Positions 1-64,000 of a stretch of 64,000 bases of DNA are shown piece by piece. The notes below the pieces were generated by a model. It searched no databases. It had not been told where the DNA came from and worked only from the letters and a program-made list of their open reading frames with translations. Within the stretch, counting starts at the first letter, position 1; every line of letters begins with the position of its first letter. Position numbers and translations under genes: made by a program. This stretch comes from Neodothiora populina (lineage: Eukaryota): positions 806,001-870,000 of the forward strand of contig NW_027191402.1 in NCBI RefSeq assembly GCF_041146345.1, read 5' to 3'.

Positions 1-2
1 CC

Positions 3-206
3 GCGTGTGAAGCCTTGGATGCCAAGGATCGAGAGACGGTATCGAAATGGCTTGAGAGGTCGTATACCAAGAGTGGACTGGGCTCGTTCAATACTGCCAG
101 GGACGTCGCGGAGAAAGTCTGGGCTGCGCGAGGAAGGTCTGGCAATGCGGATATGTCGTGGCACGATGTTCTCGCGAGGGGAAAGACGGCGTTGATTCTG
201 AGTTGA
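3..206 (+). CDS. C-terminal fragment of a fungal-specific (Zn2Cys6-associated, Fungal_trans_2-like) transcription factor; the gene starts upstream of the window
   Basis: Frame from nt 3 reads ACEALDAKDRETVSKWLERSYTKSGLGSFNTARDVAEKVWAAR...MSWHDVL...LILS*. The 'ACEA...R....W......G......A......VW...W..h' pattern is typical of the C-terminus of this domain. Confidence 0.65.
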   Translation, partial: ACEALDAKDRETVSKWLERSYTKSGLGSFNTARDVAEKVWAARGRSGNADMSWHDVLARGKTALILS

Positions 207-345
207 AGCTGAGCAGCACTCCTGCGCGAATCTTGCAATTGTCGTCCCCGTGACCATTTTGTAACAGAACAGAACATGGCTTCTGAAGGTTCACAGCGAT
301 ACTCACAGTAGCACCCAGTAAATATGTTGTCTGTATCTTAATCAA

Positions 346-372
346 TTTTTTTTTTTTTTTTTTTTAAAAAAA
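346..372. repeat. Homopolymer T20 followed by A7, between two convergent 3' ends
   Basis: Directly visible: T at 346-365, A at 366-372. Confidence 0.9.
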
Positions 373-895
373 CGTCGGTACCTTTGCAGAAAAGCGCAGA
401 GGCAAGGAAAATGGGAAAGAAAAAGGTCAACTCCCTCAGTTTTAGAGTTTTCGATTTTCGATTTCTATTTTTCTTTGGTAATCTTTCTTCGCAAGCTCTC
501 TCAATAGAGAGACAAAACGCGGGTACAAATGCGTGATCGATGAACACATGGTTTCTCGACTCTCGTCTTGCTTTGCTTTTCTGCTTGAAGCCGAGCTTTC
601 CATGGCAACGGTGAAGAAAGCAGACACAGGGAGAAGAAGGACAAAAAGAAAATCAATACACGTCCATCTTGCGGCTCATTTCGGGTCTGCCGGAGCTATA
701 GTCTCTGGGGACGGTCCTCTCGAAACCCCTGACCCTACTCGTAGCGCCGCCGCCTTTCTTCATGGCCGCGAAGCAATTCATACAAGGTCTCAAGAGCAAC
801 AGTGAGGCGAGCAGGAGAAAACAAGCTACCAGAACAACGAACAAAGCAATGCCCACAGTGGGCCAAAAGGACGATCCACGGTGACTACCGGAGAG

Positions 896-2414
896 TCACT
901 GTTCCTTTTCGTAGCCTTCTGGCTTGGGCATGTTGTTGAGCTCAAAGTAACGATTCGTGCCTAGATTCGAGGTATGTCAGCACAATTGATCAATTTACAG
1001 AAATACAAAAAAGCAGACTTACAAGAATAGCCGTTCCAGTCAAAGTTCTCCTTAGGGTTGCAGTGGCACTTGAGGTCGAGTCTCTTCTGCTCGCCAGTCG
1101 GGCAGTGAGTAAAAGGAACGTGGTAGTAGGCAATGTCATTGAAGAAATGGATCTCGTCCTTGGGAAGCATGAGACCTGCGGCGATGGAGTGGACGGGCGC
1201 GTCACCCCAGCGTTCGTAGAAGAAACCACCCTCGTGGTCAAGGAAGTCAAAGTAAGAAATGTAAGCATCAGATCGGAGCCTGATCGCAAATCATTAGCTC
1301 GTTGGACTAGACAAAATGCAAAAAGGTATTTACGTACCAGTCCAGGTTGCCAACCTCAAAGTTGGACCAAAAATGACAGTGGTTGTACGTCTCACCACCA
1401 TCGTCGGACAAGAAGTTCATGCTGTTGTCCTGAGCAATGTGCTGGGGGTTGGCCTTGATCCACTTCTTGGTGCTGTCCCAGAGAGTGGGGATGGTCTCGA
1501 CGTATTCGTAGAGACTCAAAACGAAAGAGTACTTCTTCTTGTTGTCGGCCATGAACTTGAATGGATCGTATGCAATGTCACAGAAAAGCTCAATGGAGGG
1601 CTCGACACGCCAGTACCACTCGTAGTCAAGGAGCAGAGGGTGTCTGAAGAAGAAGCCAGACTCATAACGACACATGTGGCGGTAAGAGACGCTGTCTCCG
1701 TAGATGATCTTTCTGGCGGCCATGTCGGCGCGAGTCTTGGCGGCCTTGTCCTGGTCGATGAAGTCCGGGAAGGACCAATGCTCTTTCGGGATCTCGCCAT
1801 ACTTGGTCTTGCCAGAAGTCAAAGCGGACGTGACCTTCTTGAACTGCTCGTCGAAAGGCTGGTCGTTGAGGAAGACCCAGTCGTAGTTGTATGCGTGGTT
1901 GAAGCGATCCTCGACCTGGCGGATGGAGCGGGCGATCTCCCAGACATCGCTGTTGCGGGCAAGGGTGACAAAGGTGGCGTTCATGCGCTCACCAGGAGCC
2001 GTGGGCCTCAGAGTGGTGGATTGAAAGTTGGGGGTGGTGGTGTGGACGGCGGCGGCAGCATCATCGGCGGCGGCAGGATTTGAGGCTGAGGTGTCTTCCC
2101 TGACGTCCTCGGCTTGAGATCCGCGCCATCGTGATGACGAGTCCTTGATGAGGTCTTGGGCCTTGTTGGCGTAGGATTGGGGGACGGACGAGGATGAAGA
2201 GATGAAGAAGACGATTACAAGGCACTGCAGGGTAAGCAGAAAGTCAGCTGGTGTATGAGAATGCGATGAGATTGGGATGAAGATGAATATGGTGATCGTC
2301 AAAAAAGGATGATCATGATGGCCCGGGCAGAATAGAACATGTATGGAAAATGTATGGTGTGCATACCACAAAGGCAAAAACGATGTAGCGCAGATAGCGC
2401 GTGGTTCCAGCCAT
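896..2414 (-). CDS. KRE2: Alpha-1,2-mannosyltransferase, GT15 (KRE2/MNT1/KTR family), 4 exons
   Basis: Exons 2414-2367, 2224-1338, 1279-1023 and 960-896, all introns GT..AG. N-terminal type II anchor ([23 protein letters not shown]). GT15 motifs [37 protein letters not shown] and [13 protein letters not shown]. Ends ...[11 protein letters not shown]. Confidence 0.93.
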
Positions 2415-3018
2415 GTTGTCGCTGTCTTCTGGCGTGATGCGCGGAGGCTTGCGCTCTGAGGAGACCGCTGCACGAGCTGGGTCTGCAGACGAGAGCGACG
2501 AGCGGAGATCAGTAGACTCGACAGAATTGGATGTGTCTGTGTCGTGTGGCGCACGACGACGACGAAGGGTAGTCGGCGAAGTGTTGATGCTACCTGTCAC
2601 CTTGAAATCGTGGCGGTGTTGTTATGCGAAGGGAGGTTTGCGAAGTTGAGAATGAACCGAAACAAAGAAAGTCAGATAAGGGAAATAATCCTCGGATGGG
2701 ATCAATAAAAGACCCAAGGCAGAGGTCGGTTGAGAAGTGAATAGAAGGGGGAAAGGGAGCGGAGGTGGTATGAGCTGGGAGCTAAAGTTGTAACGTGTGC
2801 AGCGGCGGACACGGTATAAAAACTGGAGGAGACTCGCACTCCCCGAAGGTGAGGTACAAAAGCCAAAAGGATAAGGTAAGAATGGGAAGTGTAGAGATGA
2901 CAAGTGATGACACGATAAGCGAGATGCTCGTGTACTGTGCAATCAACACTACCTTGCTTGTACAGAGGTATTGCGAAGTGTTGTTCAGCTCTGCTATTTT
3001 CTCTGGGCTGGGCTTCTC

Positions 3019-3060
3019 TGGAACACGTACAGTGGAACACGTACAGTGGAACACGTACAG
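3019..3060. repeat. Three exact tandem copies of the 14-mer TGGAACACGTACAG in the KRE2/PAT1 divergent intergenic region
   Basis: Copies at 3019-3032, 3033-3046 and 3047-3060. Confidence 0.9.
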
Positions 3061-3724
3061 TACTTGTGCAGCAGTAAGGTTCTTCTAGGTTTCGTCTTAC
3101 GAGTACGAGTACGTAGGTATGATTCGGAAAATGAAGTACGGTAAGGGCAAGGTATCTGTCACATGTATCTTACTACAAGTATATGAGATGCCTGAGTAAG
3201 GTAGCAGCAGCTTAGCCCCTTTAACACCTTCCGATGCAGTTCTGTCTTGTGTTATTTACGGAGCCATGCGGTATCAATGCACCACCGCTACCGTAGTACA
3301 GTACAGTACTATTCCCAGACACAGAAAAGGGGGGGTTTCCCTGACTGTACTGTAATTACCTGTACCTTACTGTACCTCAGGTGCTTTGACCCATGCTGAC
3401 GGGAGCTTTGCCTATCCGCTTGCCGACGACGTCCCCCAGAGTCCACGACGCTCTCCCGTCTTAGCGTGTCTTGGCACAGGGTTGCAGCGCAGAAACGCGG
3501 TACCTGCAGGTGTTGGGAGGGCTTGGTAGCTGGGAAGGGAGAGAGAAAGAAAGAATGGAGATCATGGTCACAATATGCGTATATATCAGTATGACTTTCG
3601 ACGATTCACTCCCCGCCCACAGGATTAACTACCTTAATTACCTGACTGTGTACTGTGATACTGGTCTAATGCACGAGCAATGGATGCCTGAGGCTACCTA
3701 CATCTGCCAAGACTTCGGAGCTCT

Positions 3725-3782
3725 GTCGTCGTCGTCGTCGTCGTCTGTGCCTCCTGCAAGGCAAAGTGGCATCGCATCTGAT

Positions 3783-3827
<45 letters not shown>
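3725..3827. repeat. Microsatellites (GTC)7 at 3725-3745 and (ATC)15 at 3783-3827, upstream of PAT1
   Basis: Directly visible. Confidence 0.92.
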
Positions 3828-3948
3828 GCGTACTCTGCCTTGCCTTGATCATCATCATCAATCAACCCACAAGTAAAGAACATTCGCCTTCTTGTGCTTC
3901 TGTATACACACACACAGTCTCCGGCCAGGCTGCCCGCTGCCCTTCACC

Positions 3949-6559
3949 ATGTCGTTCTTCGGATTCGACACAACCTTGCCCAAGGACCGCAACTTCTTCT
4001 CCCAGCAGGATGCCTTTGCCGGTCTGTCTAGCAACAAAGCTGCAGGAGACGAGGAGGAAATGTACCACTTTGTCCCATCCCTTGCCGCGCCTGACACCCC
4101 ATTGACCCCATTGCTGACACTGAGCCCCCAGCCTCGACTTCGAAGACACGTACGACGGACTAGGCAACCGCCTCGATGAGTCTCAGGATGCCTTCAACGA
4201 CGACACCTTTGGCGGCGGCGGCCCCCAGACCAAAGTCGGCAAGGACTTCGACTTCTTCGGGAACACTGCCCAGTATGCCGACACGATGCAGGAAGAGGAG
4301 GCTCTCCACAATGCCAGACAGGCTGCTCAGCCCAAGCCTGTTGCCTCGAAGCCCAAGCAGGCTCCCGCCAGCGCCTTCCTGCACCAGCAAGCTCCCAGGA
4401 ACGCGCGCTCTGGCTACGAGAACTACAGCAAGCCAGAGTATATTCCTCAACTCGAGGCCAGCGCCAGCATCTGGGGTCTCCCCGCCAAGAAGTCGACCGA
4501 GCCCAAGCCTCAGCAGCAGCCGCAGCCTCCTCCGCTATCTTCTTCGCTTTCGCAGCGCAAGATGATGAGTCTGGAGGAGGTCGAAGCCGCCATGCGCTCT
4601 CAGTCAAGACAGCCTTCCGGCGCACAGAACCTGCCGCCGTATCCTCAGCAAGCCCCCCCGCTTCACCAGCAGCAGCAGCAGCAGCAGCAGCAGTACCAGC
4701 TCCCTCACGACCAGATGCAATTCATGCAGCCCCCGCCCGGCATGTCTTTCCCTCCCGGCATGCAGATCCTGCAGCGCCCTCAGCACCAGGATCAAGGCAT
4801 GCCTGCTGCTGGTCAGCGCCAATCTCCCTTCGTGCCAGATCAGCGCACTCCACCTCAACCCATCCCTGGTATGCAACAGCCTCAGCACCAACAGCCTCAG
4901 CACCAACACCAGCAGAGCATGCCCGTCCAGATCCCCACCGGTCCCAGACAGCAGCAGCAACAGCAACAGCAACCGCAGATGCCTCAGCAACTCCCCCAGG
5001 GCGGTCCGGTCGGCGGTGACCATGCGCGAGGGCCTTCTCACGGTGGCCCGCCCGTCACTCAGGCTCAGCAGATGATGCAGATGACTGACGAGCAGCGTGC
5101 CATCTTCCTCGCCGAAGAGGCCAAGCGCGCCAAACGTAACCACAAGATCTTTTTGTTGTCCAAGAGCAATGGACTCATGACCCCGCAGGACAAGAACTTC
5201 ATCACCCGTATCCAGTTGCAGCAGCTTCTGACTGCGACCGGCGGTGTTAATGATCAGATCGCTGACGCTCAGCTTGCCGAGGACTTTTACTACCAGGTCT
5301 ACGCTCAGATCCGCGGAGCTCCCAGATCCAACCCCCACCAACCTCTGAACCAGTTCGCCCAGACCTACCTCTTCCAGACCGGTGGCAGATTCGGAGGTGG
5401 CCGTAGACACCCCAGAGGTGGCGACAATCATATCCAGCGCATGGAGCAGCAAGTCCAGCGTGCTGTCGAGGCTGCCAAAGCCAGACCCAAGAACAAGCAA
5501 CTCGTCGTCGAGGGCAGTCTGGGTAAGATTGCTTTCAGCAACTCCAAGACCCCCAGACCGCTTCTGAACTTCAAGCGTGCCGACAATGAACTGCGCCCGC
5601 ACTCCCAGCGTCATAGCCACATTGCGGATCGAAAAGCCACTCTCAGGAACATCGAGAACGTATATGCTACCCTTATGCAGATGGAAGACCACGAGAGACA
5701 TCTGCCTCCACCACCTCGCGAGGATAGCCATCCGGATGAGATTCAGCGTCACATTGAATGGAGAACACACGCGCAAGAACTCAACCAGAAGTTGTGGTCG
5801 AACCTCAAAGTCATGGAGCCCATCCAACAAGACCCAAACATTCCTCATCCGTTCATCGCCATCTTGTCCCACTCCAAGGGCAAAAAGGCCATTCCTAGAA
5901 TCTTCAGACACATTGATGACCAACAGCGTCTGACCATCATCACTCTGTTGTCTGTCCACCTCGACTCTCTGGATGTCATTCGTCTAGCATATCCTCACCC
6001 TGACGAGCCTGTCCTTCCCCGCACAGTCCGTGACGAGGTCGAGCTCTTCGCGCAGGCTGTCATCCCCACCCTTCTTGCTTATATCAACGACGCACCTCTG
6101 AGCATCATCTCCGGTCTTTTGGGACTGATTATCGAGCGAGTCAATGTGCAAGCCATCATGCGTACCAAGATTGGAGTTTCTTTCCTGACCATCCTTGTCT
6201 CACGCGCTGTCCTCATCAAGCAAGTCTCCGCTGGCCAGAACATCCCCGAGGACGACTGGACGAATTGGAACCAACTTTACAACCGTCTATTCGATCTCGC
6301 GGAGCCCGTTCTTCCTTATATCTTCACCACCGAGAATGTCGCTCAGAGCTCTGACTACCAGGTCTGGCAATTCTTGGCGACCATGGGTGTCAGTGCCTCG
6401 CCCGAGCAGCAACAGAGACTTGTTCTCGGTGTCAAGGAGAGAGTCATGCAGACTGTCGAAATCTCAAAGCAATTGCCTCCCGACATGGCTGGTGCCAAGC
6501 TTGGAGAGGTCAATCTGTTCATGAGAGCGATTGGTCTGGACGTTGAGTTGCTGGGTTGA
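3949..6559 (+). CDS. PAT1: mRNA decapping activator / topoisomerase II-associated protein Pat1
   Basis: Exon 1 3949-4061 (MSFFGFD...), intron 4062-4131, exon 2 4132-6559. Motifs DFEDTYDGLG..LDE..DAFNDDTFG, MSLEEVEA, a Q/P-rich region, GLMTPQDKNFITRIQLQQL, EDFYYQV, and C-terminal NLFMRAIGLD. Confidence 0.93.
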
Positions 6560-9071
6560 TCGGAACCCACCACCTCTCAATAGATGTAGTAGACAAGGCG
6601 GACTCAGAGAAAAAAGCAGTTTATTTTCCTCTACTGACGATCTTGAACGAAAAGCATGTACGGCCTACTTTTTTCTTATTCTCTTTTGGTATTTAATGTT
6701 ACTGAAAACTTAGCGATAATGGATCCCCGGAAAAGGGGCACGTCGCATAAATGACATGAGCAGGTCGACGGCTTGACCGAAGTTCTTCTGTCTCTGGCAG
6801 GAGGAGGGTAAGGGAGCTGCGGCTGCAGGCCTGATTGAAAGGCTGATTTCCTCGTTGGCATGTTGTGCTGGTAGATCGGGGGAGAAAGGGGATGGTATAT
6901 AGGTTGTTATTGGTCCATACCCCTATGGCACGAACGAAGTGGTTTATTTTCCTTGATTGCATATACAGCATTAGTTCCTTACCAACCTTGTCTTGTGCCT
7001 CGTTATTCTACCCAAGGTACTATACATCTTACATGAAGGTTTGCATCACTTCATTACCTATCTAGACTTTACTTTATCTGGTAAATAAGGCAGGTACTCG
7101 GTATAGATGCTAAAGGAAACATGCTGAAGCACAGTTCTCATCGCCATCTACAAGATCAGCAATTCACAAGATTCAATCAACTACAGCACACTGTACCGGA
7201 CTGCACCACAACATGGCGATCTGACCTGACCTGATCTGCATCTGCATCCAGTCTGCTCTATAAGGAGGAACATAAGCCACGAAACGATCGCCAGATCACT
7301 CTGCCTCTAGTCCAGATCAATTCAGTGGCCGTTGGGACCAAGCACAGTAGATTGAGTATAGTGACAGCCTCCTCACACAGAACTGATGGAACATGGAGGA
7401 ATCCATGATTACCCCTTATGCCTGCCTTGCTGATTCATCAATGCAAAATCACTAAATAGTTCACAAAAGGAAGGCTAAGCCAGCCATCAGACAGTTCGAG
7501 TCAAGAGAAGAAACACACACGAGCCACATAAACGGTCAGACGAACAGATCGAGGATAAACCGTTTTCATTAACCAACGGCTTTCATGAACCACTACGCTG
7601 GGTCGTTTTCTTCACCTTGTCGAATGCAGAAAGGTAGGCACAGATTGGCTAAGATGTATTTTGTTTCTTCCAACTCGGTCCGAAGTACGAGGATTGAAGG
7701 GCTGTATTCGAGGATCGTGGTCGGTATGAAGTCAAGATCAGGTCTGGCTGATTCAGAGTACTGTATGAGCACTGTATGTTTCTTCACAGCACTTGTAGGA
7801 TCGACTGGCTTATTTGAGGAAGGTACAGTGCGCGACTAGCTTTTGTTTGGTACAATACTGTTTGCACGACGGGACTATGCGCGTGAATTACCAGGTACGT
7901 TGTACTTGAAGAGATACAGTAGAGATTCAATGGATAGAGAGAGGGGGGGCTAGAAAGTGCAACGGGTTTCTCGTTGTCTTGTCAGGGCTTTCTGACTCTG
8001 GATCTGAGTGTTTGCTTATTCGCCTTGACGGCAAAGTATCATGCGTCCATGTTGCATGCAGTCGAGTCGAGTCGAGTCGACATCTTACTTATACAAGCAG
8101 CGAAGGGACATGATACTATACATCACCATCACATGGACAAGCATGTCGAATGCATCCTAAGAAACCCCATGAAGCAAACCCTCAAACCCTACCGGCTAGC
8201 GGCAGCGAGTGCTACAACTCATACACTTAACCGCACACCTTACCTTCCTGGTCGCAACGATAAACCGCAAACACAAATAAGCTACCACACTTACCCTACC
8301 GTACAATCCCATATTACATCATATCCAATGAAACACGCCTTGAGACAAGTCCAACCGTCAGGTCTCTCCCCTTTCCAATCGAGCCTGTCTAGCCCATCCT
8401 CACTCTATAGCCAGCCGACCAGTTGTATGCAACCCGTGACGGGTCTAGCGAGAAGGCCTGTATGTTGTCCACGATAGGAAAAAGTACGGAGTACAAGGAG
8501 CTAGACTCACGTCCTCGAGTGGAGTTGGGTCCGTGACGAAGGGTGACATTTCTGATTCTGATGCAATTGCCCATCGAGAACGGTAGTGAGATTGGTGCAC
8601 AGGTGAGACTAGTAGCATGTCAAAAAAGGCATCGACGTATTGTAAGTCGAATGGTGTTTTTTCGGTGTCTAGGATATATACAGATTCAGGCCTTGTGTCG
8701 GTCGTTCTTCCGTCGTTTCTCATCTCTACGCACATAAACACAGCGAAGACAGATGAGAGGAAGTTGCGCCTCTCTTGAATTGTCAGGGACTCGTTCAGAA
8801 CTCGATACAACTTGCCTGCGAGGTTGCATATACTACGCTGTGCGAAAAGGCTTCGCTACACACCAAAGTGCCGGAGCACAAAGAGTTCCAAAGATTCGCC
8901 TCGACATCTGCATCCTAATCTACTATTACCCATCAAGACACTACTCATCCAAGGATCCATTCGAGCACTCAGTGGACTGACCCACCCTCTCCAACCTCTC
9001 CAACCTCTCCAACCAACCAACAAACCAACAAACCAATCCTCAAACCCTCAAGAAGAGGAAAAAGAAGCACA

Positions 9072-9365
9072 ATGCATCTCCCCTCACCAACAACAACCCT
9101 CCTCTCCCTCCTCCTCATCGCCATCCCCTCATCTTCAATCCTCCCAACCGCCCACGCCCTGCCCGTCCCAGCTCCAGCTCCCGCACCAGCTCCCGCACCA
9201 AACCCCCTCTTCGGCGGCGCATTCTGGGGCGTGATCCCAGAAGGCGGCCCGAAGAACTTGACGCTGCCCTACAAGAACAAGCATGGAGGCGGCGAGGGAG
9301 GCGTGGCGGGGAATAGATTCGGTACGCCGGGGGCGGGGGGCAGTCATAGGGGGGTCCATTGGTAA
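9072..9365 (+). CDS. Small secreted Gly-rich protein / peptide precursor (97 aa)
   Basis: ATG in good context (CACAATG). Hydrophobic signal peptide LLSLLLIAI...AHA, then LPVPAPAPAPAPAPNP, then a Gly-rich basic C-terminal part. Confidence 0.7.
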   Translation: MHLPSPTTTLLSLLLIAIPSSSILPTAHALPVPAPAPAPAPAPNPLFGGAFWGVIPEGGPKNLTLPYKNKHGGGEGGVAGNRFGTPGAGGSHRGVHW

Positions 9366-10073
9366 TTGTTTCGTCGCTATCGTTATAGAACAGAAGGACG
9401 CTGGAAGGGATGTTTGGGCTCCGGTGACGAGCGGGGTCCTACAGGGCTCACGTCGCGGGGGTCGGCTTGCCACTGCAGCTGCAGCAGTAGTAGTTTCATG
9501 AGGGCATTGTGTTTCTTGTCATATTTGCAGCCTCGATGGCTGAAAGGAGTTTTGTTCTGGTCGTGCCAGGCCTTGCATTTCTATCTATAAACTTGATTAT
9601 CATTCTAGAACTTTGTATTTCCAACATCTCTTCTTTTATATCCTTTCTTTGGCAAGACACTGTTGCGTTTGGGCTAATGACTCGCGGATGTCACGCTTCG
9701 AGATTATGGCGCATGGGGTTGTGCAGTATTTGGTGCTTTCTGTGTGTACCTATGTGAGTGGTGTGTAGCTTGTGTATTATATATCTTTTTCTCTTTGAGA
9801 GGTCTTGGTATGGCTCGTTCGTTGGGTGTATGGTTGTATTGGCACCTGCTCAGAAGGGCATGTGCTGGTTTTGCTTTGTACGGTCGTGAGGTAATGAAGA
9901 GATGGGTCAAAGGGACTTGAAGCCTGAGTGAACATTGTTGGTTACGGTAATGCAATATCTCTGTCTCCGTCTGCTGAATATCGATTCTACGAATCTCTTA
10001 TCACAGCACTACTGACGCCACGCCCAACCATGTCTTTTCTCTTTCGCCATCTAGAGTTGTCTGCGACAAACAC

Positions 10074-13000
10074 CTACATGAACAGATAAACAACTCCACT
10101 GCGATCCCCACTAACCACCATCCCGAATGGTCGCTCCACAACAGCGACGCAAGTGATGCTATCCTTGTGGCCTCTGAGTAACTGATGGGGACTGGCGCGG
10201 ATGATGTCGTATCTGCTGACTTTACCCCCTGCTGCTGCTGTGGCACCACTTCCGCCGCTGCCGTCGCGTTTCTTTCTTTCTCTGTCTTTTCCGCCTGCTC
10301 CAGGGCTGGCGCCGCTACTGCTGTCTCGGCTGGCGATCGAGTCCATCCTTGGTCCTGCTGATGGACGGGATGGGCTGGGTGAGAGATTGGGACTACCCGC
10401 TGTTGGCGTCTTGTCCTTGCCATATGACGGTGCGACAGACGTCTCCCCTGCGTTCTTGGCGACTGTCACACGCGTATCTGCACCTAGCATGCTGGAGCTG
10501 AACTCGCCTTGTCTGTTGATCGATTCGGTCTGTTTCTTCAGTGACGGTGCGTCAGAGCCGCTGACGACACAATTTGCGTCGAGTCGACTGGGATCCCAAA
10601 ATCTGACCTTCCAGTCTGGTCCACCAGAAACCAGATAATGATAACGAGGGTCGGACCCGTCGGGAGGTATATGCATTGACAGCGCAAAGCCGCGTACAGC
10701 TCCGGGAAAAGCTGGCAAATCTCTCTTGGCTCTAGGTGAATCAGTCGCTGCGACCTGCGGCTCGGCATGTGAGGCTAGAGGGACAGCATTCAGGATGCGA
10801 GTTGTCGAGGCTGCAGACGCCGTCGATTTCTCGTCGTCGACTGAAAGCAGTTCAAAGTCGCGCGCACTCAGACGAGGTGTATTTGTCATGCCGTCAGTCG
10901 AGTCCGGAGGAGCAGTGTGATACAGCTCGGTACATATCGTCTTCTCCAGGTCCCAAATCGAGACGTGTCCCGGGCCAGTGAACCCTGAAACGCATATCTT
11001 TTGCTTCTGATTGCTGCGGCGGCCAGGATGCAAGCTAATGTGATAGATCGGACTTGGGTGTTTCACAGTCCAAGACCTCAAACGAAGACGGAAACGCAAG
11101 TCCCAGAGATCGAGAACCCCATGAACAGTACCGATAACGAGCCATTGCCGACGTCGTTGTATCGCAAAGCTCGTAGGCGTCCCATGCTGGACCTGGTTGT
11201 GTAGCTCATAAACAATACTCATAGCATGCGGGTCTACAGCGAGGACACGAGACAAGTTTGTGAGTATCATAATAAGAGATTGACCTTCGCAACGAGAATG
11301 CTCGACTCCTACAGCATACTCGACACGGTTGTCCTGGGATGGAATCTTCCAGTTTCGTATCACCTGAAGCTTTCCGTAGCGTGGCATGCCATTTCCATCA
11401 TCAACGTCGACCTTGACAATCTGTACACTGCCATCTGATCCGGTGCTGATGAAGCTATACGTAGACTCGATAAAGGCAAGACACGTGACCCGCACGCCAG
11501 CGTCATGCTTGTGCGTTTGTCGAGAACGATGCGTAACGTTACGCTCGAAGCGCGCAGTATCCCACACTCTCACCGTACCATCATCTGAGCCAGTGAGGAA
11601 AAATGCATGGTCAGGCGCTACTGCTATGCAGTTGATCTGGCCACTGTGGTCTCCAAGCATAGCCACCAGTTGGCCCTGGGGTTTCCACGGTACGCTGTTG
11701 TGAGGATTGCCCAGGGATCGTCTGCTGGTCGGAACTCTTCTTCCAAAGTCCGAATCCTGGCTGACCGTCGTTGTGTACACAGAGTCAAGTAGCTTCAGTA
11801 CTGTCGGGTCATTTCCACGGTAAGAATGAGATGCAGGTGCCCTGGTCAAAGGCGGCGCGCCACTACGAGATGTCGGTCTGGAAACTAACTGCTGATTTGT
11901 GTCATGCGAAGGTGCGTCGAGTTGGCCGACGGCGTTGAAAGAGTCCATGCCAGTCTCTGCGGTCGCCTTGCCTGCAGCTTCCGCGTTGTTCAACAGATTC
12001 ATGGCACTGCCCTTGTGATGCAAATGGTTGTGACCATTTGTAGAAATCGTAGACGTCGGTGATAGTGGAGAAAACACCGAATTGTCCCCACTCGCCGTCT
12101 TTCCCTTGTTAACAGTGATTTTGTCATTGGCAGTAAGCTTCTGATCGATGGTCGGCTTTCCTGCAACACTAGGCGTGGGCTCTTCCATAGGCTCAAACAG
12201 AACGTTCTGTGGTTTTGGCATTGCTCTAGCAGAAGCGGCGGCAGAGCCGGCTGATGGACCCGAGGTCGAGGTTTGAGATCCTTGTCGCGTTTCTTTGGTT
12301 GATGACTTCCCAGACTGGGAAGGCGGCACCCTGACGTGAGGCGCCTCATCTATGTCATCGTCGAACAGAACATTCTGCAGCGGTACCCTGAGTGCAGCCA
12401 GCGATGCAATTTCGTTGTAACGAGACACTGGTGGAGTCGAATCTTCCTTGTCAGATCTGATCGTTAACTTCCAGATGTAATCGCGCAACGCCACCAATTT
12501 GACCTCATCTTCAGTTCGCATGCCAGCGACACGCATCTTTGACAACCACTGATCGTCTTCGTCGTTTTTTCCAGCCTTTGACAAGCCTTTAGTTTCGTTG
12601 GCACCATGGTAGAAATCCAGTAGCGCCTTGCCGACTGCATTCTCGAATGAAAAGTTCTTGTTCTGTTTCGCAGGCTTCCAGAACATGCCTTTGTCGTTCT
12701 TTCCAGCCCATGTCTTCGCCATGTCAAGAGCAGGTCGAGGAAATGACTTTTTCAAAGCGTCAAGGATACTGAGTTCAGTAAGTTCCGCAGAGGGTATTTT
12801 CAAGACCGGTCGCACCAAAGGCATGATCATGCTCCACGAATCTGCGTCAGACAGATGGGTCGTGCTTGCCTCCAGAAATTGTGCTGCGGCCTCTCGGATC
12901 CAGAGATTAGGGTGCAAGGTGAAGCGGACGATCATGAAGACAAGCTCCACAATAGTCCATCGTTGAAACAATCCTAGCTTTGCCATACTAGAGAGTGACC

Positions 13001-15038
13001 TGATCACTTGTTCCGTGACTGTCTCCTCAGGATCTGACAAAGCTTGTACCAGTAAGGGAAGGATGAAGTCTTCTAGACTCGGACCACCGATATAGGCTGC
13101 TACTCCAACAATAGCCTCAAAAAATGCACACTTGAGTGTCCAGTCGTCATCATTGAGATATGTATTCAAATGAGTTAAGATCAGATCTGCCGACAAGGCA
13201 TCGCCGAAGAAGACGCAGAGACTTGTGACAGATCCTAGAAACGCTCTGCGTACTGAAGGATCTTCATCGGTCAAAAAGATCTTGGTTTGCGCTTCAAAGT
13301 GCCTGATAAGATCTTCCCGGGTGGAGTCGTACGACTCTTGATAAGCAGCGTACGCTGCGACATCGTCTTCTGCTTCTGGGTCGGTCGATGGCAACGAACC
13401 GTCTGCTCGCAACGCTTGCATCATGTCTAAGAAGCGGGATGCTGTGGTTGCTAGGCTCGCTAGACAAGCTGCATAAGTCGCTCGAGAAGGGGCGGACTTC
13501 TTAAAAGCCGGCTGCTGGACGAATTTCTGAAGTCGGGGCAGGACATAATTGGGGAAGACAAAGACGTTCATAGGCGACAGGACAGTGACAATGGACAAAA
13601 GCTGGGTGATTGTCCGTAGTGCTGCAATTCTTACGTTCTCTGATTCGTCCTCCAATAAAGCAATGCTGAAAGGCAGAACTCTGTCCAGTTTCGCCTCATC
13701 TGTCAGTCTCTCAGCCAACGCAAGCAGCAACTCGCAAGCTTTCACCCGCGAACTTGCACGCGCAGTGCTGCGTAGGGACGCTATGATGACGTTCAGAAAT
13801 AGCAAGGCTCCATTATCGCCCGAGTGACTCGAAAGGTCCATAGCGCGGTGTCGCTCATTCGGCAAGTCGATAAGCAAAGGAAATAGATTGAGTCCGGAAC
13901 TAATTTGCGACTGGTCTACATCACTGCTCCGACGATCTGGTGGAGCAAAGCCGAGTGAGAACGAGATGCTGCCAAAGTCGTTGTAGATGCGCTCGATACG
14001 ATCATCCGAGCCACCGGAGTTCTTCTTGCTGGCTGTGACCGGTGCTTGTCCAGATGTAGGGTCGGTAATAACCTCCATATATTGGTGGAGGAAGTCCTCA
14101 AAGTACTTCGGAAAGACTTTTTCTCTATAGAAGTCAAGATATTCCGAAGCAGTGTAGCGCATGTCAGGGTTGACTTGAATCATATGACCAACCATCTCTC
14201 GGATCTGATCATCTTTGATGCTGTTGAGAGTGGTATGCACAGGATCATACTCGCCCTTGCGATACTTGAACAACTGACTCAGGGTGAAAGTTGGCTTCTC
14301 TGTGAAGAGTTCAGCAATAACGCATCCGACGCTGAATATGTCCATAGTCCAGGTGACGGCGTTCCAACGTTCGTGATCTGCCAGTGCGGCAGGATCCATC
14401 TTGTCAACAATTTCATGTTCCTTCAATTCCGCACTTGTCACGAATCGCTCAGGAGCGATGTAGCAAAGCCGACGCCCAGTAGTGTCAAAGAACATGGAGA
14501 ACATGGCTGGATTATCCTCTGGTAAGCGTGCCGGCTTGAAAGACGATGAAAAGTCGGCCAGATACAGCCAGTTCCATGTCGTGACCAACATGTTTTCTGT
14601 CTTGATGTCGCCGTGATAGATTTCTCGGGCATGACAGTCCCTGACAGCGCAGAGTAGTTGGAAAGCAATCCATTTCTTCTCGATTTCCTCGAGGGATGGG
14701 TTCGTGCTTATCCTATCATAGAGTGAACTATGGATATATTGGCGGGCCAAGTAACCGTTCGTTGGCGTTTCTAGGATACGATGATATGCAAGAGCATTGG
14801 GCACCTCTGCCAACACCTTTCTTTCATGAAACAATCTCGCAGCAACTTTGTCGAGGTTCAGGTTCGGGTATGATTTGATGAACACTTTAGCGACCACGAG
14901 TCCATCTTTGTGTCTTGCACGAATCGTTTTCATGAAACGAACAGCACCGAGTGTCTTTTCGGGCTCGAGATCTGCTAATTCAGGTACGTCTATGCCTGCG
15001 GATCCCGCAGACACATTGATAGAGTAACCTTGACCCAT
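10074..15038 (-). CDS. VPS15: Vps15 / PIK3R4 protein kinase, regulatory subunit of the class III PI3K
   Basis: Intronless 1654-aa ORF. N-terminal MGQ (myristoylation site), kinase domain (SLYDRIS, EKKWIAFQLL, HGDIKTEN, FKP..LPEDNP), HEAT region (KLDRVLP, HLNTYLND) and C-terminal WD40 repeats. Confidence 0.96.
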   Translation of the reverse strand: MGQGYSINVSAGSAGIDVPELADLEPEKTLGAVRFMKTIRARHKDGLVVAKVFIKSYPNLNLDKVAARLFHERKVLAEVPNALAYHRILETPTNGYLARQYIHSSLYDRISTNPSLEEIEKKWIAFQLLCAVRDCHAREIYHGDIKTENMLVTTWNWLYLADFSSSFKPARLPEDNPAMFSMFFDTTGRRLCYIAPERFVTSAELKEHEIVDKMDPAALADHERWNAVTWTMDIFSVGCVIAELFTEKPTFTLSQLFKYRKGEYDPVHTTLNSIKDDQIREMVGHMIQVNPDMRYTASEYLDFYREKVFPKYFEDFLHQYMEVITDPTSGQAPVTASKKNSGGSDDRIERIYNDFGSISFSLGFAPPDRRSSDVDQSQISSGLNLFPLLIDLPNERHRAMDLSSHSGDNGALLFLNVIIASLRSTARASSRVKACELLLALAERLTDEAKLDRVLPFSIALLEDESENVRIAALRTITQLLSIVTVLSPMNVFVFPNYVLPRLQKFVQQPAFKKSAPSRATYAACLASLATTASRFLDMMQALRADGSLPSTDPEAEDDVAAYAAYQESYDSTREDLIRHFEAQTKIFLTDEDPSVRRAFLGSVTSLCVFFGDALSADLILTHLNTYLNDDDWTLKCAFFEAIVGVAAYIGGPSLEDFILPLLVQALSDPEETVTEQVIRSLSSMAKLGLFQRWTIVELVFMIVRFTLHPNLWIREAAAQFLEASTTHLSDADSWSMIMPLVRPVLKIPSAELTELSILDALKKSFPRPALDMAKTWAGKNDKGMFWKPAKQNKNFSFENAVGKALLDFYHGANETKGLSKAGKNDEDDQWLSKMRVAGMRTEDEVKLVALRDYIWKLTIRSDKEDSTPPVSRYNEIASLAALRVPLQNVLFDDDIDEAPHVRVPPSQSGKSSTKETRQGSQTSTSGPSAGSAAASARAMPKPQNVLFEPMEEPTPSVAGKPTIDQKLTANDKITVNKGKTASGDNSVFSPLSPTSTISTNGHNHLHHKGSAMNLLNNAEAAGKATAETGMDSFNAVGQLDAPSHDTNQQLVSRPTSRSGAPPLTRAPASHSYRGNDPTVLKLLDSVYTTTVSQDSDFGRRVPTSRRSLGNPHNSVPWKPQGQLVAMLGDHSGQINCIAVAPDHAFFLTGSDDGTVRVWDTARFERNVTHRSRQTHKHDAGVRVTCLAFIESTYSFISTGSDGSVQIVKVDVDDGNGMPRYGKLQVIRNWKIPSQDNRVEYAVGVEHSRCEGQSLIMILTNLSRVLAVDPHAMSIVYELHNQVQHGTPTSFAIQRRRQWLVIGTVHGVLDLWDLRFRLRLRSWTVKHPSPIYHISLHPGRRSNQKQKICVSGFTGPGHVSIWDLEKTICTELYHTAPPDSTDGMTNTPRLSARDFELLSVDDEKSTASAASTTRILNAVPLASHAEPQVAATDSPRAKRDLPAFPGAVRGFALSMHIPPDGSDPRYHYLVSGGPDWKVRFWDPSRLDANCVVSGSDAPSLKKQTESINRQGEFSSSMLGADTRVTVAKNAGETSVAPSYGKDKTPTAGSPNLSPSPSRPSAGPRMDSIASRDSSSGASPGAGGKDRERKKRDGSGGSGATAAAGGKVSRYDIIRASPHQLLRGHKDSITCVAVVERPFGMVVSGDRSGVVYLFM

Positions 15039-15858
15039 GTTGACTTCTAGGCGCCAGCATTGTTGACAGGTTTCAAGTAGCCATTAACGAGGATGAATCT
15101 AGACTCTTCGCTGGTACTCCACGGTATAGCACAGAAGTCTCATCTAGACCGGATGTTCTTTATTACAACGAATGACTGAGCTGTGCTTCCATAAACGGTC
15201 ATGAGTTCACTCAAGGATTGACCAAGACGATAGTCGGAGGTTATAGGCGGGCTTGGCAGTCACTATCGCCCCCGTACTACGGAGATGGGGACTTACTGTA
15301 TACTGTGAACAAACAATGCAAACACGCCACTATGATCAAGGCAGTATAAAGTAACTGTGTAAGGTAAGGCAAGGTACCATCCAAATAAGACAATGCATAT
15401 TTCCTGCGACTATGTGCCAACACTGCTGACCTGTCGAATACTTCTCAAACTTGCCGTAGTCGCCGACGCAAAGACCTCTCCTTATACAGGAGAGCGACCA
15501 TAACACTTCATGAGCATGTCTGCAATTCGAATGTATCCCAAGGACAGACAAAATAATTACATCATATGTAAAACTGGTCCATGCTTGCGACGAGAGCCGC
15601 ACACACAAGAAGACGAGAAACATCAATATTGGTGGTTCATGATTTCTTTCATTATAGATATGTCTCATGATAATCAGGTATTCCTACGCTGAACCAAAAA
15701 AAGGGTATTCATGCGTTATACGTGGCCGGCCACATTGAGTTGAGGCTCATTGCCAGTTCGTCAAAATCGGCTTTCGCTTTTGAAAATAGAAACGCTAGCG
15801 CGGGGTAAATGTAATCAAATCATCAAGCAGTAAAGCAGATCGATCGAATGTTGTAGCT

Positions 15859-16326
15859 TTACTTGCTCTTGGCCTTGAGAGCGGCAGCATCCTCTTCTGC
15901 GAGCTCCTGGTCAATCTTTGCGCCCTTGGAGGGCTCGTTGCCGTGGGACTTGGCCTGGTATGTGCGTTAACAGAGGAGGCTTTACATTACAACATAGCTG
16001 ATATATAAACTTACAGGGAGGGTAGCATCCTTCTTCAATTGCTGGGTTTGCAGGCTCTCCTCCTCAGGCTCCTGCTCTCTCTTCTCCTCACGTTCGAGCT
16101 TGTTGGCGATAGATCTCTCGTCCTCTGTTCAATGGGGTCAGTAAGCGATTCTAACATAGACCATTAAAGGCAGATGCATACTGGAGTCGTTGGCGAGGTG
16201 AGAGTTCTCCTTGCCCTCGTGGAAGCGGGCCTCCTGCTTCTGCTGCTCGATCTCAGCGTTGGAGACGGTCTTCTGGTCGCCATCCTCGTAGACGGCGGAG
16301 TTGCCAACGTTGCTGTTTCCGGACAT
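15859..16326 (-). CDS. Small hydrophilic fungal protein (possibly stress- or conidia-associated), 3 exons
   Basis: Exons 16326-16182, 16124-16015 and 15954-15859 with canonical splice sites. Spliced product: MSGNSNVGNSAVYEDGDQ...RFHEGKENSHLANDSKDERSIANKL...DATLPAKSHGNEPSKGAKIDQELAEED...KSK*. Strong C/G third-position codon bias. Confidence 0.82.
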
Positions 16327-16814
16327 GTTGATTATGTGGTGGGGTGGTTTTGAGAAGTTTGAGTAGTAGCTAGAAATGTCTTGGGTATCAAATTCGTTAG
16401 ATGCGTGTAGAAGTATGAGTAGAGAGAACAACAAGCCCGGTGCGACGTCTCTTCTTAAACAAAATGCAGGACCTGTCGTGTGCCCAATACGTCACAGCAA
16501 GAAGGAATAGTGGCAGAGGGTTGACGTCACAGAGTACGAAGTTTCGAAGTCGTTCCTGAGCAAACGACTCCACAATCTCCACACGCTCAGACGCACGCAA
16601 TATTCAGAAAATCGTCATAAGAGAAGCAGTTGAGTGAGCCATGAAATCATTAGGATACCAATTGTGGAGGAAAATCTATGCCTGGGTATCTCAAGCTTGG
16701 TACTACCAGCCTCCCTTTTATGTAATATCCACAAACAACGCCAAAAATGCCGCGTGAAGTTCTCAATGCTACCATCGTCTTCACTGCGCTTGATACTACT
16801 TATCTACATCGGCC

Positions 16815-18505
16815 CTACTCCATCTCGATGGTGCCAGGTGGCTTGCTAGTGACTAGGGAAAATTAGTACACATTTTTGGTTAATTAATCTTCTGAAGTGA
16901 CTTACTCTCGTAGAGAACACGGCAAACACCGTCAACCTCGTTGACTATACGTGTGCTGATCTTGCTCAAGAACTTGGTCTCGAAGGGGAAGACGTCTGCA
17001 GTCATGAAATCGGTCGTCTGTACAGCTCGTAGAGCAATGACTTGAGCGTGAACTCTCTTGTCACCCATGACACCGACGGCCTTGACTGGTAGAAGTGCAG
17101 CGTAGGCCTGGCTCATCTGGCGGTAGAGACCAGCCTTCTTGATCTCCTCCATGAAGATGGCGTCGGCTTCTTGCGCAATGCGAACCTGCTCGCGAGTAAC
17201 TTCGCCAATGATGCGAATGGCGAGGCCGGGGCCAGGGAAGGGGTGTCTCCAGACAAGATCCTCTGGTATGCCGAGCTGGGTACCGAGCTCGCGGACCTCG
17301 TCCTTGAACAGCTCGCGGAGGGGTTCAATGAGCTTGAGGTGCATGCCTTCGAGGAGGCCACCGACGTTGTGGTGAGTCTTGATGGTGGCGCTGGGACCCT
17401 TGAAGGAAATGCTCTCGATAACATCGGGGTAAAGAGTTCCTTGGAGCAGGAACTCGATGTCGCCAGCCTTGTCGGAACCGTGGGCGGCTTCTGCAATCTC
17501 CTTGGCCTTCTCCTGGAAGATCTCGATGAAGGTGTTGCCGATGATCTTGCGCTTCTTCTCTGGGTCATCCTTGACGCCCTTGAGCAGATCGAGGAAACGA
17601 TCGCTTGCATCAATGACGGTCAGGTTGATGCCCAGTCCCTTTGTAAGAATCTCCTTGACCTCCTTGGCTTCGTTCTTGCGAAGGACACCGTTGTCGACCA
17701 TGACGGCGTGGAATCTGTCGCCGATAGCCTCCTTCATGAGCTTGGCAGCAACAGTGGAGTCGACACCGCCCGAGACGGCGCCAATAACCTGTCCCTTGTC
17801 ACCGACAAGTGCTCTGATTCTCTCGAGCTCCTTGCCGATGAATGCGCTCATGGTCCAGTTTTGTTGAGCCTTGCAGATCGAGACGGCGAAGTTCTTGAGC
17901 AATTGAGTGCCCTTCTTCGTGTGTGTGACTTCGGGGTGGAACTGAATGCCATAGATCTCCTTCTCTTGGTGTGCGATACCAGCATAAGGCGAATTGCCGC
18001 TCTCGGCCACAACGACAAAGTCTTCAGGCAGCTTTCCGAGCTTGTCTCCGTGACTCATCCAGACCTCCATATCCTTCTCCAACCCCTCAAAGAGGCGGTC
18101 GACGTGCTCCTGCTTGCCAGAGTGCTTGGTGACGTTCAGCGTAGCGTGGCCGTACTCGCGCTTCTCGCCAGCGATGACGTTCTTGTTGTCGGCGCGGTAG
18201 GCAATCTCCTGCAGACCGTAGCATATTCCCATGATCGGGACTCCGAGATCGAAGACGGCAGGGTCGGCGTGAGGTGCGCCATCCTCGTAAACAGAGTATG
18301 GTCCACCAGACAGAATGACACCCTTGGGCTTGAAGTCGAGATCGGCAATCTTTTGTGTGCAAGGAAGCATCTCACAGTAGATGTTGAGCTCACGCATACG
18401 GCGCGTGATCAAGTGAGTGTATTGCGAGCCGAAGTCGAGCACCAGGATGGTGTCGAAGGTCTTCTTGGGCTCCTGGGGGAGCACTCCTGCCTCGTTGTCG
18501 ACCAT
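16815..18505 (-). CDS. GUA1: GMP synthase (glutamine-hydrolysing)
   Basis: ATG at 18505; intron 16905-16853; last exon [12 protein letters not shown]. Motifs [44 protein letters not shown] and RHPFPGPG. Confidence 0.97.
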
Positions 18506-18892
18506 TGCAAAGGTGTTCGTGCTGGGGTAAAAAGAAGAGGTTGGAAATGAAGGAGAAAAGCAGCAAGAGATGGAATTGAGCGAGATAATAAGTTGCAATG
18601 AAGTCCGGTCGTGACTCAGAAACACGAAAAGAAGTCTTCCTTCCTCTTTTCCAAATGTCACAGTAAAATATCTCCAGACCCTGGCGGGGCAGTATTATAC
18701 AGGCGCTAGTCCAGAACAAGTAAAGTGGCTGGCGTTGATAAGGAAACCCCATCAATGAAATGCGCTTATCAGTACCTTAGTGTATAGCCATACAGCACAG
18801 TAAGGTAGCTTTACTGTACTCACCCTATCGATGTGCGTGAAGAATGATCGGTCCTTATTTCCTATTTTATGGCGTTACAGCTAAAGACTCCC

Positions 18893-19876
18893 TCAAGACG
18901 AGTACGTCTTGTCCAACCATCCTACCAGCGCCTCGCCAAACTCCTTTGTCTTGTCAAGGAAGCCCCAGTGACTGCCCTCCAACTCAATCTTAGTCAATTG
19001 CGGTAGTAGTCCAGCCTGCTCAGGAGGACCAATAAGCTCCTTCCTGCATACAAAGTCCTTGTCGTAGCCAATGAACAGAGCAGGGACATTGACAAGAGCG
19101 GAGTCGGGGGACACTTCATTGTCCTGGTGACCAAACGTGAGCGCCCTGTACCAGCACAGAGGAGCTGTGAAGCCATCGCGGCCCATGCGCTCTATAAACC
19201 GCTGACGCATATCCTCGGTCGCGTATGCCTGCACAGCGACCTTTCCATCAGAGACGAGGAAATTTCGAAGTCCATCAGGCTTGCAGAACGTCTCGAGTTG
19301 ATGCTCTGGAGGATCACTGTGAGCAAGATCGAAGACACCACTGATGTGGCTATCGAGCACAGCAGCACCATCATCAGCAGTAAACAGCTTCCAGTACCAG
19401 AACGGGGCGTAACCGAAGACCTTTTCGGTCAGAGCGAGTACTCCGTCGAGATCGAAGGGCTTTCCCGTGGGTGGCGCGTAGGCGACGTTCATCATGACCA
19501 GACCACTCACCCGGGTGGGTGCGAGGTTGTACACTCGCTGGGCGAAGTTGCTGCCCCAATCGTGGCCGATTGAGATGACTTTGTCTACTTTCTCGGCATC
19601 TAGGATATCCGTGATATCACGAATCATAAGCGGAAATTTGTATGCTGTGGGGTCCCTTGGTTTAGCAGTGCCACCGTAGCCCAGGCAGTCTGGGGCAATT
19701 ACACCGTAGCCAGCTGGGACGAGATGTGAGTTGATAACGTCTGCCCATTCGGCTGCTTCGTCCGGGAAGCCATGCAGGAGTAAGACGGTGGGTTTTCCGG
19801 CTTTGGCTGGAGAGGTGTAGTAGGTATATGTCAACCCACGGGAGACGTCCAACGTTTTCTTTGTGATCTTGTCCAT
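18893..19876 (-). CDS. Alpha/beta hydrolase, soluble epoxide-hydrolase-like
   Basis: ATG at 19876 (MDKITKK). LLHGFP oxyanion motif, PDCLGYGGT, GHDWG nucleophile elbow, WYRA, and a catalytic His in GSHW. Confidence 0.88.
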   Translation of the reverse strand: MDKITKKTLDVSRGLTYTYYTSPAKAGKPTVLLLHGFPDEAAEWADVINSHLVPAGYGVIAPDCLGYGGTAKPRDPTAYKFPLMIRDITDILDAEKVDKVISIGHDWGSNFAQRVYNLAPTRVSGLVMMNVAYAPPTGKPFDLDGVLALTEKVFGYAPFWYWKLFTADDGAAVLDSHISGVFDLAHSDPPEHQLETFCKPDGLRNFLVSDGKVAVQAYATEDMRQRFIERMGRDGFTAPLCWYRALTFGHQDNEVSPDSALVNVPALFIGYDKDFVCRKELIGPPEQAGLLPQLTKIELEGSHWGFLDKTKEFGEALVGWLDKTYSS

Positions 19877-21220
19877 CCTCAACGGTTTGAAATGTCACTC
19901 ACGACTTCAGAGGTTGGTGAAGAGACAGAAGTGTAGAAACTCGGACAACGTGAGACGTGAAGAAGACAAGTGGGTCTGACACAAGGGTATGTGGAGTTAG
20001 AAAGTTGCGGAGACAAGAGAGACGATAGCCACTCGTATTAGTGAGAGGTTTGGGGATGATCATGCCACCTTGGGACGTGGCTATTGTTTCTGCATGGCGT
20101 TACAGCACGACTCCGAGCTCTACGGGTAGTGCTTACAAGCTTAGGAACTATTTCCTATTAAGTGAAGATCGATCAAGCGACCAAACGTGGTATAAGCAGT
20201 AGAGCTGAGGTAAAAGCGGTGGCATCGGCAAAGTGTACCCTTTTGACAGACTATATGGTGGGGCCCCTTTTTGAACTGGGAAAAGCTTGCGAGAGCTGTG
20301 ATAATCCGAGAGTCATCTGCGTTGTCTATTGGTATAGCCATCTCGGCAGGCTGAGCGCCATAAGAACCTGGATCGTCCAATCGGATTGGAGACAGAGGAA
20401 CTTTATAATGATTCCCAACTAAGGTAATGCAGTCTGCCTTATATTCAGGATATACATAGTGTCTTTACCTCGAGTTGACATGTGAATCATGTGTGATTGA
20501 TCACTGTGAGTCATTGCGATATCCCCACCATGACTCCAATGACTCGGCTCCGGGCTCGATCTTGTTTTCGAGCCCAGGAGGCTACACAGCTACGCAAGGC
20601 AAGAGTAAGGACAGGGTCGCCCTTTATCTATGCCTCTAGACCACACTACATGCCACTTCATATCCTGCTTTGGGTCGCCAGTGATTACCTACTCCTGACC
20701 TCAAGTCATATTCCGCGTCATCATGTCTTCTGGTCGTATGTGGTCAATCGAATGTGGGCTCCTTCGATCTTCACTTGCTGGAAAGCCAAATGCACGCGCG
20801 GTTGATTGCACATCATAGAAGTGAAAGGATAGCAATGAAGAGATAAGCGGTCTTTTCCCCTCGTAATCATTGGTTTCGTGTCATCTATGGAATTAAGCTC
20901 TAAAAGCTGATATGTTGATGTTGACTGTAAGAGAAAAGCAAAATGAAAGGGGAAATCTATGGGGGTCTAATCTATAATATCTATGCCTGTGCATGCGATG
21001 TTGGTTGTTTTGTGGTGATGACGATGGTGATGACGGTGATGGTGCTGCTGCTGCTCAAAACGAGAAGAGGGGAAATACCCGAATCGTGATAGGTTGCAGA
21101 ACCGGAAACACAAAATATCGATCGCTGCTTCTCCTCTTCCTCCTTCTTCGAATTATTACTATGTCACCCATTACTCAAGCGTGCTTCATTCAAATCAAGA
21201 AACTGAGATAAGGAATAATC

Positions 21221-22324
21221 TTATGCGATACTGCCCTTGCGGCTAGGGTTCGCAGACGTGGCCACACTGGCGTTGAAACTCGTGTTGCGGCTGGTAAGAT
21301 CGGGAGATCCGGGTCTGCTGGCAGCAGGAGTACCAGGTCTGCTCTTGCGGTAGGTGCTCAACCTGCTGAGCAAGCCAGGTCTCTTTCCATCGGGCGAAGC
21401 GGGTCTCGAGGCTGGTCTCGAGCCGGGGTTTGAGTTGGGGTTGGAGCCGATCTTGGGCATGCTGAACTTGGGCATCTTGCCGTGGTGGTGCTCTGGTTCT
21501 CCCAGCTCGGCGTGGAGCTTTTGCAGAGCGGCCTTGGCTTCGAGACCGAGGAATGGGTAGCGGCCTTTGCATGCCTTGATAAGGATGTTGAGTTTCGCCG
21601 CACGCTTTTGGTTGGCGCCCGCGGGTTCTCCGAGGAGTCTGATGTCGTTCTTGAGAACCTCCTCAATCTCCTCGAGTGAGCTGATGCTCTCGATGAGTTT
21701 GTCCACGTGGAGCTTGGTAAACTTGACGAAGTTGGAGAATCTGATCAGGTCCGAGACAAGCCATTGAGTGGTGGCGTGGCGAGTAGGACGTGCCATTCCT
21801 GACTTTGCGGAAGCCGTGTCGAGGAGGAGCGAAAATCGCTCTTCCAGCCGAGACAAACGATCTTGGTTGACGGCTGGCTGCTCAAGAGGGTGAGAGTAGC
21901 CTTGTTGCCAAGGTTTGAGGCCGTTCACATCAAGCCTGATGTCGTAGTTGGGAGGTGACAATGTGTAGGAGAGCGCGCTGAGGATGCCCTCGATGTTGTG
22001 TCTCATTTCATCATTGTCCAAACGTTCATCACGCTGTCTTGAGTATAGAGGACGAGCGACTCCCTCCTCTGTCATAACAGGCTTGAGCGCACCAGCCTGA
22101 TCTGCCACCGATGAAGGAGGGGACAGGATGCCCACACGATCGCCCCAGATCATAAGTCGGGCCTGCTCAATGCCGAGCTGAGCCAACAGAATGCTTTCAT
22201 CTTTGGAATCATAGAGAGAGCTGTGGATGTTACCGAATGACTCGACAGTGTTGTAGAATAGACTTGCAAGCGCAACGATGCTGAAGACAACGTCCTCCTG
22301 GGTCTGAAAGTTGTGTTCTTCCAT
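21221..22324 (-). CDS. HeLo (prion-inhibition and propagation) domain protein with an S/P/R-rich tail
   Basis: ATG at 22324. N-terminal hydrophobic helix VVFSIVALASLFYNTVESF, then LAQLGIEQARLMIWGDRVGI, and later QWLVSDLIRFSNFVKFTKLHVDKLIE. These match the recognisable HET-S/HeLo motifs (L..E..RL..WG..VG; W.v.D...F..hv..h...vd.L). Confidence 0.75.
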   Translation of the reverse strand: MEEHNFQTQEDVVFSIVALASLFYNTVESFGNIHSSLYDSKDESILLAQLGIEQARLMIWGDRVGILSPPSSVADQAGALKPVMTEEGVARPLYSRQRDERLDNDEMRHNIEGILSALSYTLSPPNYDIRLDVNGLKPWQQGYSHPLEQPAVNQDRLSRLEERFSLLLDTASAKSGMARPTRHATTQWLVSDLIRFSNFVKFTKLHVDKLIESISSLEEIEEVLKNDIRLLGEPAGANQKRAAKLNILIKACKGRYPFLGLEAKAALQKLHAELGEPEHHHGKMPKFSMPKIGSNPNSNPGSRPASRPASPDGKRPGLLSRLSTYRKSRPGTPAASRPGSPDLTSRNTSFNASVATSANPSRKGSIA

Positions 22325-23529
22325 AGCTTTTGATTTCACTAAGACAATACCGAAGAATGTCCTAAAGCAAAGTGGGTATGATGAAAAAATACAGGTATTG
22401 CGAAATCACACCGACGGCGAATCGCCGTTGATAAATACAACCCAGCATTCTGCTGACCTTCGCCGTTCTGACGTATGTTTTTCAGACGCATCACCGCCAT
22501 GCACATTCCCCCACATGTTGGGCGCAACAAGTTGGTTTCTTTCACATCGAAATTTCTCTTCGAAACGCTTTTGTTCTTCCCGAGAAGGACCATATTCGGC
22601 CATACTGCTCGAATGGTCCGTGCGACATACCTGGATGGTGTTGCATGTGATAGAGCCTCACCACCAATACCACTGAAGCCATGACATATGTATATCTTCT
22701 TGAAGAGAATTGAAGACCGACAAAGATAGAAACTTACAATTTGCGTGACTTACAACTTTTAAACATTTGGTCGTTGATAAAATGGTCTATCCTGACTGTT
22801 GAAGTTGCGCCGACGAATTCGGGCCTATACCAAAATTCTGACGGTGATGACATCAGATCAGACTCAGATACGGCGGCGCCGCGACTTCTCATACAGGAAC
22901 GGAGTACTGTACTGGAAGAATGTACAAGGAACCCACGAGAAAGGGTCCTGTACTGCTTAGAACAGATGGGTCAAACACCACTGCGACGCGCAAACTCAGT
23001 TCAGGCTTCGTGCTATACGATGTGGATAAGATCTCAAAAAGGAGGTGAGGTCGATCTGCGGGTGATCTCCGGCCCCTCCCGTCCGCCTCACTACAGTACA
23101 TCCATGACCTTCCGCCAATATGCTAAATTGCCACACTATCAAACAGATTTTGATAATGATGTTGCTATGTCTTGCGAAAGAGATTTATGATGGGAACAGC
23201 GTCCCAACGATATGTTGAGATGGTGTGATCAGTCGCGTCGCCCCCTTAATACCTCTAGTATTGGAACATAGATTAAAATCAACTACAGTGTATCCACGAT
23301 CAGTAATGGCGAACTTGGTGGAACTGCGTTTCCACTACGGTCACTACTATAGTCGCAGGACATGATATATGATCATATTTCTGCTGACTACCACGCGTCG
23401 CGGTCATTTTGAATGGCACTAGCCAAGTCTGAGATTGATAGATATACACTCGAGTTACGACTCCTACTTAAGGTGACTCAGCCTGGTCTAGCTAACAATA
23501 GAGGAAGTCATGATGAGTCGAATGAGCAC

Positions 23530-24375
23530 TTATATTATTGGACCGATCACGTCGCACTCACAGCCCGAGCGAAGTGCTGAAGAAGAAGATAAACCAAAAC
23601 TCTTGACTGTTAGAGGCAACGATGGTAAACCTCTCATACGACGCATGAGATTTGAGCCCGATTGTGTGTTCCGAGACGACGAATTTCCCATTGAAGCTGT
23701 AGGCCTGGCCAATTCTGGTTTGGCCTTGCGAGCGGGCCCAGTCTCTAGAGCGACTTCAACGACCTTGCGCAGACTTGCCAACGCGCATGCTTGTACTTTG
23801 TGACACTCGCCCTGAATCAAGATTGTCGGGTTCGAACTAAAGTCTTCCGAGTTTACCTGATCGAAATCAGGTGTAGCTATCAGCGAGTACTGGTAGGTTT
23901 GCTCTTCGGCTCCGTCGCCGTCTCCCAGCCCTCGTGCAGCGGGACCTCTTTCGACTGCCAAGCGCGTGTGGGATATGAAGGGAAACAACCGGTTGACTTG
24001 CAAAGCCTTCACCTGTGCCAGACAGTCCTTCCTAGGATTCACCTCCTTGTCAACTCCAAGCACAGAGTGTGCTGTTGAATTAACACTGCACTCTTCCAGA
24101 TCATCCAGGTCTCCAGCCACAATAGAATCCAGACCATCCTCATTCTCTGAAAATGGCTCAACTTGGAGTACAGGCGATCCAGAATTGTAAGATATCGCGC
24201 AATCGGAGAACTCACTGTCAGAAACTGGAGTGCTCGATCTATGACAGAGCAAACAATCGTCCGTAAGCGACGACGACAAAGTTATGGCAGGGATATCCGC
24301 ATTCCGACACGAAGTGCTTGGGTCGGCCATCTCGCAATCTTGAGTCTCACGCGCAAAGGTTTCCTGCAATGTCAT
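23530..24375 (-). CDS. Hypothetical protein (281 aa), member 1 of the repeated orphan family
   Basis: ATG-initiated ORF carrying VNRLFPF and TILIQGECHKVQACALASLRKVV. Confidence 0.55.
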   Translation of the reverse strand: MTLQETFARETQDCEMADPSTSCRNADIPAITLSSSLTDDCLLCHRSSTPVSDSEFSDCAISYNSGSPVLQVEPFSENEDGLDSIVAGDLDDLEECSVNSTAHSVLGVDKEVNPRKDCLAQVKALQVNRLFPFISHTRLAVERGPAARGLGDGDGAEEQTYQYSLIATPDFDQVNSEDFSSNPTILIQGECHKVQACALASLRKVVEVALETGPARKAKPELARPTASMGNSSSRNTQSGSNLMRRMRGLPSLPLTVKSFGLSSSSALRSGCECDVIGPII

Positions 24376-25129
24376 CGCTGACTAGTTGAAGAGCGACTAT
24401 GGCAAACGGGATGTGTTATCCGGCAGGAAGGACGATATATACGTGTCCGTGTGGTAAGCTAAGCACGACAGAAACCGGATGAAGTATTCATGGATACGCA
24501 TGCGATCGCCATCAGGATTTGAAATCTTCATCTACCAAGTACAAAACCTGTATCACAGCATGTACATACGCGACGTGTGGCCACGTCGGCCAGCAACACA
24601 AAGGGGCCAAGTCCGCAATATTTAAGCAGTCTTTTTCGCTGAAGTATGAGATAGCTGCACTCTCCCGTCTGATCATTGCTCTGTGGAAGTTTGCTTGTCT
24701 GGTGTCACAGACTCTCAACCTTACCTACTTGATTCTACAGGTAACGGTCACTAGATGCCTTATCTTCAGGATTGAGTAGACTTTGACACACGACAATATA
24801 TCTGAGCCATACAAACTTGATTTCTAGCTGCTACATGACCGGCAACTATCTGAGTATAGCTGCCGTAACACCAACCAAGTCCATACACTAGTCAAGTCCA
24901 CAGCACCATTCTGTTGCTAGCATGCAATCCTCAAGAGCCACTATATCCATCCAAGAACCAATAAAGTATCCCAACTGCATTCCCCATAGGAAAGCTCCTG
25001 TAGCACAAACACATAGTACACCAAGTAGCCAAATCCTAAATTTCTCCACCAGCCCCTGATTCAATTGGTCGAATTTCCTCATACCTCCCTCCCCGCACAT
25101 CCCCAGCCCACCACCACCACTACTGATCC

Positions 25130-26407
25130 TCAACTCAACCCGTCCTTTCCCCCACAAACAGAGCACACATGACCCAAAACAGATTCAGCACCAACAGGCA
25201 ACGAGCCAGCCCTCTTCGCCGCCCAAACCCGACTAAGCACCCCAGGAGTTCTCTCGTCCGAGACTAGATTGGCCAGACTCTTGTTCGCCAGAGACAGAGT
25301 CGGCATCCAGGCGCTTCTGAGCCAGAGGATGGTTGATATTTCTGCATTTGCTGGTGCAGCTTGTGGTTGTTCGGGGGCTACTGGGTCTGTCTGGCGCAAT
25401 GCAACGTGGGAGGGCACGACGAGTTCTTCGATTAGAAGTTTTGAGACTAGTGTGCGTTGCTGCTGCCGTTGTTGTTCACACGACGCTCGAGGTTCAGACC
25501 GGGACAAAGCAGGATCGATGGGGTAAGGATCGATAGACTCGCACATGAACGTCCTCAGATACCTGCTGCTTGGGACCGCGAAAGGAGGCACGGGCAGGAT
25601 CTCTTCAGCGCGCTCGAAGGCGTAGGCTGGGAATGCTTCATTGGGTAGATGAGCTGGGAGGGGGCTCAGCATTGTGGGAGGATGTTGGGTGCCGGAGTCA
25701 GTGGTTTGAGCTGGAGATGGGAGGATGGTGTGGCATTGACAGACGTGAGGAGGTGGTGCTGGTGGTGAGAATTGGTTCTCGAGGTAGTGAAATCCGTTTG
25801 GCTCTTCTGAAATGCTGGGATTCGCCACTACTTGACGTGTAGCTGCGACTTCTCTAGCTGCTGCTTCTTCTGCTTCACGTGCGAATGCAGCAAGCATCAG
25901 ATATTCGATACCGACATGGTCGGTTTCGGATTTGTCTGTATGCCGTGGGATTGCTTGACCCATTATCTCCGGTTGTGCTGCCATGCCCTTGGTGTTCATC
26001 ATATAAGGCGGAGACACATTCGGATCACGGTACATGAATTGTGAACCTCGCGCTGCTGTTTGGCGATACTCCATGCCACCGTTGGCCACATTCATGTCTT
26101 CTGAGAAATGTGATGTACGCAGGATCTCTGCGAAGGGTCGATATGACGGTGGTACCCAATTTGTTCCTCTTGCCGGTAACGGATATATCGAGCTGTCCGA
26201 GTCGCTTCTGATAATCATTTGCACACCTTGGCCTCCCTGATCTTGGTGTGGGTACGCAGAGCCATCTTCTTGACTTTCCCAGTCCATATGCTCACCATCC
26301 TCAAATGAGTTAGTATTGGCGTTCTCGTATTCATATATGGATTGGTCAGAAGGCATCGTCTTGCGCATCAATTTCTTGTCTCCTTGGGTTGCATATCGAT
26401 CGGTCAT
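25130..26407 (-). CDS. Hypothetical protein (~425 aa), member 2 of the repeated orphan family, with a long disordered N-terminus
   Basis: ATG at 26407. Carries CQC, AFERAEEILP, ILWLRSAWMPTLSLANKSLANLV and a terminal CSVCGG. Confidence 0.62.
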   Translation of the reverse strand: MTDRYATQGDKKLMRKTMPSDQSIYEYENANTNSFEDGEHMDWESQEDGSAYPHQDQGGQGVQMIIRSDSDSSIYPLPARGTNWVPPSYRPFAEILRTSHFSEDMNVANGGMEYRQTAARGSQFMYRDPNVSPPYMMNTKGMAAQPEIMGQAIPRHTDKSETDHVGIEYLMLAAFAREAEEAAAREVAATRQVVANPSISEEPNGFHYLENQFSPPAPPPHVCQCHTILPSPAQTTDSGTQHPPTMLSPLPAHLPNEAFPAYAFERAEEILPVPPFAVPSSRYLRTFMCESIDPYPIDPALSRSEPRASCEQQRQQQRTLVSKLLIEELVVPSHVALRQTDPVAPEQPQAAPANAEISTILWLRSAWMPTLSLANKSLANLVSDERTPGVLSRVWAAKRAGSLPVGAESVLGHVCSVCGGKDGLS

Positions 26408-26748
26408 GATCAAAGGGGTGGTCTATGAAGGCAATGCTGCTTGACCTATGGTTCGTGAATATATATGTTCTGTCTCTGGTCTCTATTACGGTAGGTGATT
26501 TTCGTGAAAGATGAGTGTACTAGAAGCTCCTCGACGACTCGAGCCAGATCTCGTTGGTATTCAGAACTGTGTTACACGCCAGTCCTCATTTGTTATTTCG
26601 TAAGATAGGAATCCGAAAGAGAACTTGAACTTGTGTTGGCGCGTCGCATTCGCAACTTTCTCATTTAGTCCTGCTGAACATGTGTATGGTATACATCACG
26701 CCTTACTACCTCATCGTCGTGATCCACCTTTGTGACGGCATACGGCGC

Positions 26749-27087
26749 ATGGCGCCGTCGCCGTCCATGACGACGAAATCGTTGTCCAGAATGCGAAAGT
26801 ATAGACATGAGACTAATTGGTCTATAGCATATGAAAGAGAAAGCAGAAAGAGGAAAAGAGTATTAGCAGACATAGATCCTGGAACCAGAGGATGGCATGT
26901 GACTGCTGCTAACATTGTATCGGTATTGAGGTATATGGATCGCTTGAACATGTCTCGTGTCTTATGTCGTGATATGCCGTCTATAGTTGATGCAGATGCG
27001 TTACATCGAAGACTCCTATATAGGCCCCAAGCACATGGGCGGTTCGAGTTCAGCAAACAATATGAGAGAATGCTTGAGCGGTACTAG
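26749..27087 (+). CDS. Hypothetical basic protein
   Basis: Only an open frame with an NLS-like RKRKR; no recognisable homology. Confidence 0.2.
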   Translation: MAPSPSMTTKSLSRMRKYRHETNWSIAYERESRKRKRVLADIDPGTRGWHVTAANIVSVLRYMDRLNMSRVLCRDMPSIVDADALHRRLLYRPQAHGRFEFSKQYERMLERY

Positions 27088-27494
27088 TAGGTTCTCATAC
27101 AAGATAGGATTTCACAGAGTAATATAATCTGAAAATCATCGGGACTGTATCAGTATAGAGCTACATTATGCCATGTAGATGTCCGTCTGACGTAGCATAG
27201 CTATGCTGATCTGGGTGTATGTCAGCAACTACTTCTTCGTCCTGGCCGTTTCCTCTGGTCAAGAAAGAAACCCGATGATCCAATTCCTCTCTTACAGCAT
27301 AAGGCAATGAGATCATTATCATCTTGGCGATTTGGGAAAAGACAAGATTTCCGATTGGTGTATCTGGGTGGTCACACCGTCAGCATATGCTATATATTAG
27401 CCAAGGGTACATAATCATGCAGCTTCGTCACATCACGAGCCCGTCTTGAGGATCCTGCAGCATGTCGAAGTGCATGATGACTTTAACTTAAAAT

Positions 27495-27959
27495 ATGACC
27501 AAAAGCCATCCACAAGTTCAAGACGAGCAGAGAGATTCCTTGCTTCTTTTTGCTATCACCATGTCCGGCTCGTGCGTTTGGCGCAAGTACATCGTGCAAC
27601 GAGACACGACAGCAATCAACTCAGACGAGCATATACTTATGGATAATGCCAAATGTGCTGCGCTGGTATTTCCCTCCAAGACGACATCAAATTTTCAAGT
27701 TCGAAGGAAGCGAAGAGCCATCAACCGGGTGAATAAAAACACACATGAAAGCACCTCCTACACACTTCACTATTCCGAGTTGGTGAAAGGATCGAACGAG
27801 GTACTTGTGCAGGGCGAATGGGCCAATTCGATTGCTGGGGCAGAAGTAAGCATAGTCAACGCTCTCCAAGCTATGCCTGCTGGTTTCGAGGGCGAGCTAC
27901 CAGTCAGAGCCTTGACTTGCAAGATTTCTGGGCAGACTGCTCGGTCTGTCGCAACTTGA
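27495..27959 (+). CDS. Hypothetical protein (154 aa), member 3 of the repeated orphan family, with degenerate Cys motifs
   Basis: ATG ORF carrying AKCAALVFPS and EVLVQGEWANSIAGAEVSIVNAL. Confidence 0.5.
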   Translation: MTKSHPQVQDEQRDSLLLFAITMSGSCVWRKYIVQRDTTAINSDEHILMDNAKCAALVFPSKTTSNFQVRRKRRAINRVNKNTHESTSYTLHYSELVKGSNEVLVQGEWANSIAGAEVSIVNALQAMPAGFEGELPVRALTCKISGQTARSVAT

Positions 27960-28399
27960 GACAGGCAGTGTAGGGCGTTGATTTGACCCCGCCAACACCA
28001 CGGGAGGTATCGAATGGCCTCGGGAATTCTCACATTGAACGCGGATGAGCGAAGTGAATGCGCTTGGCATCAGGGGTCAACCATCAAATGACAAATATCC
28101 TTTTCGATGACTGCTATGCCGATCTGGCTTGTGTTAGCCACGCACATGTTTGACTGACATAGTCCATGTATACTCGAAAGAAGAATCGTCAAAGCTGTCA
28201 GTGATGCTCTAGGAGCAGAGAATCAGAACATGCAAATGGAACTCAAGACAAAGTCAAGTTAGAAGGATTGGATAATGATATGAGAGGAGATATTTTCGTT
28301 CTTCGGTCTCGTGGTTTAGCATATGCTCTAGATTGATCAAACCTGCTTCTTGTACATAGCGCCACCAGCACCAGCCTAGCAAAGTAGTTAGATTCAAGT

Positions 28400-29517
28400 C
28401 TAAGCGGACTTTTTGTGCATGACGGTCGCCGCAGCCTAGTCCAATCAGCACCAGATACAAATTTTGGGGCTACAAAGGGATTTGGACAGGGGCGTCTCGA
28501 ATTGTAGACGATAACGTAGGAGCGCCTTACCTGGTGGTTAGGGAAGATGAGAGTATCAGCAATAACAACATTCTCCCTCCTCCCTGCAGCAAAAACAACA
28601 ACCTCGGCGATATCGTCTGGAGTAAGGGGCTCACATCCCTCGTATACCTTGTCCGCAGCGGATTTGTCACCGTAGAATCTGACAACAGAGAATTCGGTCT
28701 CTACTTGACCAGGATCAATCTCGATCACTCTGATCCGGGTTGCAATGAGCTCGCGTCTCATGGCATCGGTGAAGGCTCGGACCGCGGCCTTGGTGGCGCA
28801 ATAGATGCTACCGCCGGGATAAGGCTCACGACCAGCAATAGAACCGACGTTGATGATATCGCCAGCGCCGCCGTCTGAGCCACGAGCCTTGAAGGTTGGA
28901 AGGATGGCTTGCGTCATGTTGACTAGACCAGTGACGTTGGTAGCGAACATGATGTTCATGTCTTCCTCTTTGATCTCTGGGGCTTTAGCAACGCCCTTGA
29001 CGAGACCACTGCTACTGATCAGCTGTCCTTCGCGCCGAGGAAGATAGGAAAGGCCGCTCTTGCAGGCAGAGACATAGCCAAGGACTTACGCATTGTTCAC
29101 GAGGACATTAATGTCTTTCCATTCCTCGGGTAGACTTGGCACAAAGTTGCTGACCTCCTCAGGCTTGCTGACATCCAACTGGACCGGTAGCACTTTCACG
29201 CCCTCGCCGACCTCTTTTGTGATCTCTCCAGCGATTTGCTTGAGAGTGTCCACACGCCTTGCGGTAAGGATGAGTCTCAAGTTCTCTGGGGCAGTACGGG
29301 CAAATTCGAATGCGATACTGCGGCCAATACCAGAACTCGCACCAGTGATGACAATAGTCTTGCCTTCAATGCGTTTGCTCATTGCTGAAGACATCCTGAC
29401 TTGAGATAGACGAGACAGAAGCGGGGAGCAAGCTCGTGCGGGGTCCGATGATAGAACAGACTTGGATGTCAAGGAATTGACAGTGCGAAGGTAGCGAGCA
29501 GCTCTACGAGGCAACAT
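28400..29517 (-). CDS. Short-chain dehydrogenase/reductase, YdfG/YMR226C-like NADP-dependent 3-hydroxy acid dehydrogenase, 3 exons
   Basis: Exons 29517 (or 29394)-29090, 29008-28531 and 28435-28400. Motifs TGASSGIG, NNAG across intron 1, GSIAG, YCATK and PGQVETEFSVVRF. Confidence 0.92.
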
Positions 29518-30369
29518 AAACAGATGAAAAATGAAAATGCTAAAACAAAGGTGTAGAGGCTGGCGAACCTAGGAATATTATGATTATGGAAGAGTTGGAC
29601 TGTGTGTCATCGATGTTTGAATACACACACCCACCCCACACCGAGGTGGTCAAAGGGCACGACATCCGTTATCGCCAGATAAGGAAAGTGGTAGTGGACA
29701 GTCGGGCGGACGGCTAACCAACACACGGCAGCGATCGCTCGAGTCACACGAACCCAGCGGACCGACTCACAGTGACTCAAGAAGAGAACGCCGAAGATCG
29801 CTGCGGATTCATCTTCGTTTATGCAACGCAGTGCCGCTGTGCAGCCATGCAAAATATATGAGGCGGCAATGCATCTGGTCGTGCGACAGACGGGCCGATG
29901 CAGGATCAGATAGAATCGAAAGATTATCAAGATTATCAGCATGAAAGAGGAAAAGCGGCAAGGAGATAAAAACCGAGCTGGACGGATCAGTCGGGCACGG
30001 CCAATGACGGGCTGTAACGTTGCGTCACCAAAGCACCATTTGGCTTCGCTCTGGCTCTGCTTTGGCTACGCTACCGTGTTAAATGCATCTTCCCAGCGAT
30101 TACTAGTACATTATTAGATCCGTTATTCGAGTGTTGCGGGAATCTTTTGTTTTTCACTGTTCTGCTCTGTACATACCGACTCCAGATATCTCTCTCCTTC
30201 CTGACTTGTGTTTTGTCAGTACTACCGTCAAGCGACATGTTCTGTTGTTGTTGATTGCCATTGGTACTATCTCTCTTCTTCCCTTCGCCTTCCTCTACTT
30301 CCCACCGACTCAACATACCCGCGTCATCCGTGTTGCTCTATAGGTAAACAGCTTCACCGTACAGTAGGC

Positions 30370-32614
30370 ATGCAGGCGTCCCTGCGACAAGTCAGTCGGG
30401 GTCAACCACTGCTCCGTGGTATACAGGCAAGATCCTCTCAAGCAACAATCCAATGTAGGGCTCTGTCCCGGTCTCAGTCGGTGCGAAGTCTACATATCCG
30501 TCGCACCGCATCGTCATCGCCGTCGTCGTCGTCGTCGTCGATATACAACAAATTGACCAGGGCGCGGCGCTCTTCCGCCTTCTTCTCCACCAACCAGACC
30601 AGGGCTGCTTCCACAAAACCAGAAGTCCCACTCCCTGCTCCTGCCCAAAAGTCTAGACTTGTGCGCTTTCTCTGGAAAGGCTTCACTGTTCTCGGCATCT
30701 TTGTCGGGACTTCTTTCGTCCTTGTTCTCGCCTTCTTCGCCTATGACGCCTCGACTTACAAGGAGAACTCGGCATTGATTGATCTCAATGTCTCGGAATA
30801 TGCGTTGAACCCACGCAGAGGAGGCCCCAAGAACCTTCCCATCGTTGATCATCTGATTGACGATGATGACTCTCCCGAGAAGAAGGCGCAGAAGCACAAG
30901 CCTAAGCTCGTCATTCTGGGTACCGGCTGGGGCAGCGTCGCTCTTCTCAAGCAATTGAACCCGGATGACTACCACGTCACCGTCGTCGCTCCCTCCAACT
31001 ACTTCCTCTTCACGCCCATGCTTCCTTCGGCTACCGTCGGCACTCTGGAAATCAGATCTCTGGTCGAGCCGGTGAGGAGGATTGTCGCAAGAGTCTTTGG
31101 CCATTTCCTGAAGGGAACGGCAGAGGATGTTGACTTTTCCGCCAAACTCGTCGAGGTTTCGTCGATTGGCCCGGACGGCGAGAAGCAGCACTTCTACCTG
31201 CCTTACGATAAGCTCGTCATCGGAGTCGGTAAGTCAGGAGCAGAATGAAGTCTGCCGCAGAAACAGCATTCGCTAATCATCACCACAGGATCCACCACCA
31301 ACCCGCACGGTGTCAAGGGCCTCGAGAACTGCCACTTCCTCAAGGACATTACCGATGCCCGCCTCATCCGCAACCAGATTGTTCGCAACCTCGAAACCGC
31401 AAGTCTACCGACCACTCCCGATGAGGAGAGAAGACGCCTTCTGTCCTTTGTCGTGAGTGGAGGTGGCCCAACCGGTGTTGAGTTCGCCGCCGAGCTCTTC
31501 GACATGCTCAACGAGGATCTTTGCAGAATGTACCCTCGCATCCTCCGAAACGAGATCTCTGTTCACGTCATCCAGAGCCGTGGTCATATTCTAAACACCT
31601 ACGATGAGACTCTCTCCAAGTTTGCCGAAGCTCGCTTCGCCCACGACCAGGTTGATGTTCTCACGAACTCGCGCGTCAAGGAAGTTCACCCCGACAAAAT
31701 TTTCTTCACGCAAAAGGACAAAGATGGAAACACTGTCACAAAGGAATTGCCAATGGGCTTCTGCTTGTGGTCTACTGGAGTAGCGCAGACCGAGTTCAGC
31801 AAGAAGCTGGCTAAGAAGTTGGGTGACCAGCAAAACAACCTCCACGCCCTCGAGACGGATACGCACTTGCGTCTCACCGGTGCGCCCCTTGGTGATGTGT
31901 ACGCCATTGGTGACTGCTCGACCGTCCAGAACAATGTCTCGGACAACATCGTTAGTTTCCTACGCACACTGGCATGGGAGAAGGGTAAGAACCCCGACGA
32001 GCTCAAGATCAGCTACCCAGACTGGCGACACGTGGCCAAGCGCGTCAAATCTCGCTTCCCGCAAGCCTCCGACCACTTGAAGCGTCTGGACCGTCTGTTC
32101 GAGCAATACGACAAGGACAAGAGCGGCACTCTCGACTTCTCTGAACTCCAAGAACTCCTCAAACAAATCGACAGCAAATTGACCTCGTTGCCCGCAACCG
32201 CTCAGCGCGCCAACCAGCAAGGAGTGTATCTCGGCAAGAAACTCAACAAGCTTGCGCAGACCAGCGCCGCAATGGAGCTCAACCAGATCGACTACGGCGA
32301 CATCGACGAGGCCGTCTACAAGGCATTTGAGTACCGACACATGGGATCGCTGGCCTACATTGGCAATGCGGCCATTTTCGACTTCAACGGCTTGAGCTTC
32401 GGAGGTGGATTGGTCGCTGTTTATCTCTGGCGCAGCGTTTACTTTGCCCAGAGTGTCAGTCTGAGGACTAGGATCTTGCTCGCTATGGATTGGACCAAGA
32501 GAGCGCTGTTCGGAAGAGGTAAGTTTTATTTTTTCATTTTTCTATCCCCTCCTCCCTTCTCTCAATGAAAACTTGCTAATCTCTCTTCTCAATACAGATC
32601 TAATGAACTTCTAA
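30370..32614 (+). CDS. Mitochondrial alternative (type II, external) NAD(P)H dehydrogenase with an EF-hand insertion
   Basis: Exons 30370-31228, 31289-32518 and 32598-32614. Arg/Ser-rich presequence, GTGWG, FTPMLPS, GGGPTGVEFAAEL, AIGDC, EF-hand DKDKSGTLDFSEL, LPATAQRANQQG and YLWRSVY. Confidence 0.93.
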
Positions 32615-33876
32615 ACGCATAAAACACAGAACCCCAGGAAGATGCGAGAAGCGGAGAGAAGAAAAGCACATCACTGCGTTCTACACACCCTGCCTGCTTC
32701 CTACCACTTTCCCCCCACCGAACGAGAAGAACGAATCTGAAACGCTGTCTGCTTTTATCTTTAATTTCACTTTCCATCCTCAACCTCCTACGACCCTCCA
32801 TCAACAGCATTATCATTAGAAGATAAGCAAAAACGAAAACAAAAGAGAAACAAGAAAACAAACATGAAATAAACCTTCCTAACATTAGTCCCAACACCGA
32901 TCGAAGAGAAGATCTATAGACTAGATCCGCGCCTTGCCTTTGCAGTACATATACACGGAGCGGATGAGAGAGGAGAGCTGAGGAGTAGTAGTGGTGGTGG
33001 TGGCAGTAATGAAAGCCACTCCACGGCAACGGCAGTGGGGAGCAGCGGGATAAGCAAGCAGCGTTTGTAGCGAATTTCCTAGCATACTCTTGTACAAAAT
33101 ATGAAGACTACAACTATTGTAAAGGATCATGCCGAACCTTGGCGTTCTTGCTTTGCTTCTCTCGGCTTTGAGTCCTGATGAAGACAGCGCCTCGGATGAT
33201 AGGAGGCATGTTGATGTATACCACTTTCTGAGGCTTTCTTTCTTTCAGCCTTATGTTCCAGACCCTCATCAGCGCCTGTCAAAGACCGACTCGGAAGAGC
33301 TTATGGGATCATCCAGACTAAGTGAACTCCTATTCGAAGTCTGCATTGATCCACCGTGAAGAGAAACAAGTCATCTGTATGGAAAAGCTCCTTGACTGTC
33401 TCTTTCTCCATGCCCAGCTCAGTGCAACCGAGCGGTGGACCCCAAGCTTGTTCTTTCGTGCAGTGCGCGTGTATGGTACTGGTCTCAAGGAGCATTCATG
33501 AGACTGGTTGTTGATTGTCCTTTTTTGGTGGTAACAGACACGGTGAGCCCGCGAAGGGTAGTGTGTGGAAGGTTGATAAATTGATCCTTTTGGAGAACTG
33601 TCACAAGACATAACAGATAGTGCGAAGAGTGTACCCTAGTTTTCGTCTTTGGTCGGTGTGGGCGCGCGTCACTTGTCCTTGTCCTGGTTGATAAATCAAG
33701 GAGTGCCGATGAACGAGGTGTTCGAGGGTTGGTGAGATCGAGGTCGAGGTCAAGCTCTGTCTGTCGAGTAAGAAGGTAGGTCATACACGATTACTGTGTC
33801 ACACCATGTACGGGTGTGTGCGAGGCATATGATCGCCAGACGAGCTGTGCAGTGGACGATAACCAGATGACAAATC

Positions 33877-34544
33877 TCATGTTGCGTTTCCCTCGTGTCC
33901 TTGAGCCAGCTCGTCTCGGTCGACGTCCATCTCGTCTGCTTGGGGACCGAGGGAAGCAGGAGCAGCCGCGGAGGCAGGAAGAACAGAAAGAGTAGAGGTA
34001 TGGGCGAGACCATTGACACCATTAGTACTCTTGGTGCCATTGGTCAGCTTCGTCTGACCGTTCGTCTTTCCATTTGCTTCTTCCTTGGCTTTCTTGGCCT
34101 TGTACTCCTTGTAGGTCATTGTCTTTGGCACAACATCAGTCAGAAATTCGAGGTTATCGACTCTCGACACAGCTCCGGCTGGTAATAGTAATTAGTGCAT
34201 GCTTGACAATCACAGACCATTCTTTCGTGTGACTTACCAACATCGCGGTATTGGATGTTGCGGCGCTGCTTGCGTTCTGACTTGACGACATTGTGGGTTT
34301 GCTCGACGAGATATTGCAGGAACTGTTCCGTCGCAATGGTTATGGCAAAGGCGGCATTGTTAGAGCAGTTGGCTATATCTTCATCGGCATGAATGATCTT
34401 CTTGACACGCGCCACTATACAGGGAGAGTCAGCGGTTGTATACAATAGGAGAAACATCAAGTAGATGCAGGGAAGCTCACGTGGTAGCGACACGGTGCCT
34501 GTTATCTCAGCCGTGGGGGTGATTGGGGTGTTGTTGTAAGGCAT
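33877..34544 (-). CDS. Histone-fold protein of the CBF/NF-YC class (DNA polymerase epsilon Dpb3 / CHRAC-like), 3 exons
   Basis: ATG at 34544. Spliced product SLPLARVKKII..DEDI..CSNNAAFAITIATEQFLQYL...RRNIQYRDV...DNLEFLTDVVP. Intron 1 is 34480-34415. Confidence 0.85.
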
Positions 34545-34997
34545 TATTCTGTATTCCACTGTTTCTAGCTGTGATTTCAGAAGATAACAAGAGGCTGATC
34601 TGATGAAGTCACAGATTGCAAAGGCAGTAGCATAAAGATGCAGAGATGTATAGAATATCAAGAAGTAAGGTGTGGTGACTGGAGTGACGCTGGAATGAGA
34701 GAGCCGAGGGAGCTCAAAAGTGCAAGTGCATATACGGTATATGGAAAGAACGAGCACAAAAGCGCAAGGACAGGGTCTTACGTCGCGTCTGCTCGAGGAA
34801 GGCGCGTCTCTCCTTCCCCTTCATTCCGAAGTCAAGCCGTGGCTACAGTACCCCGATATGACCCTATTATCAGATGACAGCCGATACATGTCCACATCAT
34901 AGCTGATGTCGCTGCGCAAGGAGACGCGCACTGCCGAGAAGTAGTGCTGTACAGTAATTGATCGAATGGCTCGGTAAACCCGACAAGGGAAGCAACA

Positions 34998-37866
34998 ATG
35001 AGTGGAGTCTCGAGTTCCATGCCGACTCCTCCTATACCTAGACGACCATCACTCGGGACCAGTCTTTCAGGAAGGAGCTCTCTGAATCGTCGAATTACCA
35101 CCCTCAGCGTTGTCGAAGAGGGCCATGTCCAAGACGTCAATCCGGAAGACCAAGTTGTTGCCGAAGAAATTGATGAAATCAAGCGCTACGAGGATTTCAC
35201 CACCATAGATTGGGTGCGCGACGCCGCTCGTGAGCAGCAACGACGAAAGACAACAAGGCTACTGAACCTCAGCAATGAGTCTGGGAGAGGACCAGGCGGC
35301 GCGTGGCGACGAAAGCTATGGGAGAGCTATGATGCAGGTCAAGCGTGGATTGTGGTCAGCCTGGTCGGCATAGCCATCGGCTTGATAGCTGCCTGCTTGA
35401 ACATTATAACAGAATGGTTGAGCGACATCAAGCTGGGATACTGTACCACTGCATTCTACCTCAACGAGAGCTTTTGCTGTTGGGGCGCTGAAGACGGTCA
35501 GTCTGGCATGCCTTGTAGCAGAGGCCATAATGCTGACGGCTCCTGTAGGCTGCGAAGAATGGCATCCGTGGAGCTCACATACTCTTGTAAACTATGTATT
35601 GTACATTATATTCTCGGTATGCCATCTGCCAAACAACCTTGCCCCTTCTCTCTCGTCTCATCTTCCTGACTTGTCTAGACTTCCTTCGCTTTCACCTCTG
35701 CTAGATTGGTAAAGTCTTTCGCACCTTATGCTGCCGGCTCGGGTATCTCTGAGATCAAGTGCATCTCCGCGGGCTTCGTCATGAAAGGCTTTCTTGGGTC
35801 TTGGACTCTGCTCATCAAGTCCACTTGTCTCCCCTTGGCCATCGCCTCGGGCCTGTCAGTGGGGAAAGAAGGACCTAGCGTACATTATGCCGTCTGTGTT
35901 GGCAATGTTATCTCCAGATTTTTTGACAAATATAAGAGAAATGCTGCCAAAACGCGAGAGATTTTAAGCGCTTGTGCTGCCGCTGGAGTGGCCGTTGCGT
36001 TTGGCAGTCCGATCGGAGGCGTCTTGTTTTCTCTCGAAGTGAGTCACACTGGCCCACACCAGTCTGACCTGACCGTAACCGCGGCTCTTTGCTGATAAAC
36101 GCGTAGGAAATGTCGAATTACTTCCCCTTGAAGACAATGTGGCGAAGCTACTTCTGCGCTCTTGTGGCCACCGCAGTACTGGCAGCAATGAATCCCTTCC
36201 GCACCGGCCAGCTTGTTATGTTTACCGTCTCGTACGATCGCGAATGGCACTTCTTCGAATTGCCCTTCTACATCCTCGTAGGAATCTTTGGTGGCTTGTA
36301 TGGCGCCTTCGTCATCAAATGGAACCTCCGTGCCCAGGCCTTTAGAAAGCGATATCTAACCAAATACGCCATTTTGGAAGCTACGCTCTTAGCAACATTT
36401 ACCGCCATTGTCTGCTACCCCAACAAATTCCTTCGCATCGATATGACCGAGAGTATGGAAATACTTTTCTTGGAATGCGAAGGAGGCCATGACTATGACA
36501 AAGTTTGCGAGTGAGTGGACCCCGATCTGCTGACATGGCAATTCTTATATCACATACTGACTCTGTAGCCGCTCGAATCGCTGGAACATGGTGTTTTCTC
36601 TTGCTGTCGCAACAGTCTTGCGCGTATTCCTAGTCATCATCTCATATGGATGCAAGGTACCAGCCGGCATCTTCGTTCCAAGCATGGCTATCGGAGCATC
36701 GTTTGGACGCATGGTGGGCATTCTTGTGCAAGCCATCCATGAAGCCAATCCCAATTCCTCATATTTTGCTGCTTGCACACCAGATGTACCATGCATCACC
36801 CCGGGCACATATGCTTTCCTTGGGGCTGCCGCGGCTCTGAGCGGTATCATGCATATCACGGTCTCGGTCGTTGTGATCATGTTCGAATTGACTGGGGCTT
36901 TGACCTATATCTTACCAACAATGGTACGTGCAGCAGTGCCTCTGATTTTGACCGAGAAATACTGACGAAGATATACAGATTGTGGTCGGCGTGACCAAAG
37001 CAGTATCAGAGCGGTTTGGCAAAGGTGGCATAGCAGATCGTATGATCTGGTTCAGCGGCTTTCCTTTCCTTGACAACAAAGAAGACCACGTCTTCAACGT
37101 ACCAGTATCGACAGTCGCAACATCAGTGTCTTCTCTCAAATGCCTCTCTACCTCGGGCATGAGCTTCAGCGAAGTGGAACGGCTGCTTCACGACAACACT
37201 TTCTCCGGCTTTCCGATTGTCGAAGATCACTTGTCAATGATCCTTGTTGCGTACATTGGCAGGACAGAACTGCGCTATGCTCTCGATAGAGCGAAACGTG
37301 AGCGGCACGTGCCCATGCATGCAAAATGCTCATTCGCCGGCAACAGCACTGCCAGCAGGAATCCGTCAATGACACCAACAACCCCTGCCCCTGTCATCTC
37401 TTTCGACGACGACGGCGACACTAGTGGTGATATGACCATTGACTTTTGCAGATTCATCGACAAGACGCCCATCTCTGTTCATCCTCATCTCCCTCTAGAG
37501 ACAACCATGGAGTTATTCAAGAAACTGGGTCCGCGTGTCATTTTACTCGAGCATCGGGGGCGACTCCACGGCCTAGTCACAGTCAAAGACTGTCTGAAAT
37601 ACCAATTCCAAGCAGAAGCACACGAGAACCCACGTGATGACAGTGGGCTGAAGGAAGGTCAAGAACGGTTGTGGCAAATCATGAAAAAGACTGCGGGCTA
37701 CGTGGGCGCTAAACTTGGATTGTCAAAGATGACAAGAATTGGCCATGTGAGACTGAATTCCACCGATCATTTCTCAAGTCCCAGAAGTGAAGATCCATCT
37801 CAGGAGCGAACAACCCATAGAGTTCATGGGAGTATGAGCCAAGGGCTCGAATTGGATGATCGGTAG
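34998..37866 (+). CDS. CLC-family chloride channel / Cl-/H+ exchanger (Gef1-like), multi-exon
   Basis: [45 protein letters not shown] and C-terminal CBS domains, split over several GT-AG introns. Confidence 0.93.
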
Positions 37867-38053
37867 ATATGTTTAGTTACATTTTCGATATAATTTGACG
37901 ACTTTACCAATGAGACATCACTTGTGCGCGCCCAATCACAAATCTCACCTTTTCATCTTGCTATAGATGAACCCTTCATATATTCTATCATTGAAGTCGA
38001 TAGGAGCGCAGATTACAAATTCCGGAAGCGTATCAATATAATTGGGTCACATG

Positions 38054-38090
38054 TGCGCGCGAATTTTGACGTCATGCGCGTCGCGTCTCA
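38054..38090. promoter_or_regulatory. Cluster of CGCG (MCB/SCB-like) elements upstream of MLH1
   Basis: GCGCGCGAA and GCGCGTCGCGTC lie about 85-120 bp before the MLH1 ATG. MBF-type elements are typical of fungal replication and repair genes. Confidence 0.5.
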
Positions 38091-38171
38091 CGCACCTTAC
38101 CACACAGCAGAACATCAACTTATAGCATTATCGACGAAAGCGCTGACAAGGCCGTTCCGACATAATCCAGG

Positions 38172-40484
38172 ATGGATGCTATGGAGGGTGTCGAGTCGGC
38201 GACAGAAGACGCAAGTCTTGCCTCGACGCGTGGTGCAAAGCGTACAGCAGCTCAAGCATTTGCCAGAGGCCCACCGCCTCCAATCCGAGCTTTAGCAGCA
38301 GATGTAGTGAACAAAATCGCCGCGGGCGAGATCATTGTGGCGCCTTGGAACGCTTTGAAAGAGCTCATCGAGAATGCAGTCGATGCTGGAGCCACGAACC
38401 TTGAGATCCTGGTCAAGGATGGAGGGACGAAACTCTTGCAAATCACTGACAATGGCAACGGGATCAACAAGGATGACTTGCCGATACTGTGTCAACGCCA
38501 TACGACGTCGAAAATCAAGGAGTTTGCTGATTTGTCGTCTATCCAAACATTTGGGTTCCGAGGGGAGGCCCTGGCTAGTATTAGTCACATTGCCCATTTG
38601 ACTGTGACTACGAAGACCATGGAGAGCAGTTGTGCTTGGAAGGCGTACTATATCGAGGAAAAGCTCACACCTAACAAGCCGGGGCAGTCTGCAGATCCCA
38701 AGCCTTGTGCTGGTAGGCAAGGCACCCAAATCAGTGTCGAGGATTTGTTCTATAATGTGCCTACACGCCGACGAGCTTTTCGATCTCCTAGCGAAGAGTA
38801 TGCTCGCATTCTTGATGTTGTGGGAAGATATGCCGTGCACTGCAAGAACGTCGCTTTCTCTTGCAAAAAACACGGCGAGTCTGGGCTGGGACTGGCGGTT
38901 CCGAGCAATGCGAGCGAACTGGATCGCATCAGACTGATCCACAATAGTCAGGTTGCGAATGAACTTATACCTTTTGAGGCTGCCAACGAGCGTTGGGGTT
39001 TCAAGTCAAACGGACTGATCAGCAATGCCAACTACCATAGCAAGAAGACGACGCTATTGCTGTTTATCAACCACAGATCTGTTGATTCTACAGCAATCAA
39101 GAAAGCGCTTGAGCATACGTATGCAACTTTTCTGCCAAAAGGTGGTCATCCGTTCATCTACCTAAGCCTGCAGATCGACCCAGCAAGAGTAGATGTCAAC
39201 GTCCATCCCACGAAGCGCGAGGTGAACTTCTTGAATGAAGAAGAGATCATAGAGGTCATCTGTGAAGAGGTGCGTGAGCGGCTGGGTAAAGTAGACACCA
39301 GCCGAACATTCATGACACAAAGTCTGCTGGGCCCGAAGAAAACCACTACACCAGGTCTACATACCCAGTCAAGCATGTCCATTGCATCTCCAGGCTCACA
39401 AACAGATACTCCAAATGTACCGCGAACACCCAAAGCCGCACAGAAACCATACGAGAACAATCTTGTGCGTACGGACTCACGGGCACGCAAGATTACCTCC
39501 ATGTTGCCCCCAGCCGTACCTTCTCCAAGCCACCTAGGCAATGATGCCCACCCAACAGATTTGAATGTCAACGTTGGCAGCGGTGACATGGAATACGAAT
39601 ACCAAGAAAAGGAACACACCATAGTCCGCCTCACAACAATCAAAGACCTGCGTGCCAGTGTGCGCTCAGAACTCCACGACGGCCTCGCCAACGTCTTCGC
39701 AAACCATACATTCGTTGGCGTGGTCGACAGCAGTTCGTCCCGGCGCATCGCGGCCATCCAATCCGGAGTCAAACTCTATCTCATCGACTACGGCTTGGTA
39801 TCTGCAGAATTCTTCTACCAACTCGGGCTCACAGATTTCTCCAATTTCGGATCCATCCGTTTCAGATCCCCTCTGGACCTCCGAGAACTATTAAAGATAG
39901 CCATAGAGGTCGAAGCTGCTCGATATGATTCATCCGCAGACATGGAGCCACCAGACTGGAACGAAGTCGTCGAGTTCACCCGAGACCAGCTCATGGCGAG
40001 CAGAGAAATGCTGCGCGAGTATTTCTGCCTCGAAATCAACGAAGAGGGAGAACTGCTGGCCATACCGTTGCTTTTGAAAGGCTACATGCCGTCGATGAGC
40101 AAACTACCTAGCTTTCTGTTACGACTAGGTCCGCACGTAGACTGGGACAACGAGAAGAAATGTTTCGAGTCTTTCCTGAGAGAACTTGCTGCTTTCTACG
40201 CTCCGGAAGGTATTCCTTCCAGCCCCAAGAACATTCTCAGCAGCAATAGCGGCGGGGCAGAAGCCACAGAAAACAACAGTGAAGAAACGAATTCAACACA
40301 AAAGGACCAGCACCAAGCGGAGTCTCTCGAGCTAGACAAGAAAAGATACAGGCTCGAGCGGTGCATAGAAAACATACTGTTCCCAGCGTTCAGACAGAGA
40401 TTGGTTGCCACAAAGGCACTCAGGAGGGGCGTTGTTGAGGTCGCTGATCTCAAGGGGCTGTATCGCGTTTTCGAGAGGTGTTGA
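38172..40484 (+). CDS. MLH1: DNA mismatch repair protein Mlh1 (MutL homolog)
   Basis: KIAAGE, KELIENAVDAG, GFRGEALASIS, DVNVHPTKREV and the diagnostic C-terminal LYRVFERC. Confidence 0.97.
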   Translation: MDAMEGVESATEDASLASTRGAKRTAAQAFARGPPPPIRALAADVVNKIAAGEIIVAPWNALKELIENAVDAGATNLEILVKDGGTKLLQITDNGNGINKDDLPILCQRHTTSKIKEFADLSSIQTFGFRGEALASISHIAHLTVTTKTMESSCAWKAYYIEEKLTPNKPGQSADPKPCAGRQGTQISVEDLFYNVPTRRRAFRSPSEEYARILDVVGRYAVHCKNVAFSCKKHGESGLGLAVPSNASELDRIRLIHNSQVANELIPFEAANERWGFKSNGLISNANYHSKKTTLLLFINHRSVDSTAIKKALEHTYATFLPKGGHPFIYLSLQIDPARVDVNVHPTKREVNFLNEEEIIEVICEEVRERLGKVDTSRTFMTQSLLGPKKTTTPGLHTQSSMSIASPGSQTDTPNVPRTPKAAQKPYENNLVRTDSRARKITSMLPPAVPSPSHLGNDAHPTDLNVNVGSGDMEYEYQEKEHTIVRLTTIKDLRASVRSELHDGLANVFANHTFVGVVDSSSSRRIAAIQSGVKLYLIDYGLVSAEFFYQLGLTDFSNFGSIRFRSPLDLRELLKIAIEVEAARYDSSADMEPPDWNEVVEFTRDQLMASREMLREYFCLEINEEGELLAIPLLLKGYMPSMSKLPSFLLRLGPHVDWDNEKKCFESFLRELAAFYAPEGIPSSPKNILSSNSGGAEATENNSEETNSTQKDQHQAESLELDKKRYRLERCIENILFPAFRQRLVATKALRRGVVEVADLKGLYRVFERC

Positions 40485-40910
40485 TTGCAGGGTTTAGGCG
40501 AAGGCAAGACGATGGTTAGAGGAAACCTGATGGAAGCATTTGTGTATCCTTCTCAAATGGAATGAGAAGCATATGCCGGTCGGGATTTTCCGGCCCTGCA
40601 CGTGGCATGTATGGAGGTTGAGTACGCTCTCGCTGTTAACGAGCAATTTGATTGCGATCAGGCTCGATATTTGTATTTGATATACCCACTTTGCTAGAGT
40701 TATGAATTACGAAAAGAAGATGTGCGATAGCTATAGTAGCTAGATGCTCGATTCAGACATTGCAAAAACGGGGTATGTACTCTTCGGACGTGGCTATTGT
40801 GAGGATACGCCTGCAAACAAAGCTTGAAAGACGAAGCGTACTACGAAAGAGGCGAAAAGAAGCGAATCCTCCATGAACATCATCAGCCAGACAACATGTC
40901 GAACCGAATG

Positions 40911-41654
40911 TCATGACGATCTCTTCAAACCGCAGGCCGAACAATGATTCTCGAATCTCCGGAACGACTCAGACTCCAAAGGCAGTCTTCCGGTGGAGAC
41001 CCGATTAGCCTTCGAGGCACGCGTAATGTTGCATAAGCTCTGCAGTGCGAAAAGACGAGAGTTCGCAGTCTCGCTGCTGATGATGACAAGCTCGTCGAAG
41101 ATGTCGCTTACTGGTGAGCCTCTGCGGTCAGGGAGAAAGGCGTTTAGCTCTTCACTGGTGGCAGTTAGATCGGAGCCTTTGCGACGAAAGGATTCGAACT
41201 CGGGAATGCTAGCGAGGTCTGATGATGAGTCTGTCGATCCGGTTGAGCATGGTCGAGATTGATGGATGCCTATTAGCTCGCATTTGTACAGCAAGTAACG
41301 GGGGCCGTAGGAGTAGTCGTATTGGAGCGAACCAGCAGTATAGAATCCGAAGCCTTGGAAGCGTTCTCGTCGGACCCCTACGAGTTTATAGGAGATCTCG
41401 AAAGGACCATGGCGGGGATGGAATATTTGCGACGCTGTCTGGAGAATCTCTTGTTCGAGCAGTGCAAGTGTGTCTGCACAAGTGTCTGGCCTTTCTGATG
41501 CTGGTGACTGTAAACATCGGCATGTGAGACTCGCAGGATTAGGAGTACGTTTGAGAAAATTCACGATTGTCGTTTCATTGGGAGATGGACCGGTCCTTGT
41601 AGTCCTTCGCAAATGCCCATGGCGTTGTGGCGGTGGCTTGCTGATTTTACTCAT
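40911..41654 (-). CDS. Hypothetical protein (247 aa), member 4 of the repeated orphan family
   Basis: ATG ORF carrying CRC, ILQTASQIFHP, LVIISSETANSRLFALQSLCNIT and a terminal CSACG. Confidence 0.6.
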   Translation of the reverse strand: MSKISKPPPQRHGHLRRTTRTGPSPNETTIVNFLKRTPNPASLTCRCLQSPASERPDTCADTLALLEQEILQTASQIFHPRHGPFEISYKLVGVRRERFQGFGFYTAGSLQYDYSYGPRYLLYKCELIGIHQSRPCSTGSTDSSSDLASIPEFESFRRKGSDLTATSEELNAFLPDRRGSPVSDIFDELVIISSETANSRLFALQSLCNITRASKANRVSTGRLPLESESFRRFENHCSACGLKRSS

Positions 41655-42382
41655 GTCTCCTGCCTACAAGTCTCGAGTCTAGGAGAGAATAGTGTTCTCC
41701 AAAGGCAATCGATGGAACCCATGGCTTGCTGATGTTTTATGTTACGAGGTCAAGCTGTTCTGACGCAAGTGACGAATATAAAGGATCTTCAGGCAACCCA
41801 CCTGTCGCACTCTACTTGGGGGCTAGTGGTACGATGGCTCGACTATCCCTGACCCATCGCAATGGGAGCTAGACCTATTACCATGTTATCATGATACAGA
41901 AAGGGATGATTACGAGTCAAGCTGAGGTGAGATATGCGGGTCAGTCATCGTTAAAGCTATTGGATCAGAGCATGCTGGTCTAGATGCAGAAGCCAGAAAC
42001 TGATTGAGTTTGGATAACCAAATGGTCTGATGCACTAGCTAGCAAACGCGGTTGATTGCATGAGTGTGTGACCTACGAGTGCATATGCTGGACGACTATG
42101 AAGTCCAATTTCCGTGGCTAAGACAATGAGGAAGTCAAGCTCTGTGACTTTCTTGGCACCCGAAGCTGGCCACTCGAACCCCTAACCTCAGACCGCGTTC
42201 TCGACCTCATGAACCATTCTGATATTTCATCTGGGGGATCGATTCGGGATCTTCCCGCTCTCCTTATCAGACCGTGCGAAGAACAGATGGTCCGGCTCTC
42301 TTATTCGAAGCATTTCTAGTCTCTGGGCTACTGTCGGGGACATCGGGAATCTGTGATCGGTACTGATGCATTGTGTGTAACC

Positions 42383-42997
42383 TTACTCCCGGGGCTTCCC
42401 ACACATGGAACATGCCCTCTCGAAAGCTGCAAGATCTCGCGCCTGCAATGGTCTGTCCCCTTGTCGTCTATTTAGACGAGGTTTCGCATTGGTGATGACA
42501 TTTGACAAGCTTGCCAGAGCGCAGCCAAGACTTGCTGACCATTCTCCTGTCATGACCTCCGATTCCGAGCAATCCTGACCCTCGATTGCTAAAATTTCTA
42601 CCAGATACTTTCGATGAAGCAGATACGCCCGGCCGTATTTCTCAGGCGGCGAATCTTCGGTCTGGTGCCTGACGACGAAGGTGCGTCCAGTTATGCGTTG
42701 ATTTGACATCTCAGCGGGAAATGGGAAGACACGCGTGGCGTGTTGAACGAAATGCTCTGGATTTTTGTGCAGTATCATATGGATATCGTAAGTCCCGTAA
42801 GCGCTTGCTTCGTACCTTGTGCAAGCGCAAGAATCCCTTGCTCCTGAGGCTTTCCTGTTGACGAAAGAGTGTGCATAAGATGGCGATGGCATGTTCGTTT
42901 TGAGCTTGTTCGTGACCGTGAAAATGCCCTCGGGACAAACATATTTATACGTCTTATTCACTATCGAAGAGAAACCACTTGGACGGATATCCTGCAT
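42383..42997 (-). CDS. Hypothetical protein (204 aa), member 5 of the repeated orphan family
   Basis: ATG ORF carrying CAC, FVQHATRVFPF, EVMTGEWSASLGCALASLSNVI and a terminal CSMCG. Confidence 0.6.
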   Translation of the reverse strand: MQDIRPSGFSSIVNKTYKYVCPEGIFTVTNKLKTNMPSPSYAHSFVNRKASGARDSCACTRYEASAYGTYDIHMILHKNPEHFVQHATRVFPFPAEMSNQRITGRTFVVRHQTEDSPPEKYGRAYLLHRKYLVEILAIEGQDCSESEVMTGEWSASLGCALASLSNVITNAKPRLNRRQGDRPLQARDLAAFERACSMCGKPRE

Positions 42998-43434
42998 ATA
43001 CTATCGAGCCGTATGCCTCAATTGTCGATCACTCGGTCTATTTGATACCTATACCCGGTGTTGGAACCGCTTCGCACCCTCCTGATTGACACACTTGACC
43101 AAGACAAGAGCAGACACCACGTTCTGGACATCTGTGGTCACACTAGAGTTCATCTGGAAGCCCTGCCTGTCGCACGTACACCTGCAATGCCAAGTCGCCT
43201 CACTCGCGGATCAATTCTTTCTATCCTTCGTACTACATGTCACAGCACAACATCTATCGGCCTTGACATTACGCGTAGAACATGAGACGGGACCTCGAGT
43301 CTTGTTTATTCGTGAAGCTTACGAGTTCACAGAGGACTATATTGAAGATCGCGCAGCCACCTCCTAGGTCAACAGCATCATACTACGGATCTATATTGTC
43401 TGCAACACAGAATATCGGCATTATCGCTCGATAC

Positions 43435-44901
43435 TTAGCTAGCCAAAATGTCTCCCCCCCAGGCCCAACCTGTGCTCTGTCGATTCTGACTTGGGTTGTT
43501 TTGAGTATCTTTGGAACAGAAGTCTCCTCGAACAGCTTGCCGGAATGAAGCATTTCAGCCACCCCTTTTGCTGCAAGCCATATCACCGGCATACCGTGGC
43601 CATTGAACCCTGAAATGGTGAACTGGTCAGGTTTCTTGGGGATGTTCCCAACGTGTGAGTTAGAGTCGAAGGAGTATCCCATGACGCCTGTCCATATGCT
43701 TTATTGCGGCACCACTGCCCTCCCATCCTCTGAAGTTTTTCTGCATGAAGTCTTGATAGTAGTCCTTTGCTGAATCTATCAAGCAACTATCGTCTGTGTT
43801 GTCATACCATTGATTGCGGTAACGTCGGAAGATGTCCTTAGCGCCGCCGACGATGATCCCGCCATCAGGACACTGGATGAGGTAGCTGCAGACACTAGGA
43901 TCTCCAGGCTCGTATACGATGAAGGAGGTGTGAAGCAACGGAGCCGATGTCCCCGGCGGCACGGCAATATGACAACATATGCCTTTACACGGAATGATGT
44001 TTCCGGCATATTCGGGAAGAAGTGCCTTTGTATAAGCATTCGTCGCATACACAATCTTGCCAGCCCGAATGGTACCGCGTGCCGTACATACTTCATGGGT
44101 ACCATTTTCGGTAGTTCTGACAAGGTTGACCGGTGTGTACGCTTGGATGCTGACCCCACGTTTGCGCAAGATGTGAACCAAGTGCATGATGAACTTGTAA
44201 GGGGACATTGTCGCAGCTGTGTAGGTTGCACAGACCTTTGCGTTCGTGACCCCGGTGATCTGTGTCCCTTTCAAAAGATTTTCTATATTTGTATCGTTCA
44301 CATGGTCACACTTACCCCTGGAGTATCTTCACCTGCGATCACCTGAACGTCATTCATATAATCTAAATTGTGACTTACCATTGCATCATATACTCCTTTT
44401 ACCATGGCCACAGATTCTTCATTACACCACACGTCGGTGACTCTGGTAAGTCTGAAGTCACAATCGATGTTCTCTTTCTGGACGACCTCCTTGAGAGCCG
44501 CGAGGTTTGCAATCTCGAATTCAGCCAGCTCTACCCCCTTGTCCAATCCGTCCCTCTCGATATAGTGAGGAATGTGTCCGTAAAGATCAGGACGAACGTG
44601 GCCACCTATGGTAGCGTCAGACGATACGGCATAAGAACTCCCTTTTATACCCACCATTTCGTCCGGTTGCACCTGAGCAGAGCCCACGGGCTTCCACGAT
44701 TGTGATTGAAGCCGCACTGCCCGCCACTAGCAGATGGTAGGCAGTAGCGACTCCAGCATAACCTCCGCCGATAATCACAACGTCGCTTGTCTCTGGCAAG
44801 ACTTCTGTAGACTGAAGATCATCCAATTCGTCCAACTTGCTACGCCAATGTGAACCGGTCGAATTTGGAACCGGCATGCCAGCCGCGCATTGGCGCGTCA
44901 T
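43435..44901 (-). pseudogene. FAD-dependent oxidoreductase (DAO / sarcosine oxidase-like family), frameshifted (pseudogene or assembly error)
   Basis: IIGGGYAG, LCSGATGRNGGH (spliced), ATNAYT, YLIQCPDGGIIVGG, WTGVMGYS and GFNGHGMP. The frame breaks near 43695 between IKH and WTGVMG. Confidence 0.75.
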
Positions 44902-46033
44902 CGTTCGAAATCATTTTATTAGTAGTGCGTTCTATTGCATGAAATGAAACACTACTGAGACGAATCCTTCTCTACGGGAATGAGGACACTGTACATATAG
45001 TCGATGAGCTTCGTCTGTATATGTTTTGTCTTATCATAGGTTCGTTATATAAGCCGCTCTAGGCAGCAAGTTGGGCTGGCTTTCGATAAGGGGCTTGTGA
45101 GCATTTCAATTTAATTCGCCCTATCGGTTCAACGGGATTCAATGGGGTTCTATGTACTCATAGTCTCATTAGCCCGGATCACTTCCATGAAGTCTGGGCT
45201 TGATATGAGAGTTGTAGCCAATATATCGTGAGTGTCGAGGGAAGAAGATCTAAATCCGGGTGCGGACTAAAATAATATGCCGCATCAGCTGCGTCCCCCA
45301 CACTTCACTCCCGCCCAAATGTCTCGCCAACCACCAGACTAGAAAAAGCGATCGAAGCACAAAATACAGAGTGATCCAGGGCATAATCTCTGCTTCCTTG
45401 TCAAGCATTTTCTCGGTCGGTGGTATAACGACATCCGGAGGACGCCGGTTCTGGCATTATGCTCAGGCTCTCCTAACAAATGCCGAAAAAAACAAGCGCA
45501 ACTTCCTCGCCAGAATGGCACATACAGCGATGATCTATAGTTACAATGTTCGAGACATGGTAAACATCAATAGAAGCCATGACCTCTGTGCATGAAAGCC
45601 TTCCGCACGCGTTTGAGTGGCTTGATTCGATGTGCAGAAGGTAGCAGAGTCGGAACATGCAACCCTGCAGCACTACGTACAAGGACGATAATTGCTGCAT
45701 CGCTACACCTGGAAAGCTAAACGTGTAGGTATGCCAGTCTAATGGTAGAGACCAAACACATTACTCTTCAATTTCTTCTTAATGTTCCTATCACGGCCCC
45801 TACGGTTCTCGATATATGGCCGATCTTATCATAGGGCAAACGCTCGGCCAAGCGCTGATAGGCATCGCGTGCATATAGTGGAGATCAATAGATTTATCAA
45901 ACGTACCTCAGCGACATCAACTCGCTCACACCACTTGCCAGCTTCAATGAGTATGCAGATACAAATCAATCATCTTCTAGCTTGATTGATCAAACCCAGC
46001 TCTTGCTGTATCCACCTTGCTACCTTCACCAAA

Positions 46034-46806
46034 ATGGGCAAACACGTTGTCTTCGATGTAGTCGGTACCTGTGTCAGCTACGATGCCTTTTTCGAAGGCA
46101 TTGACCGACACATTGGCCCACGACTACTCGAGCGTGGCATCCCCCCTCGACTTTTTGGCTTTTCCTGGATGGAGAGCGCTGAGCTCGAATTCACGTTCCT
46201 TTCAATGTCATCCAGATACTGTCCGTATGGCATCGTGTTCAAAGCAATGTTTTACCGCATGCTCTGGATGGCCGGCATTGAAGACCCCAGATCATTCGCC
46301 ACCGATGAGGAGCGAGATGCCATTGTCGCGACATATTCGGACCTGAAACTAAGGCCAGGCGCCAAGGAGGCGATTGAGATGCTTCGTCATGATGGCTTCA
46401 CTGTCTGGTGCTTCACAAGTGGAGATATTAAAAGGGTTAGAGGGTACTTTCTCAATGCAGGGGTCGACATGCCTCTCGAAAACTTCAAATCATGCGATGG
46501 CAAGGCCATAGCAAAACCTGCTCTGGCTGCGTATCAACCCATAATTGACTCGTTCGCGAAGGAGGATGAGAAGTGGTTCGCTGCAGCGCACTACTGGGAT
46601 GTAAGCTCTGCGAAAATGGTTGGGTATGATATTTCTTTGTACTTTTCGTTTTGTCTCTCCTACTTACTTGTCGCAGGTTCAAGGGTGCGTACTGCTCAGT
46701 CTATGAGAAGGAAAGCTGCGCCGAGATCTTCGGGGTGGAGATGGATGTCCTTGCTAAGACCTTGCCTGAGATGGCGAAAAAGATGATCGAAGCGTCGAAG
46801 GCCTGA
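46034..46806 (+). CDS. HAD-superfamily hydrolase (haloacid dehalogenase type II-like), 2 exons
   Basis: Exons 46034-46623 and 46677-46806. Motif I VVFDVVGT, AKP, and WFAAAHYWDVSSAKMVGFKGAY. Confidence 0.88.
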
Positions 46807-47237
46807 ATGTTGGAAAAGCGTCATGTAGGTCAGTGACTGGTCTGCCAACGCCTACGACGTAGGCGATGTTTTGAATTCATCCAGGCTACTCAAAGCCAAC
46901 GAGCCCGAGTATAACGAGTGAGATGCAATTAGACACATCTTAGATATCCAGTGTAGCCCGGCATCCGCATATGACCACATCTCCTATGGAACGTGTGTAC
47001 ACCTAGGATCCGGATTCGAAGTGAACGACAACAGCCTTGACAAGAGATTGCTTGTCCATTGTAGTCGACTTGGAATAGGGACAAACACAGTCCAAATTGT
47101 CAAAAACCAGATCTATCTCGATATCTCGAGCTCTTAACCCCTTCTTATCGGGCACATAGAATACGTCCTTGATGCCTCCCGGCCAACATCGTTCTGGCAA
47201 CGTCGAGGTACACGTACGACAAGATCGTCCACTCGTG

Positions 47238-47979
47238 TCAGACTGGTATCCAGCCGCAACGTACCCTTCCACAAGCTGTGCAGACATTACCGCCAGCGGC
47301 TAAGGAATGCGGATATATAGAAGTGCTAGTTGTAGGCAGAGTATCACGAAACCCGACCGTCTGATCGTAATCGTCTGGCATTAAAGCCAAGATCCTCAAG
47401 ACACTCTGATAGGCCCTCTGAACGCTGGTCGTAGTCTCACCAACGACTAGCACCGGCAAACTAGGATCGCTACCGGACACGAAGACATAGAACATCTTCC
47501 AGGCTAGGTTCTCCACACCACCATTCGCAACGACTTGTGTGGATGATACCTGTCTGCAATTGACCTTGATTGGCTGAAGCCCAGGAAAAACAGTCAATGC
47601 ATGCCGCACTAACCAAGTTGTCAATTCCAGCAGCGTGACTAACGAGGTTGACGACATTACTCACGAATCTCGATGCCAATTGGTTCATCCCCGTCGACAG
47701 GCACCGCCGGCGGCGGTAATGTAATAGAGGGTGGATCGCGGCAAGAACAGAGACCTGGACGTGGAGCAGAAGGATAACCTTCGAGACGCGGCCGACTTCC
47801 TTTTGCTGGCATCCACGCGTCTCTGACAAGGACGGCGGGTAATTTGGAGCTATGCCCGAATACCCATATCAGCTCTGACACTTACGCTTCTCATCATCAC
47901 AACATCATCATCATCCATTGCATCCGACTTACTCCTCGGCCAAAGGCGTCTTGGGATCCAAATCCTTCTTGATCGCCAT
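47238..47979 (-). CDS. Hypothetical protein, member 6 of the repeated orphan family, 3 exons
   Basis: Predicted exons 47979-47933, 47849-47665 and 47608-47238; introns GTAAGT..ATAG and GTGAGT..TTAG restore one frame. Carries CSC, ILRHALTVFPG, VLVVGETTTSVQRAYQSVLRIL and CTACG. Confidence 0.6.
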
Positions 47980-48895
47980 AGGCAACACTGGTTGCAATCT
48001 CAACATCCTGTCTTGTTCTTCGTAACCGCGAGACTGGACTATTTTATTTCTTCCGCAAAAGAGAAATCCAAAGGTGTTTTCGACCAAGTAAAGATGTACA
48101 AGGCAAAGGTGAAAAGAAGCAAACTTTCTCGAGGCCAACCGGGTACTTTGATCGACCCATTGGTTCAATCCGAAACCTGCACAACCAGGCTACTGGATCT
48201 TCCTTCCGGCAGGAGGTGTACGACCTTACCTGAGACATTTTGTTATCATTGTTGTTGTATGTACTACAGCTTTGTCGTACGAAGGAAAAGGCCGAAACGA
48301 GGCTAGTCTCCAATGCTCTCCGTCGTATCTGGCATCGAGGGGCTACGACTCTGCGGTATGGCCATGTTCTTATTTTCAAGGCTCCAAAAAGGGCCCTCAA
48401 CGTCCCCTCGAGGATCTGCGAAGCTATGGCGGTTGCCGGGGTATAGTCTCTATACACGTTCTTCAAATGGCAAAGATGAGGCGGCGTCTTATTATGCCTG
48501 TTTACTCTGATGAGCGATAGTGAAAATGAGTGGTCCCTGGTAATAGTCGAGCATGCAAAGGTCGTTTGCTGTCATGCAGTGAGATTTCCTGTTACCCATG
48601 ATCGTCATCGGATTCGGTCTTTGGTGCGCACTTTTCACCCAGCAGGTCCTTGCAAGTTTGCCACCACCTTCGGACGCACCGTCACATCAGAGCAACACAG
48701 AAGGTCAAATTAGCATGTATGGATGAATATAAAGAGGTTGTACGTTACGGGTTCTGTACGTATGGGGGTATCTAGTGGATGTATGTGGTATGGTGGTAAG
48801 ATGCGAAAAGGCAAACGGCCTTTCCAGTGTCATTGCTTTTTTGTCGTCTCTTTTGTTTACTTCCTTGAGAATATCGTTCTTTTCGGTTCGTCCAA

Positions 48896-50329
48896 CTACA
48901 GGAAATAATCTGCAACTGGCTTCTTTGCGGGCATGCCTCTGCTGTCTTGGGGCGCAGCCTCGAAGACACGATAGCGCCTTCCGGGTCCAGTCTTCTGCCC
49001 CTGGTCTCTGAGGCCTAACGATCTAGACGCGTCGCCGTTGGTGCGAGGAGCGTACCCACCATTACTGCCGTTCTCGCTGAGCTCAAGGATAGCGGCAACG
49101 TTGCCGCATCTGTAGCAGTAGTTTGGCGCTGACCACACGGTCACAATGGAATTGTCAAACATCTCTTTGAAACCCTCCATGACGAGCTGATGCGCTCGGG
49201 CAATGAGACTGATGTCGTTTTTGTGGTTGAAGTGTTTGACGATGTCGGCGCCGAAGAGGAAGCCTGCGCCGCGGGGTGAAAGTCCCCATCCATCTATTTC
49301 GTCAGGGTCGGACCATAGTAAGTCGCACATAGCGCCTTCGTGGGGGACCTCTTGCTTGCGATCAATGAGTCGGATCTTATCGATCGTGTCGATCAAGGGG
49401 CTCAAACCGCCGTGGACGCATAGTACTGAACCGCCAGGGTTCGAGCCGGAACCGTTGCTGCTTGAAGTTGCGCCTGTTCCAGCTGGACCTGTGCGAGACT
49501 GTGGACTCTGTGATCCGGCAGAAGATGCTGGCGGGCCATTTTCGATTGATGGCCTTGCTCGAGGGAAGCGGTTCATGACTTGGTTGTTAGAGTTTAGGAT
49601 TTCGATCTCAATTTCATCAAGATCCCTGATGATGTTGGATTCCGATTCAGGGGGAAGCTCTGCATTCACATCTTCTAGTTGTGACGCAGCACCCGTGACC
49701 AGAGCTCCCAGCGCAAGGTAATCGAAAACATCACAACAATATCTGCTGAAAGTCAGTCGATACAAAAGCAGGGACGAAGACACCCGAACCCACCTCCAAA
49801 CGTTGGCGCTACCGTATTTCCTCATGCATTCGTCGTAAAAGCCGTATACAGTCGTGATCTGTCGTGATTCATGATTGCCTCTGATCAGTGTGATGCGATC
49901 CGGGTAGCGGACCTTTAAACAGAGTAAAAGTAGAAAAGATTCGAGCGAATAGAATCCACGGTCGACAAAGTCACCCATGAAAAGATAATTTGTGTCCGGC
50001 ACATCACCACCGACACGAAACAATTCCATTAGATCATGAAACTGGCCATGAATATCCCCACATATCTACAGTCATTATGCATTAGTCTGTGGACACCGGA
50101 AAGCAGGAAAGAGCTGCATCGTACCGTCACAGGCGCATTCACGGCGACGACATTTCCCTCCTCTATAAGAAGCTCGCGTGCCTTGTAACAGACTTCGCGT
50201 ACTTGGATCTCTGGAATAGGACGGCATGCACGAAGTTGCGCAATGGCTCTATAGAACAATCAGATTACTCTTGCCACTGACCAGCAGGATTGTGTGTCGT
50301 GTGCGCTCTTACTTGTCCAGGTCACTCAT
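48896..50329 (-). CDS. PPG1: PP2A-like Ser/Thr phosphatase catalytic subunit, Ppg1 type
   Basis: Starts [19 protein letters not shown]. Motifs GDIHGQF, GDFVDRG, RGNHE, VHGGLSP and [12 protein letters not shown]-terminal DYFL; four exons. Confidence 0.88.
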
Positions 50330-50933
50330 TGCCACCAGCCACCAACCACTGGAGCGGAAGAGTCGAAGCCTGGCGACGAGAAACTGTGAGTGGCAGATAT
50401 ATGTCGATCAACCTCTGCTGACTACGTCACTCGATGCTCTTATGGTGAAGATGGGTAAGGTATATAGAGGTCCAGAGGTGTGCGATTCTCGTATTCCAGA
50501 TTGCGACTGCCGAGTGCGGTGATGCAAAGCGTGGGGACGGAAGGAAGGCGCGCGCGATTAGGACGCGTAAAGTGCGAGAGTTTCGACGAAGTGCGTAGGC
50601 GGCAAAATTCGAGGGTACGAAGAGACAAGTCGAGGCAGTAATTTGCGATACGCAGCGCTATGAATCGAAATATATGAAACCTTTGTACAACAAGACGTGA
50701 AAGTGGCGCGTATACTGCACGCTCTGAAGAACACCGTTGAATGTGAACGTGAGATGTTTCGAGAGATGCCGAGCAGTTCCCACATCTTGGCAGACGACAT
50801 GCACTACTTTCGGGAGCAGCCGAGCCTCGGTCGAACCTTATTTGACATATCAGATTTCTTTCCCGAACCCTTGGAAGTTGCCATTGACGAGCTTTTTACG
50901 TGTAATTTGTTCGCCCGGAGTGATACTATCAAG

Positions 50934-53900
50934 ATGGGTAAACGAATTGCAGAGGCCGAAGAGGAACAGAGAGACGCCAAGCGACCCAAGACACAGAACA
51001 ACGGTCAAGCGATCGTGCCGGCGACGGATATATGGTCAGCTCGACAACTTCAGACCCTTCTTTCTTTCAGTCAAGATGCAGTGCAGCAATTACGAAACGG
51101 TCAGTATGATATAGACACATCACTCTGGACATAGCTCATCCTTGCACTAGGTATTCAGTCATTCAAGGGTTTCTTAGAGTTGATTCTCTACTCGGATGAC
51201 CCGAACAGACCTGCAAAGATCAACATCCTCAACGACTACCTGGATGTCTTCAAAGCAAGGGCCGACAAAGACAGCTCTGTCGAGTATCTGCCCGATTTCA
51301 TGCAAGCGTGGAACTATGCCCATCAGACTAACAACGACTACCTCGCAACGTCAATCACCTCCATCTTGGCACTTTTGCTGAAAACCCTTGCCACCTTGAT
51401 TGATTCGCGTGAGCATGGAGTTCTTTTGTGCAGGACTTTGCTTAAGCCAGCCCAGCTGAAGCTTATCTCGCGAGGCGTGTCTGCTCCGAAGACCAAGGAG
51501 CACATCATATCGCCATGTCTACGTATACTGACAGAAATTGTGTCTTTTGATGGTGGCGTCATGGCAAAGTCACTCTACTCCAAGCGTGAATGGTCATTTG
51601 AGAGCAAGATTATGGCACGTAACCTCGGTCTTTCCAAGGGAGAAGAGGACCGCCGAAGGCCTTCTGTAAGGTCCAATGCAGTCCGTTATCTGTTGGCCAA
51701 TTTCAGATACCAGGATGAGGGTGCCAAGATGGACATTCTCAGACATGGCCATATTCTCAAAGCATTGTTTGACCATCTGAAAGACGATCTCGTCGAGGTC
51801 CTCCAAGACGTCTTCAAAGTCATTGAGACTCACATTCTGCGCGACGATGCGATTCCTCGAGCTACCAAGAGTCATGCCATGGGTGAGCGATCACTATCAG
51901 GTATTTTGGCTGCTCTTCGTACACAGTCAAACTCCGAGATCGTGGATCTTGCTCCGCAAGTCGATGGTGAAGTCTCTGCAGCAGCCAAAGGCAAAGCTGC
52001 GATTTTCTCTTTCCTGAGGCTCGTCTGTACGACTCCCAGCCTTGGTATACTACGTACATGCGGCTGGTATCCGCCAGGCAGTGAGAAGCATACGAGAGAC
52101 GAAACGGAGGAACCTGAAGCTGATATTGCTCTTGATCTCGGCCTTGATTCTGTAGATTGGTACGATCGCTACCACAGTCAAGTACCTGTCAGGAACACGA
52201 TTCTCTCCGGTTTCATTCAAGGTCTACGCCCACATGGAAATGCAGAGGAGCGTGCACTACTTCTCGCCATCTTCGAAGCAGGACCTGAACTTGTGGCCGA
52301 CTATTTCTTCACAAAGGCCGATAAATTCCCGTTCGATCCCAAGTTGACAAACACATGGATAGGCTACGCATCCTTTCTCTTCTCGGCAGTGGAGATTCCA
52401 TTTCCGCAATACTTTGGTCCGACGAACGGATTTGTTGGCTGTCCTCCGCCCGTGACTATTGCCATCGAGAACATCTTGCCATTCCCCTTATCGCAAAAGG
52501 TTCTCGTCCGATGTTTGAACCAGTCCTCGAGTTTGATAACGTTCTTCACAATTCGCATATTGGTCGTGGCATTCTCGAAACTACGCAAAGTCCTACAAGC
52601 ATTTGACAAAGCGGCCACTGAAGCCAACACCCTGTGGCGTGAAGCCTCAACCAGATTGCTTCTGGAGTTCAACGAGCGCTGCCCCCCGATGAAAGATGTG
52701 GTTGCCACGTTCCGAAAGACTTCAGACGATAATATCTTGCAAAAAGAGGCTGTTTCGAGACTTCTTAGCCTGTACTACCAGGTCACACCACAGTTTGCAC
52801 TGGGAGAAAAGTTCGATGTGTCCACTTCGTTGACATCGGCTCTCTCAAGAATTGAGATCATGGACATCACTGACGAACAATACTCGATTCGTTTGATCGA
52901 GCTAGAACATCTGCTTGTTATTGCGCAATGTTCGTCCGGCATGCGTTGGTGGCACAAACAAGGCTCACTCAAATTTTCTCCATTCGTTACTCTCCTTCGG
53001 CTCTGCGCCCAGATGCCCAAAGATCAGGCAATCAAGAAAGAATTCCTTAAGCTGATCGATTCTGTCGTTTCCGAGCATGACAGTCTACAGTTTAAAACAG
53101 AAAAGTCATCAGTCGAGGCTCTCATCGCCAGTCTCTCGCCTACTACGTCTTGGCAAGCTGACAATGCTACGTACACCTTCCTCGATGAGTGTTTTGGACG
53201 CGTTGTGCGAAAACCCGTCAAGTATCTTGATGACCTTGAGACCTTCTCCGGGGGTCCAGCCCAAGATCACACTGTCAGCTTGCTGTTGATCGTCTGCTTA
53301 GAGCAAGCACCCTTTGCATCGAACCTTTCTCCAGATGATCGCTCGAATGTCATGACATGGTTATCGCTGTTCATAGGTCTGCTCAAAGTCATCGGCGAAA
53401 GCCAGTCTGTCTTGAAATATGTCGAGTCAGAGATTGATCTTCCTTCTCTCTCCAAAGACGACGCCGAGTTGCACAGCATACTTGACTCCGTTGTACCATC
53501 TTCTGCTGAACGCACCGAGCAGCGTGGTAACAACAAATCAAAAGAGGAGCACAAGGCTCAAACATCGCCATCGATTGAATTCGCTTTGCCAGCCCCAGAG
53601 AAGATGAACCGTCCCGAGCTCACTCGCTGGCAACAGAAAGATATCGAAGAGTCTGTAGAAGATGGCGACGTTGCGTCTCTGGTCTACTGTCTCTCATCCC
53701 ATGACTCATCAATACGTCTTCAAGCACTAGCAGCGATCCGCAGACTGATACCCAAGATCCAAGAATCTTTACACGAAGAGAAGGATCAACTCTACATACT
53801 TCTGGGTGAAATCATGGAAACAGCAACAAACCCACAACTACTCCAGCCACTAGCAGAACAACCCCTGCCCTACCTCACGACGGCATTCGCGAACCATGCC

Positions 53901-54410
53901 ATAACAGTCCTACTCGATCCCAGCCACTTCATGTATCCCAAAGTCAACAAATACCTCAATAAGGGACCTTCATGGCAAATCATGAAGATCGCATCCTACT
54001 GGGTCGACAAGACACTGTTGGAAATGCCAGAGGAAGACGACAAGCACTGGGCCGAAGTAGAATGGGTCCTCGAATTCTGCGTCGACGGCACGCGAAGCCT
54101 TCAGGACGCACTCTTGCTGATCAGCAGAAACACACTCGAGAAGATCCTCGCCATCTCTGCATCTCCGGCCGCGCCCAAGGCTGTCAGAGACAAAATCATG
54201 CAGTTGATTTACCGAGTTGCAAAGGCCGGCGGCGCAACGAGTCTTTTGACCAGGACTGCTATTCTCGCTTGGTTGGATATCAGAAAGTCGATGAAGGATG
54301 CGGATCTGAAGAGTCTTGAGCATGTCAGGGAGGCAGTGTTCGATAATATCGAGGAGGCGAGATTGAGCGGCTGGAGTAAGGGAAGTTGGAATAAGAATTC
54401 ATTGGTCTAA
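50934..54410 (+). CDS. URB1: Nucleolar pre-ribosomal-associated protein Urb1/Npa1
   Basis: Exon 1 50934-51099, intron to 51150, exon 2 to 54410. The segments ISPCLRILTEIVSFDGG, ELVADYF...FDPKLTNTWIGY and HFMYPKVNKYLNKGPSW resemble the Npa1 N- and C-terminal domains. Confidence 0.82.
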
Positions 54411-56391
54411 GAACGCCCTCACATATGACCTTTGCCCTGGTGAAGCAAAAGGGTGAAAAACATTCGTCGGAATCACAAGTAGCCAATATTTCTCAGACAG
54501 CGAAAACCAGTAGCTTCACTGTGCCGCGTCTAATTCACAGTGATTCCTACTGTAGCAAACAAATACCCCACCGACAATCTTTGGAGCGTGGCGTGATGAA
54601 AGAAACACGACTACCAACCTTGAATTTTTTTTATTGTTGTTTGACTATCTTATGCATTGATTTCTCGATGAAGACGTACTGGAATATACTAATTACATCA
54701 TGAACTACTGATCGAGACGTGGGGACGAGCTACTCATATGGCACTCCCAAATCTTAGTCCACACATGCATCTGTTGCACATGCAACGCACACATGCTTAT
54801 AGCTATCGTGGGTTGTGCATCGCATAGCATAGCATTGCATGGCATCGCAGGAAATCTGGCATTACAACCGCTGGAGATATATCGTGATCGATGTCGTTGG
54901 CAGCCCATGTGAGCCATGGCTTAATATCCTACTTGGAAACATGATGTCGCATGCTATTGCTATGTAATAGCGCGAGTGCAGTGGGCTGCGCCTACAATTT
55001 GTACATGATCTGCGCGACGGAGCTGCGCAGCTGTAGCTGGATTTAGCTAGGTGCACCGAGTCTTCCTTAATCCGGATTGCGCTGACGTCTTTCGATCCTG
55101 GTTGTGTCTCTACCTGTCTGCTGGCTATGAAGATCAATATCATAGCCGTTATTCTTCTCGGAATGATATACAGTAGGATGGACCTTCATTGTATTTGTTG
55201 GTAGCATCCTTGTCCTTGTAGAATGGTTTATAGGTCGGTTTATGGGGAGGTGTTGTTCCCCGAAAGTCAAAAGGTTTCCGGATGGCGGACCGCTGCACGG
55301 TTTACTCCATCTGTTAAGAACCTTGTTAGGAGCAGTGCATAGTTCTTAACTTATCGCACAAATCTCCTGAACTAGCAAGCTCGCCTACGGAGCAACCGAG
55401 GCCGTGTTGCAGCAACGTATAAGGGAGCTGTTTTGAGGTATACCGCATTCTCAAGTCGCCTAGAATACTACGATCAACCATGACATAGGGTCACGCAATT
55501 TGGTTGAGTATTCACCTCGTCCACTACTACGCCTTTCCTGTTAGATCCCTTGTGCGACATGGCGCCTGCATAACACCTGCGCCATGCGACTGCCTTGATC
55601 TGACAGCTGCATAGTCATGTGGGGTGATGCGTGCTAGTGCCATGCCACTGCTGGGTCTCAATGTCAGAAAGCAATCTCGACAAGTCCAGCCGAAAGACTA
55701 ACTCCAGCAAGAATGCTCTGCCTCGTAGTGTCGATCATTTCTTTGGCCCTCGTCGATGGGAGCCTGGGACTCTTCATGCACAACATTCTGTTTTTGAGGA
55801 CGTTAACAGATACCACGTGGGTCAGGTTGACACATCTGAACGTCAAACACGCCACATCGCCCTCCTGTCCATGTCCATGAGCCTTCATTGCGGGAGCAAA
55901 GTCCTCGGTAGGTTCCTCGGCTATGTCCCGCCCGTAGAAGAGTCACGCATGGCCTGTGTTTGCTTCAGAGTGCGACCTTTACAAGATCAAGCAGTCACTG
56001 ATCGCGTCCGCATATGGAGATCGAGGACCCCATAACTTGTCGTTCGTTCTTCGCAGTTCCCGAAATTGGAGCTCTAGCTTGATCTTCGATGCTGTGTGCA
56101 AATCTCGTCAATCACATACGTGAGTTGCTGGATCTGGGACTTCTTGATGGAGGGTGCTATCTCGGGATTGTGCACCTGCCTTCTCCTCTGCTTCGTTGAC
56201 GCCTTGTTGTACATCTGCGCCTTCCCTTCTGTATGATTGGAAGAAGCGATCACTTCATCTCACCGCATAGCCTCATTTTGAGCCTCTACATAAATCCGGG
56301 TTCCACGTCTAGAGCTTGTTATATTCGCATATATTCCATTGCCACATATTATTTATCCATTCCAAGAAGTTGTTTGAGCAAAGGGTACAAG

Positions 56392-57664
56392 ATGTCATTC
56401 AACAACGTTGACGGCGATGACACCGTCACTGGCAGAGTCATCGCTGCGACAGTCATTGGTTTCTTTCTTCCGACCGCGGCAGTCCTGGCACGTCTGATCG
56501 CCAGGATGCTGAAGGCCAACAAGCTCTTCCTGGACGATTACTTGCTCATTGCTGCACTTGTAAGTATCTACTTCAATGCAGACTACTACGACAGGATGTC
56601 TGACATTCTGTAGATGTTTCATTATGGCATTGATATCGCGGGTTGCTTTCGTGAGTGGATATCTCCAAATTCCCTCATAATCAATACTTATAGTTCAAAG
56701 TCATCGAGAATGGACTAGGCAGACATATCGGGACCGTAAGTCCTTCACAGATGCTTGTCTTCCTTAAGGTACAATACACTGGCGCGATCCTCTTTCCACT
56801 TTGTGTTTTCTTCACCAAGTTTTCAATCTTGGCCCAGTACAGGCGTCTCTTCGCCACACGCTTTTTCCGCTTTGCGGTGGACACCATCATTGTCATCAAT
56901 GTCCTCTGGTGTATCTCTGTCTTGTTCACTGGCATTTTTCTATGCAATCCAGTCGACAAGGCCTGGTATCCGGAGAAAGAGGGCACCTGCATCAATCTGA
57001 TCTCGTTCTACTATGGACTGCAGATTCCAAATGTGTTGACTGATCTTGCGATTTTGGTCCTGCCGCTCAAAGAAGTGGCAGAGCTTCGACTTCCCAAGCA
57101 GCAAAAGATCGGAGTTGGTCTGACGTGTGCACTTTGGACGCTGTAAGTGCTTCCACTTAGCAATAATGGCTGTGATCTGATCAGAACTTCAGTTGCCTCG
57201 CTTTTGGCATTGTGCGACTGGTAGTCATGGTAAGACTATCGAGGCAAGGAAGTGACGTTACCTGTAAGTTGCCCTGCACAAATTTCAGTTCTCTATTCAT
57301 CATCTCGATGCTCACTTCTCGACTAGACATTCTGGCGAACCCCGCCGTCTGGACAACCATAGAGCCAACAGTGGGTATAATCACAGCGTGCCTTCCCAGC
57401 GTGCGTGTACTATACCGTTCGATTGCAGACACTTTCCAAAACCGATCTACAGAACCCAAGCGACTCCATAGTCTGTCAGACATGTCCGGGACGCGCACCG
57501 GCCAGACACTAGTGGGCCAGCCGTGTTCTCCACAGTCGAAGGACTACGGTGATAGCCGGCTAGACACGCGCGACAACAGCTCTAGCGCCGTCAGTAGTCC
57601 TGTTGCGTCTTCGTTCCCTGAGATCAAGTATACTGCTTCTAGCAGCGCATCGCAGACTTGCTGA
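56392..57664 (+). CDS. PTH11-like (fungal rhodopsin-domain) integral membrane protein, without CFEM domain
   Basis: RLIAR..LFLDDYL, NGLGRHI, KFSILAQYRRLF, CNPVDKAW...GTC, TDLAILVLP, WTTIEPTVGIITACLP; several short introns. Confidence 0.88.
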
Positions 57665-58294
57665 ATGTCATGCTTACGACTTTTCCGATGATATAACAAA
57701 GGAGCTTCTTGGAGGAACCCCTGGAGGGACTTCTGGAGGGAACAGCCAGCAAGGGTTACGTCTACCGTTACAGGCATACGGAGGGAATATCACAGCTGGA
57801 TTCAGACACGGCAGATCACAAGAACATCATAGAATCATAGTAGTCACTGGATTGCACATGAATCGTTACGACGAACCACACAGGAAGGAAGGACCGAGGT
57901 ATCTGCATAGATAGAAGTCATTAGCATGAAAAGGCAGATCCATTTTTTCTCTCGTGTTAATATTGTATAGTTTTTGGGATGTTGTTTACAATATAATGAA
58001 TATAGTACTCTTCGGGAAAATAAAGACATTTCTCTCTTCGAGAAGGTCTCTATTACGCAGCTCGCTGTCCCATGGCAATACTGTGGACCGAAGCTTTACG
58101 AAGTGGTGATTTGAAAAGTGGAGATTCGATGGATGAAAGAGTGAGCTGTGATGAAGACACAATACTGCTCTATTGCTCTACTTGAGAGTATCATGCATCG
58201 TAGCCCTACACCTTCACGGCCCGACCTTGTAGTCACAGCCATCAGAGAACAGCAAGCGTCATTGCAAGAAGCAGCAGAAAGCCTGAGCCAGGCC

Positions 58295-60057
58295 CTAGAT
58301 CATGTACCTATACCCCTTCTGCATCCTCCTCGCGGCGGCAATGTCGATACCCTCGAGCTCCGCCGTCCTCTGCAATTTCTTGAGGTCTGTCTCGGTCAGG
58401 ACAGCATCGACATTCTCCATGCGTGCGAGCTGATTATTCTGCTTGACGAGGTAGAAGCGCAGCGTGACTCCACACACGCCCGCGAGGATCTGCAGACCGA
58501 TACAGACGCCTAGTGCAGGACGGTAGTGCGGCGCGCTCCACTCAAAGTAAGTGAAGGGTGTCCAGATCGATGCGGAGTTGCCAACGGAGTTTATGAAGGC
58601 TAGTGCGGCGGCTCTTTTGGCGGGTGGGCGGGGAATGGCGTTTGCGATCCAGGCGTAGATCGTGCCGTTCATGGCGAAGACGAAGTTCATGAGGAATAAC
58701 GAGAAGTACTTCGCGCCGAAGGAGTCGGTGGACATGAAAACTACGAGGCCGATGATGCAGACTGGGATTGGGTACATGTAGAACCAGAATCTGTTGCCGA
58801 CTTTGTCGCTCATGACGGAGTGGACGAATGACCAGATGACCATGAAGATGTAGGGTGGCGCGACTAGCAGTAGTGAGACTATGTGGCTGAAGCCTAGTGT
58901 GGCTGTCAACGAAGGGAAGAAGTTCTGGAAACCCGCGGAGCCTGTGATGCCGTGGTAGCCCAAGGCTAGGATATAAGTTTTGGGGTCGGCAAATGCAAGT
59001 TTGATACCGCGCCATTGAGACATCCCGCCGCCTTCGTCAATGTCTGCTTCAGCAGCTTCGATCGCTAGTCGACGATTCGCGATATGTTTGAGTTCTGGAC
59101 TAAGCGCCTTCCATGTATCTGGGAAGTCTGGGAGGACGACTGTGACGACAAGGCCAATCTAGTTGCGGTCGGTCGATTAGTTGTGGTCTCAAATTCCTGT
59201 ACGAGACAGGATGATGGAGTATGCAGTACTCACAAATACTGTAATGACCCCTTCAATGATATAGAGCCATTGCCAAGAATCAATGCCGCGAACACCGTCA
59301 AGCCCACTCAGGATGCCCGCGGCAATGAGGTTACCGAAGGCTCCACTGAGAAGTGATCCAGAGTAAAAGATGGCCATTCGCAAGTTGAGTTCCGACTTTG
59401 AATACCATTTCGACAGGTAGAACAACACGCCTGCGAAGAAGGGTGCTTCGACTAGTCCTAGAATGAATCTGCAGGCGACCATCTGACCATAGTTTTGTAC
59501 TTGACTGGTACAGGCTGAGACGAGTCCCCAAGCAACAATGAAGAACCCTAGGTAGAGGCTGGGGCGTCCTGCATAATTAAGAAGAGCGTTGGATGGGACT
59601 TGCATCAACACCTTGACTGCATATCAGAATGGAGACCTAGTGTAGGAGAACAGGGGATAAGTTCTTACGTAGCCCACGAACAAGATACTGAGCGCAGTCT
59701 GATACTGGGAGTCGTCGAGGCCAAGGTCCTTTTCGAGACCTTGCAGGCGAGCTGCAGCATAGTTGTTCCTGTCAATGTAGTTCATCAGGTACACCAGAAT
59801 GACAAGAGCTGTATGCATATGAAGTCAGCCACCCATATCTAGACAGAGTGGGGATAATCCGTACGCATGATCAAAAGGTCAATATTGCGGACCAACTTTT
59901 TCTGCATCTCCAATTCGTCGTCGGTCAACTGCCCGAACCGCGCGATTGCATCGGCATCAATGCTCTTGCCACCGTCTATGTCATGGTCATGTACATATTC
60001 TTGATGTTCAACATCCGACTTGTGAATGGAATGATGGGTAGAGTCGGTCTTTTCCAT
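58295..60057 (-). CDS. MFS transporter, anion:cation symporter (allantoate/nicotinate/tartrate permease-like) family
   Basis: KLVRNIDL, NYIDRNN..AARL, QVPSN, RFILGLVEAPFF, LRMAIFYSGSLLSGAFG, WQWLYIIEG and KRAAALAFINSVGN; introns near 59.8, 59.6 and 59.2 kb. Confidence 0.92.
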
Positions 60058-60229
60058 GGCAGGGAATTGCTTCCGAAGAAGAAATGTGTGTCGAGTTCGA
60101 AGACGAGGAGTCCTCGAGGATTCAAAACAAGGAAGTCCGAGGTGCTTTTAAAGCATATCAACAACACCAACGATGCATTAGACCACTACTACACTCACCA
60201 AGGACCCACATTTTCATGTTAGCTACGAA

Positions 60230-60253
60230 CGTGGGGAACGCGGGGTCCCCACG
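60230..60253. promoter_or_regulatory. Inverted repeat containing three SYGGRG (CreA/Mig1-type) sites upstream of the MFS transporter
   Basis: CGTGGGGA-ACGCGGGG-TCCCCACG: GTGGGG at 60231, GCGGGG at 60240 and CCCCAC at 60247. Confidence 0.55.
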
Positions 60254-61602
60254 CCTAGTATGCCTTTTCAAGGGATAATGCCTACATGTCACTCTTCCAG
60301 CGAGGTGTTCTGTCGCCCTCGGACATCATTCCGCCGTACAAGCGAACGAGGTTTTGACTCGTATTTGATGGGAGCACAATATCCCGTCCGCGAATGCCGG
60401 CAAAAGGCGAGTGACTCAAGCATGTTCGGTCAGCACTTGACATGCGCAAGCAAGCCCGCGGGAAGCAGCTGGATTGGAGCTTGCCTCGAGCCAGACGCAG
60501 GCAAGCCACCTTTCGCACGTATCGACCTGGACGGCAGCTACTCAGAGCAGCCATGAGTGACTCCACAATGTCCGGTCCATATGACCATCCCTGACGATGA
60601 GACTAAGGTGTGGGAGACCGTTTCAAGCCGCAACTTCTCGGCCTGATCTGTCTGGTGATCAGACTCCAGGAAACAGGCGACCAAGCTATTAGTACGACTT
60701 GGCGGGCAGCGGGCGGAAGTGACCGAGCAGGAGTACTGCACACCTACTCGAAACTCGACTCTGATGAATCTGGTTGATGGAAAAGACAGCAACTTCCAGA
60801 AACCTATGGTCCGTTTCGAGAATCTGATACGAAGCGCTCGGACACCTCACATATATACTCGCTGCTGCATGCGGCCTGCTTGCTTTTTGACGTATCTACT
60901 CCTCTGATGAGAAGAATCGTTTCTGCATCTCGTTTCGTCAATCAGAGGTCGTTGTGATATTAGAGGTGGATGTGGAGCAACCTTTACGCAGTAGCGTGCG
61001 AGCTGCAGTTTCCAAGTGCGGAGTAAGAAGGCTTGGTACTGGGGAATGCGTATGACCCCTGCAGGTTTACAGAAAGTATAATCAAAACAGGAAAGCCGTC
61101 GGGAGAGCTGCATCGAGCGGGGAATAGCATCGCTGGAAATAATTAATGTCTGTGCTAGATGCTGGGGCGTTCGCGCAATCAATTACTATACCGTGAGGTA
61201 TCATGACAACTACCTACGTCAGGCTGATACCCTTCGAGGATCGAGGAAGATACAGTGTGCGTATGCATACTATCTTTCAAGGCCTCGGAAATGTCGGCAC
61301 GTTCGCTAGCAGATAGAGTAACTGAAGATACAGCACTTTTCCCTGGTAGGGTTCTTATTCTGTCACAGCAATTCTGGAATATCTTGTTACTTATTTTGAA
61401 GAGTTTCATCAAGAGTTGCAAGCCTGCAGACACATCACTCCCGCTGCTCAGCAAAGTAAGGGGCATATCGTTTTCATCCATATATGAAGTAACAAGCTAG
61501 GGTCATGGAAATGGACTTGGTCAATAGTCTCCACCATTCCAGGACATAATGCTGGCATGTGTGTATATCCCACACACAATGCGAGTCTTTAGCAGCCGGC
61601 TG

Positions 61603-62031
61603 CTATGCAGTAGCTATCAGTTGACTCTGACTTGATTCCAACAAGGGAATGGCATGATGTTGGGAGGGTAACCCTCCGACGACCCTACTCTTGTTCTTCC
61701 GTCGCACGAAGATCCATACAACCAACAAGTACAGAAAAGGAATCCAAGATAGTGGAACGAAAAGTCCGTAATATATGGCCCCCCAATCTGTGCAGGAGTA
61801 ACCAAAGTCTTTTCCTAGGGGTACCACGGGATAATTCCTCTGAGATGGTACAGGCAACGACAAGCGCAGCAAACACTGTCCAATGTATGCGCCCCTTCTT
61901 ATGCTTGTATGCCGAGAAGAGCTGATATAGCGCGATAGAGCCTTGCACTCCAGCAACCAGCATCCAGTAAACGATGTGTAGTGAGTATGAAGTAGACATG
62001 AAAAGATAAAGGAGCCCGTAAACCAGACCAA
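61603..62031 (-). pseudogene. Fragmented small membrane-protein gene
   Basis: Hydrophobic segments alternate between two frames: IVYWMLVAGV and IHWTVFAALVV in one, AIYYGLFVPLSWIPFLYLLVVWIFVRRK in another. Confidence 0.3.
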
Positions 62032-62130
62032 GGTAAGCCTGCGCTGCGAAGATATATAATATGGGGCGGACTCTTATATGCCTTATCGGGGTTAGTTCTA
62101 CCCTATCCTGTAACAGCTTAATTGTAGCAC

Positions 62131-63430
62131 TTACTTCGTCCTTGGCTCAGGTAGTCCCTTGGTCTCAATTTGCATCCCTAGATGTCGTACCTTGAGCTCC
62201 TTCTTGATTGTCTTTTCTGATATTGTCTCACAGTCTTGGCCGAGATCTTTGCGAAGAGCGGTACCTATGTCTATTACTGCTCTGTATCTGCCTATTCGAC
62301 GACCTTCTCGATCCAGACAGCTGTGCAAGTACGTTTGAATACCAGACAGCACAAAGAATAATCGAGAACAGTGTGGTGCAGAGTAACATGATAAAAAGGC
62401 CTATCAACGTGTTAATGAAGAGCAAGTTCTAGAAGTGTTTTTATACCCCACCTAGAGATGATACACCCCATTGGTATCTATTAGAAGGCTGGCAAACCGC
62501 ATAAGTCTTGACCCAATCGGCAGGATAGACATCGTTGTCACGAAACAAAGAGTCTGTAAATGTCAAATTCAGACGCGCCGGGTCAAGATGATAGATTCTG
62601 TTGTCGTAACTGAATTCGGTTCGACTATTCTGTCCGTCCAGACAAACATCTCTGTACGAGCGGATAAGATCGTAGCTATAGTAGCTACGATAGTAATCTG
62701 AGACTAAAGATGAGTTGCTTGTGACAGTATGATAATAGATCGCCGATGAGCCTTACCTTTGCAATCATTAAGGACATCACTTCCATTCTTAGACGGCATG
62801 CCGCAAGGGTAATGATCCCAGAGGCCTATACGGCTTCCATCTCCGATGAAGTACTGTATCCGGCCCAAATTCCTTGCAGGGAACAGATTTTCATCCTTCA
62901 AATCTCTACAAAAAGGCTCAGAGATGACTTGGTAGCCAGTTATACCTGACGTGATCGTCAGGAATGCCACAAGGTAAGCTGTCAGGTAGATGCAGGCAAA
63001 GACATCAAGTGTCTTACGGACACCTCTTCTTTTCCAGTCCTGATATAGATCTTGCATCAAGACCCATAAGCTTGTGAAGGTACCTGTGTTAAAAGCAGTC
63101 GCTGTATACTTGTCGAAAGATGAATGCCTTGTCTCCATAGAATCCAACAGAGCTTGGCCCAGGACCAGGTATAAGAGCAGCGTGAGTAATGTTTGACCGC
63201 CTCTTCCGACAACAGTATCCCAGGACACGTCAATAAGATTTGCATTCGAGAAAGTCAGATTTCCAGATGCGATGTTGATTGCAAAGAGTCCGGACGGGTG
63301 CCAGTTATCTACTACGCTCTCGGCGAATGCTATAGTACCATCTGGCATGCATTGGATATCAGGTACGTAAATGTGCCTGGTTAGCAGACCTGATAGGATA
63401 GGAGGTGCGAAAGCGACAGCAGTAGAAACC
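62131..63430 (-). pseudogene. Uncharacterised fungal membrane protein gene, apparently disrupted
   Basis: IDVSWDTVVGRGGQ and a TM segment, intron 62756-62704, then VCQPSNRYQWG followed by an in-frame stop. The later TM (LFSIILCAVW) and the GRYRAVIDIG..L..DLG tail lie in different frames. Start not located. Confidence 0.5.
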
Positions 63431-64000
63431 TAGAAATTGCTGTGATCTTATGGCGTTCGCCGTACGTGTGGTGGAACCTGATGCAAGGTTCTCTGATAGT
63501 ATCCCAGTGAGGCAGTCGCTTTTGAACAGAAGACAGATGAGTACGAAAGGAAGCCATCTTTATTTAAATTTCTTGACAACACCAGAAATGGTCCGATCTA
63601 AGGGCGGGACGGAAGGAGATAGATGTGGGTCCTCTTATACAGCGACGAACAACCGCTGAACGTGACCGCAGAGTTGCCATAGTAAGACCTATAACAATGC
63701 AATGCGCTCATAGATGCTTTGCAGTGTAGCAAGCCGCGTGGGCATCAACTACGATAATTGCGCTGTACTGGCGGAAGACCAACCACCAAGCTGAAGCACC
63801 GCTACGCCAATCTCCTCATACCTGGGTTCTCAACTTCAGCTAGGGGAATGAGGTGGGCGGCCGAGCAATCGCGGACTCTGGTGCTGTGCATCGAGTTCCG
63901 CATACAGCCCTTGTAGATACACCACATAAGGAAGGATCCATATGGTGATTGGCATTGCAAGCTGACGTGGCGTTGAAGTGTGCTACATGCAAAGGCAAGA

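Follow-up and report, generated by a model that had tools for sequence, protein, structure and literature searches.

A conserved extension with a predicted transmembrane helix behind a TGA-C stop codon in a fungal Kre2/Mnt1-type mannosyltransferase gene is best read as programmed readthrough

Results

The window, by which we mean the whole stretch of 64,000 nucleotides of Neodothiora populina DNA that was analyzed, carries on its minus strand a GT15 mannosyltransferase gene whose TGA stop codon is followed, in the same frame, by an extension that encodes a hydrophobic helix and a basic tail. Across many divergent fungi, a leaky TGA-CU stop has been retained together with a selected extension of 47 to 80 codons. 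The best reading of this pattern, to which we assign a probability of roughly 0.8, is programmed UGA readthrough that would yield a doubly anchored isoform, and a fraction of the enzyme molecules probably carries a second membrane anchor. A preliminary description of this DNA had proposed exactly such UGA-C readthrough with a double anchor; the comparative evidence supports it, and the topology and an effect on Golgi retention or shedding are what we infer from it.

The gene and its two stop codons

By sequence, the window gene is a Kre2/Mnt1-type GT15 α-1,2-mannosyltransferase with an N-terminal signal anchor, the enzyme activity being predicted. The PF01793 profile (cut-off 25) matches exon 2 with 353.5 bits (E = 1.6e-105, profile positions 30–269 of 325) and exon 3 with 91.5 bits (E = 8.7e-26, profile positions 271–325 of 325). 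The closest solved structure is that of Saccharomyces cerevisiae Kre2p/Mnt1p (1S4N, E = 1.1e-83); other structure matches are Aspergillus fumigatus Ktr4 (7BOO, E = 1e-64) and yeast Ktr4 (5A07, E = 3.2e-48). At the N terminus, 10 residues precede an uncharged run of about 18, behind which comes a Ser-rich stem; this is consistent with a type II layout, and the product is presumably a type II Golgi protein with a lumenal catalytic domain. The features of the gene and of the region behind it are collected in Table 1.

Table 1. Features of the mannosyltransferase gene and its downstream extension in the window
Feature	Positions	Strand	Description
Exon 1	2367..2414	-	16 codons, ATG 2414-2412; short, presumably cytosolic N-terminus and start of the N-terminal signal anchor
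Intron 1	2366-2225	-	GTATGC donor at 2366
Exon 2	1338..2224	-	Remaining N-terminal hydrophobic anchor, stem, and bulk of the GT15 catalytic domain
Intron 2	1337-1280	-	
Exon 3	1023..1279	-	Closes the GT15 domain; PF01793 match
Intron 3	1022-961	-	GTAAGT donor 1022-1017
Exon 4	899..960	-	Supplies the C-terminal 20 full codons of the canonical protein (418 codons in all), ending E-K-E-Q
Leaky stop and context	893..898	-	TGA 898-896, then CTC 895-893
Presumed lumenal flank, extension codons 1-13	857..895	-	Has the family L-x-G and W-P positions (alignments)
Predicted second transmembrane segment, extension codons 14-35	791..856	-	22-residue hydrophobic helix, V-G-I-A...L-L-L-L
R-P-C immediately past the helix	782..790	-	From the alignment
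Basic, probably disordered tail, extension codons 39-80	656..781	-	10 K/R, 4 D/E; cytosolic side inferred
Second in-frame stop TGA	653..655	-	Terminates the extended 499-residue form

A contig of DNA run X1 had 0 differences from window positions 379–2500, but X1 is possibly the source of the assembly and so does not count as independent. Three other sequencing runs match short conserved or upstream pieces, with the extension lying outside them.

The extension in the window

Past the first TGA, the frame runs through 80 sense codons (895–656) before it meets the second. Our translation of 653–961 on the minus strand is identical to the one given in the preliminary description, including the hydrophobic helix, the R-P-C, and the basic tail. 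The Kyte–Doolittle maximum over 19 residues is 3.17, and an AlphaFold2 model of a 102-residue fragment places a helix at residues 32–70, with block pLDDT values of 81, 97, and 88 across residues 31–60 and of about 50–57 in the tail. It had also been stated that no ATG lies ahead of the helix, and this is so: the earliest in-frame Met of the window extension is residue 39, past the helix, and an in-frame Met ahead of the helix occurs in one of the 24 extensions compared, so that none is conserved.

The chance of so long an open frame had been put at about 2%, which proved too low. For 46 related loci that lack the feature, the in-frame stretch past the stop could be followed to its end within the locus; it runs for at least 80 codons in 4 (9%) of them and for at least 47 in 15 (33%). 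Because featureless relatives so often stay open, the open frame and hydrophobic stretch of the window alone would not exceed chance; it is the conservation across relatives that makes the evidence exceed it.

A profile built without the window's own clade gave the window extension 17.3 bits, a modest score (E = 0.0018 over 7536 ORF pieces), the best unrelated ORF piece reaching 12.7 bits. In protein databases, the window extension had 3 candidates among proteins of near length and 525 among longer proteins, none of them scoring. Two matches at E ≤ 0.001 among 1.84 billion representatives were internally repetitive proteins, matched in 4–6 stretches, and were judged to be chance. A profile of 20 read-through C-termini, run against longer proteins, had 8000 candidates and none at E ≤ 0.001, which is weak evidence, and no extension-bearing protein was found in the protein collections searched.

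Stop type and extension in related loci

Related sequences came from fungal loci on metagenome contigs, namely the best 80 of 521 confirmed relatives obtained with exon 3 as the query. In 79 of these 80 loci the gene end was readable and a homologous C-terminus was found, which left 70 distinct sequences. TGA followed by C ends the gene in 23 of the 70 distinct loci (from the best 80 of 521), the next codon being CTN in 21 and CGG in 2. All 23 have a hydrophobic extension in frame, compared with 0 of 44 TAA or TAG loci and 0 of 3 loci in which TGA is followed by A or T. The association between stop type and extension (20/24 versus 0/44) has a Fisher p value of 1.3e-13 with L006 and L007 left out and relatedness uncorrected. 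The carriers share a common layout: a short flank leads into an uncharged helix of about 19–29 residues, behind which R-P(-C) usually stands, and the tail is rich in Arg and Lys.

With the window counted, all 22 extension loci have C at position +4, followed at +5 by T in 20 and by G in the 2 CGG cases; manual reading of L006 and L007 gave TGA CTC for both. In the TAA and TAG relatives, position +4 is G or A in 39 of 44. A search of the related loci in all six frames with the extension profile gave no match better than E = 0.1 in TAA or TAG loci except in L008, and thus there is no sign that non-carriers gain the same tail via splicing. L008 is itself a TGA-C locus that carries an earlier TAG. 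Three contigs of about 2 kb (L035, L041, and L080) have an uninterrupted full ORF and 225–314 nt past the second stop; they show no poly(A) ends, intronless genomic relatives exist, and their origin may be transcript or genomic.

A clade of 18 TAA loci without the extension is nested among the carriers, which means that the extension is dispensable in some lineages. A single carrier clade was rejected (AU p = 0.016, quick tree), and the history of the carriers takes at least three changes, in which gain and loss are indistinguishable. Phylogenetically independent pairs number 2 on well-supported branches and 5 on all branches, too few for the stop-type association to reach significance by independent contrasts.

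Coding signature of the extension

The conserved UGA-C, conserved frame, and synonymous bias that the preliminary description had named as signs of readthrough in related species were all found. Counting the window, TGA-C is present in 22 of 22 orthologous 3′ regions with the extension. In all 18 complete cases frame 0 is open for 47–80 codons, compared with a median of 31 codons for the two remaining sense frames; the three antisense frames stay open in no more than 4, 8, and 1 of the 18, respectively. Substitutions fall mostly at third codon positions: the differences at positions 1/2/3 are 11/3/32 for L005–L012, 6/0/19 for L012–L013, 12/8/32 for L062–L078, and 7/3/14 for L031–L039. Within the extension, pN is 0.05–0.17 and pS is 0.25–0.72, with raw pN/pS ratios of 0.12–0.27. 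Frameshifts in the orthologous 3′ regions, which had been named as evidence to the contrary, number zero, and every indel comprises whole codons.

The first four post-stop codons encode L-A-G-R in L005, L009, L012, and L013, by way of CTG/CTT and AGA/AGG/CGC, and at the codon level selection extends as far as codon four past the stop. Comparison of the window with L004, L020, and L062 meets saturation at synonymous sites (pS 0.70–0.87, pN 0.41–0.49). The nearest relative of the window, L002, is a locus that stops 18 codons into the extension, and the figures for selection come from other lineages. Five loci (L071, L080, L031, L039, and L011), each left out of the profile in turn, scored at background, so that they share the common layout only, without demonstrable sequence similarity.

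R-P is the most conserved motif of the extension, the alignment position P59 being nearly invariant (≥90%); a Cys after R-P is found in many loci, not in all. The tails of the 20 complete extensions contain 165 K/R versus 36 D/E. Several relatives have a tail motif resembling R-[FY]-x-[DE]-E-R-[WY], and an [IV]-Y end is common to the window, L004, L062, L069, and L078. The flank ahead of the helix is also basic, with 43 K/R over 20 extensions, and this somewhat weakens the positive-inside argument. A Vps74/GOLPH3-type or di-lysine motif was looked for in the tails by eye and dropped, as the pattern was inconsistent. At the sequence level, these comparisons show the extension to be coding sequence that is conserved, under selection, and fixed in its layout.

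Discussion

The stop codon context and alternative explanations

The context of the window stop, TGA CTC, agrees with the UGA-CU motif defined experimentally in fungi. According to the accessible portions of PMC4207609, UGA directly before CU is enough for efficient readthrough in Ustilago maydis, and UAA or UAG in its place lowers readthrough; ribosome profiling in Neurospora crassa, as far as the available text of PMC12790415 goes, identifies UGA-C as the leakiest four-base stop. A stimulatory RNA structure was not apparent in the 90 nt past the stop, where the mean MFE z-score is 0.14 in 20 carriers compared with 0.52 in 46 others; these scores rest on mononucleotide shuffles, which are crude, and cover the downstream side of the stop. 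Selenocysteine recoding was rejected as an explanation of the UGA: an Rfam scan of positions 1–1000 at E ≤ 1 returned no SECIS element and one sub-threshold lncRNA match, and fungi are described as having no selenocysteine machinery (PMC4207609, available part).

A T-rich 3′ UTR might simply happen to read as hydrophobic and be translated to no purpose, an idea favored by how commonly post-stop frames stay open and by the lack of database matches for the window extension alone. Chance is at odds, however, with third-position-biased substitution, codon-sized indels, and the same layout in 23 distinct relatives, with an extension tied exclusively to TGA-C, and with a G+C content that is exon-like at 601–900 (0.53–0.56, falling to 0.34–0.42 at 301–600); pS values of 0.2–0.9 argue against the related loci being near-copies from one species. 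We regard a chance frame as strongly disfavored. Fungi add C-terminal targeting signals by alternative splicing or by readthrough interchangeably, and intron 3 lies just 62 nt upstream of the stop, as would suit an unannotated splice or an alternative last exon that deletes the stop and joins the GT15 frame to the helix part. Yet amino acid conservation reaches the stop (E-K-E-Q) and restarts at the next codon (L-A-G-R, with synonymous Arg codons), and an intron of ordinary length could not fit between the two conserved stretches. The window's candidate acceptors do not fit in phase, as the preliminary description had held, and L005, L006, L007, L009, L012, L013, L035, L041, and L080 are intronless here and nevertheless keep TGA-C and the extension, which makes splicing hardly credible. 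Nor do we give much credence to translation of the downstream frame alone, by non-AUG initiation or reinitiation at CUG/CUN, into a small protein that spans the membrane once. Among non-AUG starts CUG is the most effective, and CTG is the first post-stop codon in 12 of 22 loci, but the other 10 have CTC, CTA, CTT, or CGG. Moreover, the extension is in frame with the upstream ORF (offset zero) in all 24 cases, a Met is not conserved, and an independent ORF would have no reason to need an upstream TGA rather than TAA or TAG. Such independent translation is very improbable.

Readthrough could also be real and the hydrophobic tail serve as a degradation or quality-control signal instead of a working second anchor, since translation of non-coding sequence yields hydrophobic C-termini that are known to mark proteins for degradation. 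In the accessible sections of PMC13123824, many fungal stop-loss extensions are reported to destabilize their protein; those extensions, however, are described there as disordered and not membrane-spanning. A mere degron would need neither a long-kept leaky context nor a fixed helix length, R-P, and the R-[FY]-x-[DE]-E-R-like tail motif, and we consider this outcome unlikely. Less likely still is A-to-I editing of the mRNA, by which UGA would become UGG (Trp) and the extension would be made from edited transcripts, although it accounts equally for a conserved in-frame extension that has no start codon. Stop-loss editing occurs at sexual stages of filamentous ascomycetes; Neurospora crassa and Fusarium graminearum each or together show hundreds of such events, a part of which is conserved across Sordariomycetes (PMC13123824, accessible sections). 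The same sections describe the fungal editing enzyme as preferring UAG stops, often in hairpin loops, whereas the stop is TGA in all 24 carriers (window counted) and TAG in none, the 90 nt past the stop fold no better than shuffled sequence, and the invariant +4 C together with the +5 T fits the readthrough motif.

A possible topology switch and its significance

Under programmed readthrough, most ribosomes would stop at UGA and yield the 418-residue protein, while some would insert an amino acid at UGA through a near-cognate tRNA and translate the next 80 codons as well. Since the catalytic domain presumably lies in the lumen, the new helix would be expected to serve as a stop-transfer segment, and the long isoform would be anchored at both ends, its basic C-terminal tail facing the cytosol. 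This tail, with its Arg-rich, R-x-R-like runs, could hold sorting information, and the juxtamembrane Cys is a possible site of S-acylation; a small share of the enzyme might in this way undergo retention, retrieval, or turnover unlike that of the canonical form. At about even odds, the extension represents an old and repeatedly retained topology switch, producing a hairpin protein anchored at both ends whose Arg-rich and possibly S-acylated tail would reroute a Golgi O-mannosyltransferase or alter its shedding or turnover.

To our knowledge, cellular genes offer few well-supported functional cases of programmed readthrough, and the functional fungal cases we know of add peroxisomal targeting signals to soluble enzymes. 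One clade lacks the extension and has strong TAA-G stops instead, which we read as loss of both the extension and the leaky stop. The enzyme belongs to cell-wall and protein O-mannosylation, which is important both to the growth of fungi and to their interaction with hosts. Provided that the long form is produced, the annotations of the carrier fungi miss an isoform of different membrane topology, and a new, testable mechanism of Golgi enzyme retention would be at hand; the gene could further serve as a natural reporter of termination fidelity in filamentous fungi. Should the topology switch prove true, one gene would supply two enzyme pools in a ratio tunable by termination efficiency, this would be the first readthrough-added membrane anchor on a glycosyltransferase in the literature searched, and the fungal UGA-CU system would extend from peroxisomal import to the secretory pathway.

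Comparison with known systems

The window gene resembles S. cerevisiae Kre2p/Mnt1p and the KTR family in its GT15 domain and, as predicted, in a short N-terminal cytosolic stretch ahead of a membrane anchor, and Kre2p is a type II medial-Golgi protein according to the available part of PMC2200012. In the literature searched, we found no description of a C-terminal membrane segment or of readthrough for the yeast KTR/MNT1 enzymes and no paper linking GT15 enzymes to readthrough. Some Drosophila and plant readthrough extensions are predicted to contain transmembrane segments (PMC3840789, PMC9293766), and in those cases, as here, extensions may bear membrane-related or localization features; they concern other genes in other kingdoms, and the accessible text of the two articles names no glycosyltransferase among them. 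A-to-I stop-loss editing in Sordariomycetes, for example of DBF2, likewise gives a conserved C-terminal extension past the annotated stop with the DNA unchanged. As described in the accessible sections of PMC13123824, it acts on UAG in hairpin loops, is specific to sexual stages, and adds disordered, destabilizing tails, whereas the stop here is always UGA-C, downstream structure is not in excess, and the tail is a predicted membrane helix.

The nearest parallel in context is the UGA CU(A) readthrough by which fungi and animals obtain peroxisomal forms of metabolic enzymes (Stiebler et al. 2014, PMC4207609). As far as the accessible part of that article shows, both systems have UGA directly before CU, need no downstream structure, and never use UAA or UAG as the stop, and in both a minor, C-terminally extended isoform that is conserved across fungi carries localization information, putatively so in our case. 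The peroxisomal extensions described there are short, end in a PTS1 tripeptide, and belong to soluble cytosolic enzymes. Those predicted here have 47–80 residues with a putative transmembrane helix and a basic tail, belong to what is presumably a lumenal type II Golgi glycosyltransferase, and would alter membrane topology rather than organelle import.

Gene structure and post-stop frame

The canonical product of the GT15 gene has 418 residues, encoded by four exons separated by introns that, as read from the sequence, start with GTATGC, GTACGT, and GTAAGT and end with AG. Its nearest solved structure is that of yeast Kre2p/Mnt1p (1S4N, E 1.1e-83), with two Ktr4 structures ranking behind. The N terminus opens with a short polar segment, after which come about 18 uncharged residues, and such a combination is the usual type II signal-anchor layout. 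Based on the PF01793 and 1S4N matches and this layout, the name KRE2 used in the preliminary description is fair at the family level. Exon 2 encodes W-R-V-E-P-S-I-E (1620–1640, minus strand), in which E-P-S occupies what we take to be the site of the metal-binding E-P-D of yeast Kre2p.

Features of the GT15 gene and its post-stop frame (window coordinates)
Feature	Position	Strand	Remark
Exon 1	2414–2367	minus	ATG at 2414–2412
Exon 2	2224–1338	minus	PF01793 (Glyco_transf_15) match, E 1.6e-105
Exon 3	1279–1023	minus	PF01793 (Glyco_transf_15) match, E 8.7e-26
Exon 4	960–899	minus	last exon of canonical frame
Stop TGA	898–896	minus	end of canonical frame
Uncharged stretch	856–791	minus	22 residues, then R-P-C
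Second TGA	655–653	minus	end of post-stop frame

Upstream of the gene lie two trinucleotide repeats, (GTC)n of about 6 units (3727–3746) and (ATC)n of about 15 units (3783–3827). Sequencing runs X3 and X6, which carry the label of a different organism (B), contain contigs of 161 to 253 nt (depth 36–288) that differ at only 0 to 2 positions from the 5′ UTR, exon 1, and intron 1 (2226–2487); these runs contain nothing else of the gene. Such near-identity in noncoding sequence is unusual and may stem from contamination, an amplicon, or a shared element.

The codon following the canonical stop is CTC, and the frame then stays open for 80 codons; translation reproduced to the base the TGA-to-TGA frame and hydrophobic helix described earlier. 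The tail contains 10 K/R versus 4 D/E. A contig from DNA run X1 agrees with the TGA and shows 0 differences over 379–2500, X1 being probably the source of the assembly and hence no independent check. Among the matching runs, none from a relative spans the extension. The read-through C terminus, modelled with AlphaFold2 from alignment A1, has a confident helix at residues 32–70 of 102, with block pLDDT values of 81, 97, and 88 across residues 31–60 and a tail modelled as disordered. The G+C content is exon-like (0.53–0.56) over 601–900 and 0.34 to 0.42 over 301–600 further downstream. Taken alone, an open post-stop frame is weak evidence for coding: among 46 related loci without an extension, this frame is open for at least 47 codons in 15 and at least 80 codons in four, and the earlier estimate of a roughly 2% chance was therefore too optimistic.

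A plus-strand gene (1–206) converges on the GT15 gene; its open frame enters from the window edge and apparently ends near 206, about 450 nt from the second stop of the extension. Between the two genes, the minus strand reads 7 T and then about 23 A (approximately 372–343).

Stop context in related loci

Searching metagenome contigs with exon 3 yielded 80 fungal loci with 79 to 89% identity (the best 80 of 521 confirmed). A script placed the terminal exon and stop codon in 77 of the 80; L006 and L007, which lack intron 3, were read by hand, and L051 ends too early. After identical copies were dropped, 70 distinct related sequences were available (68 plus L006 and L007). A hydrophobic in-frame extension was found in all 23 distinct loci with TGA followed by C (CTN in 21, CGG in 2), including the window's nearest relative, L002, which ends 18 codons past the stop and is hydrophobic already. 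No extension was found where TGA is followed by A or T (three loci: L044, L046, and L055), nor in loci tallied as TAA (31) or TAG (13, with L008 a special case described below). With L006 and L007 left out, the hydropathy criterion was passed by 20 of 24 TGA loci and by none of the 44 with other stops (Fisher p 1.3e-13, uncorrected for relatedness). The UGA-C context looked for in related 3′ regions is indeed conserved, with C at +4 in 22/22 loci carrying the extension (carriers, window included) and T at +5 in 20/22, while TAA and TAG loci have G or A at +4 in 39/44.

Intron 3 is absent from L005, L006, L007, L009, L012, L013, L035, L041, and L080, several of which have no intron at all; the intron-poor carriers have a whole, uninterrupted ORF of 322 to 589 codons from the first Met, on contigs of 2 to 135 kb. 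Hence, the intron content of the gene varies widely while TGA-C and the extension persist.

L008, tallied as TAG, is actually a TGA-C carrier with an additional TAG in exon 4, its last exon, 11 codons upstream of the usual stop (L008:3290–3474). The extension after it is intact and was recovered at E 2e-16 by a profile built without L008; the catalytic domains of L008 and L009 are identical proteins. The premature TAG may mark a genuine null or truncated allele present in the metagenome population, or may be an assembly error. L018 (TAA-G, in a clade without extensions) has a 72-codon in-frame post-stop stretch whose far end is hydrophobic and then reads R-R-R-Q-N-R-F, reminiscent of the tails of the extension family; the extension profile gave no score. 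In L043 (TAG), a hydrophobic stretch occurs late in the post-stop frame. Both stretches could be remnants or chance.

In a quick maximum-likelihood tree (400 catalytic-domain columns), the carriers fall into three groups: 17 loci, five loci, and a single locus, L071, placed in the other half. Sister to the group of five are 18 TAA loci that form a clade and have strong TAA-G stops. The tree needs at least three changes of the extension trait, and constraining all carriers to a single clade was rejected (AU p 0.016, quick tree). Only two to five contrasts are phylogenetically independent; therefore, the case rests on selection inside carrier clades and not on the raw stop-type association.

Coding evidence

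Frame, substitutions, post-stop constraint, and layout together indicate that the extension is translated. As the readthrough proposal anticipated, frame 0 is open (47–80 codons) in 18/18 complete carriers, against a median of 31 codons for the other two sense frames, and substitutions are biased towards synonymous sites. Differences at the three codon positions number 11/3/32 (L005–L012), 6/0/19 (L012–L013), 12/8/32 (L062–L078), 7/3/14 (L031–L039), and 3/3/8 (L005–L009), and in moderately diverged pairs pN is 0.05 to 0.17 versus a pS of 0.20 to 0.72. Alignment gaps are whole codons only. The catalytic exon 3 has a pN of 0.000 to 0.015 in these pairs; thus, the tail is less constrained than the enzyme, yet clearly constrained. 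Constraint begins at the first post-stop codon, L-A-G-R following the stop directly in L005, L009, L012, and L013, with Leu as CTG/CTT and Arg as AGA/AGG/CGC.

The layout comprises a flank of 0 to 15 residues, often with L-x-G-R and W-P, an uncharged core of mostly 19 to 29 residues, and R-P, often R-P-C. Summed over 20 complete extensions, the tails contain 165 K/R versus 36 D/E. An R-[FY]-x-[DE]-E-R-[WY]-like motif recurs in several extensions, and a common [IV]-Y end is found in the window, L004, L062, L069, and L078. When left out, L071, L080, L031, L039, and L011 were unrecognized by the profile and have only the layout in common.

Using a profile without the window's clade, the window extension scored 17.3 bits (E 0.0018 over 7536 ORF pieces), compared with 29.8 and 19.3 bits for its clade-mates L020 and L004 and 12.7 bits for the best unrelated piece. 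Combined with TGA-CTC, W-P, R-P-C, and the shared end, this is modest but positive evidence, on which we accept the window extension as a family member. Selection is not measurable in the window's own lineage because synonymous sites are saturated versus L004, L020, and L062.

Probable readthrough and its alternatives

A chance open frame is contradicted by the third-position bias, whole-codon gaps, and fixed layout among carriers, and antisense coding by antisense frames that are stop-free in just 4, 8, and 1 of the 18 complete carriers. Splicing of the GT15 frame to the extension is contradicted as well, there being no room for an intron between the conserved pre-stop E-K-E-Q and L-A-G-R. 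Independent initiation of the extension frame is also contradicted; translation bears out the earlier remark that no in-frame Met precedes the helix in the window. The principal competing explanation is A-to-I stop-loss editing, a frequent event in Sordariomycetes. According to PMC13123824, however, such editing favours UAG located in hairpin loops, and all carriers have TGA.

The TGA and next two bases (CT) at the GT15 stop form an experimentally defined readthrough core motif. According to PMC4207609, UGA followed by CU suffices for efficient readthrough in Ustilago maydis, efficiency is set mainly by the first two downstream bases, and UAA or UAG lowers it. Ribosome profiling in Neurospora crassa ranks UGA-C as the leakiest of the four-base stops (PMC12790415). 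The core motif and the conserved, selected in-frame extension thus support the proposal of the preliminary description, and we consider ribosomal readthrough of the canonical TGA probable (roughly 0.8). No conserved RNA structure was found downstream of the stop, and no Rfam element near the gene end.

Possible function

GT15 enzymes have their catalytic domain in the lumen; the added helix would therefore act as a stop-transfer segment that places the basic tail in the cytosol, and the long isoform would be anchored in the membrane at both ends. A role in sorting or retrieval would fit the Arg-rich tail and juxtamembrane Cys, and the latter may be S-acylated. A live, albeit improbable, alternative is that the extension is a mere degradation tag.

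Literature searches pairing readthrough with mannosyltransferase, KTR/MNT1/KRE2, or Golgi glycosyltransferase, together with broader ones on readthrough in general, with partial journal coverage, found nothing tying a GT15 enzyme to readthrough, and “readthrough” occurs 0 times in the KTR/MNT1 literature found. The readthrough mechanism itself is already known; what appears to be new is the gene family, GT15, together with the payload, which would be a second membrane anchor for a Golgi glycosyltransferase.
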